Assembly (NCBI RefSeq): GCF_037042905.1 | Contig: NC_087245.1 | Coordinates: forward strand, 868,001-932,000 | DNA length: 64,000 nucleotides | Source: Lytechinus pictus | Taxonomy: Eukaryota | Direction: 5' to 3' | Part shown: positions 1-64,000 of the stretch, piece after piece | Numbering within the stretch: the stretch's first letter is position 1 | Layout: each line of letters starts with the position of its first letter | Notes under the pieces: model-generated | Seen by the model: the letters and a program-made list of their open reading frames with translations, nothing else | What the model was told of the DNA's origin: nothing | The model's database searches: none | Position numbers and translations under genes: made by a program

Positions 1-162
1 GTCTGAAGCCTTAAATGACCCGGCCTTTGACGACCCCATGGATATCTCTTTTATGACTGATGAACAACGGCACTCCAATTCTGTAAGGAAAGCTATTCAG
101 GTGGTCCGAAGAACGCAAGAGCTAGAAATCAGCAATCCTATGGAACTCATTTGGTTTAGAGG
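1..162 (+). CDS. ACOX1: ACOX1 exon 2 (5' part outside window)
   Basis: Frame from base 2 reads SEALNDPAFDDPMDISFMTDEQRHSNSVRKAIQVVRRTQELEISNPMELIWFR, similar to the ACOX1 N-terminus (LNDPDF...EIMWFK). GG|GTAAGT donor, phase 2. Confidence 0.9.
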
Positions 163-1544
163 GTAAGTGTGCTTGTGCTTACAGAGAGTGCAACCCAGCT
201 AGGAAAAAGAATGAAACCAAGAAAATGTTATTATATTGACACATATTTGTCAGACTTGGATCCTCTATCATTTTATAATCTAAATGTTGCCAATAGACTA
301 ATATTCCACTGGACGTCACATAAAAAACAACCAACCCGTAAACCCTTTACCCCCTTCCCCCCTTTTAAACTTTTTTGTTTTCCAATCCATACTGATTGTT
401 TAAAGTCAAGTGCTGGTGTTTTTCAAAAAATCTCTGTTTACTAACTAGTGTCCCAATTGGTACATGTAATTGGTCTAGAAATTGATTTGTATGGATAACC
501 CTTTTTTAAAAATCCTAGCCATGGTATGTTTTTCCTCACCAAGAAATATACCAGGTGAAGCGAATGGGTATCAGGCTGGCTAATACTGAACATTCAATAT
601 ACTGAGCATTGGAAGTGGTAGCTACATGTAAGTAAGGGTGATAGGAATAGATTATATCTAGATACATGTACATGTAGATGGCAATATTTGTATGAATACT
701 GTACCTACTAAAACATGACAAATTTTTAATTCACCTCCATGAGTCTCATTTCATAAAGAATTAACACAACAAATTAATAATTCCAATTAAACATGAGTAC
801 TATTAGCCAATCAAATTGAATTGGCTTTAAACTTTTATTGCAAATTCGTTAAAACAACAAGTTTAATGACAAAGGGCCCCTGATCTTCTTGGCTCAGAAG
901 TATGATAGTGCTGAGGTACATGTAAAGTATTGTACCAAAAGTCAGCTACCCCCTAATAAGTGCTTTGTGTACATGTATTGATCAAAATTATTCTCAAACA
1001 ACTCTATGATATGTACATGCATCAGTCAATGAAAATCTAACTAATTTGCACCTGTAGATGTCCAGTAGTGTAGTCGTCTGGGTTCAGTAACAGAAAACAT
1101 TGTGCAACATGAGATATTTGATCGGTCTAGAACTCTGTGTACATGTGGCCAGGCGACTAACAATGTCTTCTGCCTCTTCACATCACTTTTTTATGCTTCT
1201 AAAGTTCTAGTCCCAAACTTATAGGATGTTTCTCCAGGAAGTGCTAAAATTTGACCCTTCAAGGCTTCAACCCTACAATGTTGATGGTATACTACACTGT
1301 ATGCTGAATTTGTGCCCCTGGTAGTGTTTAAATCGTGTCCTTTCATAGTTTTTATTCAATTGATTTCATTCAGGTTACTTGAGTTTTTCTTCCTTGAAAA
1401 TGAAATCACTTTTAGCACTCGCTGCATGTGGTACCAGCAGCATGTGTATCTTGCCCCCCCCCCCCTCCCTCCTTTGATACTCCACTCTGAACTTAAATTT
1501 ACTAAGCTTTGTGTGAATAAGATTTTGTTGTTTTTCCAATGAAG

Positions 1545-1705
1545 GGCTACAAACCCATTAGAGGTTCCATCACTGAGCCTCCATACATCTATGTTCATGA
1601 CCACCATTATCAACCAGATGACTCTAGAACAGAGGTCACAATGGGAATCTGCAGCCAAGAAATTTGAATTGATTGGGACATACGCTCAGACTGAGCTGGG
1701 ACATG
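1545..1705 (+). CDS. ACOX1: ACOX1 alternative exon 3, copy A (161 nt)
   Basis: AAG acceptor; ATNPLEVPSLSLHTSMFMTTIINQMTLEQRSQWESAAKKFELIGTYAQTELGH; G|GTACAT donor; phase 2 in, phase 1 out. Confidence 0.9.
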
Positions 1706-2591
1706 GTACATATCAGAATAACAAGATTATCTCTAGACGTTCATGCAGAAAACTGATATTTCATAAGCAGGGGCGGATCCAGGGTTTACCTAGGGGGAAG
1801 CAATTTGAAAAATATGACAAGCAAAATATAAAAAAGAGAAGGTTATCGACAGTCATGGAGGACATTTCCCCCATGTAAAATATTTTGACAAGGCCGCCAA
1901 AATGGGTCACCCCCCCCCCTTGCCCCGTGCCTTGGATCCGTGCCTGGTGATTAGCAAGCATGTATCTATAGAACATTGTTATTTATCATGCCTGTAGACT
2001 AGATTAATATTCAAACCTATTGCCTTTGCTGTGCATTTTATTACACCACTACATGTGTAGTATCTTTTCACCAGTACTCATGCTCTTCATACATGTACAT
2101 GTACCTGTGTTTTGAGTCCATCTGTGCATTTGTTTTTTTAAGTCCTTGTTCTTGTGAGGTTTGGTAAAGTGATATCATAATCATGCATGTATGGATGCTC
2201 AGGTGTGCATCTTTGATGTCTCTATCAACACCCCCTTTTGAAGCCAACAAATGAGCCATGAAGAGACAGTGTCTAGTGTTGAAGTTGTTTGTTTTATAGA
2301 TAAACAACAAATCCCTGTATTTAATAAAAATACATAAGTATCATAAGTATTGTTACGAGTGCAAATGTAAATGATACAATGCAATATTCACATCATCAAC
2401 TATCACCTGATATGTCGACAAAGTGAAGTTAAGTTTCATATGCAATCAAACCTAATGTTTGCTACAATTGATAATGCTAATGCGAGTTATAATTTAATTG
2501 CTACATGTAGGTACCATATTCAAAACAGTCCAAAACTTGGCTATGCCATCACGAACGTACGTATAGCGCCCAGACATCTGTCGGCTGCTAT

Positions 2592-4063
2592 CACTGGCGT
2601 AAATCCGTGTTGATGGGTGGGGGGGATGACTGAAATATTTTGGCATTTTTTTTGCAATCATGTTTTTAGATATGCAAGGAATTGCCATTGATATGTCCAC
2701 AGTGGCGTACCGTGGGTCACGGCATTGGGGGGGCACCAGCAAAAATTTTGAATCACTGAGTGAGTGCGCTAGTGAGCGCGCTCAGTTGCCAGTTATACTG
2801 AGTACCTAATAGAGACATTTTAAGGACGATGTCATTAAACTGATATGTATCTCACTGATCAAATAATGCGAGCGCGAAGCGCGAGCTGAAATTTTTTTAT
2901 ATTCACACCTAAAAAGGGACATTATAGTCAAATTTGTGTAATCATGATAGGTACATGTCTCGCTAAACAATGCGAGCGCGAGCTGAAAAGTTAGATAATT
3001 CAGACCTGAAGTGGGGCATTCTAAGGTTTTTTTGTAAGAATTAACTAGGACCATACGTTTTTCATTAACCAAATGATGCGAGCGCGAAGCGCGAGCTGAA
3101 AATTTTTGATATTATTCAGATCAAAAGGGACATTTCAAGGACCGATTTTAGGAATTTATGAAAAGCAGACATATCTCACCAATCCACTAATCACGGACAG
3201 GAAATGTTTCATATATACGAAGACCTTAACATGGGGCAATCACCTTTTGAGTCGTGAAAAAGAAGCATATGTCACTACATAAAACAATGATAACTCAAGT
3301 GCTAGGAAATATATTTGGTTTATATTGACTTGAAAACGGGATGTTTTAGTACAACAGGATTATATATCACGTTAAACAGACAATGCGAGCACCAGGAACA
3401 ATGAAGACGTAGGCCCTGGGCAAATTATGTTTCATAAAGTTATGATAAATATGTTTCTTATGTAATGTAACATAACATAATTATAATATAATATAACATT
3501 ATAATGAATAATATTTTCGTCTTTCCCACTACGTTTCTCTTCCTTTCTCTCTCTTTTCTCCTTTTCCCCTTTCCGTTTTTTTTGGGTCAGCCGATGGGGG
3601 GGGGGGGGGATGTGCCCCCCATGCCCCCCGTAGTTACGCCACTGTATGTCCATATGGCAAATACCCCTCCAATATTATTATATTTTTTACCCCATGATGG
3701 TTTAATGGTTTTATTAGAGATTACATTTAAAAAAAATTGACATTCCATCTTAATCCCTTTCCAAAGACCCCAACATTGATGAATTGGAAGAAACGGGGGT
3801 TTCTCTTCAATGTTATAATAAGGACATAAGTATTTCGTTTGGAAATGGTGAACTGGCTCTTTATTTGCATTTTATGATTCAATAATATTGTTTTATTTGT
3901 TAAGCGGTATTTAGGAAGAATTTTCACCAATAAAACAATTATCTCTTGTGATTTTTTTTTCATTTCTTTCGTAAAAAGTGGGGGGGATGTTTGTACAGGC
4001 CATCCCCCCCTCGAAAAGTGGGGGGGATATATCCCCCCATCCCCCCCGGGATTTACGCCAGTG
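2592..4063. mobile_element. hAT-like non-autonomous element (outer)
   Basis: TIRs CACTGGCGTAAATCC / GGATTTACGCCAGTG; perfect 8-bp TSD GCTGCTAT (2584-2591 and 4064-4071). Confidence 0.85.
2700..3644. mobile_element. hAT-like non-autonomous element nested in the previous one
   Basis: TIRs CAGTGGCGTA / TACGCCACTG; perfect 8-bp TSD TATGTCCA; internal GCGAGCGCGAAGCGCGAGC repeats. Confidence 0.85.
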
Positions 4064-4867
4064 GCTGCTATTACTGATATGCCAATGAACGTATAGCGTG
4101 CGGTGTTGCCCGACGCGTCACCAAAAACAAATAGCATCGATATTCATGCATTTCTCTAACAATATACATGTACACTATAGTTCCATTTTAAAACAAAAAC
4201 ATAACAATTAATAATTCTGCGGAACTGAACAAATATAACCGTGGTGAATCAAGGAAATCTACAATTTCATTAGCTCGTCATAAAGCAATTATTTCCATTA
4301 ATTCATATTTAAGAAGAAATAAATAGTTATGGTTCAATTCCAATGGTAATTCACTAAAATATTCAATTTAACTAATCCGCATCTATAGTATCCGTAAAAA
4401 GGGTAGGTTGTCACTGCACATCCATAGTACATTGTTAATGATGTTAAGTTTCTCAATAAAGTATTTGATTGCCAGTTCAGCAGTACATGTACATTATACA
4501 TGTACAGTACACATCAACGAAAAACTCTTGAATGCAGTGCATTATATACTTGGTATGAAAAGATTGAAAATTTGTGGCCAAAAAATGGCATGTAGCTTAA
4601 TAGAGCAAAAAAGTAACTCCTGATTTCAGTCAGCAAAAAGGGTCAGGTAAGGTTCCTCTTAATAATGTTATGCAAAGTTAGCTACAATTCCAGTTGAAGC
4701 CTTGCCTATATATGTGCATTCACTGTATTGCACAAGTTTGACTAAAAACTTTTTTTTTATTTGAGCAAATACATTTATTAGAGCTCGATGGGTTTATCTG
4801 AGATTATATTTGTGAAAGTAATTGTTGATGTTTTTACCCACTCTCCCTCATATTTGGTTGGGCACAG

Positions 4868-5028
4868 TTCTGTTCATCGTAATGAGGAGATCTCTTTAGG
4901 CCTTCATGCTTCAATGTTTCTACATTCTGTAACAACTCAGATGACAGAGGAACAGAAGATGTACTGGCTAAAGGCAACCAAATGCTATACTCTCTTAGGA
5001 ACATACGCCCAGACTGAACTTGGACATG
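4868..5028 (+). CDS. ACOX1: ACOX1 alternative exon 3, copy B (161 nt)
   Basis: CAG acceptor; SVHRNEEISLGLHASMFLHSVTTQMTEEQKMYWLKATKCYTLLGTYAQTELGH; G|GTACAC donor; same length and phases as copy A. Confidence 0.88.
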
Positions 5029-6528
5029 GTACACACTGCATATTATCTACAGCTTTCTCCTTTCACGCCATCTTTCATCCCCTCTTCCCCCTCCTCACTT
5101 CAAAATTTAATTGAATCTTGCTGCTGCACCATCATGCTTTCTAATGTACATATTTACATATATTCATATTCAAAGTGGATGTTCATTTATTGTTTTACCA
5201 CCCCCCCATCATACTGAATTGATTGCATTTATAATTCATAATTCTACATTGATGATTTTCTCATATCCATAAATGTATACTATCATCCCATTCATTCCCC
5301 CTTCCTCTTGAGGAGAATGTAAGAAACTGGAAACTTTACCCATGAAAGATTTTCCTTTCTAATATAGTGCTCAAGAATACATGTAAAACAGGACATCAAC
5401 TCTTTCTGTATTCATGTAGCAACAATGAAAATATCTGAGTGATTTTCAATGACAATTTTAATTTGCTACTGTTCCTGTCATCTGATTTGTTGTGGGAAAA
5501 TTGACCAATGAAAATCAGTGAATCATATAAATGATATCCAGAATGCATTGTTGTGAGGCCAGTATTCGCAGAGTCTAAGTGAAGTATTAAGGAGCATTCA
5601 TTTTGTACAAGGGATTACAACAAAATTGTGGATTGAACCATCTGTGCATGCGTGAACTCTGAAGTTTCGTCTGTCCTCCGTCTGTCAGCGGTGCGTTGAA
5701 AATAACGATAAGACAATGGGTTTTCAATCACCTGATACATTTGCGTCAACGTCAGTATGCCCTGTCCTTAAAATCATAAAAATTTATTTGCAGGATGGGA
5801 ACACTGTAGCACCCAACAACACAAGGTATAGGTTTCAACCATTGAAGATGCATCCATCATCCAAGATGAAAATGTCTTTTTATAAAGAGAACTTGAGAGG
5901 ACTGGCTGGTGCATGTGGACCTGACTAATTCTAATTGTTGGGGATTCTAGAACAGAGTGACTGTTTTTTTTGTCTGTTGAGTCTTATAACATTATTCATG
6001 ATGATTATATCTCATTCATCTGGGAAAAAAGCCTCTTCAGTCTGCAGTTCACAGGACATGAACTTTCAGCTTTTTGATCTTCAAGGACAAAGTGACCAGT
6101 GGCCCATTGCAGAAATATCAAACACAAATCCCAAATGCAATCTGTCAATAAAGTTGTGTATGATTTCAACTCTTTCTGCTATGGGCTGCAGGGCACCACT
6201 GCATAAAATAAATCTTTGCCATCCAGTGCCACGTTAACTTTTATAGTAAACATTCACAAAAGCCAATCAGAATCCAGGATTCTTTCAAAGTTAAAATTGA
6301 GATGGCAAAGGCATTATGTAACTTATGCAGCGGGGCCAAGCAGTGAGTCATCATCCTTCTCCACAATGAAAGATGATATTGCAAATATTTTTTAAATGTA
6401 GGCTTCATTGCAGCTGTCCAACTGATGATTCCCTCATTCGTAAAAAGAGATCGTAGTTGCCAGCAACCATCTTCTGTTTTAAAAGCTAAACCTCCTATCC
6501 CATGCTTCTCTGTGTCTCCTTTCTACAG

Positions 6529-6689
6529 GGCTGTACATAAGGCAGAAGAACCAGCCCTTGCCCTCCACTCCACCATGTTCTCACATGCAATCCTCTCTCA
6601 AATGAGTGATGATCAGCATGAAAAATGGCTCAATGCTGCCTTCAACTTCGTCCTTCTCGGAACCTATGCCCAGACAGAGTTAGGCCACG
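6529..6689 (+). CDS. ACOX1: ACOX1 alternative exon 3, copy C (161 nt)
   Basis: Long pyrimidine tract and CAG acceptor; AVHKAEEPALALHSTMFSHAILSQMSDDQHEKWLNAAFNFVLLGTYAQTELGH; G|GTACAA donor; same length and phases. Confidence 0.9.
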
Positions 6690-8029
6690 GTACAAAGCTT
6701 TCCAACATCTTGTCTTATTGCATAGAACTTAACCTCTGATCCACTGATCATAATAAAGCTATCGATGGTAACTAAAACAGAGAGACCCTGACACTCGTGT
6801 GTTGAACATGACACTTAAATACTAAATACCCACAAATCCCATGGAGCTGCAGTTCAGCTGTCACATAAATTGAGTGGATTAAACCCTTGACTTGCATAGG
6901 TCATTGGTTTGATTTATAGACAGCATTATATTTGATCCTTTGGCAGTGCATACATCTACAATTGACTCTCCATACACAGGAGAGAACCAAATACCTTTTC
7001 AGTGTGGGTAAATTCAGGGAATGAACACCGTCTACATTGTGTACAGCTGAATTAATTGACTTGGGTCATATTCAAATAGTGCTTTGTAATAAGCTCTTCT
7101 ATCCTGAAAAATTTGGATTAATATTTGCAGTTGCAATGGGTGCTACTATTGTTGTCATAGTTACCATCGATAGTAAGTTTTATGCAGCAGGCCATGATAT
7201 TTGTTTGGGGTCACATTCTGTTCTTTCATTTCTTTTCTTTTATTCTTTATGGGTGAGTCAGAAAACTTTACATCTCAACAATTTCAAATTAATTAAAAAG
7301 TATAAAGCATAAAATTGTTATATATTTCCTTTAAGAGTATTTATCACCCACATTTATCTAATAACATTTTTAATGTGTTTACACTTTGATAGTCAGGAGG
7401 TATTTTTTGCGTCAAAGTAAGGCGTCACTGCAATGAATTCCTGTTTTAAAATGAGTTGGAGTAAACTTTATTCCAAATTACTTTTCAATAAGAAATTATG
7501 AGAATCAATACTGAATAGAGCATCTTAAATTTTTCATGCTAAAATGTAGGGAATCTGACAATGAATTTTACTATACTTGTTGTTTTCATGATACATTGCA
7601 ACTCGTGTAGGATTATGGCTTCATCGATGTTTGTATTTATTCAGTGCATTCATAATTTACATTTACACTTATAAAATTTGACATCACTGCAAATGATACC
7701 TCCTGATTATCCAGTCAAACACATTTACCACACAAAAATGGTATGAGATTATTTGTTTAGGACATATGTAGGTACGTGTTCATTACAATGACTTTCTTTA
7801 AAATGGCCAGGGTTATTAGACGTAAAATTTTTCTGATGTAAATTGTTTTTGTGACTCACTCGGTAGATACATTTGTTTTACTAATGATCGTTTGGTTTGT
7901 ACTGTTGCACTCTGCCACTATCCCCCCCCCCCCCCCCTTCTGTCCTGATTGTGGTGTATCTGTTCATGTTTCATGAAGTGAAACCTTTCTTGGGTTGAAT
8001 AATAAGTAATGGTTGGGCAGTACATTATA

Positions 8030-8844
8030 CAGTGCGTCCCAGAAAAAACGAAACCGAGATTAAACAATAATTTATCATAACTTCTTCACAAATACAATAG
8101 ACAAATGACCTACCATTTTAAAGCTCAGAATCTCCTCTTTTAGCTGATATCACTTAGATTATTCCTCATTCTCGCATGAGTGAGCAAAAACAATTTGAAG
8201 AAAGGATACCAAAAACTCATTTGGCAGGGGGTATCTGAATTTCAAAAAGAAAATCACATGCCTAAAAAGTTCAATATCTGCTCTTTTATTTGATACCTTA
8301 ATCACAAAAAATGGTCAAGAAGTAAAAAAGTTATGGTCCCTCGAAACAATGCTTGTATTTCCATAATTTCATTAAATAACGTGTTTTCACCGGTTTCCCA
8401 CAGAAGCTATCGCATGGTTAACAAAAGACTTAATGCATGGCTGATCGTCAACAAAATGGAGCGTCGAGTGAGTTTGAACGCTAGCCTGTAAAACCTCTTC
8501 ATTTTATGAAATTATTGAAATTCAAGCCTTATTTCAAATAACCAGAACTTATTTTTTGACCATTTTCTGTAATTAAGGTATCAAATTAAAGAGCAGATAT
8601 TGAACTTTTTAAAAATGTGGTTTTCTTTTTGAAACCCAGACACAGCCCGCCAAATGACTTTTTGGTATCCCCTCTTCAAATTGTTTTTGCTCACTCATGC
8701 GTGAATGAGAAATAATCTAAGTAATTCCAAATGAAAGAGGAGATTCTGAGCTTTAAAATGGTAGGTCATTTGTCTATTGTATTTATGATTAAGTTATGAT
8801 AAATCATCGATAAATCTCGGTTTCGTTTTTTGTGGGACGCACTG
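8030..8844. mobile_element. Tc1/mariner-like MITE
   Basis: TA-flanked TIRs starting CAGTGCGTCCCA; the inverted repeat extends roughly 300 bp. Confidence 0.88.
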
Positions 8845-9599
8845 TATATCTCATTCTCAGCATTTTGGCTGGTGGTGTTTTGTATGAACTTATTTTCTCA
8901 GACTTTACAATTATTTTGACCATGAAGTCTGAGATCAAGTTTTCGTAACAAAATCACATTTACATATAATATCTTTGCTTTTGGCAGTTCTGCTTAAAAA
9001 GATAATTATGATTTTATTTTGTGATAAACTTGTGACAGATATTTAATTTTGTAATTTGTGTGTTTCATATAAATTGACCCGTGCAAGTTGCACCCTTTTG
9101 TGACATCACTCACACGCATTAATCTTGAGAGATTGGTCGGGGTCAGTACTTTACACCATGTATTGATTACAATGTTTCATTTTCAAAGGGATTACAAAGG
9201 AGCTTGTAGTTCTCCTTATTATTGATCCATTTTATCCCCTGCATTTGGGATTCATCGTTCAGTCTAATATTTCTTTTGTGTTTCAATTATTACTCGCAGC
9301 CATAGGCGGCGGTCCTGTCCCCCCCCCCCCCCCCAAATTTTTTTTGTTTTTTGTATAACTTTTTTTTTTTTGCTTGTAAAAAAATGTTGTTGTCCCCCCT
9401 GAAATTTTGGTTGATAACCTTTTTTTTTTTTTTTTTTTTTTTTTTGCTTGTCAAATTTTGTACCTGTGTCCATCCCAAAATTTCAAGTGGACAGGTGGAC
9501 CCTCCCCTAAATTTTTTGGCTTCCGCCGCCAATGCTCGCAGTTGAATCCCCTGTACATAATATTGCTAGTCCCTAGTATTGCTATATGAACCAGAATGT

Positions 9600-9860
9600 G
9601 TGGAGTGTTGTGGCCCAGTGGAATAGTCTCCGGACTTTAAAACAGAGGGCCGTGGGTTCAAATCCCAGCCATTACGTAATTTCCTTTGGCAAGAAATTTA
9701 TCCACATTATGCTGCACTTGACCCAGATGAGGTGAATGGGTACCCAGTAGGATTTATTCCTTGAACGCTTTAGCGCCTATTAATATGGCGAAATAATATG
9801 GTACCAAGTATCGAAGCGCAGTTGAGTATATGCACATAGTAACTGCGCTATATATGGACA
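9600..9860 (+). mobile_element. tRNA-derived SINE
   Basis: A-box-like TGGCCCAGTGG and B-box GGTTCAAATCC, then a body shared with the copy at 54150-54426 and a (TTA)n tail. Confidence 0.8.
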
Positions 9861-9943
9861 TATTATAATTATTATTATTATTATTATTATTATTATCATT
9901 AATAATAATAATAATAATGATTATTATTATTATTATATTATTA

Positions 9944-10022
<79 letters not shown>
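9860..10022. repeat. (TTA)n/(TAA)n microsatellite, expanded SINE tail
   Basis: Read directly. Confidence 0.95.
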
Positions 10023-10023
<1 letters not shown>

Positions 10024-10191
10024 GGAATCATGTACAGTTTAATTCTTCAAAAAAAGACATACATAAAGCATTTTCCTGAACGAACATGCCTCCCATGATT
10101 ACAGACTTTTTACAGTAACATATGCATGCAGGTATCACACTTAATGATGAGTACACATATAAAGGTAGTACATTAATTTTAGTTTACTTAA

Positions 10192-10775
10192 AGGAGAATG
10201 AAAATCTTGGAGCAAGTTAGCTTTTGTGAAAGCAGAAAAATCAAAGAATAACATCAACAAAAGTTTGAGTAAAATAGGACTAGCAATAGAAGAGTTATGA
10301 GCATTTGAATGTCGAGATCACTAATGCTATGGAGATCCTCCCATTGGCAATGCGACCAAGATCTATGATGTCACAGATGAACAACTCTCCCCATTTGGAC
10401 GCTGAAAATATACCCCAAAACATCTCTTTTTGCTCATTCTAATCATATAACAAACGATTCATCAATGATATAATGTTGTGAAACCTCCGTACTTGTCCTC
10501 TTATAAAGAGAACACCTCACCTTGTGATAGACTCTATAAAAGTGAGAATATAAGTGAAATAAGTACTAAAGTAATGAGGGAGTTGTACGTGTGTGACATC
10601 ACAGATCTTGGTCGCATTGCCAATGGGAGGATCTACATGGCATTAGTGATCTCAATATTAAAATGCTCATAACTTTCTTATTATTCATTCAATCTTCCTC
10701 AAACTTTCAACAATATGTTTCTTTGATTTTTCTCTTTGATATGGATTCAGCTGGTTTCAAGGGTTTCATTCTCCT
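10192..10775. mobile_element. TTAA-targeting MITE (Kolobok/T2-like), copy 1
   Basis: TTAA|AGGAGAATGAAA ... TTTCATTCTCCT|TTAA; internal inverted repeats; near-identical copy at 30366. Confidence 0.88.
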
Positions 10776-13215
10776 TTAATTTGTGGGCACACTGCAGTCT
10801 ATAAGCCTATCACAAGCTTATCTCTATCATCAAACAAACTTGCTTGATTTTGTTGACAGAGCAATGTTCACTGGATTGTTATTAAAGAAATTCATGTACA
10901 TGCAATGAAGATTTGTCAATTGTTGCATAAAAAAGCTTTATTTCTTGTGAGCAGAGATCATTTTCGCATCAGTCCAGTCCCTAGTTCCCAAATTTGATGC
11001 AAGGTCCTTAAATAGGCCTAATGCAAATTATGCTGTGTGTAAAATTTTCAGCTAAATTTAGAACTGGCACTCGATAGAGTTGATTATTCCTCAGTCCCTG
11101 AATAGCAGTATGTGAGCGGATAATATTGTAATATGGTGATACAATTCAACTGTTCTGTTTAGACCTAGCTCTGTTAATATTTCCCTTGCTAAAGTTGTCA
11201 GTCAGTCATGCATCTATCCAATAATACAAGTCTTTATGTACATCACAGGTCATATTTAAGACTACAATATTTAGCTTACATGTAGGTTTGACACACATAT
11301 GTATTATAAACCCAATGCAATGCTGCTGAATCATTTTCTAAGGGGGCGTGGCTAATCATAAAATGATGGCTATTTACACAGAGGAGAAAGTCCAATGTCA
11401 GCATGGTAATGATCCATAATACAATTAAGTTGTGTACACAGTATATACTACATAGAATATCACAGCTTACACACATTTTTATACATGGTGTTGAGTCTAC
11501 ATGTGTATGGTAGTAACTATTTGGAGAAATTCTACATGTCTTTGGTTATATTCAAGTTCAATATTTAATTTGAATGCCATCCAAATGACAATCATAGAAA
11601 TATTGTACGAAGTTTACCTTATAATTAACTTTTGATATGTCAATTTACTTTCAATTCTGATATTAAAGACTGAAGTGTTTAAAAACATGGATTTTACTGT
11701 ACTGAAAATTGATTCAAATTTGCCACAGGTAGAGGTGGCCACAGAGGATTATCTATTGTTCCTAGGGGTGCTTTGACAATGGCCAGCACCCCCCCCCCCC
11801 CCCCGTAACAATAGAATAATCCTCCATGGAGAGGGCCCTGATTTCATACCTTTTGGTTCTTTTTACGCTCACTTAATATGAGAAAGTGCAAACTTTTGAA
11901 ATGAAAACCTTAGATTTAAAACAAGAAAGACATGTATATTACAAGAACTGACTTGGATTTACATAAATCATGTTTAAAGTATTCCTTACACTGGAACTGG
12001 GTATTATTACATATAGTAAGAGCAATTGCTATTGAAAATCTGCATTTATCGCAATTTATCAGGATGTTCTGAACTGATTCCATGCAGAACTGTAAAAATC
12101 CTCCAATGCTTTCTGTTGTGTCACTGTTTGGCTATCATTAATTCACTCTACAGTTGCATCAGTGACGGATGTAGGTCCAAAGGAGCCCAAGCTTTCTTTT
12201 TTAAAAAGTTTTGCACATTTATGACTTTTCCCATCATTTTTTTAACAGCCCACGTTCCTCCCCCCTCCCTGACCCCACCCAGGCTCATTACTGCAGTCAC
12301 ACCCCTCAATTGCACCCCCCCCCTCCGGCCTCAACGGTGGATCCGCCACTGATATGTGTAAGTGTTGTAATTCAACATCAGCTTTAAATACATCAATCAC
12401 ACTTGTATTTTTAAACCAATCGGATACATACATGTACATTTGGGCTCTATTTTTGTTATTTTGTGTGTGTGCAATGCATTGAAAAAACTGCTATCTTCCC
12501 TACATACATGTATATCCATTCATAATTTGAATTGTCTGTATTGTTCAGGCTTTTCACTCTGTCTACATAAATATACATGTAACTTTTCATATAAAGCACT
12601 TCATTTTCACCAATACATCAAACTGTAATATTTCCTCAATTAACCCTTTCCTACTCTATTAATGATCATACCATGTGTATTGCACTATTGCTGTGCTATT
12701 TGTGCCAGTTACTAACTTCAATCTTTCATCTTCAAAGTATTATACTAATATTGATAACCGTTTTTATTTAAAAACAAAAATCAATACGTTGAACAGTTAG
12801 AAGCAGATTTTTAAAAATTTATTTTAATATTTGTTTTCCTTTTTTTTACTTTTAGTATGAAGCTACATGTAGCTAGTAAGCATTGTAAGCTGATTATGTA
12901 ATTAATGATTGCATAGAAATTATCAGGCACCAATAAAGGAAAATTTTATTTATTTTGGAACCCCCCCCCCCCTTCAAAAGTTTAATGACCAGAGCTAATC
13001 ATTCTTTGAGTATTAAGCATAATTATTCTTTACTTCTATCCATTTAAAAAATGGACAAAAACTGCAAAGCTGTTATTTAGATTGTTAAACATGGTAAGGG
13101 TTCATTTATTTGTTGATTTTGCACTCTAGTAATACATATCATTATTTAAACTGATCAACTCTTGCTGGTATTTTCACTGTATTCAATATATCATTCTCTT
13201 AATACTTTGCACCAG

Positions 13216-13323
13216 GAACCTTTTTGCGTGGACTTGAAACAACTGCTACATATGACCCAAGAACTCAAGAGTTTGAGATACATTCACCCACTCTGACTTC
13301 AATGAAATGGTGGCCTGGAAATT
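13216..13323 (+). CDS. ACOX1: ACOX1 exon 4 (108 nt)
   Basis: (G)[38 protein letters not shown] and GTAAGT boundaries; acyl-CoA oxidase KWWPG motif. Confidence 0.95.
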
Positions 13324-14249
13324 GTAAGTAATTCTTTCTCTACCTTTTTATCCCCTCTTCTCTCCTTATATCATTCATATCATCATATTTTGGGGTTGTT
13401 CTCTCTCTTGGTCTCTTTATTTTCCTGCATACCAAAATTGGAAAGTTAAAAAAAGAAATAAAAAATTGGCAGTCTAAAGTTAAGAACTATTTGGGTTAGC
13501 CACATCCACTGAATAATCAATGAAAGATCAGAAGATATATTACTAATTTTTGTATTTTTCAAAATGGTTACTTCATTCTTTAACTTTATTTTTCAAAGAA
13601 TGTAAATAATTTCTTTGTAAAATAAAGAAAAAAGACCATGTATAGTAGAATTGAATATCAAAATTATAGGGGGAAAAAATGAGAGAAAAAGGAGGAAAAT
13701 AAATGAAGAATAAAGGACATTATTTAATGTTTTTTTTTAATAACTGATTACGATCACGATCAATTACAATTACATGCATATTGTAGAGCATTTTCTCTGC
13801 ATTTTTGGCTGTAAAAAAACAAGTTTTCATCACAAAACATCCAGTATTTTTTTAAGAAAAAAATAATTTATCAATAGTAATTTTGCTGATAATATAAAAC
13901 TACCATTATATACAAGATTTTCAACCAAAACTTTGCAAAATATACTCTCTGTTTTTAGTAACCAACAAATAGATTTCAAAATATTCTATATTTTTCTTGG
14001 TTGTTCCTGAATTTTCCACAATAAAGAAATTTAATCAGCTTTTTTATGACAATTTAATATCTCTTTGAATAAACCGCACCCGAAAAAATGTGAGGTTTAT
14101 TTACCAGAAAAACAGGGTTTTTTTTTCCAACCTTCTAAGGCCCAGCTGATTGGTGACTCTGGTCGACAACCAATGATTAAGGTGCCTTAGTTACAGAGTA
14201 ACACTTGCTCACATTCGGTGGGTTATTTTATTGTTCAAAACAAAAATCT

Positions 14250-14470
14250 AAAATAGAAATCCTCTGAAAATTAATTTTCCCCAATCGATCGTGGGCCTGG
14301 CAGCCACTGAGCAACACCTGATTAAGGTTGCTTTATCCCTTGAATTGTTGAATGTCAAACAGGGTAGCAGCAACTCCCATCTCTTAACGTCTTTTGGTCT
14401 GTCGCAGCTTGGGCTTGAACTCCCAACCTTCTGGTTGTGATGCTGATGCTCTACCAACTGAGCCAACACA
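14250..14470 (-). mobile_element. tRNA-derived SINE (different family)
   Basis: Minus strand reads GTTGGCTCAGTTGGTAGAGC...GAGTTCAAGCCC (A and B boxes) without a clean cloverleaf. 3' boundary approximate. Confidence 0.6.
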
Positions 14471-14816
14471 CCCACGCTCTCTGCTCTACTACTCTTCATA
14501 TGACATTTCTCCTCCTCTTCTCTCTTTCCTCTCTTCTTTCTTCCTCTCCTCATCTTTACATGTACATGTACATGTATATCTTTCTGCATAATCCTATCTT
14601 GAACATTGTTCACTATATATCCTCTTTTTTTGTTCTAATAATTATTCTCTATCAATCTATCTCTACATTAGAGAAGATAAATAAATCAGGATTTATAACA
14701 AAAAATATTTTTTAAACAAGATGTACACCCATGTACCAACATCCATATAAAAGGGGAAATTTATGGTATAATGAGAAACATTATAAATCAAAGATATTCA
14801 GTGTCAATAGTGCTTG

Positions 14817-15030
14817 GTATGCATGTACTGGTATTTTTGCACTATTGTGCACAAGTACATCCATGTCTGTGCACACATCACTAGCAAGGTGTTTGTATGT
14901 TTATCAAACACCTGCATATAAGAATACCTGGAGAAAAGATAGATAGGGCTAGTTCTTGTGCTTTGTATAATGGTCTGTATCAGTGACCAAATATATGTAG
15001 GTAGATAGTTGTAAGAACATACATGTAAAT
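14817..15030 (+). repeat. About 210-bp direct repeat, left copy (right copy about 16326-16630), flanking the retrotransposon fragment
   Basis: 14817-14950 matches 16326-16459 with few substitutions; similarity resumes at TATCAGTGACCAAATA (about 14978 and 16566). Confidence 0.85.
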
Positions 15031-15069
15031 ATACATGAGGGATGAGGATATACATGGGGATATACCCGG

Positions 15070-16310
15070 TACCTCAGGTTTCTGAGAAAGGGATGTAGAG
15101 TTTGGGACATTGGTATGAAGATAAGTTGAATGACATGCATCGAGGGATGCAGATCTATGACAAAGTGGTAGAGTGGTTAAGGAAGGTGGATAGGACATTG
15201 ATCCCTGGGAATGCGAAGGTGTGGTGCTGCCATTGTGGGTTGCTGTCACAGATCATGTGGCAACTGCAGGTGTTGGAGGTGGCAGTTTCCAGAGTTGAGA
15301 GGATGCAGCAGAAGATGAACTTGTTCTACTGGAAGTGGTTAGGTGTTCCAAGAATGTTGATGGATTTGGCATTCTTTTGTAGATCTGGAAAGCTAAGGCT
15401 TCCTATGGCATCAGTGGTAGAAGAGTACAAGGCAGGAAAGGTTAGGTTGGTCATGATGATGAGAGAGTGTGAGGATCAGACAGTAGCAGATTCTAGGCCA
15501 CTGATCCGTACAGGGAGAAAATGGAAGGCAGAAGAGGCTGCGGATGAAGCTGTGACGATGGCTAAGTGGAAGGAGATGCGTGGTGCTGTCCAAGTGGGTA
15601 GGAGCGGGGTAGGGTATCATCCTTGCATGAGATGGTACATGTATGAATGTAGGTTGGCAAAAGCTGCACAGCAGGGTGTGCAGGGCGCATGGACTCATTG
15701 GGAAGAGGTGGAGCAGAGGAATGTCTCCTGGGAATAACTCAGGATGATGTCGTCTGGAGCCGTGCACATTAAGATCAGTTCCAACTTTGATGTCCTGCCA
15801 ACGCCAGTGAATTTGAAGAGGTGGGGTTGTGTGGAGCACGACAGCTGCAAGGTTTGCAGGAAGGCAAGCGGGTCGTTAGAGCATGTCCTGTCAGCTTGTG
15901 GAGGGTTATTGCAAGCTGTACATGGAGCCATAACCAGATTTTATTTTAAGGGAGATCGCAGCTTTGGCAAGGGCTGTGGTAGAGGCTATAAAGAAGAATG
16001 GGCCCCCGAGGGTAAGGGGTATCGAGTTGGTCAAGAAGGGGATAATGTGTAGTAAGACTAGGCAGAGACAATGTGTGGGTGGGTTGTTAGCTGCTGCGGA
16101 CGAGTGGGAGATGCGTGTGGATGAGGGGAAGGCATCTTAGTGCTTTCTAGACAATTCACATCTCTTAGTGTCAACGGGGTGCTGTCCAGGTGATTCCAGC
16201 GTAGCACTGGTCAGCCAGGGGGAGGTGTACAGCACTCAAATGACTGAAATATCAGTGAGCTCTGGTGTGCTGCTGATGACCCGTTGACATCTTGTGGAAT
16301 TTAAGATCTT
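15070..16310 (+). mobile_element. 5'-truncated, decayed non-LTR retrotransposon with restriction-like endonuclease (HERO-like clade)
   Basis: Interrupted ORF with VSEKG.*SLGHWY, KWLGVPR, KLRLP, RTGRKWKAEEA, GRSGVG, DVLPTPVNLKRWG, CCHC knuckle CKVC-8x-HVLSAC and GLL...WEMRVD. Clade assigned from recalled motifs, not from a search. Confidence 0.8.
16168..16290 (+). ncRNA. Candidate rearranged (non-circularly permuted) hammerhead ribozyme in the retrotransposon 3' UTR
   Basis: GUA 16227-16229, GAAA 16246-16249 and CUGAUGA 16273-16279, each flanked by complementary strands for stems I, II and III, plus three further helices (see findings). Confidence 0.65.
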
Positions 16311-16462
16311 TCTGTATATTCTACTGTATGCATGTACTGGTATTTTTGCACTATTGTGCACAAGTACGTCCATGTCTGTGCACACATCACTAGCGAGGTG
16401 TTTGTATGTTTATCAAACACCTGCATATAAGAGTACCTGGAGAAAAGATAAATAGGGCTTCA

Positions 16463-16547
16463 AAACTAGACCACTTTCATATCATGCAAGGCAGAAGATC
16501 AAGCGGCTTGATCTTCTGCCTTGCATGATATGAAAGTGGTCTAGTTT
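16463..16547. repeat. Perfect 85-bp palindrome (42-bp arms, 1-nt spacer)
   Basis: 16463-16504 is the exact reverse complement of 16506-16547. Confidence 0.95.
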
Positions 16548-17068
16548 ATAAGAGAATAGAAACTCTATCAGTGACCAAATAGGTACATGTAGATAGTTGT
16601 AAGTTGTAAAAACATAAGAACATGTACATGTTGGTGTTTTTGTTTTTTATGATTTTTTTTCTTCAAATTTTTTGTTTATGGCCTGTTTTCTTTTTACAAA
16701 CTAAAACATAATTGCTTTAAATGTATGTGATGCCCAAACTCCAAATATTTATTTATGAAAATATTCCCTTTGCAGAAAACATACCAAGCATATCCCTATT
16801 TAAGGGAGTGTCTGCAATTTTGGTGTAGTGATTTCTTTACTCCAAGATAGAGAGCTAGGATTTGTTTGTACCACATGCATCTAATTTGATATATGATGCA
16901 AAAGAAAGTCATTGTCCCAAAATTTGAGATAACCCTGTACAAGGCTTTGTTTCCCAGTTACTATATATGTATAATACTCGTCAATTTAATCAATGTTTGA
17001 GATGAGGCTGCTTGATTGCTATAATCTAATTAATGTATTTTTTTAATCCTATCTTTTAATTTGAACAG

Positions 17069-17188
17069 TGGGTAAGACTGTCACCCATGCTATTGTAGCT
17101 GCTCAGCTGTACACTAAAGGACATTGTATGGGAGTTCATATGTTCATGGTTCCTCTACGCAGTCTAGAGACACATCTACCTCACCCCG
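17069..17188 (+). CDS. ACOX1: ACOX1 exon 5 (120 nt)
   Basis: (L)[42 protein letters not shown] and GTAAGC boundaries. Confidence 0.95.
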
Positions 17189-18104
17189 GTAAGCCTTACA
17201 CCATCATATTAGAGCCTGCTACCTATACCAACCTACATGTATGTATGGCAAGGCATTTTATTACATGATCATATTTCTTGATATCAAAAACATAATTTTT
17301 GATACCAATAATTATTTTTTTTATATCAAGAATTAATACTCAGACCATGTTGTTTAATTATTTAACTTTTCTATGGTACCTACTGATGAGCTGGAGATGC
17401 AGCTTTCTTGTCTACCGCATACAGGCTGTGTAATAACCTCCCCTCTCTCCTATAAGTCACCACCAACCTAGGATCAAACAAAGCTTGAAGACCTACATTT
17501 TATAATTTCCTAGTCACATACATGTACATGTATGTACTAGACCTGGATCAATACTGTCACTGCCTGGTTACATTCTTATGCTGACCAGGGATGACATCTC
17601 AAAGTCTGTTGTACCTCATGGAAAAGGCACTGTTCAAATATCTATTATTATCAACATGTGACAATTCTTGATATAATAAAAGGATGAAATGAAAAAAAAA
17701 AAACTTGCTACATGTATATGTATATACATCGGCATACGATGGCTAAAACTTTCCATCTGTTGATGAGTTTTGTTAGAAGCGTTTGATCCAACATGAATGT
17801 ATCTAATTGGGGATGTGATCATAATCTAATCAAGAATGAGTGTTAGGTTAAGGGTAAGAATGTTGTTTTAGGGCTGACAGTGATGTATCTCTTATACTAT
17901 GGAGTAGTGTCCTTGGATGGGTAGTAAAAATATGAGTCTTTTTTCTTATTGATTGATTATACTGAATAAAAGTAATATCAGCCTGATGATTAATCTCTTA
18001 GCTTTGTTATGAGACCATCATGTTAACTACATTTTATTAAATAATTATAAAATCAATTGAAATTGACTTATTAGCAATATTTTGTTTATTGATGTCACTT
18101 TCAG

Positions 18105-18220
18105 GTGTTGAATTGGGTGACATCGGACCAAAGTTTGGCTATAACAACATTGATAATGGCTTTCTGCGATTTAACCACTATCGCATTCCAAGAGAAAACA
18201 TGTGCATGAGACATTCTCAG
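18105..18220 (+). CDS. ACOX1: ACOX1 exon 6 (116 nt)
   Basis: (G)[44 protein letters not shown] and DNG motifs; CAG and GTATTT boundaries. Confidence 0.95.
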
Positions 18221-18780
18221 GTATTTGACTTTCACTTCAGTAACATATAAATATGTACAGATAAAAATTGGGAATACTAAGTTAAAATAATATAAAATAT
18301 GAAATCAAAGTGTCTCTTCAGTCATTTGAATGTGGTTGTCTGTTGCCCAAGCAATGCTTCATGATACAAACCAACTCACACTAGTTCTGACTGGTGTGGG
18401 CACTTAAAAATGATTAAATTCAAATTAATTTTCTCTTTCATTGTTCAGGGCTCAGCTGCTGCATAAAAGTTCCTATTATCCTTTGCTAAGGTACTGGTAA
18501 CTTTATTGGAATCTTGTTTTTAGATTGGCTCTAAGGCATGGCCGCCATAGTGTTATAATTGGATGGCAAATTAACCATGATAGTAACTTTAATACAATGG
18601 GGACAAAGGGCAGTTTTCCATTCTTACAAGAACATTGTAAATCCAATGGCTAATGATACTCAATTTATAGGGTCAGTATAGTATACTATTGGATTACTCT
18701 AAGCTTCAAGTAGGTTTCTACAGTTTCTGTGTTTTTTCTTTTTTTGCTGCCTTAAATAACGCAATCTCTCTTAAACACAG

Positions 18781-18950
18781 GTCATGCCAGATGGTACATA
18801 CGTTCCGCCTCCTCACAAGAAGGTTAGCTATGGTAGCATGTTGCCGATTCGCAGCGGCATTGTGGGAAACACAGGTTGGGCCCTGGCAAAGGGCTGTATT
18901 ATAGCAACAAGATACAGCGTTGTAAGGAGACAGTCTGAACTAATTCCTGG
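18781..18950 (+). CDS. ACOX1: ACOX1 exon 7 (170 nt)
   Basis: VMPDGTYVPPPHKKVSYGSMLPIRSGIVGNTGWALAKGCIIATRYSVVRRQSELIP; CAG and GTAAGG boundaries. Confidence 0.95.
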
Positions 18951-20147
18951 GTAAGGAGCAGTTTAGTGTGATCAAGAGAGTGTCTGTTCACACTCAGTAT
19001 TTTGATCTCATTCAAGAAGCAAATTAAAAGAGATACGCACATGTAGTTGTAATTGTGATTTCGGCAGAGTCATGTCTCGATCTTTTCTTTCCAGATTATA
19101 CTGGACTGTTACTGACTACAACATAGTATTCCAATAGATGGATGTTGGAAAATAAAGTCCAGGTTAATTTAGGCCATGGTCTAAACTCTCTGCTTAAATT
19201 GTGGGAAGCCAAAAATGTCTAAATTTTGTTTACATTGTATGTTCCTTATGTTTTAAAATGTTTTGTACCCAAGCTTTATAGGTGAAAAAAAAACCTTAGT
19301 TGTTGTACTCATACAGTTGTGAATGATATGAGATGGTAAATTAAATTTGAATTGTTAATGATTTTAGTCAAAACCAACTATTCATTGATTAATTACAACT
19401 TCATACCAGAGTTCATTAAAACTCAAGTTCAGGTTACAGGCCATTATGAACAGAAATTCAAAAGAATGGATTTACATTTTCTTTAAAAAAAAATCTGTAA
19501 TATATTTAAGTAATGAAGTGATTTTTTTTTCTTGTTGATAATCAATGATATTAGCATATCATACCTTACTTTCCTGTCTGATGTTTATGATGACTCCTTA
19601 AAAAAATATTTGTCAACGTAGAGGGAGTTTTGTATGTGCTTGTCATATCAGGATAGACTTGGTGGAGATTGCTTGGGTCTCCTGTAGCAATAGGCATGAC
19701 CTAACTTCATCATTGATGACACCTTTGAACCAAAACAAGAAAATGAAGAAATACAACAGGCAAATGCCAATTCCATAGTGTCATTTCATTGATAAAAGGT
19801 TTGACTACCAGTGTCATTATTATGATAAGTGCTTTAAAGAGAATACCTAACACTGATACCCTAAGATAGAATTTATTAGCTTGAATCATGCTGATGTCAT
19901 TCATTTAATTTGAACACAAGAAATGGGGAGAGGGGGGGGGGGACATTACCAGAATCTTATGGGATGGATTCCTATGTCCAGAACACTGGTCATTTTATGA
20001 ACTTTTGAATAGGGTCTTCTTTGCTTTGACTTGTTATGGAATATTTAATCATAAATCCTAAATGCAAGAAAGAAGCAAAGATCCTGGACATTATCTATTA
20101 ACAATGTGTAATGATTCATGTGTGTTGTGGTCATTATCCCTATGTAG

Positions 20148-20310
20148 AACCAAAGAAGCAAAGATCCTTGATTACCAGAGCCAGCAATTGAAGATCATTC
20201 CCAACATTGCTACATCCTTTGCCTTCATCTTGACTGGAAAGCAGATGATGAAGACATATTTTGATAGCCTTGCTGAGATGAATGAGGGAAACTTTAGCTC
20301 CCTGCCTGAG
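20148..20310 (+). CDS. ACOX1: ACOX1 exon 8 (163 nt)
   Basis: TKEAKILDYQSQQLKIIPNIATSFAFILTGKQMMKTYFDSLAEMNEGNFSSLPE; TAG and GTGGGT boundaries. Confidence 0.95.
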
Positions 20311-20704
20311 GTGGGTATCAGTCAGCAAGGATATATTCATTTTTTTATGACACACCCTGTCATTTCATGAATAATATTCAATTGCATTTAAATTCTCTTT
20401 AATTCTGACACCTCCATGCCATCAGACTCTGGTGTCTGAAGTCTTCTGTGACAGAAATAAAAATGAATAATGATTGGTAATTACATAGATACTTAGTATA
20501 CATGTCCTGCCGATGCATAACTTTGTTAGTCCCATGAAATTTAGCATGGTAAATTTTTTTTTGAAATTTTTTTTTTTGGGGGGGTCATTTGAAGGGATTA
20601 AACCCTGCCAGATACTTATTTATCTTACAAAGGTCAAGAATTGCAAATGGATATGAACGATTATCAATTGAACATAGAAGTGCTGCTGCACAAGTTTATT
20701 CCAG

Positions 20705-22618
20705 GGGCGGTATTCTGAAAACAGTGTTAGCACAAAAACGGTGTTAGCTATTAACACGATTGGTATTCTTAAAATCGTGGTAGCATGAAAAACACGTGGC
20801 CCAGCTAGGGCCCAAGTGGTTAACACCGCGCAGGTCATGAAATATGCAGTGCGCAACCCCCATACGCAGTGTTAGGGAGGAATATAACACAAAATTTGGT
20901 ATTCTGAAAATGGTGTTAGCAAAATTTTTTTCAAAGATAACACAAACATTTAACACTGCCCTAAGGAGAGGTTAAGTTGGGGAAGACGATGGCTGCACTT
21001 TTTCTAGCAGACAGAAATGTCAACAACATAGACTGGCATATAGCTATCGTGTGGCAGAACTACCAGTAATTTTCTTTATTCCAACTTTATTTTCTCTCTA
21101 CCTTTCTTTCCACTAACAATGATTAAACGTCAATTTCTTTGTCTGGAAAACTGTGAGAGTACCCTTCAAATTCATATATGCTCATATGTTTACTTTTTGC
21201 CATATTAAAAATTAAAGACAAAAAGGAGGGAAATAAAATTGAAAACGTTTAAAAAAAGCAGTACAGCAATTCAAAATCTCTCCCACCAATTTGATAATAT
21301 CTCTATGTTTAGTTAAATGTTTCTTAAAGTGCATGCTTTTTAAATTTTGCATTGCACATCTATTTTTCAAGTTTTCAAAATTATTTGGGGGCAAATAGAT
21401 ATGTTTTCTCCCATGTTTTCATGGGGTATAATCTCCCCCTGCCACCATCGATCGAGGTCTCTTTATTCTGTTATAATTTCGTACTATCTGAAATATTCCA
21501 TTCTTAATTGCCACAATCACCCCTCCCCTACTAGCTCTAACTTTTATTTAGCTGTTATGCGCTTACAAAATGATGTCACAATGCAGCAGGCTTTGTGTCA
21601 CCGCGCGTATGATGATTTTTGTCTCGCCCACCAGAGGTGAAGGCGAGACTTGGGGATCCAAATGTCGTCTGTCGTCCGTCCATCACAAACCTTATGACAC
21701 ATAACTCAACAACTGTAAGTCACTTTTCAACCAAACTTGGATGGTAGATGGACTTGGGGGACCTGCATGTTATGCTGCAGTCGGAGGTCACATGGTAAGG
21801 TCAAAGGTCATTTTCAGGTCAACGTTAAAGTTCACATGCAAGACTCTTAAAACACCTAACTCCACAACCGTAAGTCACTTTTCAATCAAACTTGGATGGT
21901 AGATGGACTTTGGGGACCTGCATGTAATGCTGCAGTTGGAGGTCACATGGTAAGGTCAAAGGTCATTTTCAGGTCAACGTTAAAGTTTACACGCAAAACT
22001 CTCTTATGACACCTAACTCTGCAACCATAAGTCACTTTTCAAACAAACTTGGACGGTCGATGGACTTGGGGAATCTGCATGATATGCTGCAGTCGTAGGT
22101 CACATGGTAAGGTCAAAGGTCATTTTCAGGTCAACGTTAAAGTTTACATGCAAGACTTATGACACCTAACTCCGCAACTGTAAGTCACTTTTGAACCAAA
22201 CTTGGATGGTAGATGTACTTAGGCGACCTGCATGTTATGCTGCAGTCAGAGGTTAAAGGTCATTTTCGGGTCAACATTAAAGTTTACTTGCAAGACTTTT
22301 ATGACAAGTTTTATTCCATCCCAGTCATTTCACAATGAAGTTTCGATACAGTTCTGTTGCGTGCCCTTGCAAATCACGATATTTCTGGTTATTTTCATAA
22401 GTGGGCGAGACACAAAATTGCTTTTGCCTTGTTCCCCTGAAAATTGTGCGCGATCTTTTCTTTAACAGCGCATTTGATTGGATTAAATAGATGCAGAGTG
22501 GGAGGAGCTGAAGATAACATGAAATGAGATAACACGGTTTTCAGAATACCGATTTGGGGGTATGTTAGGGGCGTGTTAAATCAGAGAGATAACACGCTAT
22601 TTTACACCAATACCGCCC
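20705..22618. mobile_element. PIF/Harbinger-like non-autonomous element carrying a nested insertion
   Basis: TIRs GGGCGGTATT / AATACCGCCC; 3-bp TSD CAG on both sides. Confidence 0.65.
21618..22432. mobile_element. Helentron/DINE-1/pearl-like element with about four internal tandem units of about 155 bp
   Basis: Subterminal inverted repeat TGTCTCGCCCAC / GTGGGCGAGACA, short GTCC microsatellite and tandem units containing AGGTCACATGGTAAGGTCAAAGGTCA. Confidence 0.7.
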
Positions 22619-22763
22619 CAGTCCCTAGGTCTTCTTAGCTGTAAGATATATCAACTTCACCCCAACACCTTGACATAAGCAGTTTCTATCAGAAACATTT
22701 CTATTGTCAATTTTTAATCAACTTACCCATACTGGCCTGTGGCTTTACATGGTACCCTTACAG

Positions 22764-22954
22764 CTCCATGCTACCTCAGCGGGACTGAAAGCATTCACAT
22801 CAGCTGTTGTTGCCAGCAGTCTAGAGGAGCTTAGGATGTCTTGTGGAGGTCATGGATACTCTAAGGCTAGTGGTTTCCCAGAACTGTATACCACTGCAGT
22901 CCCAGCTACTACCTATGAAGGAGAAAACACTGTCATGTTTCTACAAACAGCCAG
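22764..22954 (+). CDS. ACOX1: ACOX1 exon 9 (191 nt), contains the catalytic glutamate motif
   Basis: [70 protein letters not shown] and TYEGEN motifs; CAG and GTGATT boundaries. Confidence 0.96.
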
Positions 22955-23230
22955 GTGATTTTACTAATACCTTATATATCGATTCTGAATCATGTATTGC
23001 ATTATATTACTGTTCAACTGGAATGCCATTGAAAGACACCGCAGAATTCTTGCCCAAAGATGTAACCAATATTTTGTTACATGCCTCTATTTGATGATGT
23101 GTCATGTATTCATATTAAACAATTATACCTGTAAAATATTGTTACCGTAATCATCATTTGTGAAAAAACACCTATGTACCTCATAAAGATTTTGTCACCC
23201 CCGGAGGCCGTTTCATAAAGCGTAAGTTAA

Positions 23231-23829
23231 AGGACAAGTCCACCCCAACAAAAAGTTGATTTGAATAAAAAGAGAAAAATCCAACAAGCATTATACTGAA
23301 AAATTTCATCAAAATCGGATGTAAAATAAGAAAGTTATGACATTTTAAAGTTTCGCTTAATTTCGCAAAACAGTTACATGCACATCCTGGCTGTTATGCA
23401 AATGAGGAGACCATGACGTCATCCACTCACTATTTCTTTTGTGTTTTATTATATGAAATATGAAATATTCTAATTTTCTCCTATTGTCTAGTGATACAAC
23501 AATTAATTCCTCCCTGAACATGTGGAATTAGCATTGTTTAATACTATATGATTTTCAAGTTGGTCCTTAATGTCAAATCTATAAAAATGAAATATTGTAT
23601 AATTCAAATAATAAAAATCAAAAGAAATAGTGAGTGAGAGACATCATCGACTGTCTCATTTGCTTGTCACTGAGTTGTGCATATCACTGTTTTGTGAAAA
23701 ATAAGCGAAACTTTAAAATGTCATAACTTTCTTATTTTACATCCGATTTTGATGAAATTTTCAGCACTATGCTACTTTGATTTTTCTCTATTTATTCAAG
23801 TCAGCATTTTCCTGGGGTGGACTTGACCT
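23231..23829. mobile_element. TTAA-targeting MITE (Kolobok/T2-like)
   Basis: TTAA|AGGACAAGTCCACCCCA ... TGGGGTGGACTTGACCT|TTAA. Confidence 0.85.
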
Positions 23830-23833
23830 TTAA

Positions 23834-24592
23834 CCCTAAATAGACTGGGCTATTTTGATGCCTAAGAAGACTGGGGGGGGGGGCTGATTCAGCCCCCCCT
23901 ATGATCTCGGCCGTCGACCGCGCGATCGCGACGAAAATTGGCACGTGTATTACCCATGGCATAATCTCCAAGACTGTAGGATCAAATTTTCGGAAAAATC
24001 TCATAATTCATTAATTATGCTAATTTATGCGTAAAATCAAAGATTTGCTCTAATTAACTAAATAAGGCCTCTAAACTGCTAATTTTTTATTCACAGACTC
24101 TTTTGAAGGATTCTGATCAAATGTACTTTAAAAAGAATCAATATCACAATTCTTTTCTTATGTATTTTATTGTTTTTAAAATTTCTTATGTATTTCTTTG
24201 TTTTCCGACTTTTTGTTTTTTATTGTTTATTCAATGGAAATCGTTCTCTACTTTATTCTGACCATAAACAAGATGAAATTAATTGAGTTTGATTAGTAAA
24301 ATTGAAAATAATGATACATTTATGAATTTTGGCTAAAAACACAATTTGCATTGGATTTGTACACAAATTCACGTTTTTGAGCAATTTTGGGTCGACATGC
24401 ACTTACAAAATGTTGCGTAATTTCGGAACCACGTACCCGGGCGTCGCAAATTTGGTCTCAAAAGTTGCGCAAGACTTGAAAGAAGAAAGTCATGGAACGG
24501 CACGGCGCCAGCTTTTCGCGTTACAGATTTATCGCGAAAAATGTCGAGGGGGGGGGCTGATTCAGCCCCCCCCCCCCCCAGTCTTTTTAGGG
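23834..24592. mobile_element. piggyBac-like MITE
   Basis: TTAA|CCCTAAATAGACTGGG ... CCCAGTCTTTTTAGGG|TTAA; CCC/GGG termini. Confidence 0.85.
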
Positions 24593-24807
24593 TTAAGAGT
24601 GACTTTAAGAACGGCTGGTGATCCTTTCTTACGCGCTAAACCATCACCTATGGTGTATACCATTTACCAAAAGAAAGGATCACCAGTCGTTCTTCTCTTA
24701 CGAACAGCTTTATGAAACACCCACCTGGTTCTTTTCATGTGTCTCCCTGAGAGATATACAACCTGAGAGTAGGTTTAGTGATCATCATTGTTGTTTGATT
24801 CATGTAG

Positions 24808-24969
24808 GTACCTGATGAAGGTAGCCAGACAGGTAGGATCAGGAAATAAACTGGTTGGTTGTGCTGCATACCTTCAATCAAACTTATCACCTCGATGCTT
24901 GGCTAAGAGACAGACTGATTTCCTCAGACAGGATATCTTGGTAGATGCCTACAAACATAGGGCTAAGAG
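24808..24969 (+). CDS. ACOX1: ACOX1 exon 10 (162 nt)
   Basis: YLMKVARQVGSGNKLVGCAAYLQSNLSPRCLAKRQTDFLRQDILVDAYKHRAK; TAG and GTATGA boundaries; phase 2/2. Confidence 0.92.
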
Positions 24970-25976
24970 GTATGAATATAGTGTGGTGTTTCAGTAAGAT
25001 GTTCTTATATCCATGTTCTAATATAATGGAAGTGCATTTCCTATTTAACCCTAATCAAACTTAAAAACTTCAAACTTTCCATTCAGATCGGATTTCAAGT
25101 GTAGCTGATTAGAAATCAAAATGATTGAGAATCTGATTTAGCACAAAAATCACCAGTTGTGCATAAAATCTTACATAATATATAACAGGTAAGTTAACAT
25201 CAACAATGGTAGGATTGATTGTGACTATTCATATCAGCTTTAGAACATGAAGTCAGATTATTTCTCTTTGGCCTGAGATACACAAACGTCAAAAGCTGGC
25301 TCCGGAGGCGCCTCGACATATGTGTATCAGCTCATTATTTTTGATTGCCTGACTGGACTGGTCCACCTAAAAGGTGATGTGAGTCCCGCAATTACCCCCA
25401 AGGCGGCTTAACCACTGAACTAGAAATAGCAAACAATGGTTGTTGCTAAAGAGCAATAGAAAATGTTGAGGTGAAAAGACAGGCGATTCATGTAACAGGG
25501 TATGCTAAGGTTCTCACAGGGGATACCCTGATTCTCCCCCTATCATTTTCTGCTTGCATACAAAGGAGGATGAGAAATGAAAAGGTGCTTAGCGGGATTG
25601 CTAACCTCAAAATTACTCTCTGAATTTCTTTGAGATGCTTACTTACTGTAGGTTAATCTTTATCATTCAAAATGGGCACATTAGAATTCTTCTTGCAGTA
25701 ACCATGTAGGTCCCTTCAATTGTAGGGCCAGAGAGACTTAATCCTTAATGGAAAAGGTCACATTGCTAACTGATAATTTACCATAACTTTTAATCAATAG
25801 CATGATTACATTATGTATTGCACAATATACTGCCCTTCATATATCAAGCTGAAGCTTGTCTTATATAATTTGTATATTTGCATGCCAGTTATAATCATTT
25901 ACATTTTGCTGGTTTTGTTGTTAATTAGCCTACTTAATGTTTTCATTCATTGATGCGATTTTAATATTCTTTTCAG

Positions 25977-26082
25977 TGTTGTGATGTTAGCAGCAAAGAG
26001 GATGGGTGAAGAAATCAAGAAGGGTCACTCTCAACCCATCGCATGGAACAACTGCCACATGTATCTTATAAAGGCTGCAATG
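25977..26082 (+). CDS. ACOX1: ACOX1 exon 11 (106 nt)
   Basis: VVMLAAKRMGEEIKKGHSQPIAWNNCHMYLIKAAM; AWN motif; CAG and GTAAAT boundaries. Confidence 0.92.
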
Positions 26083-26141
26083 GTAAATACATTTCATGTA
26101 TATACTTTCTTGACTGTTTTTTATTCACCAAAGATTCATAT

Positions 26142-26219
26142 GAAATCAAGAATGGCTACTCTTGACGTATTGCCAAGAACAATCCTCCCATGTATCTCAC
26201 CAAAATTGCAATGGTAAAC
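26142..26219 (+). pseudogene. Decayed tandem duplicate of the 3' part of ACOX1 exon 11, including its donor site
   Basis: Reads EIKNGYS*RIAKNNPPMYLTKIAM|GTAAAC versus EIKKGHSQPIAWNNCHMYLIKAAM|GTAAAT in exon 11; ungapped, with an in-frame TGA. Confidence 0.8.
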
Positions 26220-26533
26220 ATTTACTTTAAACTTGAGTGTTTAATATCTCTCATTCTTAATTTTTTGTATGAAATGAAAAGCCAAATGATGTTAAGCATT
26301 TGGCCTTATGAGACAGGTTTGTTTTTCACTACCCATATTCAACTCATAATAATCAGCTCTCTGTGGGCATCACTGGGAAGACAAGATATAACACACAATA
26401 TAAGATATATAAGACAAGGCGTAAATGATGACAAAATTAATACAAAATAAGAAAATTTAAAAAATGATGATCATTAAAGCCACTTTAAAAGTAAATACTA
26501 ATACTTTCCTATTTATTTGCTTGATACACCTAG

Positions 26534-26680
26534 GCCCACTGTCACTTGTACTGTGTGGAGAGCTTCTTTGATGGAGTAAATAGTACTGATGCTTCACAAC
26601 CTGCAGTGGATGCTCTCATGGCTTTGTGTCAGCTCTATGCCATCTTTGGGATCAGCCAAAACAAAGGAGATCTGCTCCAG
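26534..26680 (+). CDS. ACOX1: ACOX1 exon 12 (147 nt)
   Basis: AHCHLYCVESFFDGVNSTDASQPAVDALMALCQLYAIFGISQNKGDLLQ; TAG and GTATGG boundaries. Confidence 0.93.
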
Positions 26681-27455
26681 GTATGGTAGTATAATAAATT
26701 GATTAATGTGGAAGCATTGTGTTTTTTTTACTCTCCTTGAATCAGAGGGTGGTGTCTTTAAATCCCATTGCGGCCGAGCATCCCTTGGCAAGGCGTCAAT
26801 CTACACATTGCCACTCTCCACCCAGGTATGCCTAGAAAAAAAGCTTGAAAACTCTTGTTGTAATACTCCCCAGGGAGTGGTGAAAGTCCAAATATTGTGT
26901 GCAGACAATCCAGGATCCGATGAGTGGGGTAATCATATACCTCTAAACCACCTAGAAACATTGTTCCGATGTAGTAAGCACTATGTATTTGACATGTATA
27001 ATTATTTTGTTATTTGTAATTCTGTAATTCCTGAAGGTTTTCAACAGACTACACTGTTTAGTAGGCAATGGGGTGAAATTTTTTTGATAATTTGCACACA
27101 TTTGAAGAGGTTAAAACATTGAAAATAATAGCTTCCTGCTTCCTTGTGAATTTGTCTGCTCAGAAACAAGATTATTAAAAGGGGAAAGACACTTTGAAAA
27201 CAGCTATGGTATCTTGTAGGGGGATCCAAATCTCTGCCATCAGCCATGTGATTGTAACATAAACAAGCACATGTCACCATTGGCATAATCTAATTTACAC
27301 AACTGCAAAGTTGTTTGATCTCATTCATTCTAATTTACGGATGAAATCAAAATGTTTTCTCAAAATCAAGGAATAAAAGTTTAAATGTGATTTATTTTGG
27401 TCCTAATTCCTCTGAAGCCTTCTTAGCAAATCCTCCATGAAAATATATATTTCAT

Positions 27456-29044
27456 TTTTCTTTGTTTTGGTTTGATATGGTTTCAGGATGGTTATATGAT
27501 TGGTGAGCAGCTAGATATGTTAGAGCGTCAGCTGATAGACCTACTAGCAATCATCAGACCTATTGCTGTAACTCTAGTTGATTTCTATGATATCTAGTAG
27601 TTTTCTTTGTTTTGTTTTGATATGGTTTCAGGATGGTTATATGAATGGTGAGCAGCTAGATATTTTAGAGCGTCAGCTGATAGACCTACTAGCAATCATC
27701 AGACCTATTGCTGTAACTATAGTTGATTTCTATGATATCTAGTAGTTTTCTTTGTTTTGTTTTGATATGGTTTCAGGATGGTTATATGAATGGTGAGCAG
27801 CTAGATATTTTAGAGCGTCAGCTGATAGACCTACTAGCAATCATCAGACCTATTGCTGTAACTATAGTTGATTTCTATGATATCTAGTAGTTTTCTTTGT
27901 TTTGTTTTGATATGGTTTCAGGATGGTTATATGAATGGTGAGCAGCTAGATATTTTAGAGCGTCAGCTGATAGACCTACTAGCAATCATCAGACCTATTG
28001 CTGTAACTATAGTTGATTTCTATGATATCTAGTAGTTTTCTTTGTTTTGTTTTGATATGGTTTCAGGATGGTTATATGAATGGTGAGCAGCTAGATATTT
28101 TAGAGCGTCAGCTGATAGACCTACTAGCAATCATCAGACCTATTGCTGTAACTATAGTTGATTTCTATGATATCTAGTAGTTTTCTTTGTTTTGTTTTGA
28201 TATGGTTTCAGGATGGTTATATGAATGGTGAGCAGCTAGATATGTTAGAGCGTCAGCTGATAGACCTACTAGCAATCATCAGACCTATTGCTGTAACTAT
28301 AGTTGATTTCTATGATATCTAGTAGTTTTCTTTGTTTTGTTTTGATATGGTTTCAGGATGGTTATATGAATGGTGAGCAGCTAGATATGTTAGAGCGTCA
28401 GCTGATAGACCTACTAGCAATCATCAGACCTATTGCTGTAACTATAGTTGATTTCTATGATATCTAGTAGTTTTCTTTGTTTTGTTTTGATATGGTTTCA
28501 GGATGGTTATATGAATGGTGAGCAGCTAGATATTTTAGAGCGTCAGCTGATAGACCTACTAGCAATCATCAGACCTATTGCTGTAACTATAGTTGATTTC
28601 TATGATATCTAGTAGTTTTCTTTGTTTTGTTTTGATATGGTTTCAGGATGGTTATATGAATGGTGAGCAGCTAGATATTTTAGAGCGTCAGCTGATAGAC
28701 CTACTAGCAATCATCAGACCTATTGCTGTAACTATAGTTGATTTCTATGATATCTAGTAGTTTTCTTTGTTTTGTTTTGATATGGTTTCAGGATGGTTAT
28801 ATGAATGGTGAGCAGCTAGATATTTTAGAGCGTCAGCTGATAGACCTACTAGCAATCATCAGACCTATTGCTGTAACTATAGTTGATTTCTATGATATCT
28901 AGTAGTTTTCTTTGTTTTGTTTTGATATGGTTTCAGGATGGTTATATGAATGGTGAGCAGCTAGATATTTTAGAGCGTCAGCTGATAGACCTACTAGCAA
29001 TCATCAGACCTATTGCTGTAACTCTGGTTGATTCTTATGATATC
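27456..29044 (+). repeat. 145-bp tandem array, 11 units, each made of the exon 13 acceptor plus the first 108 coding nt
   Basis: TTTCAG|GATGGT recurs at 27487, 27632 and so on to 28937 (10 x 145). Units are nearly identical; the first ten end in an in-frame TAG. Confidence 0.95.
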
Positions 29045-29143
29045 CCTGATAAGATGCTTTCTTCAGTGCTTGGACGCTATGATGGTAACGTCTATGAGAA
29101 CCTATATGAGTGGGCCAAGAAAGCTCCCCTCAACAAGAAAGAG
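28937..29143 (+). CDS. ACOX1: ACOX1 exon 13 (207 nt; the only complete copy)
   Basis: DGYMNGEQLDILERQLIDLLAIIRPIAVTLVDSYDIPDKMLSSVLGRYDGNVYENLYEWAKKAPLNKKE; CAG and GTAAGC boundaries. Confidence 0.93.
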
Positions 29144-30016
29144 GTAAGCTTGCTAATCATTTATCCCAATTTGTTAGTGTTCTTGTAGATTATATTTAGA
29201 CCACACTTTATGAAGAAAATGAAAAGCTAGTTGGGGAAGAGTCGGATGGTTGGAGTGAGGAGGGAGGATGCTTTAAATCATACAGAATAAACAGAGGTGA
29301 TAAAGGAGATTGCAGAGAGTGTAAAGATGAATCTGGCCACCCCCTATTCCACATGGACAAAATAAGTTACGGGGGTCATTAGGTCAAAGGTCACAGTGGA
29401 CATTTACCTGAAAATATCTCTTTCTGTTGATACCAGTGAAGAACTGTTTTGATGGTTAAAACTTCTGCCATGTATGCTTATTGGATTGACAATGATCTGA
29501 TTATATTTTAGTGTCACAAGGTCAAAGGTCACATATCATTTGAAAATGTTCAAAGTTGCGTGATAATTTCTTGTTTTGGTAGTGGAGGATGCATAGTGGT
29601 TACTGTGTGCAGTCATTAATCCATCTATTTTTTTTCTTTTGGGGGGATTTTTATTTTTTTGTAAAAATGAATTATGCATTTGTCATAGTTGCTTATGAAT
29701 GAATGCAAGAATGGAGGAAACAGAATCACCTCTTAGTGGAATTATAATGTTTTTGAAACATTGAATTTATTTGCAAGTTTCAAAAATTGATGAATGTCAT
29801 TTTTTATGGAAGAGACATTAAATACATTCATGTAATTTGAGATGCATGTAGATTAATCTGATTACTTTTTTTTTGGCCATTTAGTGGTAGGCAAGTATTA
29901 GAAATATTTTAATTAAGATTCATTTTATAATGTAATTGCATGTTATCCATTGTGTACAAACAGTGTAGCATAAACAATCTTAATGTACTTTCACAATTTC
30001 TTTCAATTTTTTCCAG

Positions 30017-30082
30017 GTTCCTGCTGCTTACAAGTACATTGGACCATTTCTTAAGGAGAACATAGCCAATTCAAAGCTCTGA
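30017..30082 (+). CDS. ACOX1: ACOX1 last coding exon 14, ending in PTS1 (SKL)
   Basis: CAG acceptor; VPAAYKYIGPFLKENIANSKL*; C-terminal SKL is the canonical peroxisomal targeting signal 1. Confidence 0.95.
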   Translation, partial: VPAAYKYIGPFLKENIANSKL

Positions 30083-30183
30083 ATCATGTGACCACCAGTA
30101 ATGTATCATGTGACTGTAAGCTCTGAATCATGTGACCACCAGTAATGTATCATGTGACTGTAAGCTCTGAATCATGTGACTGT
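30074..30183 (+). repeat. 44-bp tandem repeat (about 2.5 copies) spanning the ACOX1 stop codon
   Basis: AAGCTCTGAATCATGTGAC... starts at 30074, 30118 and 30162. Confidence 0.9.
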
Positions 30184-30365
30184 AGAAAACCAAGTGATCT
30201 TCCATAGTAAGTAATGAATGTCTTGGTTCCATGTGAAATCGGTGCATCTATACATTTCATTCTGAAATATAAAGTAATTACATGGACCTTTTCTGGTAAG
30301 ATAAACATGTCAATTCATCTTTTTTATATTGGAAACAGCTGATGGTGTGTGTCTGTTATTGTTAA

Positions 30366-30947
30366 AGGAGAATGAAACTCTTGGAGCAAGTTAGCTTTTG
30401 TGAAAGCAGAAAATTCAAAGAATAAGATCAACAAAAGTTTGAGTAAAATAGAACCAGCAATAGAAGAGTTATGAGCATTTGAATGTCGAGATCACTAATG
30501 CTATGGAGATCCTCCCATTGGCAATGCGACCAAGATCTATGATGTCACAGATGAACAACTCTCCCCTTTTGGACACTGAAAATATATAAAAAAACATCTC
30601 TTTTTGCTCATTCTAATCATATGACAAACGATTCATCAATGATATAATGTTGTGAAACCCCTGTACTTGTCCTCTCATAAAGAGAACACCTCACCTTGTG
30701 ATACTCTATAAAAGTGAGAATATAAGTGAAATAAGTACTAAAGTAATGAGGGAGTTGTACGTGTGTGACATCACAGATCTTGGTCGCATTGCCAATAGGA
30801 GGATCTACATGGCATTAGTGATCTCAATATTCAAATGCTCATAACTTTCTTATTATTCATTCAATCTTCCTCAAACTTTCAACAATATGTTTCTTTGATT
30901 TTTCTCTTTGATATGGATTCAGCTGGTTTCAAGGGTTTCATTCTCCT
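30366..30947. mobile_element. TTAA-targeting MITE, copy 2, in the probable ACOX1 3' UTR
   Basis: Same termini and near-identical body to 10192-10775; TTAA on both sides. Confidence 0.88.
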
Positions 30948-33460
30948 TTAAAAGAGAATTATTTAATCCCACAAAAGGCGATGACAAATTCTTTCTCAAA
31001 CAAAAAAAAAATGATCAGATGAATCCCAGGCTTTATGTAGCTGATTGCAATAAGATTAATAACAAATCTTACGGCAATTTCAGAATTCTCTAGTCAATGT
31101 GTGAAGGCAATTATAGACATTTTTAAATAAACAGCAATATTATTTGAGATTTATAAATTAAAATTTATATTTCTTATCACATGTACATATACCTCAAACA
31201 ATACTGTCTTTGATAGTGCAAGATATGGTATTAAATCATATTAAATCAATTTAACTTAAAGAAAGTAATATTTCATACAATTTAATTCCTGTTTATTAAT
31301 TTTGGGATAAATTATTAAGCCCCCATACAGTATGGTCATATCAGTATTACCCAGTCTATATCTCAAATAACTTCATTGTTTGTTGTGAAAGTGTAGTTGA
31401 GTGGAAGCAAAGCCTACTTAATTTTCAATATTTTCTTCTTTACACACACATGTATGAAGTTGATTTCATCTATGTTAGATGATTTACAATGTAAGTGAAA
31501 GTGTACAGTTTATAAACTTGACATTTTACTTGACTTTATTTGTTGCCAATGAATATCAGGGAATTTCATGTTAAACTCAGCTTTTGAAATAAATTATATA
31601 ATGTAGTTTAATATTATACATCATTTGATAATACTAGTTTCTGCAATGATTTGTATAATGTCTTTTGTTTTTAGCAAGTCTTCTGATGTATGGAAGATAG
31701 TTCTGAATCTTGATACTAGTATTGTTTGATTTTATGTTTAATATAAATCCATCATGTTTGTGGATTGGTGGAGTATAGTAAAAAAAAAGATTTCCTAGAT
31801 GAAAAAGGAGCCTTTTTTTTTTAAAATCATGAGAGATTACCTTTACATAGTGATTTATCCATCCACTTAATACCAAAGAGGACTTCTGGCGTAGATGGAA
31901 AAGTCTTTCAAATTACGTCAAATATCTGTGTGTAATTCCTATAAGTAAAATGGTAACATATTCATTCATCTGTAGATTTCATGTTTAGTACTGCCAAGAT
32001 CAAATACCTAACCATTGCTTTTCTTAAATTAAAGAAGTTATGGTGAATATTATCTTTAAAGTTTACTACACAAAGATTACACTCAGTAAATTGTTGCATT
32101 AAAACTGTTAAAAAGGAATACTGTAGATTTCTATCTTCAATTGAAAAAAAAATGAATGGCATTTGATTACTGCTACTGTGCAATATATAAAGTGATTGTG
32201 AAACAGTTATCATGTACATGTAGAAGTGATATACATGGTATCTGTATGTATGATGTTTATAGCAACCATAGTGCAGTAAGTAGAAACAGTTGATTTATGA
32301 TACACGAATCCATCTAAGAGCACCATTGTACTGTTCGGTAGCTCTCATTTTAATGTTAAAAAATGTTCAACTACTTACTGAAAATTGCCTGTCAATGTCT
32401 CATAACTTTGAGACCTTTTATCAGAAATGTAATTTTGAAATGTGCAATCAACATTGTAAAGAGGATTTGTGATGTGATGAAGTTAGTTGTACAAAGAGAA
32501 TGAAATTTAAAAATATATCGCCTAAGATGGTCTATTGATAATTTGCAAAGACTAATCATTGAAAGAAATAACTTAGGGTAAAGGATTTATTTTTCATCTT
32601 TAAATATTTTATAGTTTTATAAAAGTGAGAGTAGAGACATGTTTTATGATGATTTCGATTTCTTCAAGTTGAATTTGGTCGGAAATTAATGTTATTATAT
32701 GTATTAACTTAACATGACTCTACTTTTAGTGTAATTCCTCATATTCTTATTTTTATTAATGTAATTGAGTGAAAGAATGAAAATTGATTTTCAATATTTT
32801 CATTTGACTAGCCTGGGCTCTGTTTAAATAACAAAAAATGATATAAAACATTAGCAAGCGCTATGAAACAAGCCACCCCCTTTACCAATGATGTAACATC
32901 TGTAGCATGAAATGATATTGAATAGATAAGTCTTTTTCAAGCTATGAGTATTTGATTACATGAAATAGTCATTCCAACCTGTCATGAAGTTTAGCTTATT
33001 ATAGAATCGTATGTAGATTATCCAGTGAAGGAGGTGATGAGTCATCTTACCAAAACTATCGGGTTTAGATTACTGTGACGTACACAATGCTTTTGATTTC
33101 ACACCGTCTTCTTGATGACAAATATACTCATTGCATGATAGGGTTGTAGACTTTCTTTGCTTCTTTTAGACAACATGTCTGATTAAAATTTCTTCTCTCT
33201 TTTTCCTTGGGCTTTATGATTGTACAAATTTTCTCTTGAAATTAAAAATTCTTCATTTTAGGTTGTGATTTCCTATTCAGTGTTGAAATTAATTCCCTTT
33301 TGTATTTTATAAAATGTATGTAGATTGATAATCTTATCCATACATATTACATCATTACACCACTATCATGAATGTTTAGCAGTATGCCATAATAGATTAA
33401 TGTAAATAATGAGTTAAAGTTTTCTATTGAATTTCAACATTACATGATTGTCAATATACA

Positions 33461-33466
33461 AATAAA
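33461..33466 (+). promoter_or_regulatory. Candidate distal poly(A) signal of ACOX1
   Basis: AATAAA close to where CpG depletion appears to end. Alternative AATAAA sites lie at 31126 and 31588. Confidence 0.35.
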
Positions 33467-34214
33467 TAATTTATGCTGGAACTTTGCATTAAAATCATTG
33501 AAATCAATATTTTTAAAGCATTTTAACGAATTTTTTTGACAACTGGGTGGTGCAGTTGGATAAACCATGAAAAGAGGAGGGTAAGAGACAAGGAAGTATA
33601 GTGTAGGAAAGAGAGAGAGAATGAGTGAGTGAAAATGAAGTATTATCATTGCCACTGTCTCTCCCCTATTCCCCCCCCCCCTTCTCCACTCTTCTTTCTT
33701 GCTTTCATCGCTGTTGCTACCTTTATTCGCCACCAGCAATATTCACCATGTCCTTTTAAGCTCAGCAAAGGCTAGAACATCTCTGATCGCCTGCCAACCT
33801 CGACGTGAAAACTGATCTTACTCGCCCGTGGGCCAACCAAGCACTTCTCGATGCTATATTTTCAAAATAAAATGATTATACTTTTCTATATATCATTTTA
33901 CCCCCTTTTTCTCCCCTCCTTCACCGTCATCTTCATCCTCATCGAGTGGTGTAACTCGAGAACCTGTAGCGTTCTGTATCCTACTTGATAAGGTCCTCTA
34001 TGCCTGTATATTTACCAAGATCCTATGCAAATACCTCTGACATGAGGAAATGAATACTAAGTTGGTTATGCAGTGATGTGAGTGCATGATCATTTGGGGC
34101 TGCGATTGATTTTATTATACACTTTTACTAACGCCAAGGGATACAGTATTTGTTGGCTTCTAGAAGTAGCGTTTCACAAATTCTGGAGATTTTCTGTTCT
34201 AATGTATCTTTTCT

Positions 34215-34462
34215 CAATTTTTCTCTTTTTTCTTCTCATTCTTTCTTCTTCCTCCTCTTCTTCTACATCTTCTTCTTTTTCGTTTTCTTCCTCCTATTAT
34301 TCTTCTTCCTCCTCTTCTTATTTCTCTTCTTCCTCCCTTTCTTATGTTTCTTCTTCCTCCTATTCTTCTTTATTTTTTTTCTTGTTGTTGTTGTTCTTCA
34401 TGTTCTTCTTTTTCTTCTCATCCTTCTTCTTCTTCTACTCCTCCTCCTTCTTCTTCTTCTTT
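34215..34462. repeat. (TCT/TCC)n low-complexity pyrimidine tract
   Basis: Read directly; it explains the poly-S/F/L ORFs in the track. Confidence 0.9.
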
Positions 34463-37400
34463 GAAGATTTTACTTTTATTTTCGAATAGACTACAACAGC
34501 AAACTCTAGTATTTATAATCCCAGGTTCATAAAAGAGACCCTACATCCATGACATCAGGGCAGTCTCTGGTTTTTCAACATGACAAATCTTTTGTATTTG
34601 ATATTCACTCGATGTAATATAGGAAAGGTCGAAAGTAGGAATTGAATTTAAGTCATCAATCTCTTGATATGTGTAGATTGATCTCAATTCGGTTTCATTT
34701 TAGCTATTTTGTATCGTCTGGCAGCAAGGAAATGCGAGTATATTTCCTCTGTCATGTCTGTAAGAATGTTCTAAGACGCCAAAGCTTACAGGAGTATATG
34801 CCTACGTAGTTTCGTACAAAGAGGTGGTTTCAATAACATATTCGTTTTCCGGTATAGAATGACAGCTTTTTTTTGTAGAGGTAGTGTTCAAAGACAATTC
34901 CCAATGCCATTCTTGTATGTGAATATTACATGACAACAATTAGTTTTGTACTTTGTTTTTCTAAATTTCATGATTGTGAGAATGAAGGAGATGTCTATTA
35001 CTTTTTTTTCTTTCATTTCTTTATTTCGTAATTCGATTCATCTAGCTATTAGCACCAATTTGATTCAGTATTAGGGGGTAATTATATTTTGAATATGAAT
35101 CTGAAAACAGGTAGCATAAAATAGGTTCTCGTTAAATATGGTATTTATGATTTTCTTAGGATTATTATCTCACAAGTATAGTATGCCAAATCATTACAAC
35201 ATCAATCGTTTCCTTTATTCGGTATACGATTTGACACTTTTCCAAACCTGAATTAATTTTCTAGCGTTGTCTCTAAGATACATGTAATAATTATTTATAA
35301 ACTCTCGAGCATTTGTAAAAGTTTACTCTGGATTCATTATGTTCTCCTAGCCATTCAAAATGGTAGTTACCCCTTGTGAAGGAGAAGTAGGTTTATTGGG
35401 CTAAATTTAGGCCTTGCCCCCACCCCCTTCCAAAAATTATGTTCTAAAAAGAATTCGCTTTTTCTCTTGCCAAATATTGATTCAATGAAAATGAGAAAAT
35501 CTGCAGCAAATGCAGACAACTTCTTCTTAACCTGAAAATTTGTCAAACATTATCAGGATAGCTAATCCCATGATGAAAGCTAATACTTCACGGACCCAAT
35601 AACCTACATAAGATATATCCCATAAGACAACACGTCAATTTACTGCAGTGTTTATTACGTGCTTCTAGTCAGAATAGACGTTTAAAGCGAATCTTGACAG
35701 ACTTACCCTTATACATGATAATGCTAAGCATTTTGACAGTTGACTCTTTGGTTGACGGGGTTGATAATCAATATTCGGAAATGATAGGGTTTCCCCCTAT
35801 TTTTTAAAAACATCGTTAGTCAATTCATCGGTAGTAGGTTCTTTAATGTCTTTATATAATTATGTTCTAGTGTGTTATGAGTATGAATGCTGTGTTATTT
35901 ATTCTAAAGCAATCTATCCAAACAGAGTTATTCTCCATTATATGGTTTCCATGGTTATAACTCATGAACTTCTTATTAGCCATCATAATGGTCGACCATT
36001 TTGAAACATCATCCATCAAATGAAAAATAAGCTTCTGTTAGTAAGATCACCAATTTGATTCTGTCAAAATGAAATGAAATTGAGGAGGGAAGAAAGAGTA
36101 AGGGGTAAGAAATAAAACACTAAGTAAAGGAAAACGCTATATTTTTATTTTGAAAAAGAAACAAGTATTGAACAAAAAGATCAAGGGGAAACGGTTGGCA
36201 TATACAATCTTCACATACCTTCACCATTTTGCTATTTATCTTGACATTATAACTTGAATGATTATAACTTGGTGACACGAAACAGAAGGGTAGATTTTCA
36301 GTGATATATATCTTATGAAGATATGAAAGAACTGTATGATTTACTTTTTGTTAATATGACATTTACTTCAGTGTTTCTGTATCATCCTGTATCTTTTGTC
36401 TATGCATTATCCATATAACAGCGGCGGATCCAGGATTTTGAAATAGAGAGGAATCAAAATTGAAAATAAAAAATAAATAAATAAACTGGGCGCAGATGAC
36501 ATGGGATAAGAATTTTCTTGAAGTTAGCTACTAGTATTAATATGTATGTATTGATGTATATTTTGCGTATGTGATGATGTGTGTTTGTTAATGTAATTAT
36601 CGTCGAGGTCTAATTTTAATTTTTTTCTGTAACTCTACATCATGTTAGGTTTCACAGTGTATTTTTTCCATGTATTTTAATCTGTTTATCTGTACAGACA
36701 GACATGCTATGCGTGCTCTTTATATTCGTAATATACTTTACTGGCTAGTATTAATTCACCGCATAAAGACTTGTATCCTCTCGACTATATTTCACCATTA
36801 TTCTATTCCATTCTATGATCTTCTCCTATTAAAATCTTATGGATTGTAATAAATGTTCGTGTCGCGTTTCTGACAGTTAAAGAACGAGTGAGTACGATTG
36901 AGTCTTAATAGTTCTTAATATAGTTTAAAAAAAAATGATACATATACTTTTATTGATGATATCTTTGTTCGTGCATGAAACACTTTCCGTCGTTGCCAAT
37001 TGATATTTAATACTTATATCAAATGTTTCATCCATCAATATTTTATTTATGGGCATGGACAGACAAAAACGTCATGATAACTTAAATCATTAGTAATCAC
37101 TGTTTATCTATTTATATTTATTGAATTCAAGAACACAAAAGATCAGTATCATGTCATGAGTATGCAATACTATTTTACATCAATATCGAGAGTATTTCAT
37201 TTTAACCCCATGGTTATATCCACATGATGGTTACCAAAAAAAAAACCCATTAATTCCTTTCACCAGACGATAGTACATGGATTAATTCTAGTGTCTTGTT
37301 ATATCATTCTGCTTTATATGGAAACACAATCATGAATGAGAACATGGAGAATTGTGTGAATGATTATAATAATAATAATGATGATTATAATATTTGTATG

Positions 37401-37984
37401 TTCGAACCATGCAACTACCGTTCATTTACGTACGGGGTATATATTGGTAGCTGCATGGTTAATGCATAGACGAGTAATAATAAAGCATATCGTCTGATTC
37501 AGCTCCACTTTACACCGTTTCATATTTGATTAGCCCACTTTAACGAGCGAGATAGGTGGGTGGATTTGAATTCAAGAGATAATAATCAAATCGACCTTCA
37601 ATGTCTATATTCCACTTTAAAACACTGTCAAATATGATGTACTTTTTCGAGTAGAGTGGAAAACTAAAAAGCGCCAGTGGGGAGGGGATGGCACTGATGA
37701 AACTCATAGGCGCCATATTGCCCATCTAACTTGTATTTGGGTATAACATTACACTTTATCTTTTTGGTGATCAAGATTTACAGCATGATTCATCCAGTTC
37801 CATGAACTAAGAATTTGGACAACTATGTTTATTTGTTACCATGGTTACTAAGACAATGGCCTGATTTGAATTGTTCAACTTTCCATTTAGCTGCTCAAAT
37901 CAAACTTTATTTCACCATGTACATTAAGTCGTCAAAATCACTCGTAACGACTAATTAAAGCAAAATATAATTTTCAGGTCCCCC

Positions 37985-38055
37985 TACCTCCCCCTCTCTC
38001 CCCCTCCCTCTCTCTCTCTCTCTCTCACACACAAACACATACATACACACACACC
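37985..38055. repeat. (CT)n(CA)n compound microsatellite
   Basis: Read directly. Confidence 0.85.
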
Positions 38056-40589
38056 CTCACTCTCCAGGTGCAGCTTCTTCATTTCATTTCATTAATTTCC
38101 TTATTATCCAACAAACAATACAATTTAAGTAACATTATATAATGCATTTTAAAACAATGTAGGCATGAAGCATTAAAATTAATTAAACATTTAGTCCGTA
38201 TAATGTAAAACGGCTAGGCAGTGTAGGTTAGGTATGGAGGGGACTGCTGAAAACACGGGTTTGTAGATCACAGTCCCATCATCGTTTTAACCTCACACTG
38301 TAGAGTCAAAGCACTTCACATCATAATCATAATATTCTACTGACGTGACAAATATTCATAAATCAGTCATTTCTTCGACACCTAAATTGACTCTTTGCTT
38401 TTGCACCTGTCATACGGGCTTGGTATCCTCGTGATACAATGTTATACGCAAGCAAGCTCGGTCATTTCTTATGCTTGTGTTAGTGCTTTGGCAACTCGTT
38501 TTAATTAAATATACTATGTTTCACAACATACCATATCAAATGTGTAAAAACTAAACATTGTATCGTATTTTTTAAGGTTCCTTATGTCTTTCTAAGTAAT
38601 GAAAAACTAATCGAGCGTGTATTCATTAAATAAGACATTCATATAGCAATCAATAATTTAGACCATTCACTTTAATCTAGATATGATCATTTTCTATTCT
38701 GACTGGCTGTTGAAGGCATATTCTAAGAACCTGCACATTTTTGACTTGGTTTATGCAATATATAAACATAATTTTAATATGAATATTCCCAAAGGCATGC
38801 ATGCTCAAAAGAAGTATGGGGCCTATAGGATATGAAGTTAAATTTGGTGTGTTCTTGTTTTGTTTCCAGCTGTCTGTTAATTAAGTAATCAGATTTATTT
38901 TCAAAGAGTTTTAGGAACAGCATATTTTGTGGGTATTAACGATAGCTTCCAAGTTTTGCAAGATCTTTCAATTTCATTTTCACCCACACAGGCAAGCTCT
39001 CTTACGACGTTATTTCATGATTCGCGGATACCAGTGCCCAGTGGTGTGTAATTTCTCGATTGAATGAATAGTAAATTGACGATAATGCAATAACACCTCC
39101 CCTTTTCAATTGAATTGGATTTACACACACTGACTGATGATAGTAGGCAATAGGGTATTGTGTATGGTGTCAGTAGGGAATTGGGAGTGTCATATTGCTT
39201 TCAAGATTAAAACGTTGACGCTGTATTAAGACAACGTCAATGCCCTGAAAAAATGAAGTTCAAAGAGAAATCAAAATGAGTAAGAGAAAAGTTATTCGTA
39301 TTCGAAATCGAATACAAATCTTATCAGAAATAAATTATTATGATGCATTTCGACTGGAGAAAGAGAGGAAGAAAGAGGGGTAAGAGAGAAGGTGATAGAG
39401 TAGATAGAAGGGGAGAGATATGGAGAGAGAATTATGCAAAAGGAAAGCGAGAGGGAGAGAGTTTTTATTTTTGTTCTCCCGTTATTCTATTTTCTTTTTA
39501 CTTCGCGGTGAATGTCTGTGCGTCAGGCTGAAACAATATTCAATCCACCCCTGCGGCTCCCATACACCCATAACCATACAATCCGTTTCCCTTTTTTGAT
39601 CGGGTTGGATTTCGGCGGGAAAGGTATCTGGATATCGAAAATGATGTCGCCTGCTCCACATGAATTCATCATAATGAGGGATGAACGACGCTGAATGTGA
39701 AGTCGCTTCGTGGTGATGGTAGCTGCCAGAGAAACAAGAGAAGCACGTCCATCACATATTTAGGAGAACCTAGAATAGACGTCCAGGAATCGACCGCGAG
39801 ATGATCTTTGTGTTCGTGTTTCAGAAATCTTTGGGGAAGTGAAAAACGCTCTTCAATTAGGCGACGAACGAACTATCTGAACATTACGGTGTAACTACGC
39901 ACGCGCATCCTGGTCTGGGTTATCGAGAGCCATATACAGCCTTTACATGTTCGTTATCTTAGCGAGGCGCCACACAGCAATGCGAAGAGTAAATGACGAA
40001 TAATGCTGTGGGATATTTACAATGGATATTAACACAGTTCATTGTCTGTACATGTATGCAGAATAAGATATGAGGCTGAAGACATCTTAAAAATGGAGTA
40101 GCAACATGTGGAAAACAACCATCTTTGTTCAATTCTGTAGTTTGAAATCGTTTCTTCTTTTTCTAAGGATCATTGCAGAGAGAATCCAAGACGCCATTAA
40201 GGTAAGGTTAACAAACGTCGTCTGCTAATGCACAGCTCTGACGTCATACTGCTATTTATTTATATTTTTGGTTCGACGATATTTCCTTTCCACTTCGTCA
40301 AATCTAGTCAATACAACATCTTATTTTAATTTTCTCTTATCCTTCCTTACTGTCTCTTCTTGCCACGCAAAACCCCTTTCCTTCCTCCATTACGTTATGA
40401 CGCCATTTTTACCATTCGTTTTCATTTTATTCAAGTGTTAAAAATCTGCCAATGGTCACTTGTTATCTTCAAATGTTATTACTTCATATTGTTCATATTG
40501 GTTAAGATGAAATAAAGAAAGTGCACACTAGTAACCTAGAATGCGTATAACATTTACATTTATTTGAATGTAAGATATAAGAGAACTGT

Positions 40590-40670
40590 TGATTAAATGA
40601 CTTGCTCACGGGAATCGAACCTCCAACTTTCATGTCTAGTCAGGCGCTTTGACCACTCGGCCACGGCACC
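40590..40670 (-). mobile_element. tRNA-derived SINE head; a similar fragment lies at about 60870-60945
   Basis: Minus strand reads GGTGCCGTGGCCGAGTGGTCAAAGCG...GGTTCGATTCC followed by GAGCAAGTCATTTAA. Confidence 0.6.
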
Positions 40671-42821
40671 TGTAAAAATATTGAAGTAAACCAGAAAACA
40701 CGTGACCGGTATGCACCCTCTAGCACCATCGTTCACTAAATCTTTCTTTTTTTCAATCAATATCATGATTATTCAAAATTTGATTTTATTACGGTACCTC
40801 ACCATGTCTCTATACGAGGACATCTAATTCTTATAGTATCTTTTGATTTCGCTGGATAGATTATCTCTTTTAACTTTCAAACATAAAGACAAGACAAACT
40901 ATTATTCCAAGAATCCGCTACGGTTATTGATTTTCAATATGAGGTATTGAAATTCAATAACGTTTAACTGATTCTCATTATCACTGGTTTGTATATCAAG
41001 AAACTCTTTTACATTTTCTATAGATGTGACTTTCTAATGTAAAAATCTAAAATCACCCTTCTTATCTAATGTATAACAGGTTGTGATGAGTATTTGCAGA
41101 ACCTCGCCACGCATTGGATCTATTTAATCTCATCCTGATCGATCGAATTGGGAATGATTACTGTGAAAAAAAAGATGATTGATTGAAACTAAGTGGAATA
41201 GGATAATTTCACGAATTTAAGGAATATTTATGCTAATAATTATGCAGTCCTCCAAACAACATGAACAATCTAGAATTGTCTGTAAAGTTGAATTCATTAA
41301 ACAGAAAAGTTATAAAATCATTTCCTTCACGTAATGCTTAAAATATATAATAATCTCTCTTATATTGTGTGGAAAGGATACTACCATCTAAAATACTTTC
41401 TTTGCCGTCCTTTAAACCTTAGAAACAATATAACATCCATGACTTGCCGTATTCAATTTAAGCGCAATTTGTATTCACACACGGCATGTACGATGTGTGT
41501 CAGTTTTTCAATTTGATAAATTATGAATGTATCGCTATGGCTTCCGCTCATAAATTCTTCAATTTCCATGGTAACCGCATGGGCTTTTCCATTTTCAGTT
41601 CAAAACAGAGAACTATATTACCCTTCTATAGTGGATTTTCCAAATGGAAAAATATAAGACTGTCGCTAGATCTTTGATCAAGGGAATGCATATCCTCTTT
41701 CAAAAGCGCCCAAGGGAAAGTTCACTGAAAAATGAACCTTCTCATATTATGAACATCTCGTTTCATCATATGTTCATTCTGAACCAAAACTACTTCTTGT
41801 CCTTTTGACAACCCTTCTCCGTCCCATCCTGGTCCCTTTTCAAATTTGCCCCATTTTAAGGGTCTGTTACATAATCATTCACTGTCATATTTCCAATGAG
41901 TGTATATTTATACCGATACAGTCTTCTCCCATCCCTTATGGTGTTTGGGAAACTAAACGAAAGATAACTACATTATTTGAACTTTGAAAAGAGGTTTATG
42001 AATAATTTGAATGAATGATGAAAAGTTATGAAATATATACCATTTCAATCACTTGCCAAATTCATTATCATAATCTGTTTGAATAGTGTTATTACACAAA
42101 ACAGCTGACGCGATGCAGCTGCGCCTTTGTATACATAACGATCGATGGCAAAATGATCTGCCTTTGACCTTTAATATTTTCTGGCTTTATACCGTCGATG
42201 AGACATTTTATTGTTATATGTTGAAACCCAACAAAAGCCAAATTTATATCATATTGCATGATAAACATGTTATATATTTGCTGGTCACAATTTGATTGGG
42301 AGAGCTTGATATAAAATAATAATGCATTCAATGATACGAGTGATTGTAAAAAAGACTTGAGATTAATGTGGACTTAATCACGAAGGGAATTCTCATGAAT
42401 AATAATATCATTCACCCTTAAGGCCCTTCAATCATTAATGTAGGGCCGAGCTGACAAAACTTCGCTGAATATTCTGAAGTTGGTAAATGAAGTAAAATGC
42501 CCGTTCTAAAACACCGGGAATCAACGGTGGCTATATCAGTCACCGTCGTCATCATCAATGTCACGATTTCTGATTTCTGAAGATACAATATCAGCAAGAG
42601 TACAAAAAATTATACCATGACTCATTTACTATTTATAAGTAGACTCAAGATGTTTTTCTTTCTTGACGAAATACTATTTTGTTTTTGTTTATCTGCTTAT
42701 ATTCCTTGAATTGTATATTTGTTTTGTATTATTTTGTACTTTTTGTTTTGAACAAAATATTGGCGAATGCCAATGACGTTCTAATAAATTCAATTCAATT
42801 CACGATTATTTAAATATAATT

Positions 42822-42890
42822 ATGATGGTGGTGATGGTGGTGGTGGTTGTGGTGAAGGTGATGATGATGATGATGACGATGATGACGATA
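42822..42890. repeat. (GGT)n(GAT)n microsatellite
   Basis: Read directly. Confidence 0.85.
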
Positions 42891-43025
42891 CGATTCCCTT
42901 TATCTTTAAGCCCCGCTCATTATCCTAATTTCATTTGTCAACAGAATCTCGTATGATCCCATAGATTATTGATAATATTGTTTTGTGTTTATTTCGTTTT
43001 TGTTGTGTACTTTCAGCAATGTTAA

Positions 43026-46000
43026 AGCAAGGTTGGCGAGTTGTACGCGAGCTGCGCAAGCTCTAACTCGCCTTAACTCGCACAAGCTCGCGTGAAATTT
43101 ACATTTTTTCTGGAATTTGCTTGAGTGACAACAGACTCAACATCGAGTTCACTACGCTCGCTGTACGAGTGAACCGAGCGCGAAACGAGTCAGATCGAGC
43201 TTAGTATGAGTTGCAGTGACCTTTACACGACTTAAATCGAGCTATGAACGAGTTATCAAGATTTTGTTACGAGTGATAAGAGTTTCGTACGACCAAGGGT
43301 CGAAAATGCACATTTTTGGCACTCAAAGATGGATGCCGGCGGCGGCGGCGTCAACACCAATTTTTAACCGAAGGTAAAGTTTTTGAAATGACATCATAAC
43401 TTAGAAAATATATGAACCTAGTTCATGAAACTTGGACATAAGGTTATTAAAGTATTATTGAACATACTGCTTGAGTTTCAAGTCACATGACTAAGGTCAA
43501 AGGTCATTTAGGGTCAATGGACTTTGGCCAATTGGGGGTATTTGTTGAATGCCATTATAACTTTGAAAGTTTATGAATCTGATTCATAAAACTTGGACAA
43601 AAGAGTAATCAAGTATCACTGAACATCTCATGCGAGTTTCAGGTCACATGACCAAAATCAAAGGTCATTTAAGGTCATTGAACTTTGGCCATTTTGGAGA
43701 TTATTATTAGATTGCTGTCATAACTTTCAAAATTTAGATACAGTTTTAAAAATTTGGATATAGGGGTAATCAAGTATAACTGACAAGTCTTATAGGTCAC
43801 ATGGGTCCCGTAACACAAAGGTTAGCGATTAATCGTACGCTTGATTCTACGATTGATTGTACATTGTAGCCAATGGAATCAATCGTAGAAAAATGTTCTA
43901 CGATCATTGCTAAGCTTTGGTTTACGGGCCAATGATCAAGGTCAAATTCAAAAGTTGCAAAATGACACAATATTGAAAGTCACTGTTCTTTTTCCGTGGT
44001 GATGAGTTTCTCAGCGGTTTCTTTTAATTGTTTTCATGCACCTTAACATTAAAATGGAATCATACACACCTCTGCACAAGCAAACACATAACAAACAAAC
44101 AAGCCATCACTACATAAACCACAACAAAACATAAAATATGAAGAAGCAGAATTGATTTTCATCTCTATTGACACTGACAAAAGAATCATGTTCTGTATTG
44201 ACCCTTCATGACTATTTCTGCTCCTTTTGCAGCTTTTCAATTCAGACCTCATCAAACTATTTTGAATTTTGCTCATTTTTTTTATGGCATGATCATAACA
44301 AGCATGGTATCATTTTAAAGAGAATCAAATGATCTTTTGAAAGATATCAAATATCTATTGTGTAAAATTTGGAGTTGGGAGAAATTAATGGCCAAACTCA
44401 GATTTCCAAACTTTTTTTGCTCGTTTTGCAGCTTTTCAATTCAGACTTCATCCAACACTTTTGAATCCTGCTCTTTTCATGATGGCATGATCATAACAAG
44501 CATGGTATTATTGTAAAGAAAATTGAATGATCTTTTAAATGATGTCAAATATGCATTGTGTAAAATTTGGAGTTGGGAGAAATTAATGGCCAAACTCAGA
44601 TTTCCAAACTTTTTTTGAGGGGTTTATATGTGGGAAAATATAGATCACTGGACATTTATCATTCAGCTGGCATGTCAATGAGCACTTGCAACGCACTCGG
44701 AATGGACTCATAGCAAGGTTTCCACTTTGGCGAGTTGGAGTTGCGAGTCATACGCGAGCTGCGCGAGCTCTAACTCGCCTTAGCTCGCACAAGCTCGCGT
44801 GAAATTTACATTTTTCCCTGGAATTTGCTTGAGTGACAAACGACTCAACATCGAGTTCACTACGCTCGTTGTACGAGTGAACCGAGCGCGAAACGAGTCA
44901 GGCCGAGCTTAGTATGAGTTGCGGTGACCTTTATACGACTTAAAGCGAGCTATGAACGAGTTATAAAGATTTTGTTACGAGTGATAAGAGTTTCATACGA
45001 CCTAGGGGTGGGAAATGCACATTTTTGGCACTCAAAGATGGATGCCGGCGGAGGGGGCGTCAACACCAAATCTTAACCGAAGGTTAAGTTTTTGAAATGG
45101 CATCATAACTGAGAAAGTATTTGGACCTAGTTCATGAAACTTTACCATAAGGTTTATCAAGCATTACAAAATATTCTTTTCGAGTTTCAGGTCACAAGAC
45201 CAAGGTCAGAGGTCATTTATGGTCAATGAACGTAGACCATGTTTAGGGAATCAACATCAAAGTCTTAACCTACGGTTAAGTTTTTGAAATGTCATCATAA
45301 CTTAGAAAATATATGAACCTAGTTCATGAAACGTGGACATAAGGTTATTAAAGTATATAAACATCCTGCTTGAGTTTCAAGTCACATGACTAAGGTCAAT
45401 TAGGGTCAATGGACTTTGGCCAATTGGGGTATTTGTTAAATTAACATTATAACTTTGAAAGTTTATGAATCTGATTCATGAAACTTGAACATAAGAGTAA
45501 TCAGGTATCACTAAACATCCTGTGCGGATATCAGGTCACATGTCCAAGGTCAAAGGTCAATGAACTTTAGTGATGTTCGGGTGATCTGTTGAATTACCAT
45601 CATAACTTTAAAAGTTTATAGATCTGATTCATGAATCTTAGATATAAGAGTAATCAAGTATTCCTGAACATCCTGTGCGAGTTTCAGGTCACATGACGAA
45701 GGTCAAAGGTCATTTATGGTCAATAAACTTTGGCCATGTTGGGGGTATTTGTTGAATTACCATCATAACTTTGAAAGCTTATGGATATGATTCATCAACT
45801 TGGATATTAGAGTAGTCAAGTATCACCGAACATTTCATGTCAGTTTCAGGTCACATGACCAAAGTCAAAGGTCATTTAAGGTTATTGAACTTTGGCCATT
45901 TTGGAGATTAATACTATATTACTGTCATAACTTTCAAAGTTTAGATACAGTTTATAAAATGTGGATATAGGGGTAATCTAGTATCACTGACAAGTCTTAG

Positions 46001-48566
46001 GTCAAATGATAAAGGTCAAATGTCATTTATTGTAAATGAACGTAGTATTGTATCAATGTATGAATGGTGTTTTTGTGAATAATTATTTTACAATAGTTTT
46101 CAGAGTCAGCACTACTTCTATATTGGATAGCGTGATGCAGAGGCGCTCCACTTGGACCTTAATTGTCCAGTTTGATGTCTTGTTTTTTTACCTTGGCTCT
46201 GCTCGTCATTGACCTCCTCTTCCGTTTCAATTGTCTCTTCCTGCACTTCTTCTACCCTTGTTTGAATGTCATCTTCTTTCGCTGTTTCCCTATCTGAATG
46301 GCCACAACTCTTGGATCTTTTGGATCGAGGCATATTTCTCTCCTTATTTGTTGAAAGTTGTAATAATGCAGTGGAAACAGCCTTTTTAAAAGTACGTGTA
46401 CATTGCGTGGGTCAGTTAAAATGTGCTCTCACTTTAAAATAACTCCTCAAAAAAAGTTTGGAAATCCGACTTTAATCAAAACTCCCTCCTCAGTTTTAGT
46501 AAATATCAATTGTTATTAATATCAATGAATAGATCATTTAAGTGTCTTTAAATGATACCCTACATGATATGATTATGGTTCACATGGAGGTGCAGTGCCT
46601 TGAAATGTAGGGCAAGGTCAAAAATCAAAATTAAGTTGCAAAGAGACACAGTATTGAAAGTCACTGTTCCTTTGATGAGTGAGTATTTTAAGCGGTTTCT
46701 TTTGAGTTTGATCGGTAATCCCGCCTCGGTTTTAGTAAATATCAAGTTGAATTAATATCAATGAATAGATCATTTAAGTGTCTTTAAATGATACCCTACA
46801 TGATATGATTATGGCTCACATGGAGGTGCAGTGCCTTGAAATGCGGGGCAAGGTCAAAATTCAAAATTTGCAAAATGACACAATATTGAAAGTCACTGTT
46901 CTTTTCTTCCATGATGATGAGTGAGATTCTCAGCAATTGTTTTCATGCACCTTAATATCAACATTCAAATGGAATCAAACACACCTCTGCACAAGCAAAC
47001 ACACAACAAACAAACATAAACCACAACAAAACATTATGAAATGAAAAAGCAGGGGTTTGATTTGAATGGATTTTCATCTTTATTGACACAGACAAAAACA
47101 TCATGTTCTGTATTGACCCTTCATGATTACTTATGCTCGTTTTGCAGCTTTTTACTTGAGACCTCATCCAACACTTATTAATTTTGTTCTTTTTTGATGG
47201 CATGATCATAACAAGCATGGGATCATTTAAAAGAGAATCAAATGATCTTTTGAAAGATATCAAATATGCATTGTGTAAAATTCGGAGTCGGGATAAATTA
47301 ATGGCCAAACTCAGATTTCCAAACTTTTTTGCTCGTTTTGCAGCTTTTCAATTCAGACTTTATCCAACACTTTTGAATCCTGCTCTTTTCGTGATGGCAT
47401 GATCATAACAAGCATGGTATCATTGTAAAGAAAATTGAATGACCTTTTAAATGATGTCAAATATGCAATGTGTAAATTTTGGAGTTGGGAGAAATTAATG
47501 GCCAAACTCAGATTTCAAACTTTTTTTGAGGGGTTTATATGTGGGGAAAATATAGATCACTGGACATTTATCATTCAGCTGGCATGCCTCTGAGCTATTG
47601 CAACGCACTCGGAATAAACTCATACGAAACTCGCTGTAACTCGGGGTGCTCGATCTAAAGTCGCGCTAATCTCGTGGGCACCTCCATTTGACTCGTAAAA
47701 CGATCGCAATGCTCGTATATCGCTCTTGAAAACTCGGAACGCACTCGCGTATACTCAGATGTGGCGAGTTATTACGAGTTATTGTGAGTTTATCTCGAGC
47801 TTCTTACGAGTTATTGCGAGTGCTGCGAGTATATAACGAGTTTAGGTGAGTTCAGCACGAGTTACAGCGAGTTAGCAAAATTTTTGAACATGTTCAAAAA
47901 TTTTGAAACAGCTCACGACTTCAAGGAGAGTTGTCCCGAGCTTGAACGAGCTCCGCCGAGCTCTGCCGAGTTGTCGCGAGTTATCCCGAGTTTCATGGTG
48001 AGCTTTATGCGAGTTATCGCGAGTGCCTCATTTTGGCAACTCGCTATAACTCGCCATAACTCGCGATGTTAACTCGCCAAAGTGGAAACCTTGCTATACG
48101 AAACTCGATGTAACTCGGGGTGCTCGATCTAAAGTCGCGCTAATCTCGTGGGCACCAGTCCTCCACTTGACTCGTAAAACGATCGCAATGCTCGCATTTC
48201 GCTCTTGAAAACTCGGAACGCACTCGCGTATACTCAGATGTGGCGAGTTATCACGAGTTATCGCAAGTTTATCTCGAGCTTCTTACGAGTTATATCGAGT
48301 ACTGCGAGTATATAAGGAGTTTAGGTGAGTTCAGCACGAGTTACAGCGAGTTAGCAAAATTTTTGAAAATGTTCAAAAATTTTGAAACTGCTCACGACTT
48401 CAAGGAGAGTTGTCCCGAGCTTGAACGAGCTCCACCGAGCCATGCCGAGTTGTCGCGAGTTATCCCGAGTTTCATGGTGAGCTTTATGTGAGTTATCGCG
48501 AGTGCCTCATTTTGGCAACTCGCTATAACTCGCCATAACTCGCAATGTTAACTCGCCAAAGTGGAC
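43026..48566. mobile_element. Outer, partly decayed copy of a CGAG-rich TIR DNA transposon, interrupted by a second copy of itself
   Basis: 43026-43400 repeats 44713-45100 and 48097-48566 repeats 47622-48090; both terminal repeats are partly deleted. Confidence 0.8.
44713..48094. mobile_element. Inner copy of the same TIR element (superfamily uncertain), containing an AGGTCA-rich tandem array
   Basis: 24-bp perfect TIR GCAAGGTTTCCACTTTGGCGAGTT / AACTCGCCAAAGTGGAAACCTTGC flanked by TA. Confidence 0.85.
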
Positions 48567-48625
48567 TTTAGACTAAGCTGTTATCATTGAATACGATTTC
48601 AAATAGAGTATGCAGTGTATATATA

Positions 48626-50672
48626 CACAACAAAAAAAGTAAGTCCCCCCTTAAACAAACATCAATAATTTCCGAACCAATGCGAGTTTTTAATATATTT
48701 TTACATGAGCGTGTTGGTAATTTTATAAGCTACCCTCTGAGTAAACGTTATGGACGCATTTCACTTCATGCTTCAGTGAGCACCGTCAGAAGGCAAAAAT
48801 GTAACTTTTCAAAAGTCACAAGCCAAATATCATGACTTTGATTCCATTTTATTGGAACTAATTCCATATTCTCATCATAAAAAATAGTCAGAAGGCTTGT
48901 AAAAGGTACTCTCTAAAAGACGATACAACTTTTTTGGCTAAATTTCACGGTTGAATAAACACAAGTCCAAATTTGCTATAATTGGATTTTCTACACATTT
49001 ATATCAATAAAAATGATAGAATATGATGACAGTTATTTTTGGAAGAGTTTCTTCAACAATATTCATCGTTTCACGGTTCAATGAACATTTATTGAAAACA
49101 AAAAATACGATTTTCAAATATCATAGGCAAGTATTGGTTCATTTTGGGAACTGAAAATGATTTTTTCTCAACCTTCTCGTTATGTTCATGACCAATTAAC
49201 ATGCTTCAATGATTCAAAGGCGTTTAATTAAATATCCACGCTTGAATGAACATGTGGAATGCGATTAGCTCTTTTTTACGTTATTCGAAAAAATGCAATT
49301 TGTTACTATGGATATCTCTCACAAACCTCCTTGCATAGGTTCATTTGATTTGATTTTATGAAATTCCCGATGTTTAATGCATCAGTGAGCACACAATATT
49401 CGAAGATTATGCAAATGAGAAGAAAGTTCAAGGCCTTGGCCCCACTCTGTGTCGTATCGAATGGTTATTTTGGTGTGCGCGCCTTTTGGATAGTGTTACT
49501 CTGAAGCCATGTACGAAGTTTCATGAAATAACTATTGGCAGAAGTAACAAAAACCGTCCATGAAACAAACCCTCAATTCATATTTGTTAAAATTTTGACT
49601 TCGTCTCTCATAGACTCGTGTACATTATGGGTGCACATGTTTAAGAATTAGTAACCCCTTATTCAATATGGTGGAACTTTTTTTCACGGCTGTCTTTAGC
49701 AATGTCATTTAGCAGTAATGTTTATCAACCTATGGGCAGAATTCTGTGCAAAAATGAAATCGATTTGTTTACTTATGGATGAGTGAGCACGCATCAAAGT
49801 GGGAAAATTTGTATTTTCAATGTCACAGACTCATTTTAAAGGGTAATAAAGTGAATATTGGGGGCAAATTCGGTTTCAAATAAGACTTTAATTGCTATTG
49901 TTTTTATCATCCATCATTTCTATCACCACACACTTTCCGAACTTTAAACATTTTCATGGTTGAGCGAGCACATTCGAAAACTTAGGAATGAATACTCTTT
50001 ATACTGCATACATGTATTCTTTTCCTAACAATTTCTCATGATCAGTTTAATTTATGGACAAATCAGTGGTGGGTCCAGAATTTTAAAATGGGGGAGGGGC
50101 CTATAATCGGGGGAGCCACCAACATTTTTAAATTTCAACATGATCTAACAAGTTGTAGAGGATACTACCATAAACCCCTATGATGATACGTCACAATACA
50201 GGGGCCGGGGAAGGGTTTTCAAAGTGGGGGGGGGGCTGACCATGCAAAAAATCACAATCGTATGGTCATTTTTACATTTTTGTACATGCTTTTGGAAACA
50301 AGTGGGGGGGGGGGGACTGAAGCTCCCCGCCCAGCCCCCCCCCCCCCCGCTTCCACAGCCCCTGCAATACGTTGTGCTCACTCAACCATGAACATATGAT
50401 ATCAAAGTTGTGTTTGGAGTGGCTAAATGATTGATAGTAAAACAGCATAACACCTAAAGACAACATTTGCCCAACTTTGCATTTGCACAATCTGAAAAAC
50501 GACTCTTGTGACTTTCAAAAATTGTCATTTTTAATTCAATCTTTAATTACTCATGCATGACTCAACCGATCAATCTTATTTTTCCCCAGGAGTTGCTTAA
50601 TGAGTGTAGAAAACCACCTACGGTTAAAAGTTACAGCAATTTGATTTAGGGGGGACTTACTTTTTTGTTGTG
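48626..50672. mobile_element. Tc1/mariner-like non-autonomous element
   Basis: TA|CACAACAAAAAAAGTAAGTCCCCCCT ... AGGGGGGACTTACTTTTTTGTTGTG|TA. Confidence 0.85.
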
Positions 50673-50739
50673 TATAGATTAGGGCATAATAATATTGATG
50701 CTTTATATTTTATCACATATTTCTTCCAAAATACACCTA

Positions 50740-52640
50740 CAGTGCGTCCCAAAAAAACCTATTCACTTTTGAAATGGCTGCCAAATAAAAAATATAGCAT
50801 TTTGGGAGAAAAAATTTACATATATGGAAAGCCAATAAAGTCAACTTTCAAATGACACCAAAAAGTTGGAAAACTGTTTATGCTTGAGCGAGCACTGCCC
50901 ACTGAAACAAAGGGTATGAAAATTAGGGTGGGCTGGAATTAGCCTTCCAATTTATGTCAGTTTTTAAGAGGCAAATCCTTTCGAACTTGCAAAGTTAAGG
51001 GCGTTGTGATAAATTAATGATCAACCGTAACCAGTTTTGGTTGCTTATGCATATTCTATAAATTATTAAATTGAACTTTAATGCATGAGTGAACACAAAT
51101 TACACTTTTGGGGCAGCATTTCAACTTTATCATTTGGATCTCTTTTTGGGCAGCATTTCAACTTTATCTCAGCAGTGTGTTCATGGGAGTCGGGAGAATA
51201 GGGGGTGAGATAGGACTTAAGTGGGAGAAGTAGGTTGATGGAATAAGGGTCAACAGAACATTCAGCCCCCGCCCCCTCCCTCTTTCCCGCCCTCCCCTCA
51301 TGTTGAGAGACTGATGGCTATGGAAGGAGAGGAACGATTATAAAGGACACGTCAAAGAAAGAAAGAAAATAATAGTTGACCAAACGAGTTGGCGGTAATA
51401 GTCAAATATGACTGGTCGCCATTAAATTCCAACCAACAACAACATTGTCATGCACGCGTGAAGTCCAGAGCGGAATGTTGATTTAATGATTAATTCTGAA
51501 TTGGGGCATCAACTTTTTCCTATCAATCATTTCATCAACAATTTATCAGTAAATCAACTCATTCAATGTGCAATGTGATCAATCAAACATTCAGTTGTTT
51601 TTTTCAATAAATTATTTCATTAATCATCATAATCATTAAATTTCTTGGTAATAATTCAATAAAAAAGTGACCATCAGCCACCGATCACTTGGCAGCTAAG
51701 TTTTGAATAGGCTACAATCCAGGAAGTGAGACAGAGAGGGGGGCTGGGAAATGGAGGTGGAGAGGGGAGGGTACATAATTATGACTTTTAATTTGTAAAA
51801 GGACAAAAAGAAGAGGAATGCCCTGTTAACCAAGTCTTAGCATATCCCGACCTCTTGCTTGTAACAGGTACCATCACATTACTCTGACTCTCACGAACAC
51901 ACTTCTGAGGTCCACAAGATGAATATGCTACACTAAAATTTCAATTCCTGTTCACTCATGCATTAAATTTTAATTTAGTAACTCATGAAATTTGCCAAAA
52001 CCAAAACTTATCTCACTCATTAATTTAGCTTAGCAAGTTCCAAAGGACTAACCACTCAAAAAAACTGTAAGGCTAATTCCTGCCCAGCCTAGCCAAATTT
52101 AGTGTCTGAAGAGGAAAGAAGCGGGGGTGGGGGGTTGAGATGGAGGGAGGGGTTGCTAAATGTTCTGTTGACCTTTATCCCATCAACGTACTTCACCTAC
52201 CTAAGTCATATTACCCCCTCTTCTCCTGACTTTCATAAACACATTGTTGAGATCCACATGATAAAGACAAAATGCTGCACTAAAAATTGCAATTCACGAT
52301 CACTCATGCATTAAATTTCAATGTAATAAACGCATTAAATTTTCACAAACAACAAACTATCACAACTGATCTTTAATTCACCGAAGAACCCTCAACTTTG
52401 CAAGTACCAAACAAAAAACCTGAAAGAAATTGGAAGGCTAATTCCGTCCCACCCTAATTTTCATACCCTTTGCTTCAGTGGGCAGTGCTCGCTCAAGCAT
52501 AAATAGTTTTCCAACTTTTTGGTGTCAATTGAAAGTTGACTTTATTGGCTTTCCATATCTATAAGTTATTTCCCCCAAAGTTCTATATTTTTTATTTGGC
52601 AGCCATTTCAAAAGTGTATAGTTTTTTTTGGGACGCACTG
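50740..52640. mobile_element. Tc1/mariner-like non-autonomous element with TIRs of about 200 bp
   Basis: TA|CAGTGCGTCCCAAAAAAA ... TTTTTTGGGACGCACTG|TA; same terminal 12 nt as the element at 8030 but a different interior. Confidence 0.87.
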
Positions 52641-53803
52641 TAGAGCAAAAAAAAAGACCTCATGGCTTTCCTGGTGAAGTGATCTGATAATCTGTCCGTC
52701 GTGATGCCTCTACCCTTGCCATATTAGTCGGGATTCACCATATAAATTATTCAAAGTGACAGTATTGATAACCTGGCGATCAGAATATTTAGAATCTCCT
52801 TGCCCGTTGAGGGATTTAGTATCTAGGCCTGCGATTAATCGAGAGGGATAAGTCGAATACAAAATGTGTAAAGATGAGACTGTAGACATGAAAATAATGA
52901 CGAATATGACATTACAATACTAATTGGTTTGATGTGCAAACAAACAAAAAAGAATTCCGAGAGGACCAAACACAGCCTATGGGGAAATAAATGTCTAAAA
53001 GTTGATAGTAAACAAAGCGAGAGGGCGAAACTCTTGAAGTTTAGAAAATAAAAATCAAATTTTGCGATTCAGAAAAAAAATCGTATTTCACGATTTTTCC
53101 TTTACTTTTTTTCTCTCTCTCTTTCGCTTTTCTTTTTTGGGGTTGTGGAACTTTTTTTCGGAGTATAGGGGTCAAGCGCCCCGAGGCTCCCGAAAATTCA
53201 CCAATATGCATTTATATAATGATATATCATTAAACAATGAAGAGATGAAATAGAAATTGAGGTTGTGATAAGCTAAAAAGTAGAGGAAGAACATAAAATG
53301 ATTTTAATCGACTACTACCATGACTACTGTTGATCTATAATGAGTCTGAATTCACAAGAGGGATCTTATTTTAGTGCATATCAATGCCATTATTTTATTT
53401 GTTGAAAAACTAATATAAGAGTAAACCTAAGAATGTCGATCATTGCTTGATACATACCTGAAGGTATACCCATTTGTATTGACTGATATCTGTACAGGTG
53501 TACATGGTGTTTGCATGACGTCTTCATAATCAGATGAAATCACAATGAGAGATGGTGATGGGTTAAGCGACAAAACAAGCTAAAAATACTTTTCATTGAG
53601 AGAAGATAGACATTTTGAAGTTAAGGCTGTTGAGGTATTACTTGCATTAAGTCACCATTCAGGTCAAAGAGAAAACACCATATCTAGAATCATTTACGAC
53701 ATCATTTGTAACTCCAATTTTAAATCAGTTTATCTTAATTACGATTGAATAAAAAAATCCTAACAGCCCCTATCTTTCTTAGCTTTAAATCATTGAACAT
53801 TTA

Positions 53804-54666
53804 GAGGGTACTCCAGGATGAAAATATGTATATATGAATAAATAGTGTAAAATTCAAAAAGCAAAATGCTGAAAATGTCATCAAAATTGGATAAGAAATA
53901 ACAAAGTTATTGAAATTTAAAGTTTAGCAATATTTTGTGAAAATATAGTCATATCACGTCATCAGGAACATTCATTAGGTGGGCTGAGGATGTCACATCC
54001 CACTTTCCTTTTCTTTATGTTATTACATGAAATTATGATTGTTTCATATCTAATTCCCTAAATCAGTTGGTAATCCATTTTTTTTTCAGTTCTTGGTAGA
54101 AAAGAAAATTGAATAAACCTAATTTCATGTAATTAAATACAAAAGGACAATAATAATAATAATATAGGGTGTTTATATTGCGCTCATTTCCACCTTGTTA
54201 GGTGCTCAAGGCGCTCTTATATTACCCGGCTAAGCTAGGCGTTCATAACGCACACAGCTTTTTAAGGAATTACTTCCTACCGGTACCCATTTACCTCACC
54301 TGGGTTGAGTGCAGCACATTGTGGATCAGTTTCTTGCCGAAGGAAATTACGCCATGGCTGGGATTCGAACCCACGGCCCTCCGTTTCAAAGTCTGAATAC
54401 TAATCCACTGGGCCACAACGCTCCACGTGGAGACAAGGGGAGATATGACTTCATCAAGTTGCTCATTGAATATAACAAACTGAATTGAAAAAAAATTAAA
54501 TGCTCATGAAAACATGCTTAGAACTGTTTCACAGGAATAATGCAAATCTTCAAAATGTCATAACTTTGTCATTCCTAATCCGATTTGATCAAATTTCAGT
54601 GTTTTGTTTATCTGAATTTTCTTTACATATTTAAATCATATTATGCTTAGCCCGGAGCATCCCTTC
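53804..54666. mobile_element. Decayed Kolobok/T2-like MITE interrupted by a SINE
   Basis: Ends AGGGTACTCCAGG / CCCGGAGCATCCCT; body similar to the element at 60975. Confidence 0.65.
54150..54426 (-). mobile_element. tRNA-derived SINE, same family as 9600-9860
   Basis: Reverse complement reads GTGGAGCGTTGTGGCCCAGTGGATTAG...GGGTTCGAATCCCAGCC with a (TTA)n tail. Confidence 0.82.
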
Positions 54667-57600
54667 AAGTAGGATTATTGTAATTATCTAGATTTTAGTG
54701 TCGATCATCAATACAAAAAAAAGTGACAGTGACCTTAAAATACAAGACGATGATATTCAAACAAGATAGATTATTGATTTAAGACTACCACGGTGTGGAA
54801 GATAATAATTGTATAATGTTTAACTAGAGAGATTGTAGGTATAAAATAGTGAGTGAAATAGTGGTAGACAATATACTATTTCTTGAATAAAAGACAAGTT
54901 TATACCATGAATATGGAATTGGTGATTAAATTTACCCGTAAATTCGGAATATATAGTGCCATGTAGTAATTTTGTGTACAAAATTGTGATCTATACATTT
55001 TAATTTTCTAGACATAAAAACTAATTTCAAGATATATTGTACATGTGGTACAATAATAAACATGAACACACAATTACTTTTTAATACATGCTCTATGTAG
55101 ATGTTGGAAGGTTCTTGCAATGTTTCCCATTCTATTTGTCAAATATAATTAGGTTCAATTCATTCAATAATAAACAAAAAACTGCAACAATTGACAATCG
55201 CGCATTCATGTTTATAAGCAGAATGGAGAAGCAACACTTAATTTCATTTTTACTTGCAAAAGTCATTTTCACATGCAAACGTCATATTATGTAAGTACGA
55301 TGTTATGCACAAGTGCTGTAATGATCTGATTTTCAAATATCCGTATATCGTGAAGACATTTTTCGCCCCTACGTGAAAATGCAAATAAATAATTCATTTA
55401 AAAAAATGATGGAGATGATGATCGTCTGGCATTTGCTTTAAGTCTACCAAACACTTTCTATAATATCCTTTCAAATTTAGTCTGGGGATTATTTCTAGAT
55501 CCCAGACGAGAACAATTACAAGCCAAAGACTGTAATCCTGCGGAAAATAGAGCAAGAAATATTGGATGCATATTCTAAGAGCTCAATACTAGGGAGCATT
55601 TTATATATGAATTGATCTTCCCTTTTCTTTGAGAGGGAGAGGAGCAGTGGCGGCACCAAGGGGGGGGGGGGCACAGGGGGCATCCCCCCCCCCACCGTCA
55701 GGATCGTTGCCCCCTACCCCGAAATTTCGAAATCTGAAAAAATGTAAATTAAATACTGTCATAAGCATCCTACTCAAGCTGTAAAGTGCCCCAAAACAGC
55801 ATTTTCACTCTTCGAATTTTGATTATAAATGCTAGAGTTTGCTGTTGTAGTCTATTCTAAAGAAGAAGAAGGAGGAGGAGGAGAAGAAGAAGAAGAAGGA
55901 GGAGGATGAGGAGGGGATGAGGATAGCAGCAAAGAAAGAAATATCACATAAAGGGGTAAACACCTCGTGGTTAAAGTCTCGTCCTGATATCAAGTGAAAA
56001 GTCAACTCAACATGTTGGTGCGTCATGATCACGTGAGCAAACTCCCCTTAACCTTTAGTTTAGAAGATTCTTGGCCTTGACTCGTTCAGGGAAACTCCTT
56101 ATGGGATCAAGTAGAATCCTTCGTGTCACTCATGCCTCTCAATATACTTAAAGATTCTTACGAAGATAATATGAAATATATACTGTATATAATTTATATT
56201 AGAATAAAAGAGATCCAATATTATGATGCATGCCACACATAGAATGTAATTAGTTTTACCGCAAATCATTTATTATTACAACAGCATTTTTGACTCTCTG
56301 TATGGTATTTGTTAATTTAGATGTTTGATTGCACAGGGTTACAATAATAACATAAAGAAAGGACAATTGTCTCTGCTAAACCATACCAACGTTACCAGTA
56401 TCGGTAACAAAGTCAAAAGTTAAATACACTTTGTGTGCAAAAAGATACATAGCATGATATTGGTTAACCAGTCTCTCTAACACGATTAAAAAAGAAAATA
56501 AAAAAAGTATGTCATCTAAAATGCGGAGGAGCAACAAAGGTCAAAGACCTATCGAGTCTGCTCTCAGAGCCATATGGTTGACAAATAGATGATAAATGTA
56601 TATTTAAACATGGACTCCCCCCTTATTCAATTATTATTCGAGCAACTTAACAAATGGGAAATGGAAACAAAATTACTATAAGGAAGTAGTCTGCACCTTA
56701 CGTTTTAATTTGCAGTTACCATGGTCACGGATTACCATTCTTCCGCTCAAACGATTTTAGTCAAATAACCACAGATGAATTTCAATATAGGTGTATTTTA
56801 CCCGAAAGAACCCTTTCGATATATAGCTTTAAAAAGTAAAAATACAATAATTTCTTATAGTAGCTCACTTCTCCAAGTACAGTATGTAATATACTATGGG
56901 GTCTAAGTCAGTAAGGCAAATTATCTTATCCTTGGTTGGACTGGCATTTAAAAAAGACTTAAGAAGTAGAGTGAGAATGGGAGAGTGTAAGATAACATGT
57001 TGAAGAAAAGGACTAAAGAAGGGAAAAGAGTATGAGGTCTGTGCCTTGTAAATCTTATCTTACCCCACTATTCAACTGAGAGAAAAAAAATGACATCACA
57101 TTTTATGGTTGATTCGCCCCTGCTCTATCAAACCACCTGAACGCCCCTACATAATACTCCGAAAATATATTCACCTTCTTATGTACAGTATGAGTATTTT
57201 CTATAGGTATAGCTATATAGTGTAGATGTGTTTCCACTGTGTGGTATACGTTCTACTAATCTACCTATTTTCAGTAGCTTTCATTGGTGTATTGACACTG
57301 AAATTGGATGTACCCCAGGCAATATGAAGGGACCTTAATTTGAGCGGAGTCTCTCTACTAATTCAATCAATTACAATGCCTCGTTACTTTCTGAAAGTCT
57401 CTAAAAAGCACACCACTTTAATGTATTTAGATGGATATAGTGCATCATTTCCCAGTTATACTGGCTAGTAAACACATTATGCTATTTCATAATTAGCTTC
57501 AACTTCTCTCTTTTGGAGGCGCTAGTACATCCGGAAGAGAAGGGAACAAGGGGCGGTGAAAACACATTTTGATGAGGGGAAGAGACGATCTTAAAGGCGA

Positions 57601-59960
57601 CGTCATATTATTTCATAATAAAAAAAATTGTTGCGATACCACTCAATACCATTCTAATCTACATCCACTTTCTATTCTCAATTTTTACTTCTCTCAAAAT
57701 CAAGGGATTGATTGCACCTTAACCCCCCCCCCCCCCCCCGCCGCCCTTGTCGTGCTTTTGTAAAAGACGCTCGAATGAGAAATAATTCCTACTGGTCTCT
57801 CAATAATTATTTTGAAGAACAAGACTTTTTAGAGTGAAAAAATACCTTTATTACATTTGGCCATGGAGATGATACTTTCCGACTTATGCAAGGCTGTTCG
57901 TGAACCAGTCGTGGCATCGCACTGCCACGTATCCTCCCTCATCGTCCCGAGGCGACGAGTCCACGAACAGTTTGCGCATAGTTTACGACCCGGTCCCTAA
58001 ATTTTGTCATGACCAAAATTTTGAACATTTCAAAATTCTCATCCCGACATGGCACGCAGTCACGACTGGTTTATGCACACTCCACGCCAGTTTACTCGAG
58101 TCGTATCAATGCGTGCCACGTTATCGTGCAAGTGTCAGCCTAGCTTAATGTCCAAGTTGAGACCGGGGTTTGAACTAAGAGCCTTCTAGCATAGCTCGTG
58201 GACTACTAGTACAATGGTACAAACATGTTGACAAAATTATTTGATGGTGTCGATCATGGTTATATCTTCGTATTAACGATTATTCATTACTGGTAATCCA
58301 TTTTATTTATTACGAAAGGGAATGTTCTGTACAGAACTTGCTTAATTATCCATTCGTAATTTTCGTACATAAACATGCTTTTAATATTTTCGTCGGCTTT
58401 AAAATCCCGTATTTCAACTCGAAATATAGACTTGAAGCTGCATGCATGAACGCTCCCGAGATGTTCCCCAAGGCTATAATCTATCACCGCTGTCGTTTCG
58501 CCTGTTTTTTCAAAGTCATGCACAACACACATTCAAAGACTATATCTACCGGTTGTATGCCGTCTTGTAGATCATGAGCGTGGACTTTTATTGAATTCAA
58601 CTACAAACAATGTTATGCCTCTTTCGTGAGGAATAGATGCCATAAAATGTATTATGTATTACTATTGATATTGATTTTGATATGAAGGCCCTACTTCAAT
58701 ACTGTGTATATTGAATTTCAAATTAAAAATATTGTTATAGTTGTGTTTTTTTAAAGGCCTCCACAAATATTTTAGATGTCGTCATGACGATCGCATGATA
58801 ATGAATATGACCAAACATTAATTTTCAGAATAATGGGCAGTTATCGATTTGGGTATATGCTGGAAATGCTTTAAAAAATTCAATGATTTTCGTCTATACT
58901 CGATCTTTATCAAAAGACCTTTAGGGCGATTATCATTCAGGGGTTGATCGTCCAAAATATTGGGCCAGCAGCGGTATATAGCAATATCGCTTTGAAGACA
59001 TGATTAGAGTCATAATCTGGAAAGGGTCGCCAATTGCACGGAGATGTAATAGGGCAATTAAGAGCTAAATATTCTATCTTTATAGTCATTAAGGTTTCAC
59101 AGAGCCGATAGAGGATATTCGTGATTAGAGCTCTTTGGTAGTCTAAAAATAAATCTCTTTCTTTAAAAAAGTAGTCTGTTGCTTATTATAATATTCAACG
59201 CTTGAAATTAATTACTGAATTCTTTGGTGCAGATAAAAGATGACAAAAAGGGATTGTATGCAATATAAACGCAATGTTCAAATATATCTTCTTATGCTAA
59301 ATAGCAAAATGATAATCAAATATCAGTTAGCGGTTATCGTAATTACTAGAACTTGCTTAAACCATGAAATCAGCTACCATATTATTACTGACAATGTACC
59401 CTAGGCTGTGTGTTACTATGTATCGCCATGTGGTTGGAACAAGTGTATTCGACGATGGGAGCGTGGCGCCTCTGTTAGAATCGACGTTTTACCCTTAACA
59501 TGGGCCTCTAAACACACTCCGTTCACCCTCTACTATAACACACAAGGGAGACTCAATGTGAGGTTAAAGTCACACGAACCAAACCTACAACAGACAGATC
59601 AAAGCTATTACATTACTTCCAATCTCATTTCATTGGTCTGTTTGGAATAACATTCGTTGGTGTGACTGTATATAGCATTAATGCAGTGTAACACAAACAA
59701 ACAAAATAAAAACATAACAAATAAAGATGTTTAAGGGGAGACGTATTATGTCCGATAATAAGAATCTGTTCTTAAGTATTTATTGTCCAAGTCCAACTAA
59801 AGAAATACAAAAATTGGGATTTAAAATCACTATCTGAAAATCATATTAATGCAATGAACTACACGAGATAAAATGTAATCTTTTTTTTAATGAATAGTCG
59901 AATCCGTCATGATATTGTATCACCGATTAATCAATCTTGGGTACTGCGTATTATCATGAT

Positions 59961-60225
59961 CAGTGATGGAACCGGGGGGGGGGCACATCCGGCCCGTCCC
60001 CCTTGAGAGTCACAGCAAATATATACAATGGGATTTTTTTTCTTCCTTCAAACACTAGTGAGGAAATTTTATTTATTCATTTTGCTTTTTATTCTTCTTG
60101 TCAAATTTTGCTGGGGACCAAACCTTCATTTTATAGTGAAACCTTTCTTTCTTCTTTCTTTGCATGTAAAATTTTGCTAGGAAAAATGTGCCCCACCCCC
60201 TTTGCGAATCCTGGATCCACCCCTG
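59961..60225. mobile_element. Short hAT-like MITE
   Basis: CAG...CTG termini with degenerate TIRs; flanks ATCATGAT and ATCATGAC (7/8 match). Confidence 0.55.
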
Positions 60226-60974
60226 ATCATGACTTTGCCTGATTGAAGGGGTAAGATCTTTCTCTACTGGAATAATAATCGGAATCAGATGGACACGAGC
60301 AATCCCAAATGCGTGGGATCTCTGAGTGAGAATGGTCCATTGAATAACATTGAACATGTTTAAGATGCTTTCCCTGTGTTGATCACTTCATGTAATCAGT
60401 GACTTCGTGTGAGTAAAAGTCAATACTCGTTGATTAATCGTTACTCTCCAGAAAGAGGTTCACACTGAATTGATTTTATACAGTTTCCTTAGTCAGGGAA
60501 TACATTGATGCGGGTTTTTATTATATATATATATTTAATGGAGATTAGAGTTTACGTTATGATTGTATATATTTTAAAACAAAGTATTCATGCCATATGA
60601 ATGAAGTTTGTTCATAAATTCAAATTCAATCAAAGTATGATGAATTAAGTCATGCATACACTGCTTTTATTAATTTAATATGTCATTAATTTCATTGAAG
60701 CTTGAATGATAAAGTGAAAAATGAATGAAATCTTTTTCATTTTGTTCACCCCACTCTTCTCCGCTCTTAAGCCCCCCCCCCCCCATAACATGCATTTTTT
60801 TAAACATGTGCACACCTAGTTAGCAATAATGCGTATATCATTTTAATTCACTTGAATGCAGGACAAAAGAGCATTGTCGATTAAATGCCTTGCTCATGGG
60901 CATAGGTGACGCGGCCAGGGATCGAACCCCGAACTTTCCATGTATCGCCTGTTTCATAACTATCAACTGTTTAA

Positions 60975-61561
60975 ATGGATGGTCCGGGTTGAAAGTATTT
61001 ATAGCTTAATAAATAGAGTAGAATTCACTGAGCAAAATGCCAAAAATTTCATCAAAATCGGATAACAAATAACAAAGTTATTGAATTTTAAAGTTTCTCA
61101 ATATTTTGTGAAAACAGTCGTCATGAATATTCATTAGGTGGGTTGATGATGTCACATTCCCACTTGTTCTTTTGTATTTTATTATATGAAATTAGGTTTA
61201 TTCAATTTTTTTCCTCCAAGAACTAGAAAAATTGGATTGACAACTGATTTAGTGCATTAGATTTTATTGCTGCAACTTATTTCATTATAAGGGAAACATA
61301 ATTTCTATTATTCACACAAGTATGAAATAATGAAAAAATTAGGATTTTATGTATAACATACGAAAACGGAAAGTGGGGATGTGACATCATCAGCCCACCT
61401 AATGAATATTCATGACGACTGTTTTCACAAAATATTGCTAAACTTTAAACTTCAATAACTTTATTATTTGTTATCCGATATTGATGAAATTTTCGGCATT
61501 TTGCTCAGTGAATTCTACTCTATGTATTCAGATATAAATATTTTCAGCCCGGACCATCCCT
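60975..61561. mobile_element. TTAA-targeting palindromic MITE (Kolobok/T2-like)
   Basis: TTAA|ATGGATGGTCCGGG ... CCCGGACCATCCCT|TTAA; inverted arms of about 190 bp. Confidence 0.85.
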
Positions 61562-62491
61562 TTAACCCAATCGATCATGCCCCGACAATCATTTTGATTG
61601 AATAATTATGATCTTTGCCAAAACTAGATTCTCGTGAAATTCAAAACAATCGACCATAACGGTAGACTGGTTCGATCATTGTCTTATCAATAATTTGACT
61701 AGCAAAAGAAAAAAAATAATCCAAACACGTTTTTTTTTAATCTACTATTCCGTGGTGGTGGGGGGGGGGGTGTCGTACCTCCTGACTACTGCCTTGTGAA
61801 ATCTTGTTTTGCTAAACGAATACTCGATAGCGGCAGATTTTTTTAATCAACATGGAATTCATCGATCCTCTAAGCATGCTAAGCATACATGGAAATACAA
61901 TCTCCTCTTGCTAATGTGAGAATTGCAAATGCATTATTTCCAAGGAAAGAGAGTAACGTGAGAATGTGAGCAATCAGTCAAAGTTTGTTGTGTAAAAGGA
62001 TGACAAATACCAGTTTTGTCTAACATGTCGTTTGGATCCACTAGCTGTTCCTCGATTGATTTACACGAAAGAGATGCTGTTTTTCGCAATATGCAGAGAT
62101 TCTAATGCGTCTCGAATTCGACTGTTTACTGACTGAACTAATGTGAATTTTGCAATTAAATGGATGACATACAGGCTGGCATATTTTTTGTTTGGCAAGG
62201 ATGGCAAAACAATCAATATTGCAAATAAATACCTGATCGATATAAAATCTGGATTAGTTGAATATAATAATATTAAATTTAGAGTATTTCGTACCATATA
62301 CGTACACGTTATCTCTATGTCGGTACTACCAGGGAGTGATTCACTGCTATTGCACATGTAGCATGCTAAGATAATAACATTGTTGATCATATCGAATTGT
62401 TTACCCTTGCCGTGGGAAACGCTATTATTTTTTCCATATTACTTGACTCAACTGAAGAGGGTTGGCATGGTTGGTGCACCAGGGGATCTAA

Positions 62492-62877
62492 TACCCCTTT
62501 CATAAACCCAATAAAACCCAATTATGCGGCTAATAGCAGCATAATTTGGTCGTAAAATCAGAGGAGGACAAGAGTTATCCGCATTATTCTGATGCTGCTA
62601 TTATCCGCATAATAGTGGCATCGGGACAAGATTTTGAGTTTATGAACGTATTTCCAAATAATGCGGATAATTGCCATGGTGCGGTCACATGGTCACCCTT
62701 TTCCAACACAACCGCATCGGAGGGGGCGTGTCCAGTTGTCATGACGATTATCCGCCTTTTTCAGGACGGGCGCTCGTAAAAATAATGCGGATAATTTTCG
62801 GAGTTTGTGAACGCAATTTTTATTGAATTGTCCGCATTACTCTGAGGATAGGTTTTATTGGGTTTATGAAAGGGGTA
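62492..62877. mobile_element. PIF/Harbinger (Tourist-like) MITE
   Basis: TIR TACCCCTTTCATAAACCCAATAAAACC and its reverse complement; TAA on both sides. Confidence 0.85.
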
Positions 62878-64000
62878 TAAGACTGACCGATGTTGGGGCC
62901 CATAAGGGGTCCCCTTTTCTTCCAAAATTCTGTGACAAACAGCCAAAAAAAAAAAAATCTTCATCACCCCTATTCCATTTTTGTAAACAATGCTCACATT
63001 CCTTCCTCCATGCGTGTGTGCATGTGTAGGTCCATGGTGTGTGTGAGGAGATGGCGGTCCAGGGGTGTCTAGTAAATATCGACTTTCCTATGCTACATTC
63101 TGGTTTATACTTCCTAAACACCCAAAACAAAGGACGGTTCATCACAAAATGCAAATTACATAAAGGCAAAGTCAGCAGGAAAACAGAATAATGCTGGTAT
63201 TTGGGTGGCAACAGGCATCATCCCAATAATGAACTGTGAGAGGATAAACAATAATAAAATATCCTGGAAGCTAGACTGTTGTAGAGACGCTTGATCTTCA
63301 TCACCTAGGCGAACGCAGTACCAGAGCGGGTCGTTTTATCAGAGGAGTGGAAAATCCGATCGTGACCTCTCACGACCTACAAGGTCACAAGAGGATTACA
63401 AGCAGATCGTTGCCTGCTAAAAAAGTCGAATACCAACAGGGCTTTTTACTTACAGATCTAGCTTGTTATCCTTTGGTACACGTACTTTGGTGGTATACTG
63501 TGGTATAGACATGGACCTACTAGTACTACAAAGAAGGAATATACCCTTCCTGAGTAGAGTAGACCGTTTTGATAGCGGCTTTGTGGTTGACCTGAGGTGA
63601 AACTTACACCATATCAAGCTATGTTCCTGAGTGTGATATGGAAAATAGAAAGTCTGACATTTTGTGGTGTGGTGTTCAGTGGTAAAAAGGTGTGATATCA
63701 GTCTTATTTTTAGGCACTGCAGTGTCTGCACATGCACTGTACTGTCGAGGTCCTGATGGTTTATAGACGGGTTCATCGTTCATGAATATTTTAGTCTGGC
63801 CATGAAGCTTGTAAACTTCATCGGTGGTGATTGATACGAACTATTGACTGGAAATATAAGTAGGATTATATCAAATTGTATTGTGGACTTTTTTTTTAGC
63901 GACGATTGAGTGACCTTTTGCTATCCTCCAACATGTCCAAGGTGTCAATCAAGGTAAGGAAGGTATCATTTTATTACTCAAGTTTTCATCAACCATGATG

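Follow-up and report, generated by a model that had tools for sequence, protein, structure and literature searches.

A three-way mutually exclusive exon 3 cassette in the ACOX1 gene of the sea urchin Lytechinus pictus

Exon 3 of the Lytechinus pictus gene for peroxisomal acyl-CoA oxidase 1 (ACOX1) is a genuine three-way cassette of mutually exclusive exons, which we call copies A, B and C. The cassette counts as already known, since RefSeq annotates the three isoforms in two other sea urchins and a separate, independent echinoderm origin is in print in a passage of Martinez-Gomez et al. 2021 (PMC8373072), and its value as a discovery is correspondingly small. We consider it very probable that the whole of the evidence is explained by a single echinoid ACOX1 gene in which exon 3 is present as three tandem, anciently diverged copies, with one copy picked per transcript. 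The analysis covered a 64-kb stretch of the L. pictus assembly (the window), which carries most of the gene (Table 1).

Table 1. Positions of ACOX1 exons in the window
Feature	Coordinates	Strand	Remarks
Exon 2	1..162	+	constitutive, upstream of cassette; cut by window start; donor G/GTAAGT; ends in phase 2
Exon 3 copy A	1545..1705	+	161 nt; donor GTACAT
Exon 3 copy B	4868..5028	+	161 nt; donor GTACAC
Exon 3 copy C	6529..6689	+	161 nt; donor GTACAA
Exon 4	13216..13323	+	downstream acceptor common to all three copies; spliced mapping, RNA joints
Exon 5	17069-17188	+	constitutive; exact spliced mapping of P0126
Exon 6	18105-18220	+	constitutive; exact spliced mapping of P0126
Exon 7	18781-18950	+	constitutive; exact spliced mapping of P0126
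Exon 8	20148-20310	+	constitutive; exact spliced mapping of P0126
Exon 9	22764-22954	+	constitutive; exact spliced mapping of P0126
Exon 10	24808-24969	+	constitutive; exact spliced mapping of P0126
Exon 11	25977-26082	+	constitutive; exact spliced mapping of P0126
Exon 12	26534-26680	+	constitutive; exact spliced mapping of P0126
Exon 13	28937-29143	+	constitutive; exact spliced mapping of P0126
Exon 14	30017-30082	+	constitutive; exact spliced mapping of P0126

Anatomy of the cassette and identity of the gene

The original prediction described three open exons of 161 nt, flanked by AG and GT and sharing one phase, with an invariant ten-residue tail written in differing synonymous codons and an otherwise diverged peptide, and it was borne out on each of these points. 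A, B and C are neighboring homologous exons that match in length and phase and have intact splice sites (AG before and GT after, the latter within GTACA in 3/3), and frame +1 is the sole open frame in each. Exon 2 ends with two spare bases (GG) that any copy completes to a glycine codon with its first base, so the phases of the three copies are identical. Pairwise peptide identity is 51-53%, and 22 of the 53 columns are invariant, the last ten residues included. The codons of this tail differ at 4/30 bases between A and B, 9/30 between A and C and 8/30 between B and C, all synonymous, and synonymous sites are saturated when the exon is taken as a whole (NG86 dS undefined). Taken alone, the 53-residue peptides of A, B and C score 34.2, 31.6 and 33.0 bits against PF14749 (Acyl-CoA_ox_N), for which the gathering score is 25.

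Searching the 64 kb by tblastn with the three peptides turned up no fourth copy (next best E value 0.15). The only matches to the peptides in the 812-Mb assembly are these three exons and, on another contig, the single equivalent exon of a second ACOX-like gene, an exon with the donor GTAAGT. The GTACA donor of the three cassette exons is found at 0/11 of the other donors of the ACOX1 gene.

Judged by its protein sequence, the gene is ACOX1. Comparison with solved structures gave rat ACO-II (1IS2, E value 6.8e-198) and human isoform 2 (7Q84, E value 5.1e-195), and the C-terminus is SKL, the peroxisomal targeting signal PTS1, followed by a stop codon at 30082. In the alignment to rat ACO-II, the Glu of F-E-G-E-N stands opposite the Glu of Y-E-G-E-N in the query; we take rat Glu421 to be the catalytic Glu of ACOX1. 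The domain architecture of ACOX1 is present (Acyl-CoA_ox_N, Acyl-CoA_dh_M, ACOX_C_alpha1 and ACOX), with PF14749, PF22924 and PF01756 exceeding their cut-offs in the proteins P0124, P0125 and P0126, while PF02770 falls under its cut-off (26-27 bits vs 33.3) yet is among the precomputed domains. The exon 3 product corresponds to about residues 91-143 of rat ACO-II, in the N-terminal alpha domain.

The claim that only single inclusion is productive held when every combination of copies was placed between exons 2 and 4 in silico, with the reading frame staying open only for exactly one copy. Because each copy is 161 nt long, inclusion of none, two or three leads to early stop codons, which lie in exon 4 when all copies are skipped and inside the second copy when two or three are included. 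Triple inclusion (483 nt), considered as a way of restoring the frame, was ruled out by the same joining; it is single inclusion that bridges the phases. At the level of productive mRNA, exclusivity is thus enforced by the reading frame in silico, and aberrant transcripts would be degraded or useless.

Splicing, annotation and conservation of the three copies

We examined contigs of one RNA run (X1) and raw stranded reads of three others (X12-X14, about 6% of each). Depth in run X1 is zero at the intron bins 901-1350, 5401-6300, 6751-7650 and 10801-11700, by which this run behaves as RNA, and the first mates of exon reads map exclusively to the minus strand, which fits a plus-strand gene. Among the junctions that the original prediction had named as a check, both joints of B, both joints of C and the joint from A to exon 4 were recovered, all of them GT..AG, but the joint from exon 2 to A (162 to 1545) is absent among the joints listed (15 of 29). 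In X12, X13 and X14, respectively, raw junction reads numbered 1, 0 and 3 for exon 2 to B (162 to 4868), 3, 6 and 1 for exon 2 to C (162 to 6529), 1, 0 and 2 for B to exon 4 (5028 to 13216), and 3, 4 and 3 for C to exon 4 (6689 to 13216). A contig of run X1 spans exon 2 at depth 65.3; contig depths in this run were 22.2 from exon 2 into B and 49.6 from exon 2 into C, and 16.3, 30.6 and 67.5 from A, B and C into exon 4. Two contigs carry the joint from B to exon 4, and one carries that from A, which was seen in the contigs of this run only. Joints between copies (A to B, A to C, B to C) do not occur among the 15 of 29 joints listed, at low depth. C is the most used copy in the RNA runs examined.

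In the L. pictus RefSeq annotation, copy B is 100% identical to isoform X2 (P0125) and copy C to isoform X1 (P0126); C is used in 4/5 of the isoforms listed (X1-X5), B in 1/5 and A in 0/5. The annotation of this species therefore seems to lack exon A among the isoforms listed, in contrast to Lytechinus variegatus (XP_041481876.1, XP_041481884.1, XP_041481891.1) and Strongylocentrotus purpuratus (XP_783450.2, XP_011678808.1, XP_003724010.1), in which isoforms X1-X3, of 682 aa each, carry exons orthologous to A, B and C, one type apiece, matching the cassette of L. pictus. One automated model, P0001 (831 aa), fuses two copies, wrongly joining A, 170 nt of intron and C.

Conservation among relatives extends to all three copies, with 74-98% identity between orthologous copies vs 51-53% between paralogous ones. 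Three exon forms are present in Amphiura filiformis and Patiria miniata and two in Asterias, Acanthaster and Anneissia, and A-like and C-like forms occur in brittle stars and crinoids too. The cassette is old, and each of its types A, B and C has orthologs across the camarodont echinoids. The original prediction had named, as an outcome that would count against it, a single spliced copy whose neighbors are unconserved in relatives; what we found is that B and C are both spliced and that all three types exist in two other echinoids. The predicted three-way cassette thus stands on both joints of B and C and on the types annotated in those species, with A joined on its downstream side only.

Copy A is the least supported of the three in L. 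pictus, as it has no listed joint with exon 2, no listed junction reads in the raw-read runs X12-X14 (where depth over exon A amounts to about one read or less) and no place among the L. pictus isoforms listed. The cassette might accordingly be effectively two-way in this species, with A little used or decaying and its joint a product of splicing noise, a possibility also favored by sense-side depth in X12-X14 (0.10-0.25 in the exon A bin vs 1.3-2.0 in the C bin). We regard this as quite improbable. The contig depth of A into exon 4 is comparable with that of B (22-31) in run X1, and exon A is open, keeps its AG and GT and exceeds the Pfam threshold. It is also identical to the L. variegatus X2 exon at 52/53 residues and to that of S. 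purpuratus X2 at 39/53, conservation that is not expected of a decaying exon. A fusion such as that in P0001 could instead hint that the three copies are an artefact of assembly or annotation, through collapsed alleles or misassembled paralogous genes, but we count this idea as already refuted: copies with so little identity to one another are not alleles, RNA joins all of them to the same exon 4 and B and C to the same exon 2, and the same three types are annotated in two other species.

Origin of the cassette

Exon 3 trees were built from 53 columns with 25-26 echinoderm copies and twelve vertebrate rows of exon form 3I. Patiria isoform X3, which is one residue shorter, was misaligned in the first tree (end branch length 10) and was excluded from later ones. 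All echinoderm copies formed one clade apart from vertebrate 3I and 3II (support 98/91; 99/89 in the first tree), and the echinoid A, B and C type clades had support of 95-99. Individual copies, which the original prediction had proposed to check for grouping with 3I or 3II, therefore do not do so in the tree. AU tests on these data did not reject a topology in which C-like copies and vertebrate 3II form a single clade (delta lnL 7.37, p 0.269), and an echinoid-only clade gave p 0.098 (53 columns). Met follows the conserved Gln in all echinoid copies, whereas this position is Ala in vertebrate 3II and Gly, Cys or Ser in vertebrate 3I. The contrast with QG and QA drawn in the original prediction is correct for mammals; QC predominates in the other vertebrate 3I rows, and one of the twelve rows has QS.

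The proposed independent, convergent duplication agrees with the separate echinoderm clade, the shared clade is not rejected, and we regard a convergent origin as favored by the sequence data, not proven. The ACOX1 passage of Martinez-Gomez et al. 2021 (PMC8373072) states that equivalent exons exist in invertebrates and that the authors' own tree suggested separate origins of the event in chordates, echinoderms and molluscs; this passage states the echinoderm duplication and mentions neither three copies nor species names. Apart from this one sentence, a three-way echinoderm ACOX1 cassette did not come up in any paper that our literature searches returned.

Alternatively, the echinoderm copies and vertebrate 3I and 3II could descend from one early deuterostome duplication, making the cassette homologous, in which case its lineage-specific features (QM, and His after MF-x) would reflect gene conversion or subsequent co-evolution with the remainder of the protein. 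Besides the AU result, this would suit the V-H-R/K start common to the B type, the C type and vertebrate 3II, and the human exon, which is likewise 161 nt in the supplementary table of PMC8373072, where the human event is dated to Chordata. We nevertheless think shared ancestry unlikely, because the free trees unite all echinoderm copies, hemichordate and amphioxus proteins among the matches listed show a single form per gene, and the published tree suggested three separate origins; recent gene conversion is disfavored by the saturated synonymous sites and differing codons.

We tentatively suggest, as a reading that has a real chance but falls short of probable, that a two-way A-like/C-like switch predates the split of the living echinoderm classes and was then enlarged independently in several, giving isoforms with distinct substrate ranges. 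The enlargements would be echinoid B from a C-like copy, brittle-star X2 and X3 from an A-like copy, and the third form in Patiria. Repeated duplication of the same 161-nt exon would then have occurred in at least three phyla because it is the evolvable chain-length module of ACOX1, and the three echinoid isoforms might act, for instance, on medium-chain or dicarboxylic substrates, on long-chain ones and on very-long-chain ones.

Choice of copy, isoform function and comparison with known systems

Mutually exclusive clusters of the Dscam1 and 14-3-3zeta type contain many exons and use pairing between docking and selector RNA elements. The ACOX1 cassette resembles them in having more than two tandem homologous exons and a single choice. 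It differs from them in its long, repeat-filled introns and in that our search revealed no shared selector motif paired with a complementary docking site. The intron that separates C from exon 4 holds the longest inverted repeats of 163-13215, which are transposon-like or simple repeats, and no 9-12-mer is common to the three upstream flanks. Downstream of each copy lie one common 9-mer and one common palindromic motif, of which the 9-mer is not significantly enriched (count 7 vs 3.55 expected, with 7/100 shuffles reaching 7) and lacks a complement within the cassette. With no intronic docking or selector element found, the similarity of the donor sites is what points to a mechanism: choice would probably proceed by competition among three similar weak donors (G/GTACA) and their acceptors, under trans-acting control.

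Whichever copy is chosen, the predicted products are three isoforms of equal length that would be identical but for some 53 residues in the N-terminal alpha domain; no structural paper on ACOX1 exon 3 was found in our literature search. Human ACOX1a and ACOX1b are reported to differ sharply in substrate range via this exon, with ACOX1a peaking at C10 and using dicarboxylyl-CoAs and ACOX1b peaking at C16 and alone using C24 (PMC11178532). By analogy, sea-urchin isoforms A, B and C probably differ in acyl-chain preference, and a lineage with an independently built three-way version would serve as a natural experiment in the tuning of peroxisomal beta-oxidation by a single gene.

The closest known system is the vertebrate ACOX1 pair 3I/3II, which shares with the sea-urchin cassette the gene family, the exon, the position in the protein, the invariant tail and the property that only single inclusion is productive. 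Vertebrates, however, have two copies and the sea urchin three, and the sea-urchin copies cluster with one another and not with 3I or 3II.

Anatomy and reading frame of the three copies

Between exons 2 and 4 of ACOX1 lie three copies of exon 3, here called A, B and C. Translation of the window bears out the original prediction that these are three open 161-nt exons of the same phase, each flanked by AG upstream and GT downstream: the sole open frame in each is the continuation of exon 2, whose two spare terminal bases join the first base of any copy to encode Gly. Any two of the peptides have 27-28 of 53 residues in common in a gapless alignment, and each peptide by itself passes the Acyl-CoA_ox_N Pfam threshold. 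Their final ten residues are the same, encoded by codons differing at 4, 9 and 8 of 30 bases, all synonymously. The copies are old, since synonymous divergence has reached saturation across the exon. The 64-kb window contains no fourth copy, and in the 812-Mb assembly the sole match outside A, B and C was an exon from a second ACOX-like gene, located on a different contig (G000:C3:65839765-65839905, minus strand; locus L004). This exon is the single exon 3 equivalent within a 3-kb locus; its sequence looks more like the general animal form (MFIPT, KWLPLA), its donor is a canonical GTAAGT, and it was placed outside the echinoderm cassette clade.

Exon 3 copies and splice joints in the window
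Feature	Position	Length or intron ends	Reads X12/X13/X14	X1 contig depth	Basis
Exon 3 copy A	1545-1705	161 nt			translated window sequence
Exon 3 copy B	4868-5028	161 nt			translated window sequence
Exon 3 copy C	6529-6689	161 nt			translated window sequence
Exon 2 to B	162->4868	GT..AG	1/0/3	22.2	
Exon 2 to C	162->6529	GT..AG	3/6/1	49.6	
A to exon 4	1705->13216	GT..AG	none among joints listed	16.3 (one contig)	
B to exon 4	5028->13216	GT..AG	1/0/2	30.6 (two contigs)	
C to exon 4	6689->13216	GT..AG	3/4/3	67.5	

When exon 2 was joined in silico to exon 4 through each possible set of copies, the frame stayed open only with exactly one copy; zero copies led to a stop in exon 4, and two or three to a stop within the second copy. 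This confirms the prediction that single inclusion alone is productive. The same joins ruled out that three copies (483 nt) restore the frame, as bridging the phases takes one 161-nt exon.

The protein encoded by the window contains four ACOX Pfam domains, matches rat ACO-II (1IS2; E 6.8e-198) and conserves the Glu aligned to rat Glu421, which we take to be the catalytic base; in rat numbering, the variable exon covers residues about 91-143. RefSeq L. pictus isoforms X2 (P0125) and X1 (P0126) are 100% identical to the window over exons B and C, respectively, and P0126 maps exactly to exon 2, exon C and exons 4-14, with SKL and a stop at 30082. The 831-aa database protein P0001, an automated model, wrongly continues from exon A through 170 nt of intron and then joins exon C (window 1546-1875 and 6530-6688), a typical mis-annotation of mutually exclusive exons. 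The vertebrate exon 3 forms, 3I and 3II, are fused likewise in several database proteins. Elsewhere in the gene, 11 tandem units of 145 bp (99% identity) occupy 27456-29044, and each comprises an intron end with acceptor plus the opening ~108 nt of exon 13. Of these units, the RefSeq-like model takes the last only (28937-29143), and P0001 reads through two; the array is either a very recent expansion offering ten decoy acceptors or an assembly artefact.

Splicing and choice of copy

We sampled about 6% of each of three stranded raw-read RNA runs with the same species label (X12-X14), together with contigs of a fourth run of guessed kind (X1), which behaves as RNA because four repeat-free intron bins have zero depth and spliced joints are present. 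Copies B and C were joined to both exons 2 and 4, and A to exon 4 by one X1 contig spanning 1568-1704 plus 24 nt of exon 4. Neither the exon 2 to A joint (162->1545) nor any copy-to-copy joint was among the 15 of 29 joints listed. In the sampled runs, C is the main form, B the second, and A minor or sample-specific. The cassette is real and the original reading sound. RNA joints bear out the predicted three-way arrangement on both sides for B and C and on the exon 4 side for A, and two other echinoids have annotated isoforms of the A, B and C types.

All three donors read G|GTACA, and GTAC occurs in 0/11 other donors of the gene; three similar, weak donors would fit regulated competition. No docking/selector pairing was found in the cassette, where the long inverted repeats consist of simple repeats or transposon-like sequence. 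Upstream of the copies there was no common motif, and the one 9-mer common downstream of all three is not above chance and has no complement in the cassette.

Two positions differ between window (T) and RNA (G): 58 in exon 2 (13/13 reads in X14, plus X1 contigs) and 4983 in exon B (4/4 reads in X14, plus X1 contigs). Both probably reflect polymorphism among individuals. Within the intron that separates exon 3C from exon 4, 7650-10800 is rich in repeats, especially 10188-10779, with inverted repeats of 300-nt arms (8026-8325, 8549-8848) and 154-nt arms (10234-10387, 10580-10733). RNA-seq depth at 7650-10800 reaches about 290, very high on either strand, with hundreds of reads running off at 10187/10188 and 10779/10780; the pattern resembles that of a transcribed high-copy element of about 590 bp.

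Conservation and origin of the cassette

Residues 58-330 of P0001 matched 4850 ACOX proteins, 120 of which were listed; exon 3 segments were cut from cluster members of ten echinoderm and hemichordate matches. Isoforms X1, X2 and X3 of L. variegatus, and X3, X2 and X1 of S. purpuratus, carry exon types B, A and C, respectively, and each of the six is 682 aa long. Among the proteins listed, Amphiura filiformis and Patiria miniata have three exon 3 forms, Asterias, Acanthaster and Anneissia two, and Diadema a C-type protein only. Identity to the L. variegatus and S. purpuratus orthologues is 52/53 and 39/53 for A, 51/53 and 41/53 for B, and 49/53 and 43/53 for C (39/53 in Diadema), against 98%, 87% and, in Diadema, 82% for the rest of the protein. 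These identities show that selection preserves all three copies, if somewhat more loosely than the constitutive exons. Within each type, five positions that differ between types are fixed, and several more are nearly so. A shorter Amphiura filiformis protein (P0138, isoform X4) starts inside an exon 3-like segment unlike its X1-X3 forms, which hints at a fourth copy there.

The duplication had been proposed to be convergent with that of vertebrates. Two maximum-likelihood trees over 53 columns, one with 59 exon 3 peptides and one with 58 after removal of the misaligned Patiria X3, unite all echinoderm copies in a single clade (99/89 and 98/91) that excludes hemichordates, amphioxus, vertebrate 3II (98/94-96) and the vertebrate 3I groups. 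This separation favors convergence, but an AU test did not reject a single clade of C-like copies and vertebrate 3II, a group named after the tree was seen (p 0.269). From the peptide trees and tests, an independent echinoderm origin is the best-supported reading, though not secured. Within the echinoderms, A, B and C each form a clade (95-99), and B and C fall in a weak group (90/69-71) with crinoid, holothuroid, ophiuroid X1 and asteroid forms. Because the A clade, Amphiura X2/X3 and Anneissia X2 lie outside this group, the topology suggests that the A-like/C-like split predates the echinoderm classes; an echinoid-only clade was not rejected by the AU test (p 0.098).

Comparison with known ACOX1 exons

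Our literature search found no paper on a three-way echinoderm cassette. Both the cassette and the proposed independent origin are public already, and RefSeq holds three isoforms for S. purpuratus and L. variegatus. Excerpts of Martinez-Gomez et al. 2021 (PMC8373072) describe equivalent ACOX1 exons in several invertebrates, with a tree that suggested the duplication arose separately in chordates, echinoderms and molluscs; its supplementary table lists a 161-nt human exon and places the human event at Chordata. For the two human forms, excerpts of PMC11178532 report that ACOX1a peaks at C10 and handles dicarboxylyl-CoAs, and that ACOX1b peaks at C16 and is the sole user of C24.

Follow-up and report, generated by a model that had tools for sequence, protein, structure and literature searches.

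A candidate hammerhead-type ribozyme with a split CUGANGA block near the 3' end of R2-like LINEs

Known hammerheads and the arrangement at this locus

The hammerhead ribozyme is recognised by a set of core bases that share a common numbering, among which N7 is the one free position and within which the step from A9 to G10.1 adjoins a metal site. Head-to-tail tandem arrangements are known from Penelope-like elements. Hammerheads in those elements and in retrozymes have reportedly been described by Cervera and de la Pena in 2014, 2016 and 2020 and by Lunse et al. in 2017; they are of canonical type I or minimal type I/III and accompany a different reverse transcriptase (RT) and a GIY-YIG nuclease. 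A further class, the HDV-like ribozymes, is said by Eickbush and Eickbush in 2010 and by Ruminski et al. in 2011 to lie at the 5' end of R2 and of other non-LTR retrotransposons.

Rearranged hammerheads have also been published, as the initial annotation of this DNA had noted. In Eckert et al. (2023, PMC10085705) non-circular permutations are built from three blocks, S, G and C, whose orders give six types in all; the conserved box is written CUGAnGA, leaving position 7 free, and block C runs in one piece from the stem I 3' strand through CUGAnGA into the stem II 5' strand. That text allows at most one or two inserted bases next to CUGANGA in all known hammerhead alignments, and because the blocks were assumed to be uninterruptible, its six types exclude any form in which a block is split (PMC10085705).

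The motif considered here lies in a 64-kb stretch of Lytechinus pictus DNA (the window, meaning the whole stretch analysed). Re-reading positions 15900-16500 of the window bore out both the core motifs and the helices that had been annotated, with GTA at 16227-29, GAAA at 16246-49, CTGATGA at 16273-79 and all six helices as written (Table 1). From 5' to 3' the order is the P0 5' strand, hairpin X, the stem II 5' strand, the P4 5' strand, the stem III 3' strand with U16.1 and A17, the stem I 5' strand, a linker, the stem II 3' strand with GAAA, the stem III 5' strand, the P4 3' strand, the stem I 3' strand with CUGANGA, the P0 3' strand and a tail of about 40 nt. Each of stems I, II and III crosses the other two, which makes the fold a double pseudoknot.

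Table 1. Positions of the motif, its strands and the surrounding element in the window.
Feature	Position	Strand	Remarks
Dead family-A R2-like LINE copy	15069..16328	+	tblastn, and blastn against other copies
P0 5' strand (closing helix)	16168..16178	+	pairs with 16280-16290 (or 16169-78 with 16280-89)
Hairpin X	16179..16208	+	strands 16179-84 with 16202-07
Stem II 5' strand (10.1-10.5)	16209..16213	+	GGUCA here; GGCCA in most copies
P4 5' strand (la), GCCAGGG	16214..16220	+	partner 16260-16266; joins distal ends of stems I and II
Stem III 3' strand GGUGU + A17	16224..16229	+	U16.1 = 16228, A17 = 16229
Predicted cleavage site	between 16229 and 16230	+	
Stem I 5' strand CAGCAC	16230..16235	+	pairs with GTGCTG 16267-72
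Linker L1 UCAAA	16236..16240	+	stem I straight to stem II
Stem II 3' strand UGACU then GAAA (G12-A15.1)	16241..16249	+	UGGCC in other copies
Stem III 5' strand AUAUC	16249..16253	+	ACACC in other copies
P4 3' strand (lb) CUCUGGU	16260..16266	+	
Stem I 3' strand GUGCUG then CUGAUGA (C3-A9)	16267..16279	+	
P0 3' strand	16280..16290	+	begins directly after A9
Element 3' tail	16291..16328	+	~38 nt, no poly(A)

As read from its sequence, the motif carries every hammerhead core base in a strand order for which no published description was found. Expressed in blocks the order is the stem II 5' strand, S, G and then the stem I 3' strand with CUGANGA; the S, G and C blocks are not all uninterrupted, and CUGANGA is not contiguous with the stem II 5' strand. 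The initial annotation was right that the order is non-circular, and gave that order as it stands, but it missed that the CUGANGA block is split because the stem II 5' strand precedes block S, which is the point at which the motif goes beyond the published types. The arrangement is that of a type-SGC hammerhead closed at its ends and reopened inside the CUGANGA block, between A9 and G10.1.

The motif resembles type-SGC (HRIMA-1) and type-CSG/GCS in possessing all core bases and in having stems I, II and III cross with no three-way junction, and it shares three further features with type-SGC: block S precedes G and CUGANGA comes last, stem I passes into stem II through a short linker, and an extra helix (P4 here) connects these two stems on the sides away from that linker (PMC10085705). 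These likenesses would follow if the motif were an ordinary published hammerhead of the HRIMA-1 kind, yet such an assignment seems very improbable, given that block C of type-SGC is one piece by definition (PMC10085705) whereas here the chain is opened inside that block, so that CUGANGA is followed by P0 at zero gap and the stem II 5' strand comes upstream of block S, after hairpin X. The hosts also differ, the 3' untranslated region (UTR) of an animal R2-like LINE here as against metatranscriptome RNAs, found with hairpin ribozymes, or a bacterial locus there (PMC10085705), and no Rfam family matches the motif. Rfam cmscan of the window region, of eight loci of family A (the LINE family of the window copy), and of loci L035, L038, L107 and L125 returned no ribozyme family, the HDV-like ribozymes included, at E up to 10 (1 in one scan); the lack of a hammerhead match is what would be expected of a non-circular permutation. 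A full-text literature search turned up neither hammerheads at the tails of R2-like LINEs nor any description of a block C that is split, and the accessible text of PMC13725137 and of one 2026 preprint contains no description of a split-block hammerhead or of a form in R2-like LINE tails.

With a probability that we put at roughly 0.7, a conserved ribozyme of hammerhead type, folded into a double pseudoknot, fills almost all of the 3' UTR in a group of R2-like LINEs, and these 123 bases are one of its decayed copies.

Two other ways of assigning the strands were tried and rejected. Taking P0 as stem II of a type II hammerhead leaves no GAAA after the P0 5' strand, and taking GAAAC-ACCAG...CUGGU-GU as stem III would make H17 a G, with no stem I after it.

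The host element and its relatives

Judged by its sequence, the window copy is a dead, truncated relic. It is truncated at its 5' end and spans only amino acids 491-784 of the family B and C proteins (tblastn), it is without about 345 bp that other copies have at about 16130 (blastn), and the similarity among family-A copies stops at 16325-28 (blastn and alignment). Family A has about 13 copies of 75-90% identity in the 812-Mb genome. The motif had been annotated at the 3' end of a HERO-like retrotransposon, and its distance to the 3' end of the element is indeed about 40 nt; the RT of this LINE is nearest to R2 proteins.

Despite its state the window copy retains all core bases and all helices, with five G-U wobbles (G10.1-U11.1 among them) and with a double change in stem II, from C-G to U-A, at 16211/16243. 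Its G-U pairs had been ascribed to C->T decay, an explanation borne out by the C found in most other family-A copies: among nine other aligned copies C is present at 16245 in eight, at 16250 in eight and at 16252 in five. These other copies are nearer to Watson-Crick pairing throughout, with stem II GGCCA/UGGCC, stem III (A)GGUGU/ACACC(U) and P4 GCCAGGG/CCCUGGU, and hairpin X is flush between P0 and stem II in them; in the window copy one G of its closing pair has been lost. Decayed family-A copies do show core changes: for example, L006 reads CUGACAA, and CGAAA is replaced by CAAAA or CGGAA in L006, L008 and L012.

The relic sits among exons of a gene on the same strand. On the + strand of the window, Pfam places Acyl-CoA_ox_N exons at 1570-6649 and ACOX exons at 26510-29146; acyl-CoA oxidase exons on both sides thus place the relic in sense within an acyl-CoA oxidase intron, and the annotated sense orientation of the motif to the acyl-CoA oxidase pre-mRNA agrees with the shared strand of these flanking exons. 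The window copy probably has no consequence for its host gene, and any cutting of the intron by it would be incidental.

Relatives of the element were sought with the window ORF as query in a six-frame search of the genome, which gave 62 matches. The long-ORF families among these are 34-40% identical to the window ORF, their long-ORF members match Pfam RVT_1 at E ~1e-21, and the best PDB matches of the family RT are the R2 proteins 9nl3 and 9dou; the C-terminal 228 amino acids of the protein, where a restriction-enzyme-like endonuclease would be expected in an R2-like LINE, gave no significant PDB match. Three families are considered below, A, B and C, which stand at 35-50% protein identity to one another (B and C at 50%). 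They were reached by protein homology and not by a search for the motif, and in all three the same architecture lies at the end of the ORF or in the 3' UTR, with helices of differing sequence. In family B stem I is UUGUUU/AAACAA, stem II GGCCC/GGGCC and stem III GGGAGU/ACUCCC, and in family C the corresponding helices are UCGAGG/CCUCGA, GGCCCG/UGGGCC and UAGCCAU/AUGGCUG, the box reading CUGAGGA in both.

In families A-C about 64-74 nt separate the stem II 5' strand from the downstream CUGANGA, with no unpaired base between P0, X and stem II, and in all five lineages (the three families and the loci L107 and L125 introduced below) there are zero nucleotides between A9 and the P0 3' strand. We infer from this spacing a flush, perfect four-way junction at the A9/G10.1 step in families A-C.

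Comparative evidence for the fold

A search descriptor was written with the order stem II 5' strand, stem III 3' strand followed by UH, stem I 5' strand, stem II 3' strand followed by GAAA and the stem III 5' strand, and stem I 3' strand followed by CUGANGA, the stems being required to reach 6/5/5 bp or more and G-U pairs being accepted. On both strands of the 64-kb window it finds one site only, the site that had been flagged, and in dinucleotide shuffles of the window it matches 0/60 and 6/600 times, or about 0.01 per window. Such rarity is by itself suggestive for one window and too weak for a scan of many windows, so the decisive evidence is comparative.

Genome-wide, the pattern of invariant bases has 32 matches, five in family A, 11 in family B, 16 in family C and none elsewhere, and the reversed pattern, used as a control, has none. 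In metagenome and viral contigs the pattern matches 173 loci, two of which (L107 and L125) satisfy the helix descriptor; both also have P0, X and P4, none of which the descriptor demands, and upstream of the motif L125 encodes a family-B-like protein of 59-75% identity.

The comparison of helices was based on an alignment (A1) made with MAFFT from 16 sequences, with the pseudoknotted structure supplied for the counting of pairs. Its counts describe a sample of five lineages in which L107 and L125 were chosen by stems I-III and seven rows are near-identical family-B copies, and within it 96.7% of 492 cells hold standard pairs against a shuffled mean of 77.7%, with 0/500 shuffles reaching the observed value. 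If the 3' partners are slid by 1-3 columns the paired cells fall to 27.6-49.6%, pairs altered on both sides fall from 19/33 to 3-6, and the covariation score falls from 0.538 to 0.056-0.133. Changes on both sides occur at 8/10 pairs of P0, 5/6 of stem I, 4/6 of stem III and 2/5 of stem II, and within stems I-III the paired cells amount to 98.8-99%; the outer four pairs of hairpin X show one-sided changes only (G-U/G-C and U-G/U-A). P4, which was counted apart from the A1 columns, is a helix of 5-9 bp in all five lineages, with a gap of 0-3 nt to the stem II 5' strand and of 0-3 nt on the stem I side in 9/10 rows, the exception being a gap of 6 nt on that side in L010, a decayed family-A copy. 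RNAalifold, a tool with no capability for pseudoknots, returns P0 and stem III from the alignment unaided.

These comparisons bear directly on what the initial annotation had argued from one copy. The genomic copies whose covariation it had proposed to examine do carry the core and covary in P0 and stems I, II and III, the pseudoknotted six-helix model is supported helix by helix, with P0 and stem III also recovered by RNAalifold, and the view that six helices in correct register were unlikely to have arisen by chance is borne out by covariation across five lineages. That the conserved structure is real can be regarded as almost certain. The idea that short motifs and helices met by chance in the structured tail of a LINE might be entertained because a descriptor that matches about 0.01 times per shuffled 64-kb window must produce single matches in a large scan, and because the minimum free energy (MFE) z-score of the + strand is only -1.05; such an origin is nevertheless extremely unlikely in view of the compensatory changes across the five lineages, the contrast between the 32 pattern matches and the empty reversed control, and the unsearched helices present in both of the only two contig loci to satisfy the descriptor. 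The MFE z-scores themselves (-1.05 on the + strand and -3.53 on the - strand) were set aside because the difference between strands tracks base composition; many G-U pairs in A1 are compatible with the + (sense) strand only and mark it as the functional one.

Conservation of the core follows the hammerhead numbering closely. C3, G5, A6, G8, A9, G12, A13, A14, A15.1, U16.1 and A17 are invariant in A1, and CUGANGA stands directly 3' of the stem I 3' strand in 15/16 rows, which are also the rows in which U4 is U, the remaining row (L037) reading CCGAGGA. GAAA follows the stem II 3' strand and leads into the stem III 5' strand, the A15.1-U16.1 pair (72-98) is U-A in 16/16 rows, the G10.1-C11.1 pair is kept in 15/16, and the triplet at the predicted cleavage site is GUA or AUA in all lineages, in keeping with NUH and with an H17 that is not G. 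N7 takes all four bases: family A has U, families B and C have G apart from one family-C copy with C, and L107 and L125 have A. Linker L1 is 4-9 nt long and of variable sequence across the lineages. Among all copies that hold the full motif, CUGANGA, GAAA and U-A17 do not vary except in two family-B copies, which carry the change of U4 to C (CCGAGGA); since both have long ORFs and a common 3'-end variant, transposition may have occurred in a lineage whose core is presumably inactive.

Predicted cleavage and its place in the element

In the proposed fold the chain would run through the junction from A9 into P0, from P0 into X, from X to G10.1 and from C11.1 to G12, and the hammerhead core would keep its normal form provided that domain 2 is stacked on stem II, and P0 on X. 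By analogy with known hammerheads, intact copies probably self-cleave; they would do so after A17, about 100 nt before the 3' end of the element, to leave a 2',3'-cyclic phosphate and a 5'-OH, and both products would stay joined through P0, stems II and III, and P4, about 25-30 bp in total. Activity cannot simply be assumed, because two helices are inserted beside CUGANGA where known hammerheads have no more than one or two bases (PMC10085705).

The distance from the predicted site to the 3' end of the element is similar in the three families (101 nt in C, about 96 nt in B and about 99 nt in A), and the position of the ORF stop relative to A17 is not: it lies 7 nt before A17 in family C, so that the stop falls inside the motif, 93-105 nt before it in family A, and 129-136 nt before it in two family-B copies, with 341 nt in a third (L037). 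A point against catalysis is that a cut so placed would detach the terminus on which target-primed reverse transcription depends, yet all genomic copies are continuous across the predicted site.

A different reading of the conservation is that the motif is a non-catalytic 3' UTR fold, descended from a hammerhead or convergent with one and no longer cutting, which is bound by the RT of the element for target-primed reverse transcription. R2-type proteins are reported to bind their RNA at the 3' UTR (abstract of PMC12222951), and that is the place almost wholly filled by the motif, beside the 3' end. Cleavage so near the 3' end seems counterproductive, the core is interrupted at A9/G10.1, the U4C variant is found in two family-B copies with long ORFs, and in family B 5' ends do not concentrate at the predicted site, all of which would be easier to accommodate if the fold did not cut. 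A protein-binding fold gives no reason, however, for core bases fixed at the right junctions over 35-50% protein identity with only N7 drifting, nor for the retention of the G10.1-C11.1 pair and of an NUH site (GUA or AUA), and we consider a purely binding function unlikely, if well short of negligible. A self-cleaving hammerhead-type ribozyme would account for these retained features, and the motif may in addition serve as a fold bound by the RT.

Some evidence on the role of a self-cleaving motif comes from the arrangement of copies. The 5' region of family C occurs at three genomic loci, which are old or partial and belong to that one family, and at 3/3 of them it directly follows, in head-to-tail orientation, an upstream copy whose 3' end is complete. 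In such a tandem the predicted site of the upstream motif lies 101 nt before the first base of the downstream copy, and in one of them the upstream part starts 20 nt after the predicted cleavage site. With its site 101 nt upstream of the next copy, the motif could act in the manner of the R2 5' HDV-like ribozyme or of the Penelope hammerheads, and the tandem arrangement suggests the processing of longer-than-unit RNA. If the motif is active, processing of longer-than-unit transcripts as its role is a tentative assignment, somewhat short of an even chance.

That role is weakened by two observations, the lack of a clean tandem in family B and the lack of a clear enrichment of 5'-truncation points at the predicted site. 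On contig C15 two neighbouring family-B 3' ends stand apart by 280 nt of unrelated sequence, and the matches that begin 6-9 nt after the predicted site number 2/35 in family C, with no clear enrichment, and 0/42 in family B. Four RNA-seq runs on the family-C tail yielded 3, 7, 6 and 5 reads, too few to place the ends of molecules.

The parallels with other retroelement ribozymes are partial. As in the Penelope-like elements and retrozymes, a hammerhead core is found in a retroelement with partial head-to-tail tandems, the ribozyme lies in the repeated end, and processing of longer-than-unit RNA is proposed; the RT here is nearest to R2 proteins, and the ribozyme topology is new in comparison with the Penelope-like elements. 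As with the HDV-like ribozymes of R2, a self-cleaving RNA in R2-type LINEs would free the element RNA from an upstream co-transcript (the cleavage here being predicted), but the ribozyme class differs and the motif is encoded at the 3' end and not at the 5' end. A broader proposal joins these points: the motif would add a fourth member to the non-circular hammerheads and would be the first in nature to have an interrupted core strand, with a perfect four-way junction of P0 and X between A9 and G10.1, and it would be active and conserved in R2-like LINE 3' UTRs across animals. Its products would stay paired, and it would turn tandem or read-through transcripts into RNAs of unit length with their ends kept in place for religation or circularisation, which would provide R2-type LINEs with an RNA cycle like that of Penelope-like elements or retrozymes. 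In this full form we regard the proposal as doubtful, though worth stating.

Were intact copies to cleave, the hammerhead fold would be seen to tolerate a break in the core strand at A9/G10.1, and because the catalogue of six block orders assumed such a break to be impossible (PMC10085705), natural hammerheads would have to be sought over a wider range of forms. The split-block form escapes existing covariance models and descriptors entirely, as the lack of any Rfam match illustrates. The R2-type LINEs would gain a second ribozyme class, located at the 3' end. It would then have to be asked how an RNA that removes the very end from which its copying is primed can still serve as a template, to which products that are held together, religation, tandem processing and circular intermediates are possible answers.

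Close relatives of the protein occur in amphioxus, in many teleosts and in a scallop, hosts that are compatible with the range of the HERO clade, a putative assignment for the element, and from this distribution the motif may be widespread.

Family-C tandems and short copies

All three loci that retain the 5' region of family C of the R2-like LINE (L072, L055 and L265) are head-to-tail tandems, and at their junctions the first bases of the next copy adjoin the complete 3' end of the copy upstream. At the L265 junction, 46 nt flanked by two CACA repeats have also been deleted. Two further family-C copies, each of ~91 nt, comprise only the portion downstream of the predicted cleavage site, and their 5' ends lie ~0–9 nt from that site. 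A constant 21–29 per cent of the 31-mers sampled from the family-C tail (L038:425-800) is present in runs labelled as two other organisms (organisms B and C), and part of this tail is therefore near-identical in related species.

Variant and interrupted motifs in families B and A

Two long-ORF copies of family B, L037 and L039, have in common both the core box CCGAGGA, in which U4 is changed to C, and a sequence variant at the extreme 3' end. These copies may constitute a small subfamily that transposed with a hammerhead core expected to be inactive.

Other insertions interrupt family-A copies within the motif; the two such copies on C15 form an inverted duplicate pair. One of the insertions lies in helices P0/X and has TA on its flanks, and another, of ~290 bp, lies within P4/stem I.

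The acyl-CoA oxidase gene around the window element

Positions 76–120 of the Pfam domain Acyl-CoA_ox_N are matched three separate times in the window, and these matches could represent duplicated, possibly alternative, exons of an acyl-CoA oxidase gene. Between ACOX-domain exons, eleven overlapping open frames follow one another in series at a spacing of exactly 145 nt, which suggests a 145-bp tandem repeat. A near-perfect palindrome with ~30 bp per arm is located 150 nt 3' of the end of the window's element; cmscan finds it microRNA-like, with scores below gathering thresholds.

Locations of the features discussed
Feature	Location	Strand	Source
Acyl-CoA_ox_N match	window 1570-1674	+	Pfam
Acyl-CoA_ox_N match	window 4863-4982	+	Pfam
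Acyl-CoA_ox_N match	window 6542-6649	+	Pfam
Palindrome	window 16474-16537		
Serial open frames	window 27427-29185		
L016/L011 and L017/L013, interrupted family-A copies	G000:C15, ~15.27 Mb and 15.12 Mb		
L009/L014, interrupted family-A copy	G000:C18		
L037, family-B copy	G000:C16:26126951-27025		
L039, family-B copy	G000:C11:8413326-400		
L072, family-C tandem	G000:C8:1302416-1305483		
L055, family-C tandem	G000:C2:40182400-40185250		
L265, family-C tandem	G000:C1:35551800-35553400		
L263, short family-C copy	G000:C20:10744501-591		
L264, short family-C copy	G000:C2:23177154-244

Follow-up and report, generated by a model that had tools for sequence, protein, structure and literature searches.

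The stretch of Lytechinus pictus DNA analysed in this work (the window; 64,000 nt of contig NC_087245.1, positions 868,001 to 932,000 of the forward strand) carries exons 2–14 of one gene between its positions 1 and 30082. Judging from the ACOX domain, the orthologous exon series and the C-terminal SKL of the predicted product, this gene is that of peroxisomal acyl-CoA oxidase 1 (ACOX1). The homologue search scored 29 proteins among 78 candidates, and the exons in the window agree with the RefSeq ACOX1 isoforms of L. pictus, except for mismatches at places where the alignments overrun the exon edges. The exon numbers used here follow an earlier sequence-only reading of the locus, which spoke of an exon 13; this number holds if one coding exon precedes the window and if the three alternative exon 3s are counted once. 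Exon 12 (26534–26680, forward strand, as are all the exons, repeat copies and splice signals described below) was located by tblastn of homologues and by splice motifs, and is followed by the donor CAG/GTATGG at 26681. The functional exon 13 (28937–29143) has 207 nt and encodes 69 residues of the ACOX C-terminal domain, an assignment supported by the match of its product to PF01756 (94.5 bits, with a cut-off of 22.1), by its similarity to the acyl-CoA oxidase structure 1IS2 (E 3.6e-21) and by RNA joints. The coding part of exon 14 (30017–30082), identified by homology, splice motifs and RNA, ends in S-K-L-stop; we take this ending to be a peroxisomal targeting signal 1, and an SKL or AKL terminus is present in 26 of 28 homologues.

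Several other repeated elements were observed in and around this gene. Exon 3 exists in three versions of 161 nt and identical phases (1545–1705, 4868–5028 and 6529–6689), each of which is used by one named L. variegatus isoform (P0033, P0002 and P0031); vertebrates possess two mutually exclusive versions of this exon. An old, degenerate copy of the 3' half of exon 11 and its donor lies 60 nt into intron 11 (26142–26223), with 71% identity over 84 nt (E 5e-6) and a score of 70, the maximum in 500 shuffles being 46; by its sequence, this relic is a decayed donor-side mirage, i.e., a minisatellite that overlaps an exon boundary of its host gene. At the end of the gene, a perfect 44-bp repeat of 2.4 copies (30074–30180) extends from the last two codons and the stop into the 3' UTR; it is present in the L. 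pictus RNA run X5, and the sister species shows a variant form of it (DNA run X11). Intron 4 contains stop-free stretches of 212 and 104 codons (15099–16049) that by eye resemble the remains of mobile elements. Repeats of 153–162 bp rich in AAGGTCA occur at 21691–22253, 29370–29540 and 43387–45943, and they form an interspersed family, since reads and contigs of other loci pile up on the piece located in intron 13. Longer units repeated in tandem (198 bp x 2, 197 bp x 2 and 479 bp x 2) lie downstream of the gene, at 44211–48565.

The main subject of this study is a tandem array placed across the boundary between intron 12 and exon 13. Tandem Repeats Finder delimits it in the assembly at 27456–29044, with a period of 145, 11.0 copies, 99% matches and a score of 3108, which is far beyond chance and agrees with the eleven 145-bp copies described in the sequence-only reading. 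The unit had been divided there into 37 nt plus 108 coding nt; the lengths are right, but only 31 of the 37 nt derive from the end of the intron, and the other six form a junction that is absent from both native flanks, so that the unit consists of 31 nt of intron, the first 108 coding nt of exon 13 and this 6-nt junction. The array thus presents 11 acceptors spaced by 145 bp, with exon starts at 27487+145n. As had been stated, copies 1–10 encode 36 codons and then stop, here with TAG TAG; the last 99 nt of the exon are missing from them. The first junction (TAGTAG, two in-frame stops) lies at 27595–27600 and recurs after each of copies 1–10. Copy 11 (28906–29044, exon start at 28937) contains the real acceptor and the first 108 nt of exon 13, and it alone remains open through the 207-nt exon to the donor GAG/GTAAGC at 29144, as the earlier reading held; splicing of the intron that begins there was seen in RNA.

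The copies are not equivalent. Copy 1 (27456–27600), the edge decoy, is composed of 31 nt of intron, 108 coding nt and TAGTAG, and shows the private bases G15 and T45 together with the ancestral G64 and C119. The inner decoys, copies 2–10 (27601–28905), all carry A119, A121, T129 and C130, end in TAGTAG and are identical to one another except for G64 in copies 6 and 7. Copy 11 equals the majority of the inner decoys in its 5' part and is ancestral in its 3' part. It follows that the bases proposed earlier as diagnostic of decoys are valid for copies 2–10 and fail for copy 1, which has C at unit position 119 as copy 11 does. Likewise, the acceptors of copies 2–11 are indeed identical, and the idea of ten equally good decoy sites applies to nine of them, given that copy 1 differs from the real acceptor at one base of the tract; this copy also retains the native intron upstream of its acceptor. 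Regarding the junction, its six bases, taken together with the preceding C, match in reverse complement a 7-mer located at unit position 86, and the chance of such a nearby 7-nt match is approximately 0.06, which makes a templated inverted origin only suggestive; the alignment of the junction also shows an in-register microhomology of 4 nt, and the junction loosely resembles the native continuation, so that more than one origin may be considered. A search of metagenome contigs for the junction pattern gave 0 matches, which is uninformative for an animal gene.

Seven positions of the unit are variable (15, 45, 64, 119, 121, 129 and 130). Judged by a contig of the sister species and by the RNA of the same species, the ancestral states are A45, G64, C119, G121, C129 and T130; T15 is probably ancestral as well, and one of the 8 differences of the sister contig is unplaced. 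Although the copies have departed from the ancestral exon by six mutational events, the inner ones vary at a single site, from which it is concluded that the history of the array had at least two steps. Three derived bases, counted as two events, are common to all ten decoys; A119 was added in copies 2–10, two changes are private to copy 1, and T64 is shared by 7 of the 9 inner copies with the working exon. This last site corresponds to position 28969, where the functional exon of the window has the derived T (Ile), while all the RNA aligned and the sister species have G (Met), and proteins P0002 and P0003 have Met. This position is variable among 28 homologues (Q in 19, M in 5, another residue or a gap in 4).

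Each decoy lineage accumulated 4 events in 139 nt, that is 2.9% (95% Poisson range 0.8–7.4%); for reference, the two species differ by 4 changes in 46.7 synonymous sites (8.6%, summed over both lineages). Private change of about 3% argues that the founder is not very young, barring changes made together in repair; the founding duplication was therefore either old or the product of error-prone repair in which the changes arose together. A cluster near the junction, where 3 of the 6 events fall within 21 of the 139 nt (p 0.048, interval picked post hoc), is a weak signal. On the other hand, the inner expansion either took place or was homogenised recently, and it is to this stage that the earlier description of the array as very young can be applied. 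A variable copy number, which the same reading had proposed, is plausible. According to the history that we favour, one partial duplication with a 6-nt junction would have founded the array, point changes would then have accumulated in the dead copy, and expansion and homogenisation would have followed via unequal crossing-over or conversion; through the same exchange one base (Met to Ile) would have entered, or left, the working exon within its 5' half. T64 either passed from the decoys to the working exon, a route that requires no reversion, or arose in the working exon, with copies 6 and 7 converted back. Four of the five coding changes in the copies are non-synonymous, and two of these hit columns where every one of the 28 homologues has L or, respectively, S/A.

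The splicing signals discussed in what follows are candidates from motif scans, for which the branch-point and donor consensus motifs were taken from general knowledge. A putative branch point that conforms to the consensus yUnAy is TTCAT at 27451–27455, with its A at -33 from the acceptor of copy 1. The duplicated unit begins two bases past this A, and only copy 1 retains the candidate, which is absent before the real exon; this agrees with the earlier suggestion that the branch point of the real exon probably falls within sequence derived from the repeat. The AG-free zone before the real acceptor is shortened from 58 to 29 nt, within the range of the gene (21 to >78), and substitute branch-point candidates for copy 11 are present at -42, -51 and -12. 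In addition, each copy contains a putative cryptic donor, ATG/GTGAGC, at unit position 48 (27645–27653 in copy 2), located 16 nt into the exon and 161 nt past the acceptor of the preceding copy. It matches 7 of 9 consensus positions and its predicted duplex (-8.1 kcal/mol, compared with -9.6 for the real donor of exon 13) is stronger than those of 8 of the 14 real donors scored in the gene; in the RNA seen it is read through. By motif, acceptor and cryptic donor define potential 161-nt pseudo-exons that hold stops, and the natural test of exon definition that the sequence-only reading saw in the array is less clean, since a consensus-like donor follows each decoy acceptor at this distance; comparable natural cases, moreover, have been published.

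Use of any decoy acceptor would truncate the protein before the SKL, as was proposed, with loss of this signal and of the last 54 residues, 24 of which are conserved in ≥90% of 28 homologues. Joined to the real donor, the decoy acceptors would give exons of 352–1657 nt, with stops 243–1548 nt before the last junction. Nonsense-mediated decay follows a 50–55 nt rule in mammals, and under this rule, which may differ in urchins, decoy transcripts are expected to decay. The unit contains 0 GGG and 7 TAG trinucleotides, versus 4 over the corresponding span of copy 11; that these trinucleotides act as silencers is speculation. RNA folding of three acceptor/exon stretches was unremarkable (z-scores of 0.59, -0.08 and 0.32), and a choice of acceptor based on structure is unsupported by these values. 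In the mechanism that we propose, the last acceptor would be chosen since it alone pairs with an authentic donor over an intact 207-nt exon, a substitute branch point in repeat sequence (-42, -51 or -12) would serve the real exon, and any transcripts using decoys would be cleared by nonsense-mediated decay.

Four of 23 sequencing runs were aligned to the segment 28875–30117, which covers the last junction and copy 11 as well as intron 13 and exon 14, with approximately 6% of each raw run read; three of them are same-species RNA (X5, X21 and X22) and one is sister-species DNA (X11). The joint between exon 12 and the start of exon 13 was found in 8 reads of X21, 4 reads of X22 and one contig of X5, and the joint between exons 13 and 14 in 2 reads, 3 reads and the same X5 contig, respectively; the excess of the first joint over the second (12 versus 5) is not significant (p 0.14) and was not used. 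Normal splicing of exons 12, 13 and 14 is thus present in three same-species runs, on the 28969-G allele only: this position is G in 9 of 9 and 6 of 6 RNA reads and in the X5 contig, as it is in the X11 contig, whereas the window has T. At an exon depth of approximately 3–8, 0 of 15 RNA reads carry the T allele, and the RNA may for this reason stem from haplotypes other than that of the window. No decoy base and no go-back joint within the exon is among those listed for the four runs, in which variants are listed from 3 reads upwards. The same-species runs have zero depth over the junction, but the unique intron depth is also zero, so these runs cannot tell whether the animals carry the array. 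Four readings are compatible with these data: the array is absent from the RNA animals; it is present with an unconverted real exon, and the decoys are skipped; the array allele is silent; or the T of the window is a consensus error. In the sister species, one 410-nt contig of X11 aligns to 28909–29171, beginning at base 124 of the contig, and neither a second piece nor a joint is listed for it, which indicates a single copy; the bases of this contig encode the residues of the L. variegatus protein P0002.

The RefSeq isoforms X3–X5 (559 aa), three of the five L. pictus isoforms seen, end in decoys. Nevertheless, only three distinct decoy proteins are possible, and RNA with A45 and G64 matches copies 6 and 7 perfectly over the first 87 nt of the exon, with one mismatch to copy 11; shorter read overhangs tie among copies. 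Mapping alone can therefore yield all three decoy proteins, and these isoforms, which may be mapping artefacts, were rejected as evidence of decoy use. Among 12 candidate short proteins, 0 spanned exon 12 and the end of a decoy. The five L. pictus RefSeq isoforms (P0030, P0032 and P0034–P0036) begin 69 residues later than those of L. variegatus (613 or 559 versus 682 aa); P0001 carries the full N-terminus, which suggests a problem of assembly or annotation upstream of the window. P0001 itself is a separately annotated 831-aa model with two exon-3 versions in series and a frameshifted exon 14 that lacks the SKL. It joins copy 1 to the junction before copy 11, and at least three copies are needed in its source. 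As a real isoform it was rejected on account of its weak donor (5/9 consensus, -1.3 kcal/mol) and its frameshifted last exon; it was probably predicted from a different sequence version.

The reading that we consider probable is that the array is a genuine mirage minisatellite that arose as a by-product of local duplication and affects the gene little or not at all. The variant pattern is nested and the edge copy is the least homogenised, and the same gene shows two further duplications at exon edges, the exon 11 relic and the 3' UTR array; against it count the loss of the native branch-point candidate, the cryptic donors of fair strength that follow the decoys, the three RefSeq isoforms that end in decoys and the 0 of 15 reads with the exon-13 allele of the window. 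That the array exists at all is very likely, because a novel junction with nested shared substitutions would not be expected from read collapse or stutter. An error of assembly or consensus, in whole or in part (a wrong copy number, or a T that polishing had carried over from the decoys to 28969), is accordingly judged improbable, even though no same-species DNA run was among the 23 runs, all the RNA has G at 28969, and a mis-assembled mirage is reported in a draft genome in the part of PMC3087553 that was available. The exon 14 frameshift of the P0001 source relative to the window does show that versions of this sequence contain indel errors; nonetheless, the residues of copies 1 and 11 are the same in P0001, though possibly from the same reads, and other runs confirm the 44-bp array close by. 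If only the T were a polishing error, the array may have gone to fixation in the species, and the skipping of the decoys would then be shown by the RNA.

While the mirage is probably harmless, the base exchange, the lost branch-point candidate and the poison exons together make a leaky allele conceivable. The array would then represent a segregating haplotype that harms its own gene, by a missense overwrite and by lower output: decoy 1, which alone keeps the native branch-point candidate, or the 161-nt poison exons delimited by the cryptic donor would be used, and the transcripts would be degraded. We regard this, the hypomorphic allele of the sequence-only reading, as rather unlikely and as unsupported by the present data. 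A silenced allele would give the 0 of 15 T-allele reads, and a splice-site VNTR of CBS is reported, in a cited title, to accompany reduced activity; however, other haplotypes explain the missing T more simply, none of the decoy bases or go-back joints is among those listed for the four runs, and the published mirages are reported without disturbance of splicing in the accessible text of PMC3087553 and PMC3902484. A selected decoy switch, which would tune the mRNA by decay or make an SKL-less extraperoxisomal enzyme, is very improbable. Isoforms X3–X5 end exactly in decoys and the gene already has duplicated alternative exons, the three exon 3s; but the array is absent from the sister-species contig, the coding changes of the copies are mostly non-synonymous and fall in two cases on columns of invariant type, truncation drops strongly conserved residues, and the better fit of A45/G64 RNA to copies 6 and 7 than to copy 11 means that mapping can create such isoforms.

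The mirage reading extends these minisatellites, a kind already known from lancelets, to an echinoderm. What is particular here is the missense base exchanged with the working exon, the branch-point candidate left behind at a decoy and the latent 161-nt poison exons. The importance is modest and lies in that such arrays can exchange bases with a working exon; the T/G site at 28969 offers, besides, a built-in allele marker in a laboratory sea urchin, and the locus is an annotation trap, given that three of the five RefSeq isoforms end in decoys and may be mapping artefacts. Were the allele leaky after all, it would give a mirage whose cost can be measured, of a sort not reported in the available portions of the mirage papers cited, as well as an in vivo test of the choice of the last of eleven acceptors.

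The literature search, of incomplete coverage, found no echinoderm mirage minisatellite, nothing on urchin ACOX1 among the 12 of 26 matches listed, and nothing on the assembly method of the L. pictus reference. Three of the six defining features of a mirage are found here and none is contradicted: the repeats run head-to-tail across an intron–exon boundary of the host, the acceptor is kept in 11 of 11 units, and the inner units are homogenised, the edges less so (copy 1, and copy 11 in its 5' part only). The closest likeness is with the mirage of the amphioxus globin gene BflGb6, which, in the portion of PMC3087553 available, comprises tandem copies of an intron end and exon start of 150–160 bp, with 6 and 3 units in two haplotypes, 81–100% identity, concerted evolution that excludes the boundary units, and RT-PCR that suggests undisturbed splicing. 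Mirages of the amphioxus Adh and troponin C genes are described likewise in the accessible part of PMC3902484, and somatic instability is reported for that of Adh3 (as related in the passages seen of PMC3087553 and PMC3902484). As in the BflGb6 text available, the urchin array repeats the 3' end of an intron together with the 5' portion of the following exon in tandem, with the real exon last, units of similar size (145 versus 150–160 bp), splice signals kept and inner units evolving in concert. It differs from that account in its echinoderm host, in its 11 units (3–6 in BflGb6), the inner ones of which are nearly identical (one site, versus 81–100%), in the two stops from the 6-nt junction that end each decoy, and in that homogenisation with the array reaches into the working exon over its 5' half, a boundary of the type excluded in BflGb6.

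A second comparison can be made with the human CBS variant c.844_845ins68, which, according to the parts of PMC2630376 and PMC1802585 available, has two identical 3' splice sites, of which the distal one is used with normal mRNA, and a dead upstream copy whose missense change was proposed to enter working alleles by gene conversion. Both cases, as far as these sources go, share a duplicated intron/exon junction and a dead upstream copy with a missense change; CBS has two sites 68 bp apart and the urchin eleven, 145 bp apart, and the choice of the distal site in CBS is described there as promoted by G runs between the sites, an element without counterpart in the urchin unit (0 GGG), so that the two are alike in outline only. 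Within the same gene, the exon 3 versions are also local tandem exon duplicates, but they are whole, mutually exclusive exons with their own donors and open frames, while the exon 13 copies are partial and stop-ended. Finally, the 37-bp VNTR in intron 7 of F7, whose pseudo-sites are functional but silent and which was presented as a natural model of splice-site choice (available part of PMC1557585), and the 31-bp VNTR of CBS, c.1444_1467+7(16_21), a multi-copy minisatellite that repeats a splice site (available part of PMC2630376), are, as described in these portions, mirror images of the urchin array: they repeat a donor and the first site wins, whereas the urchin array repeats an acceptor and the last one must win.
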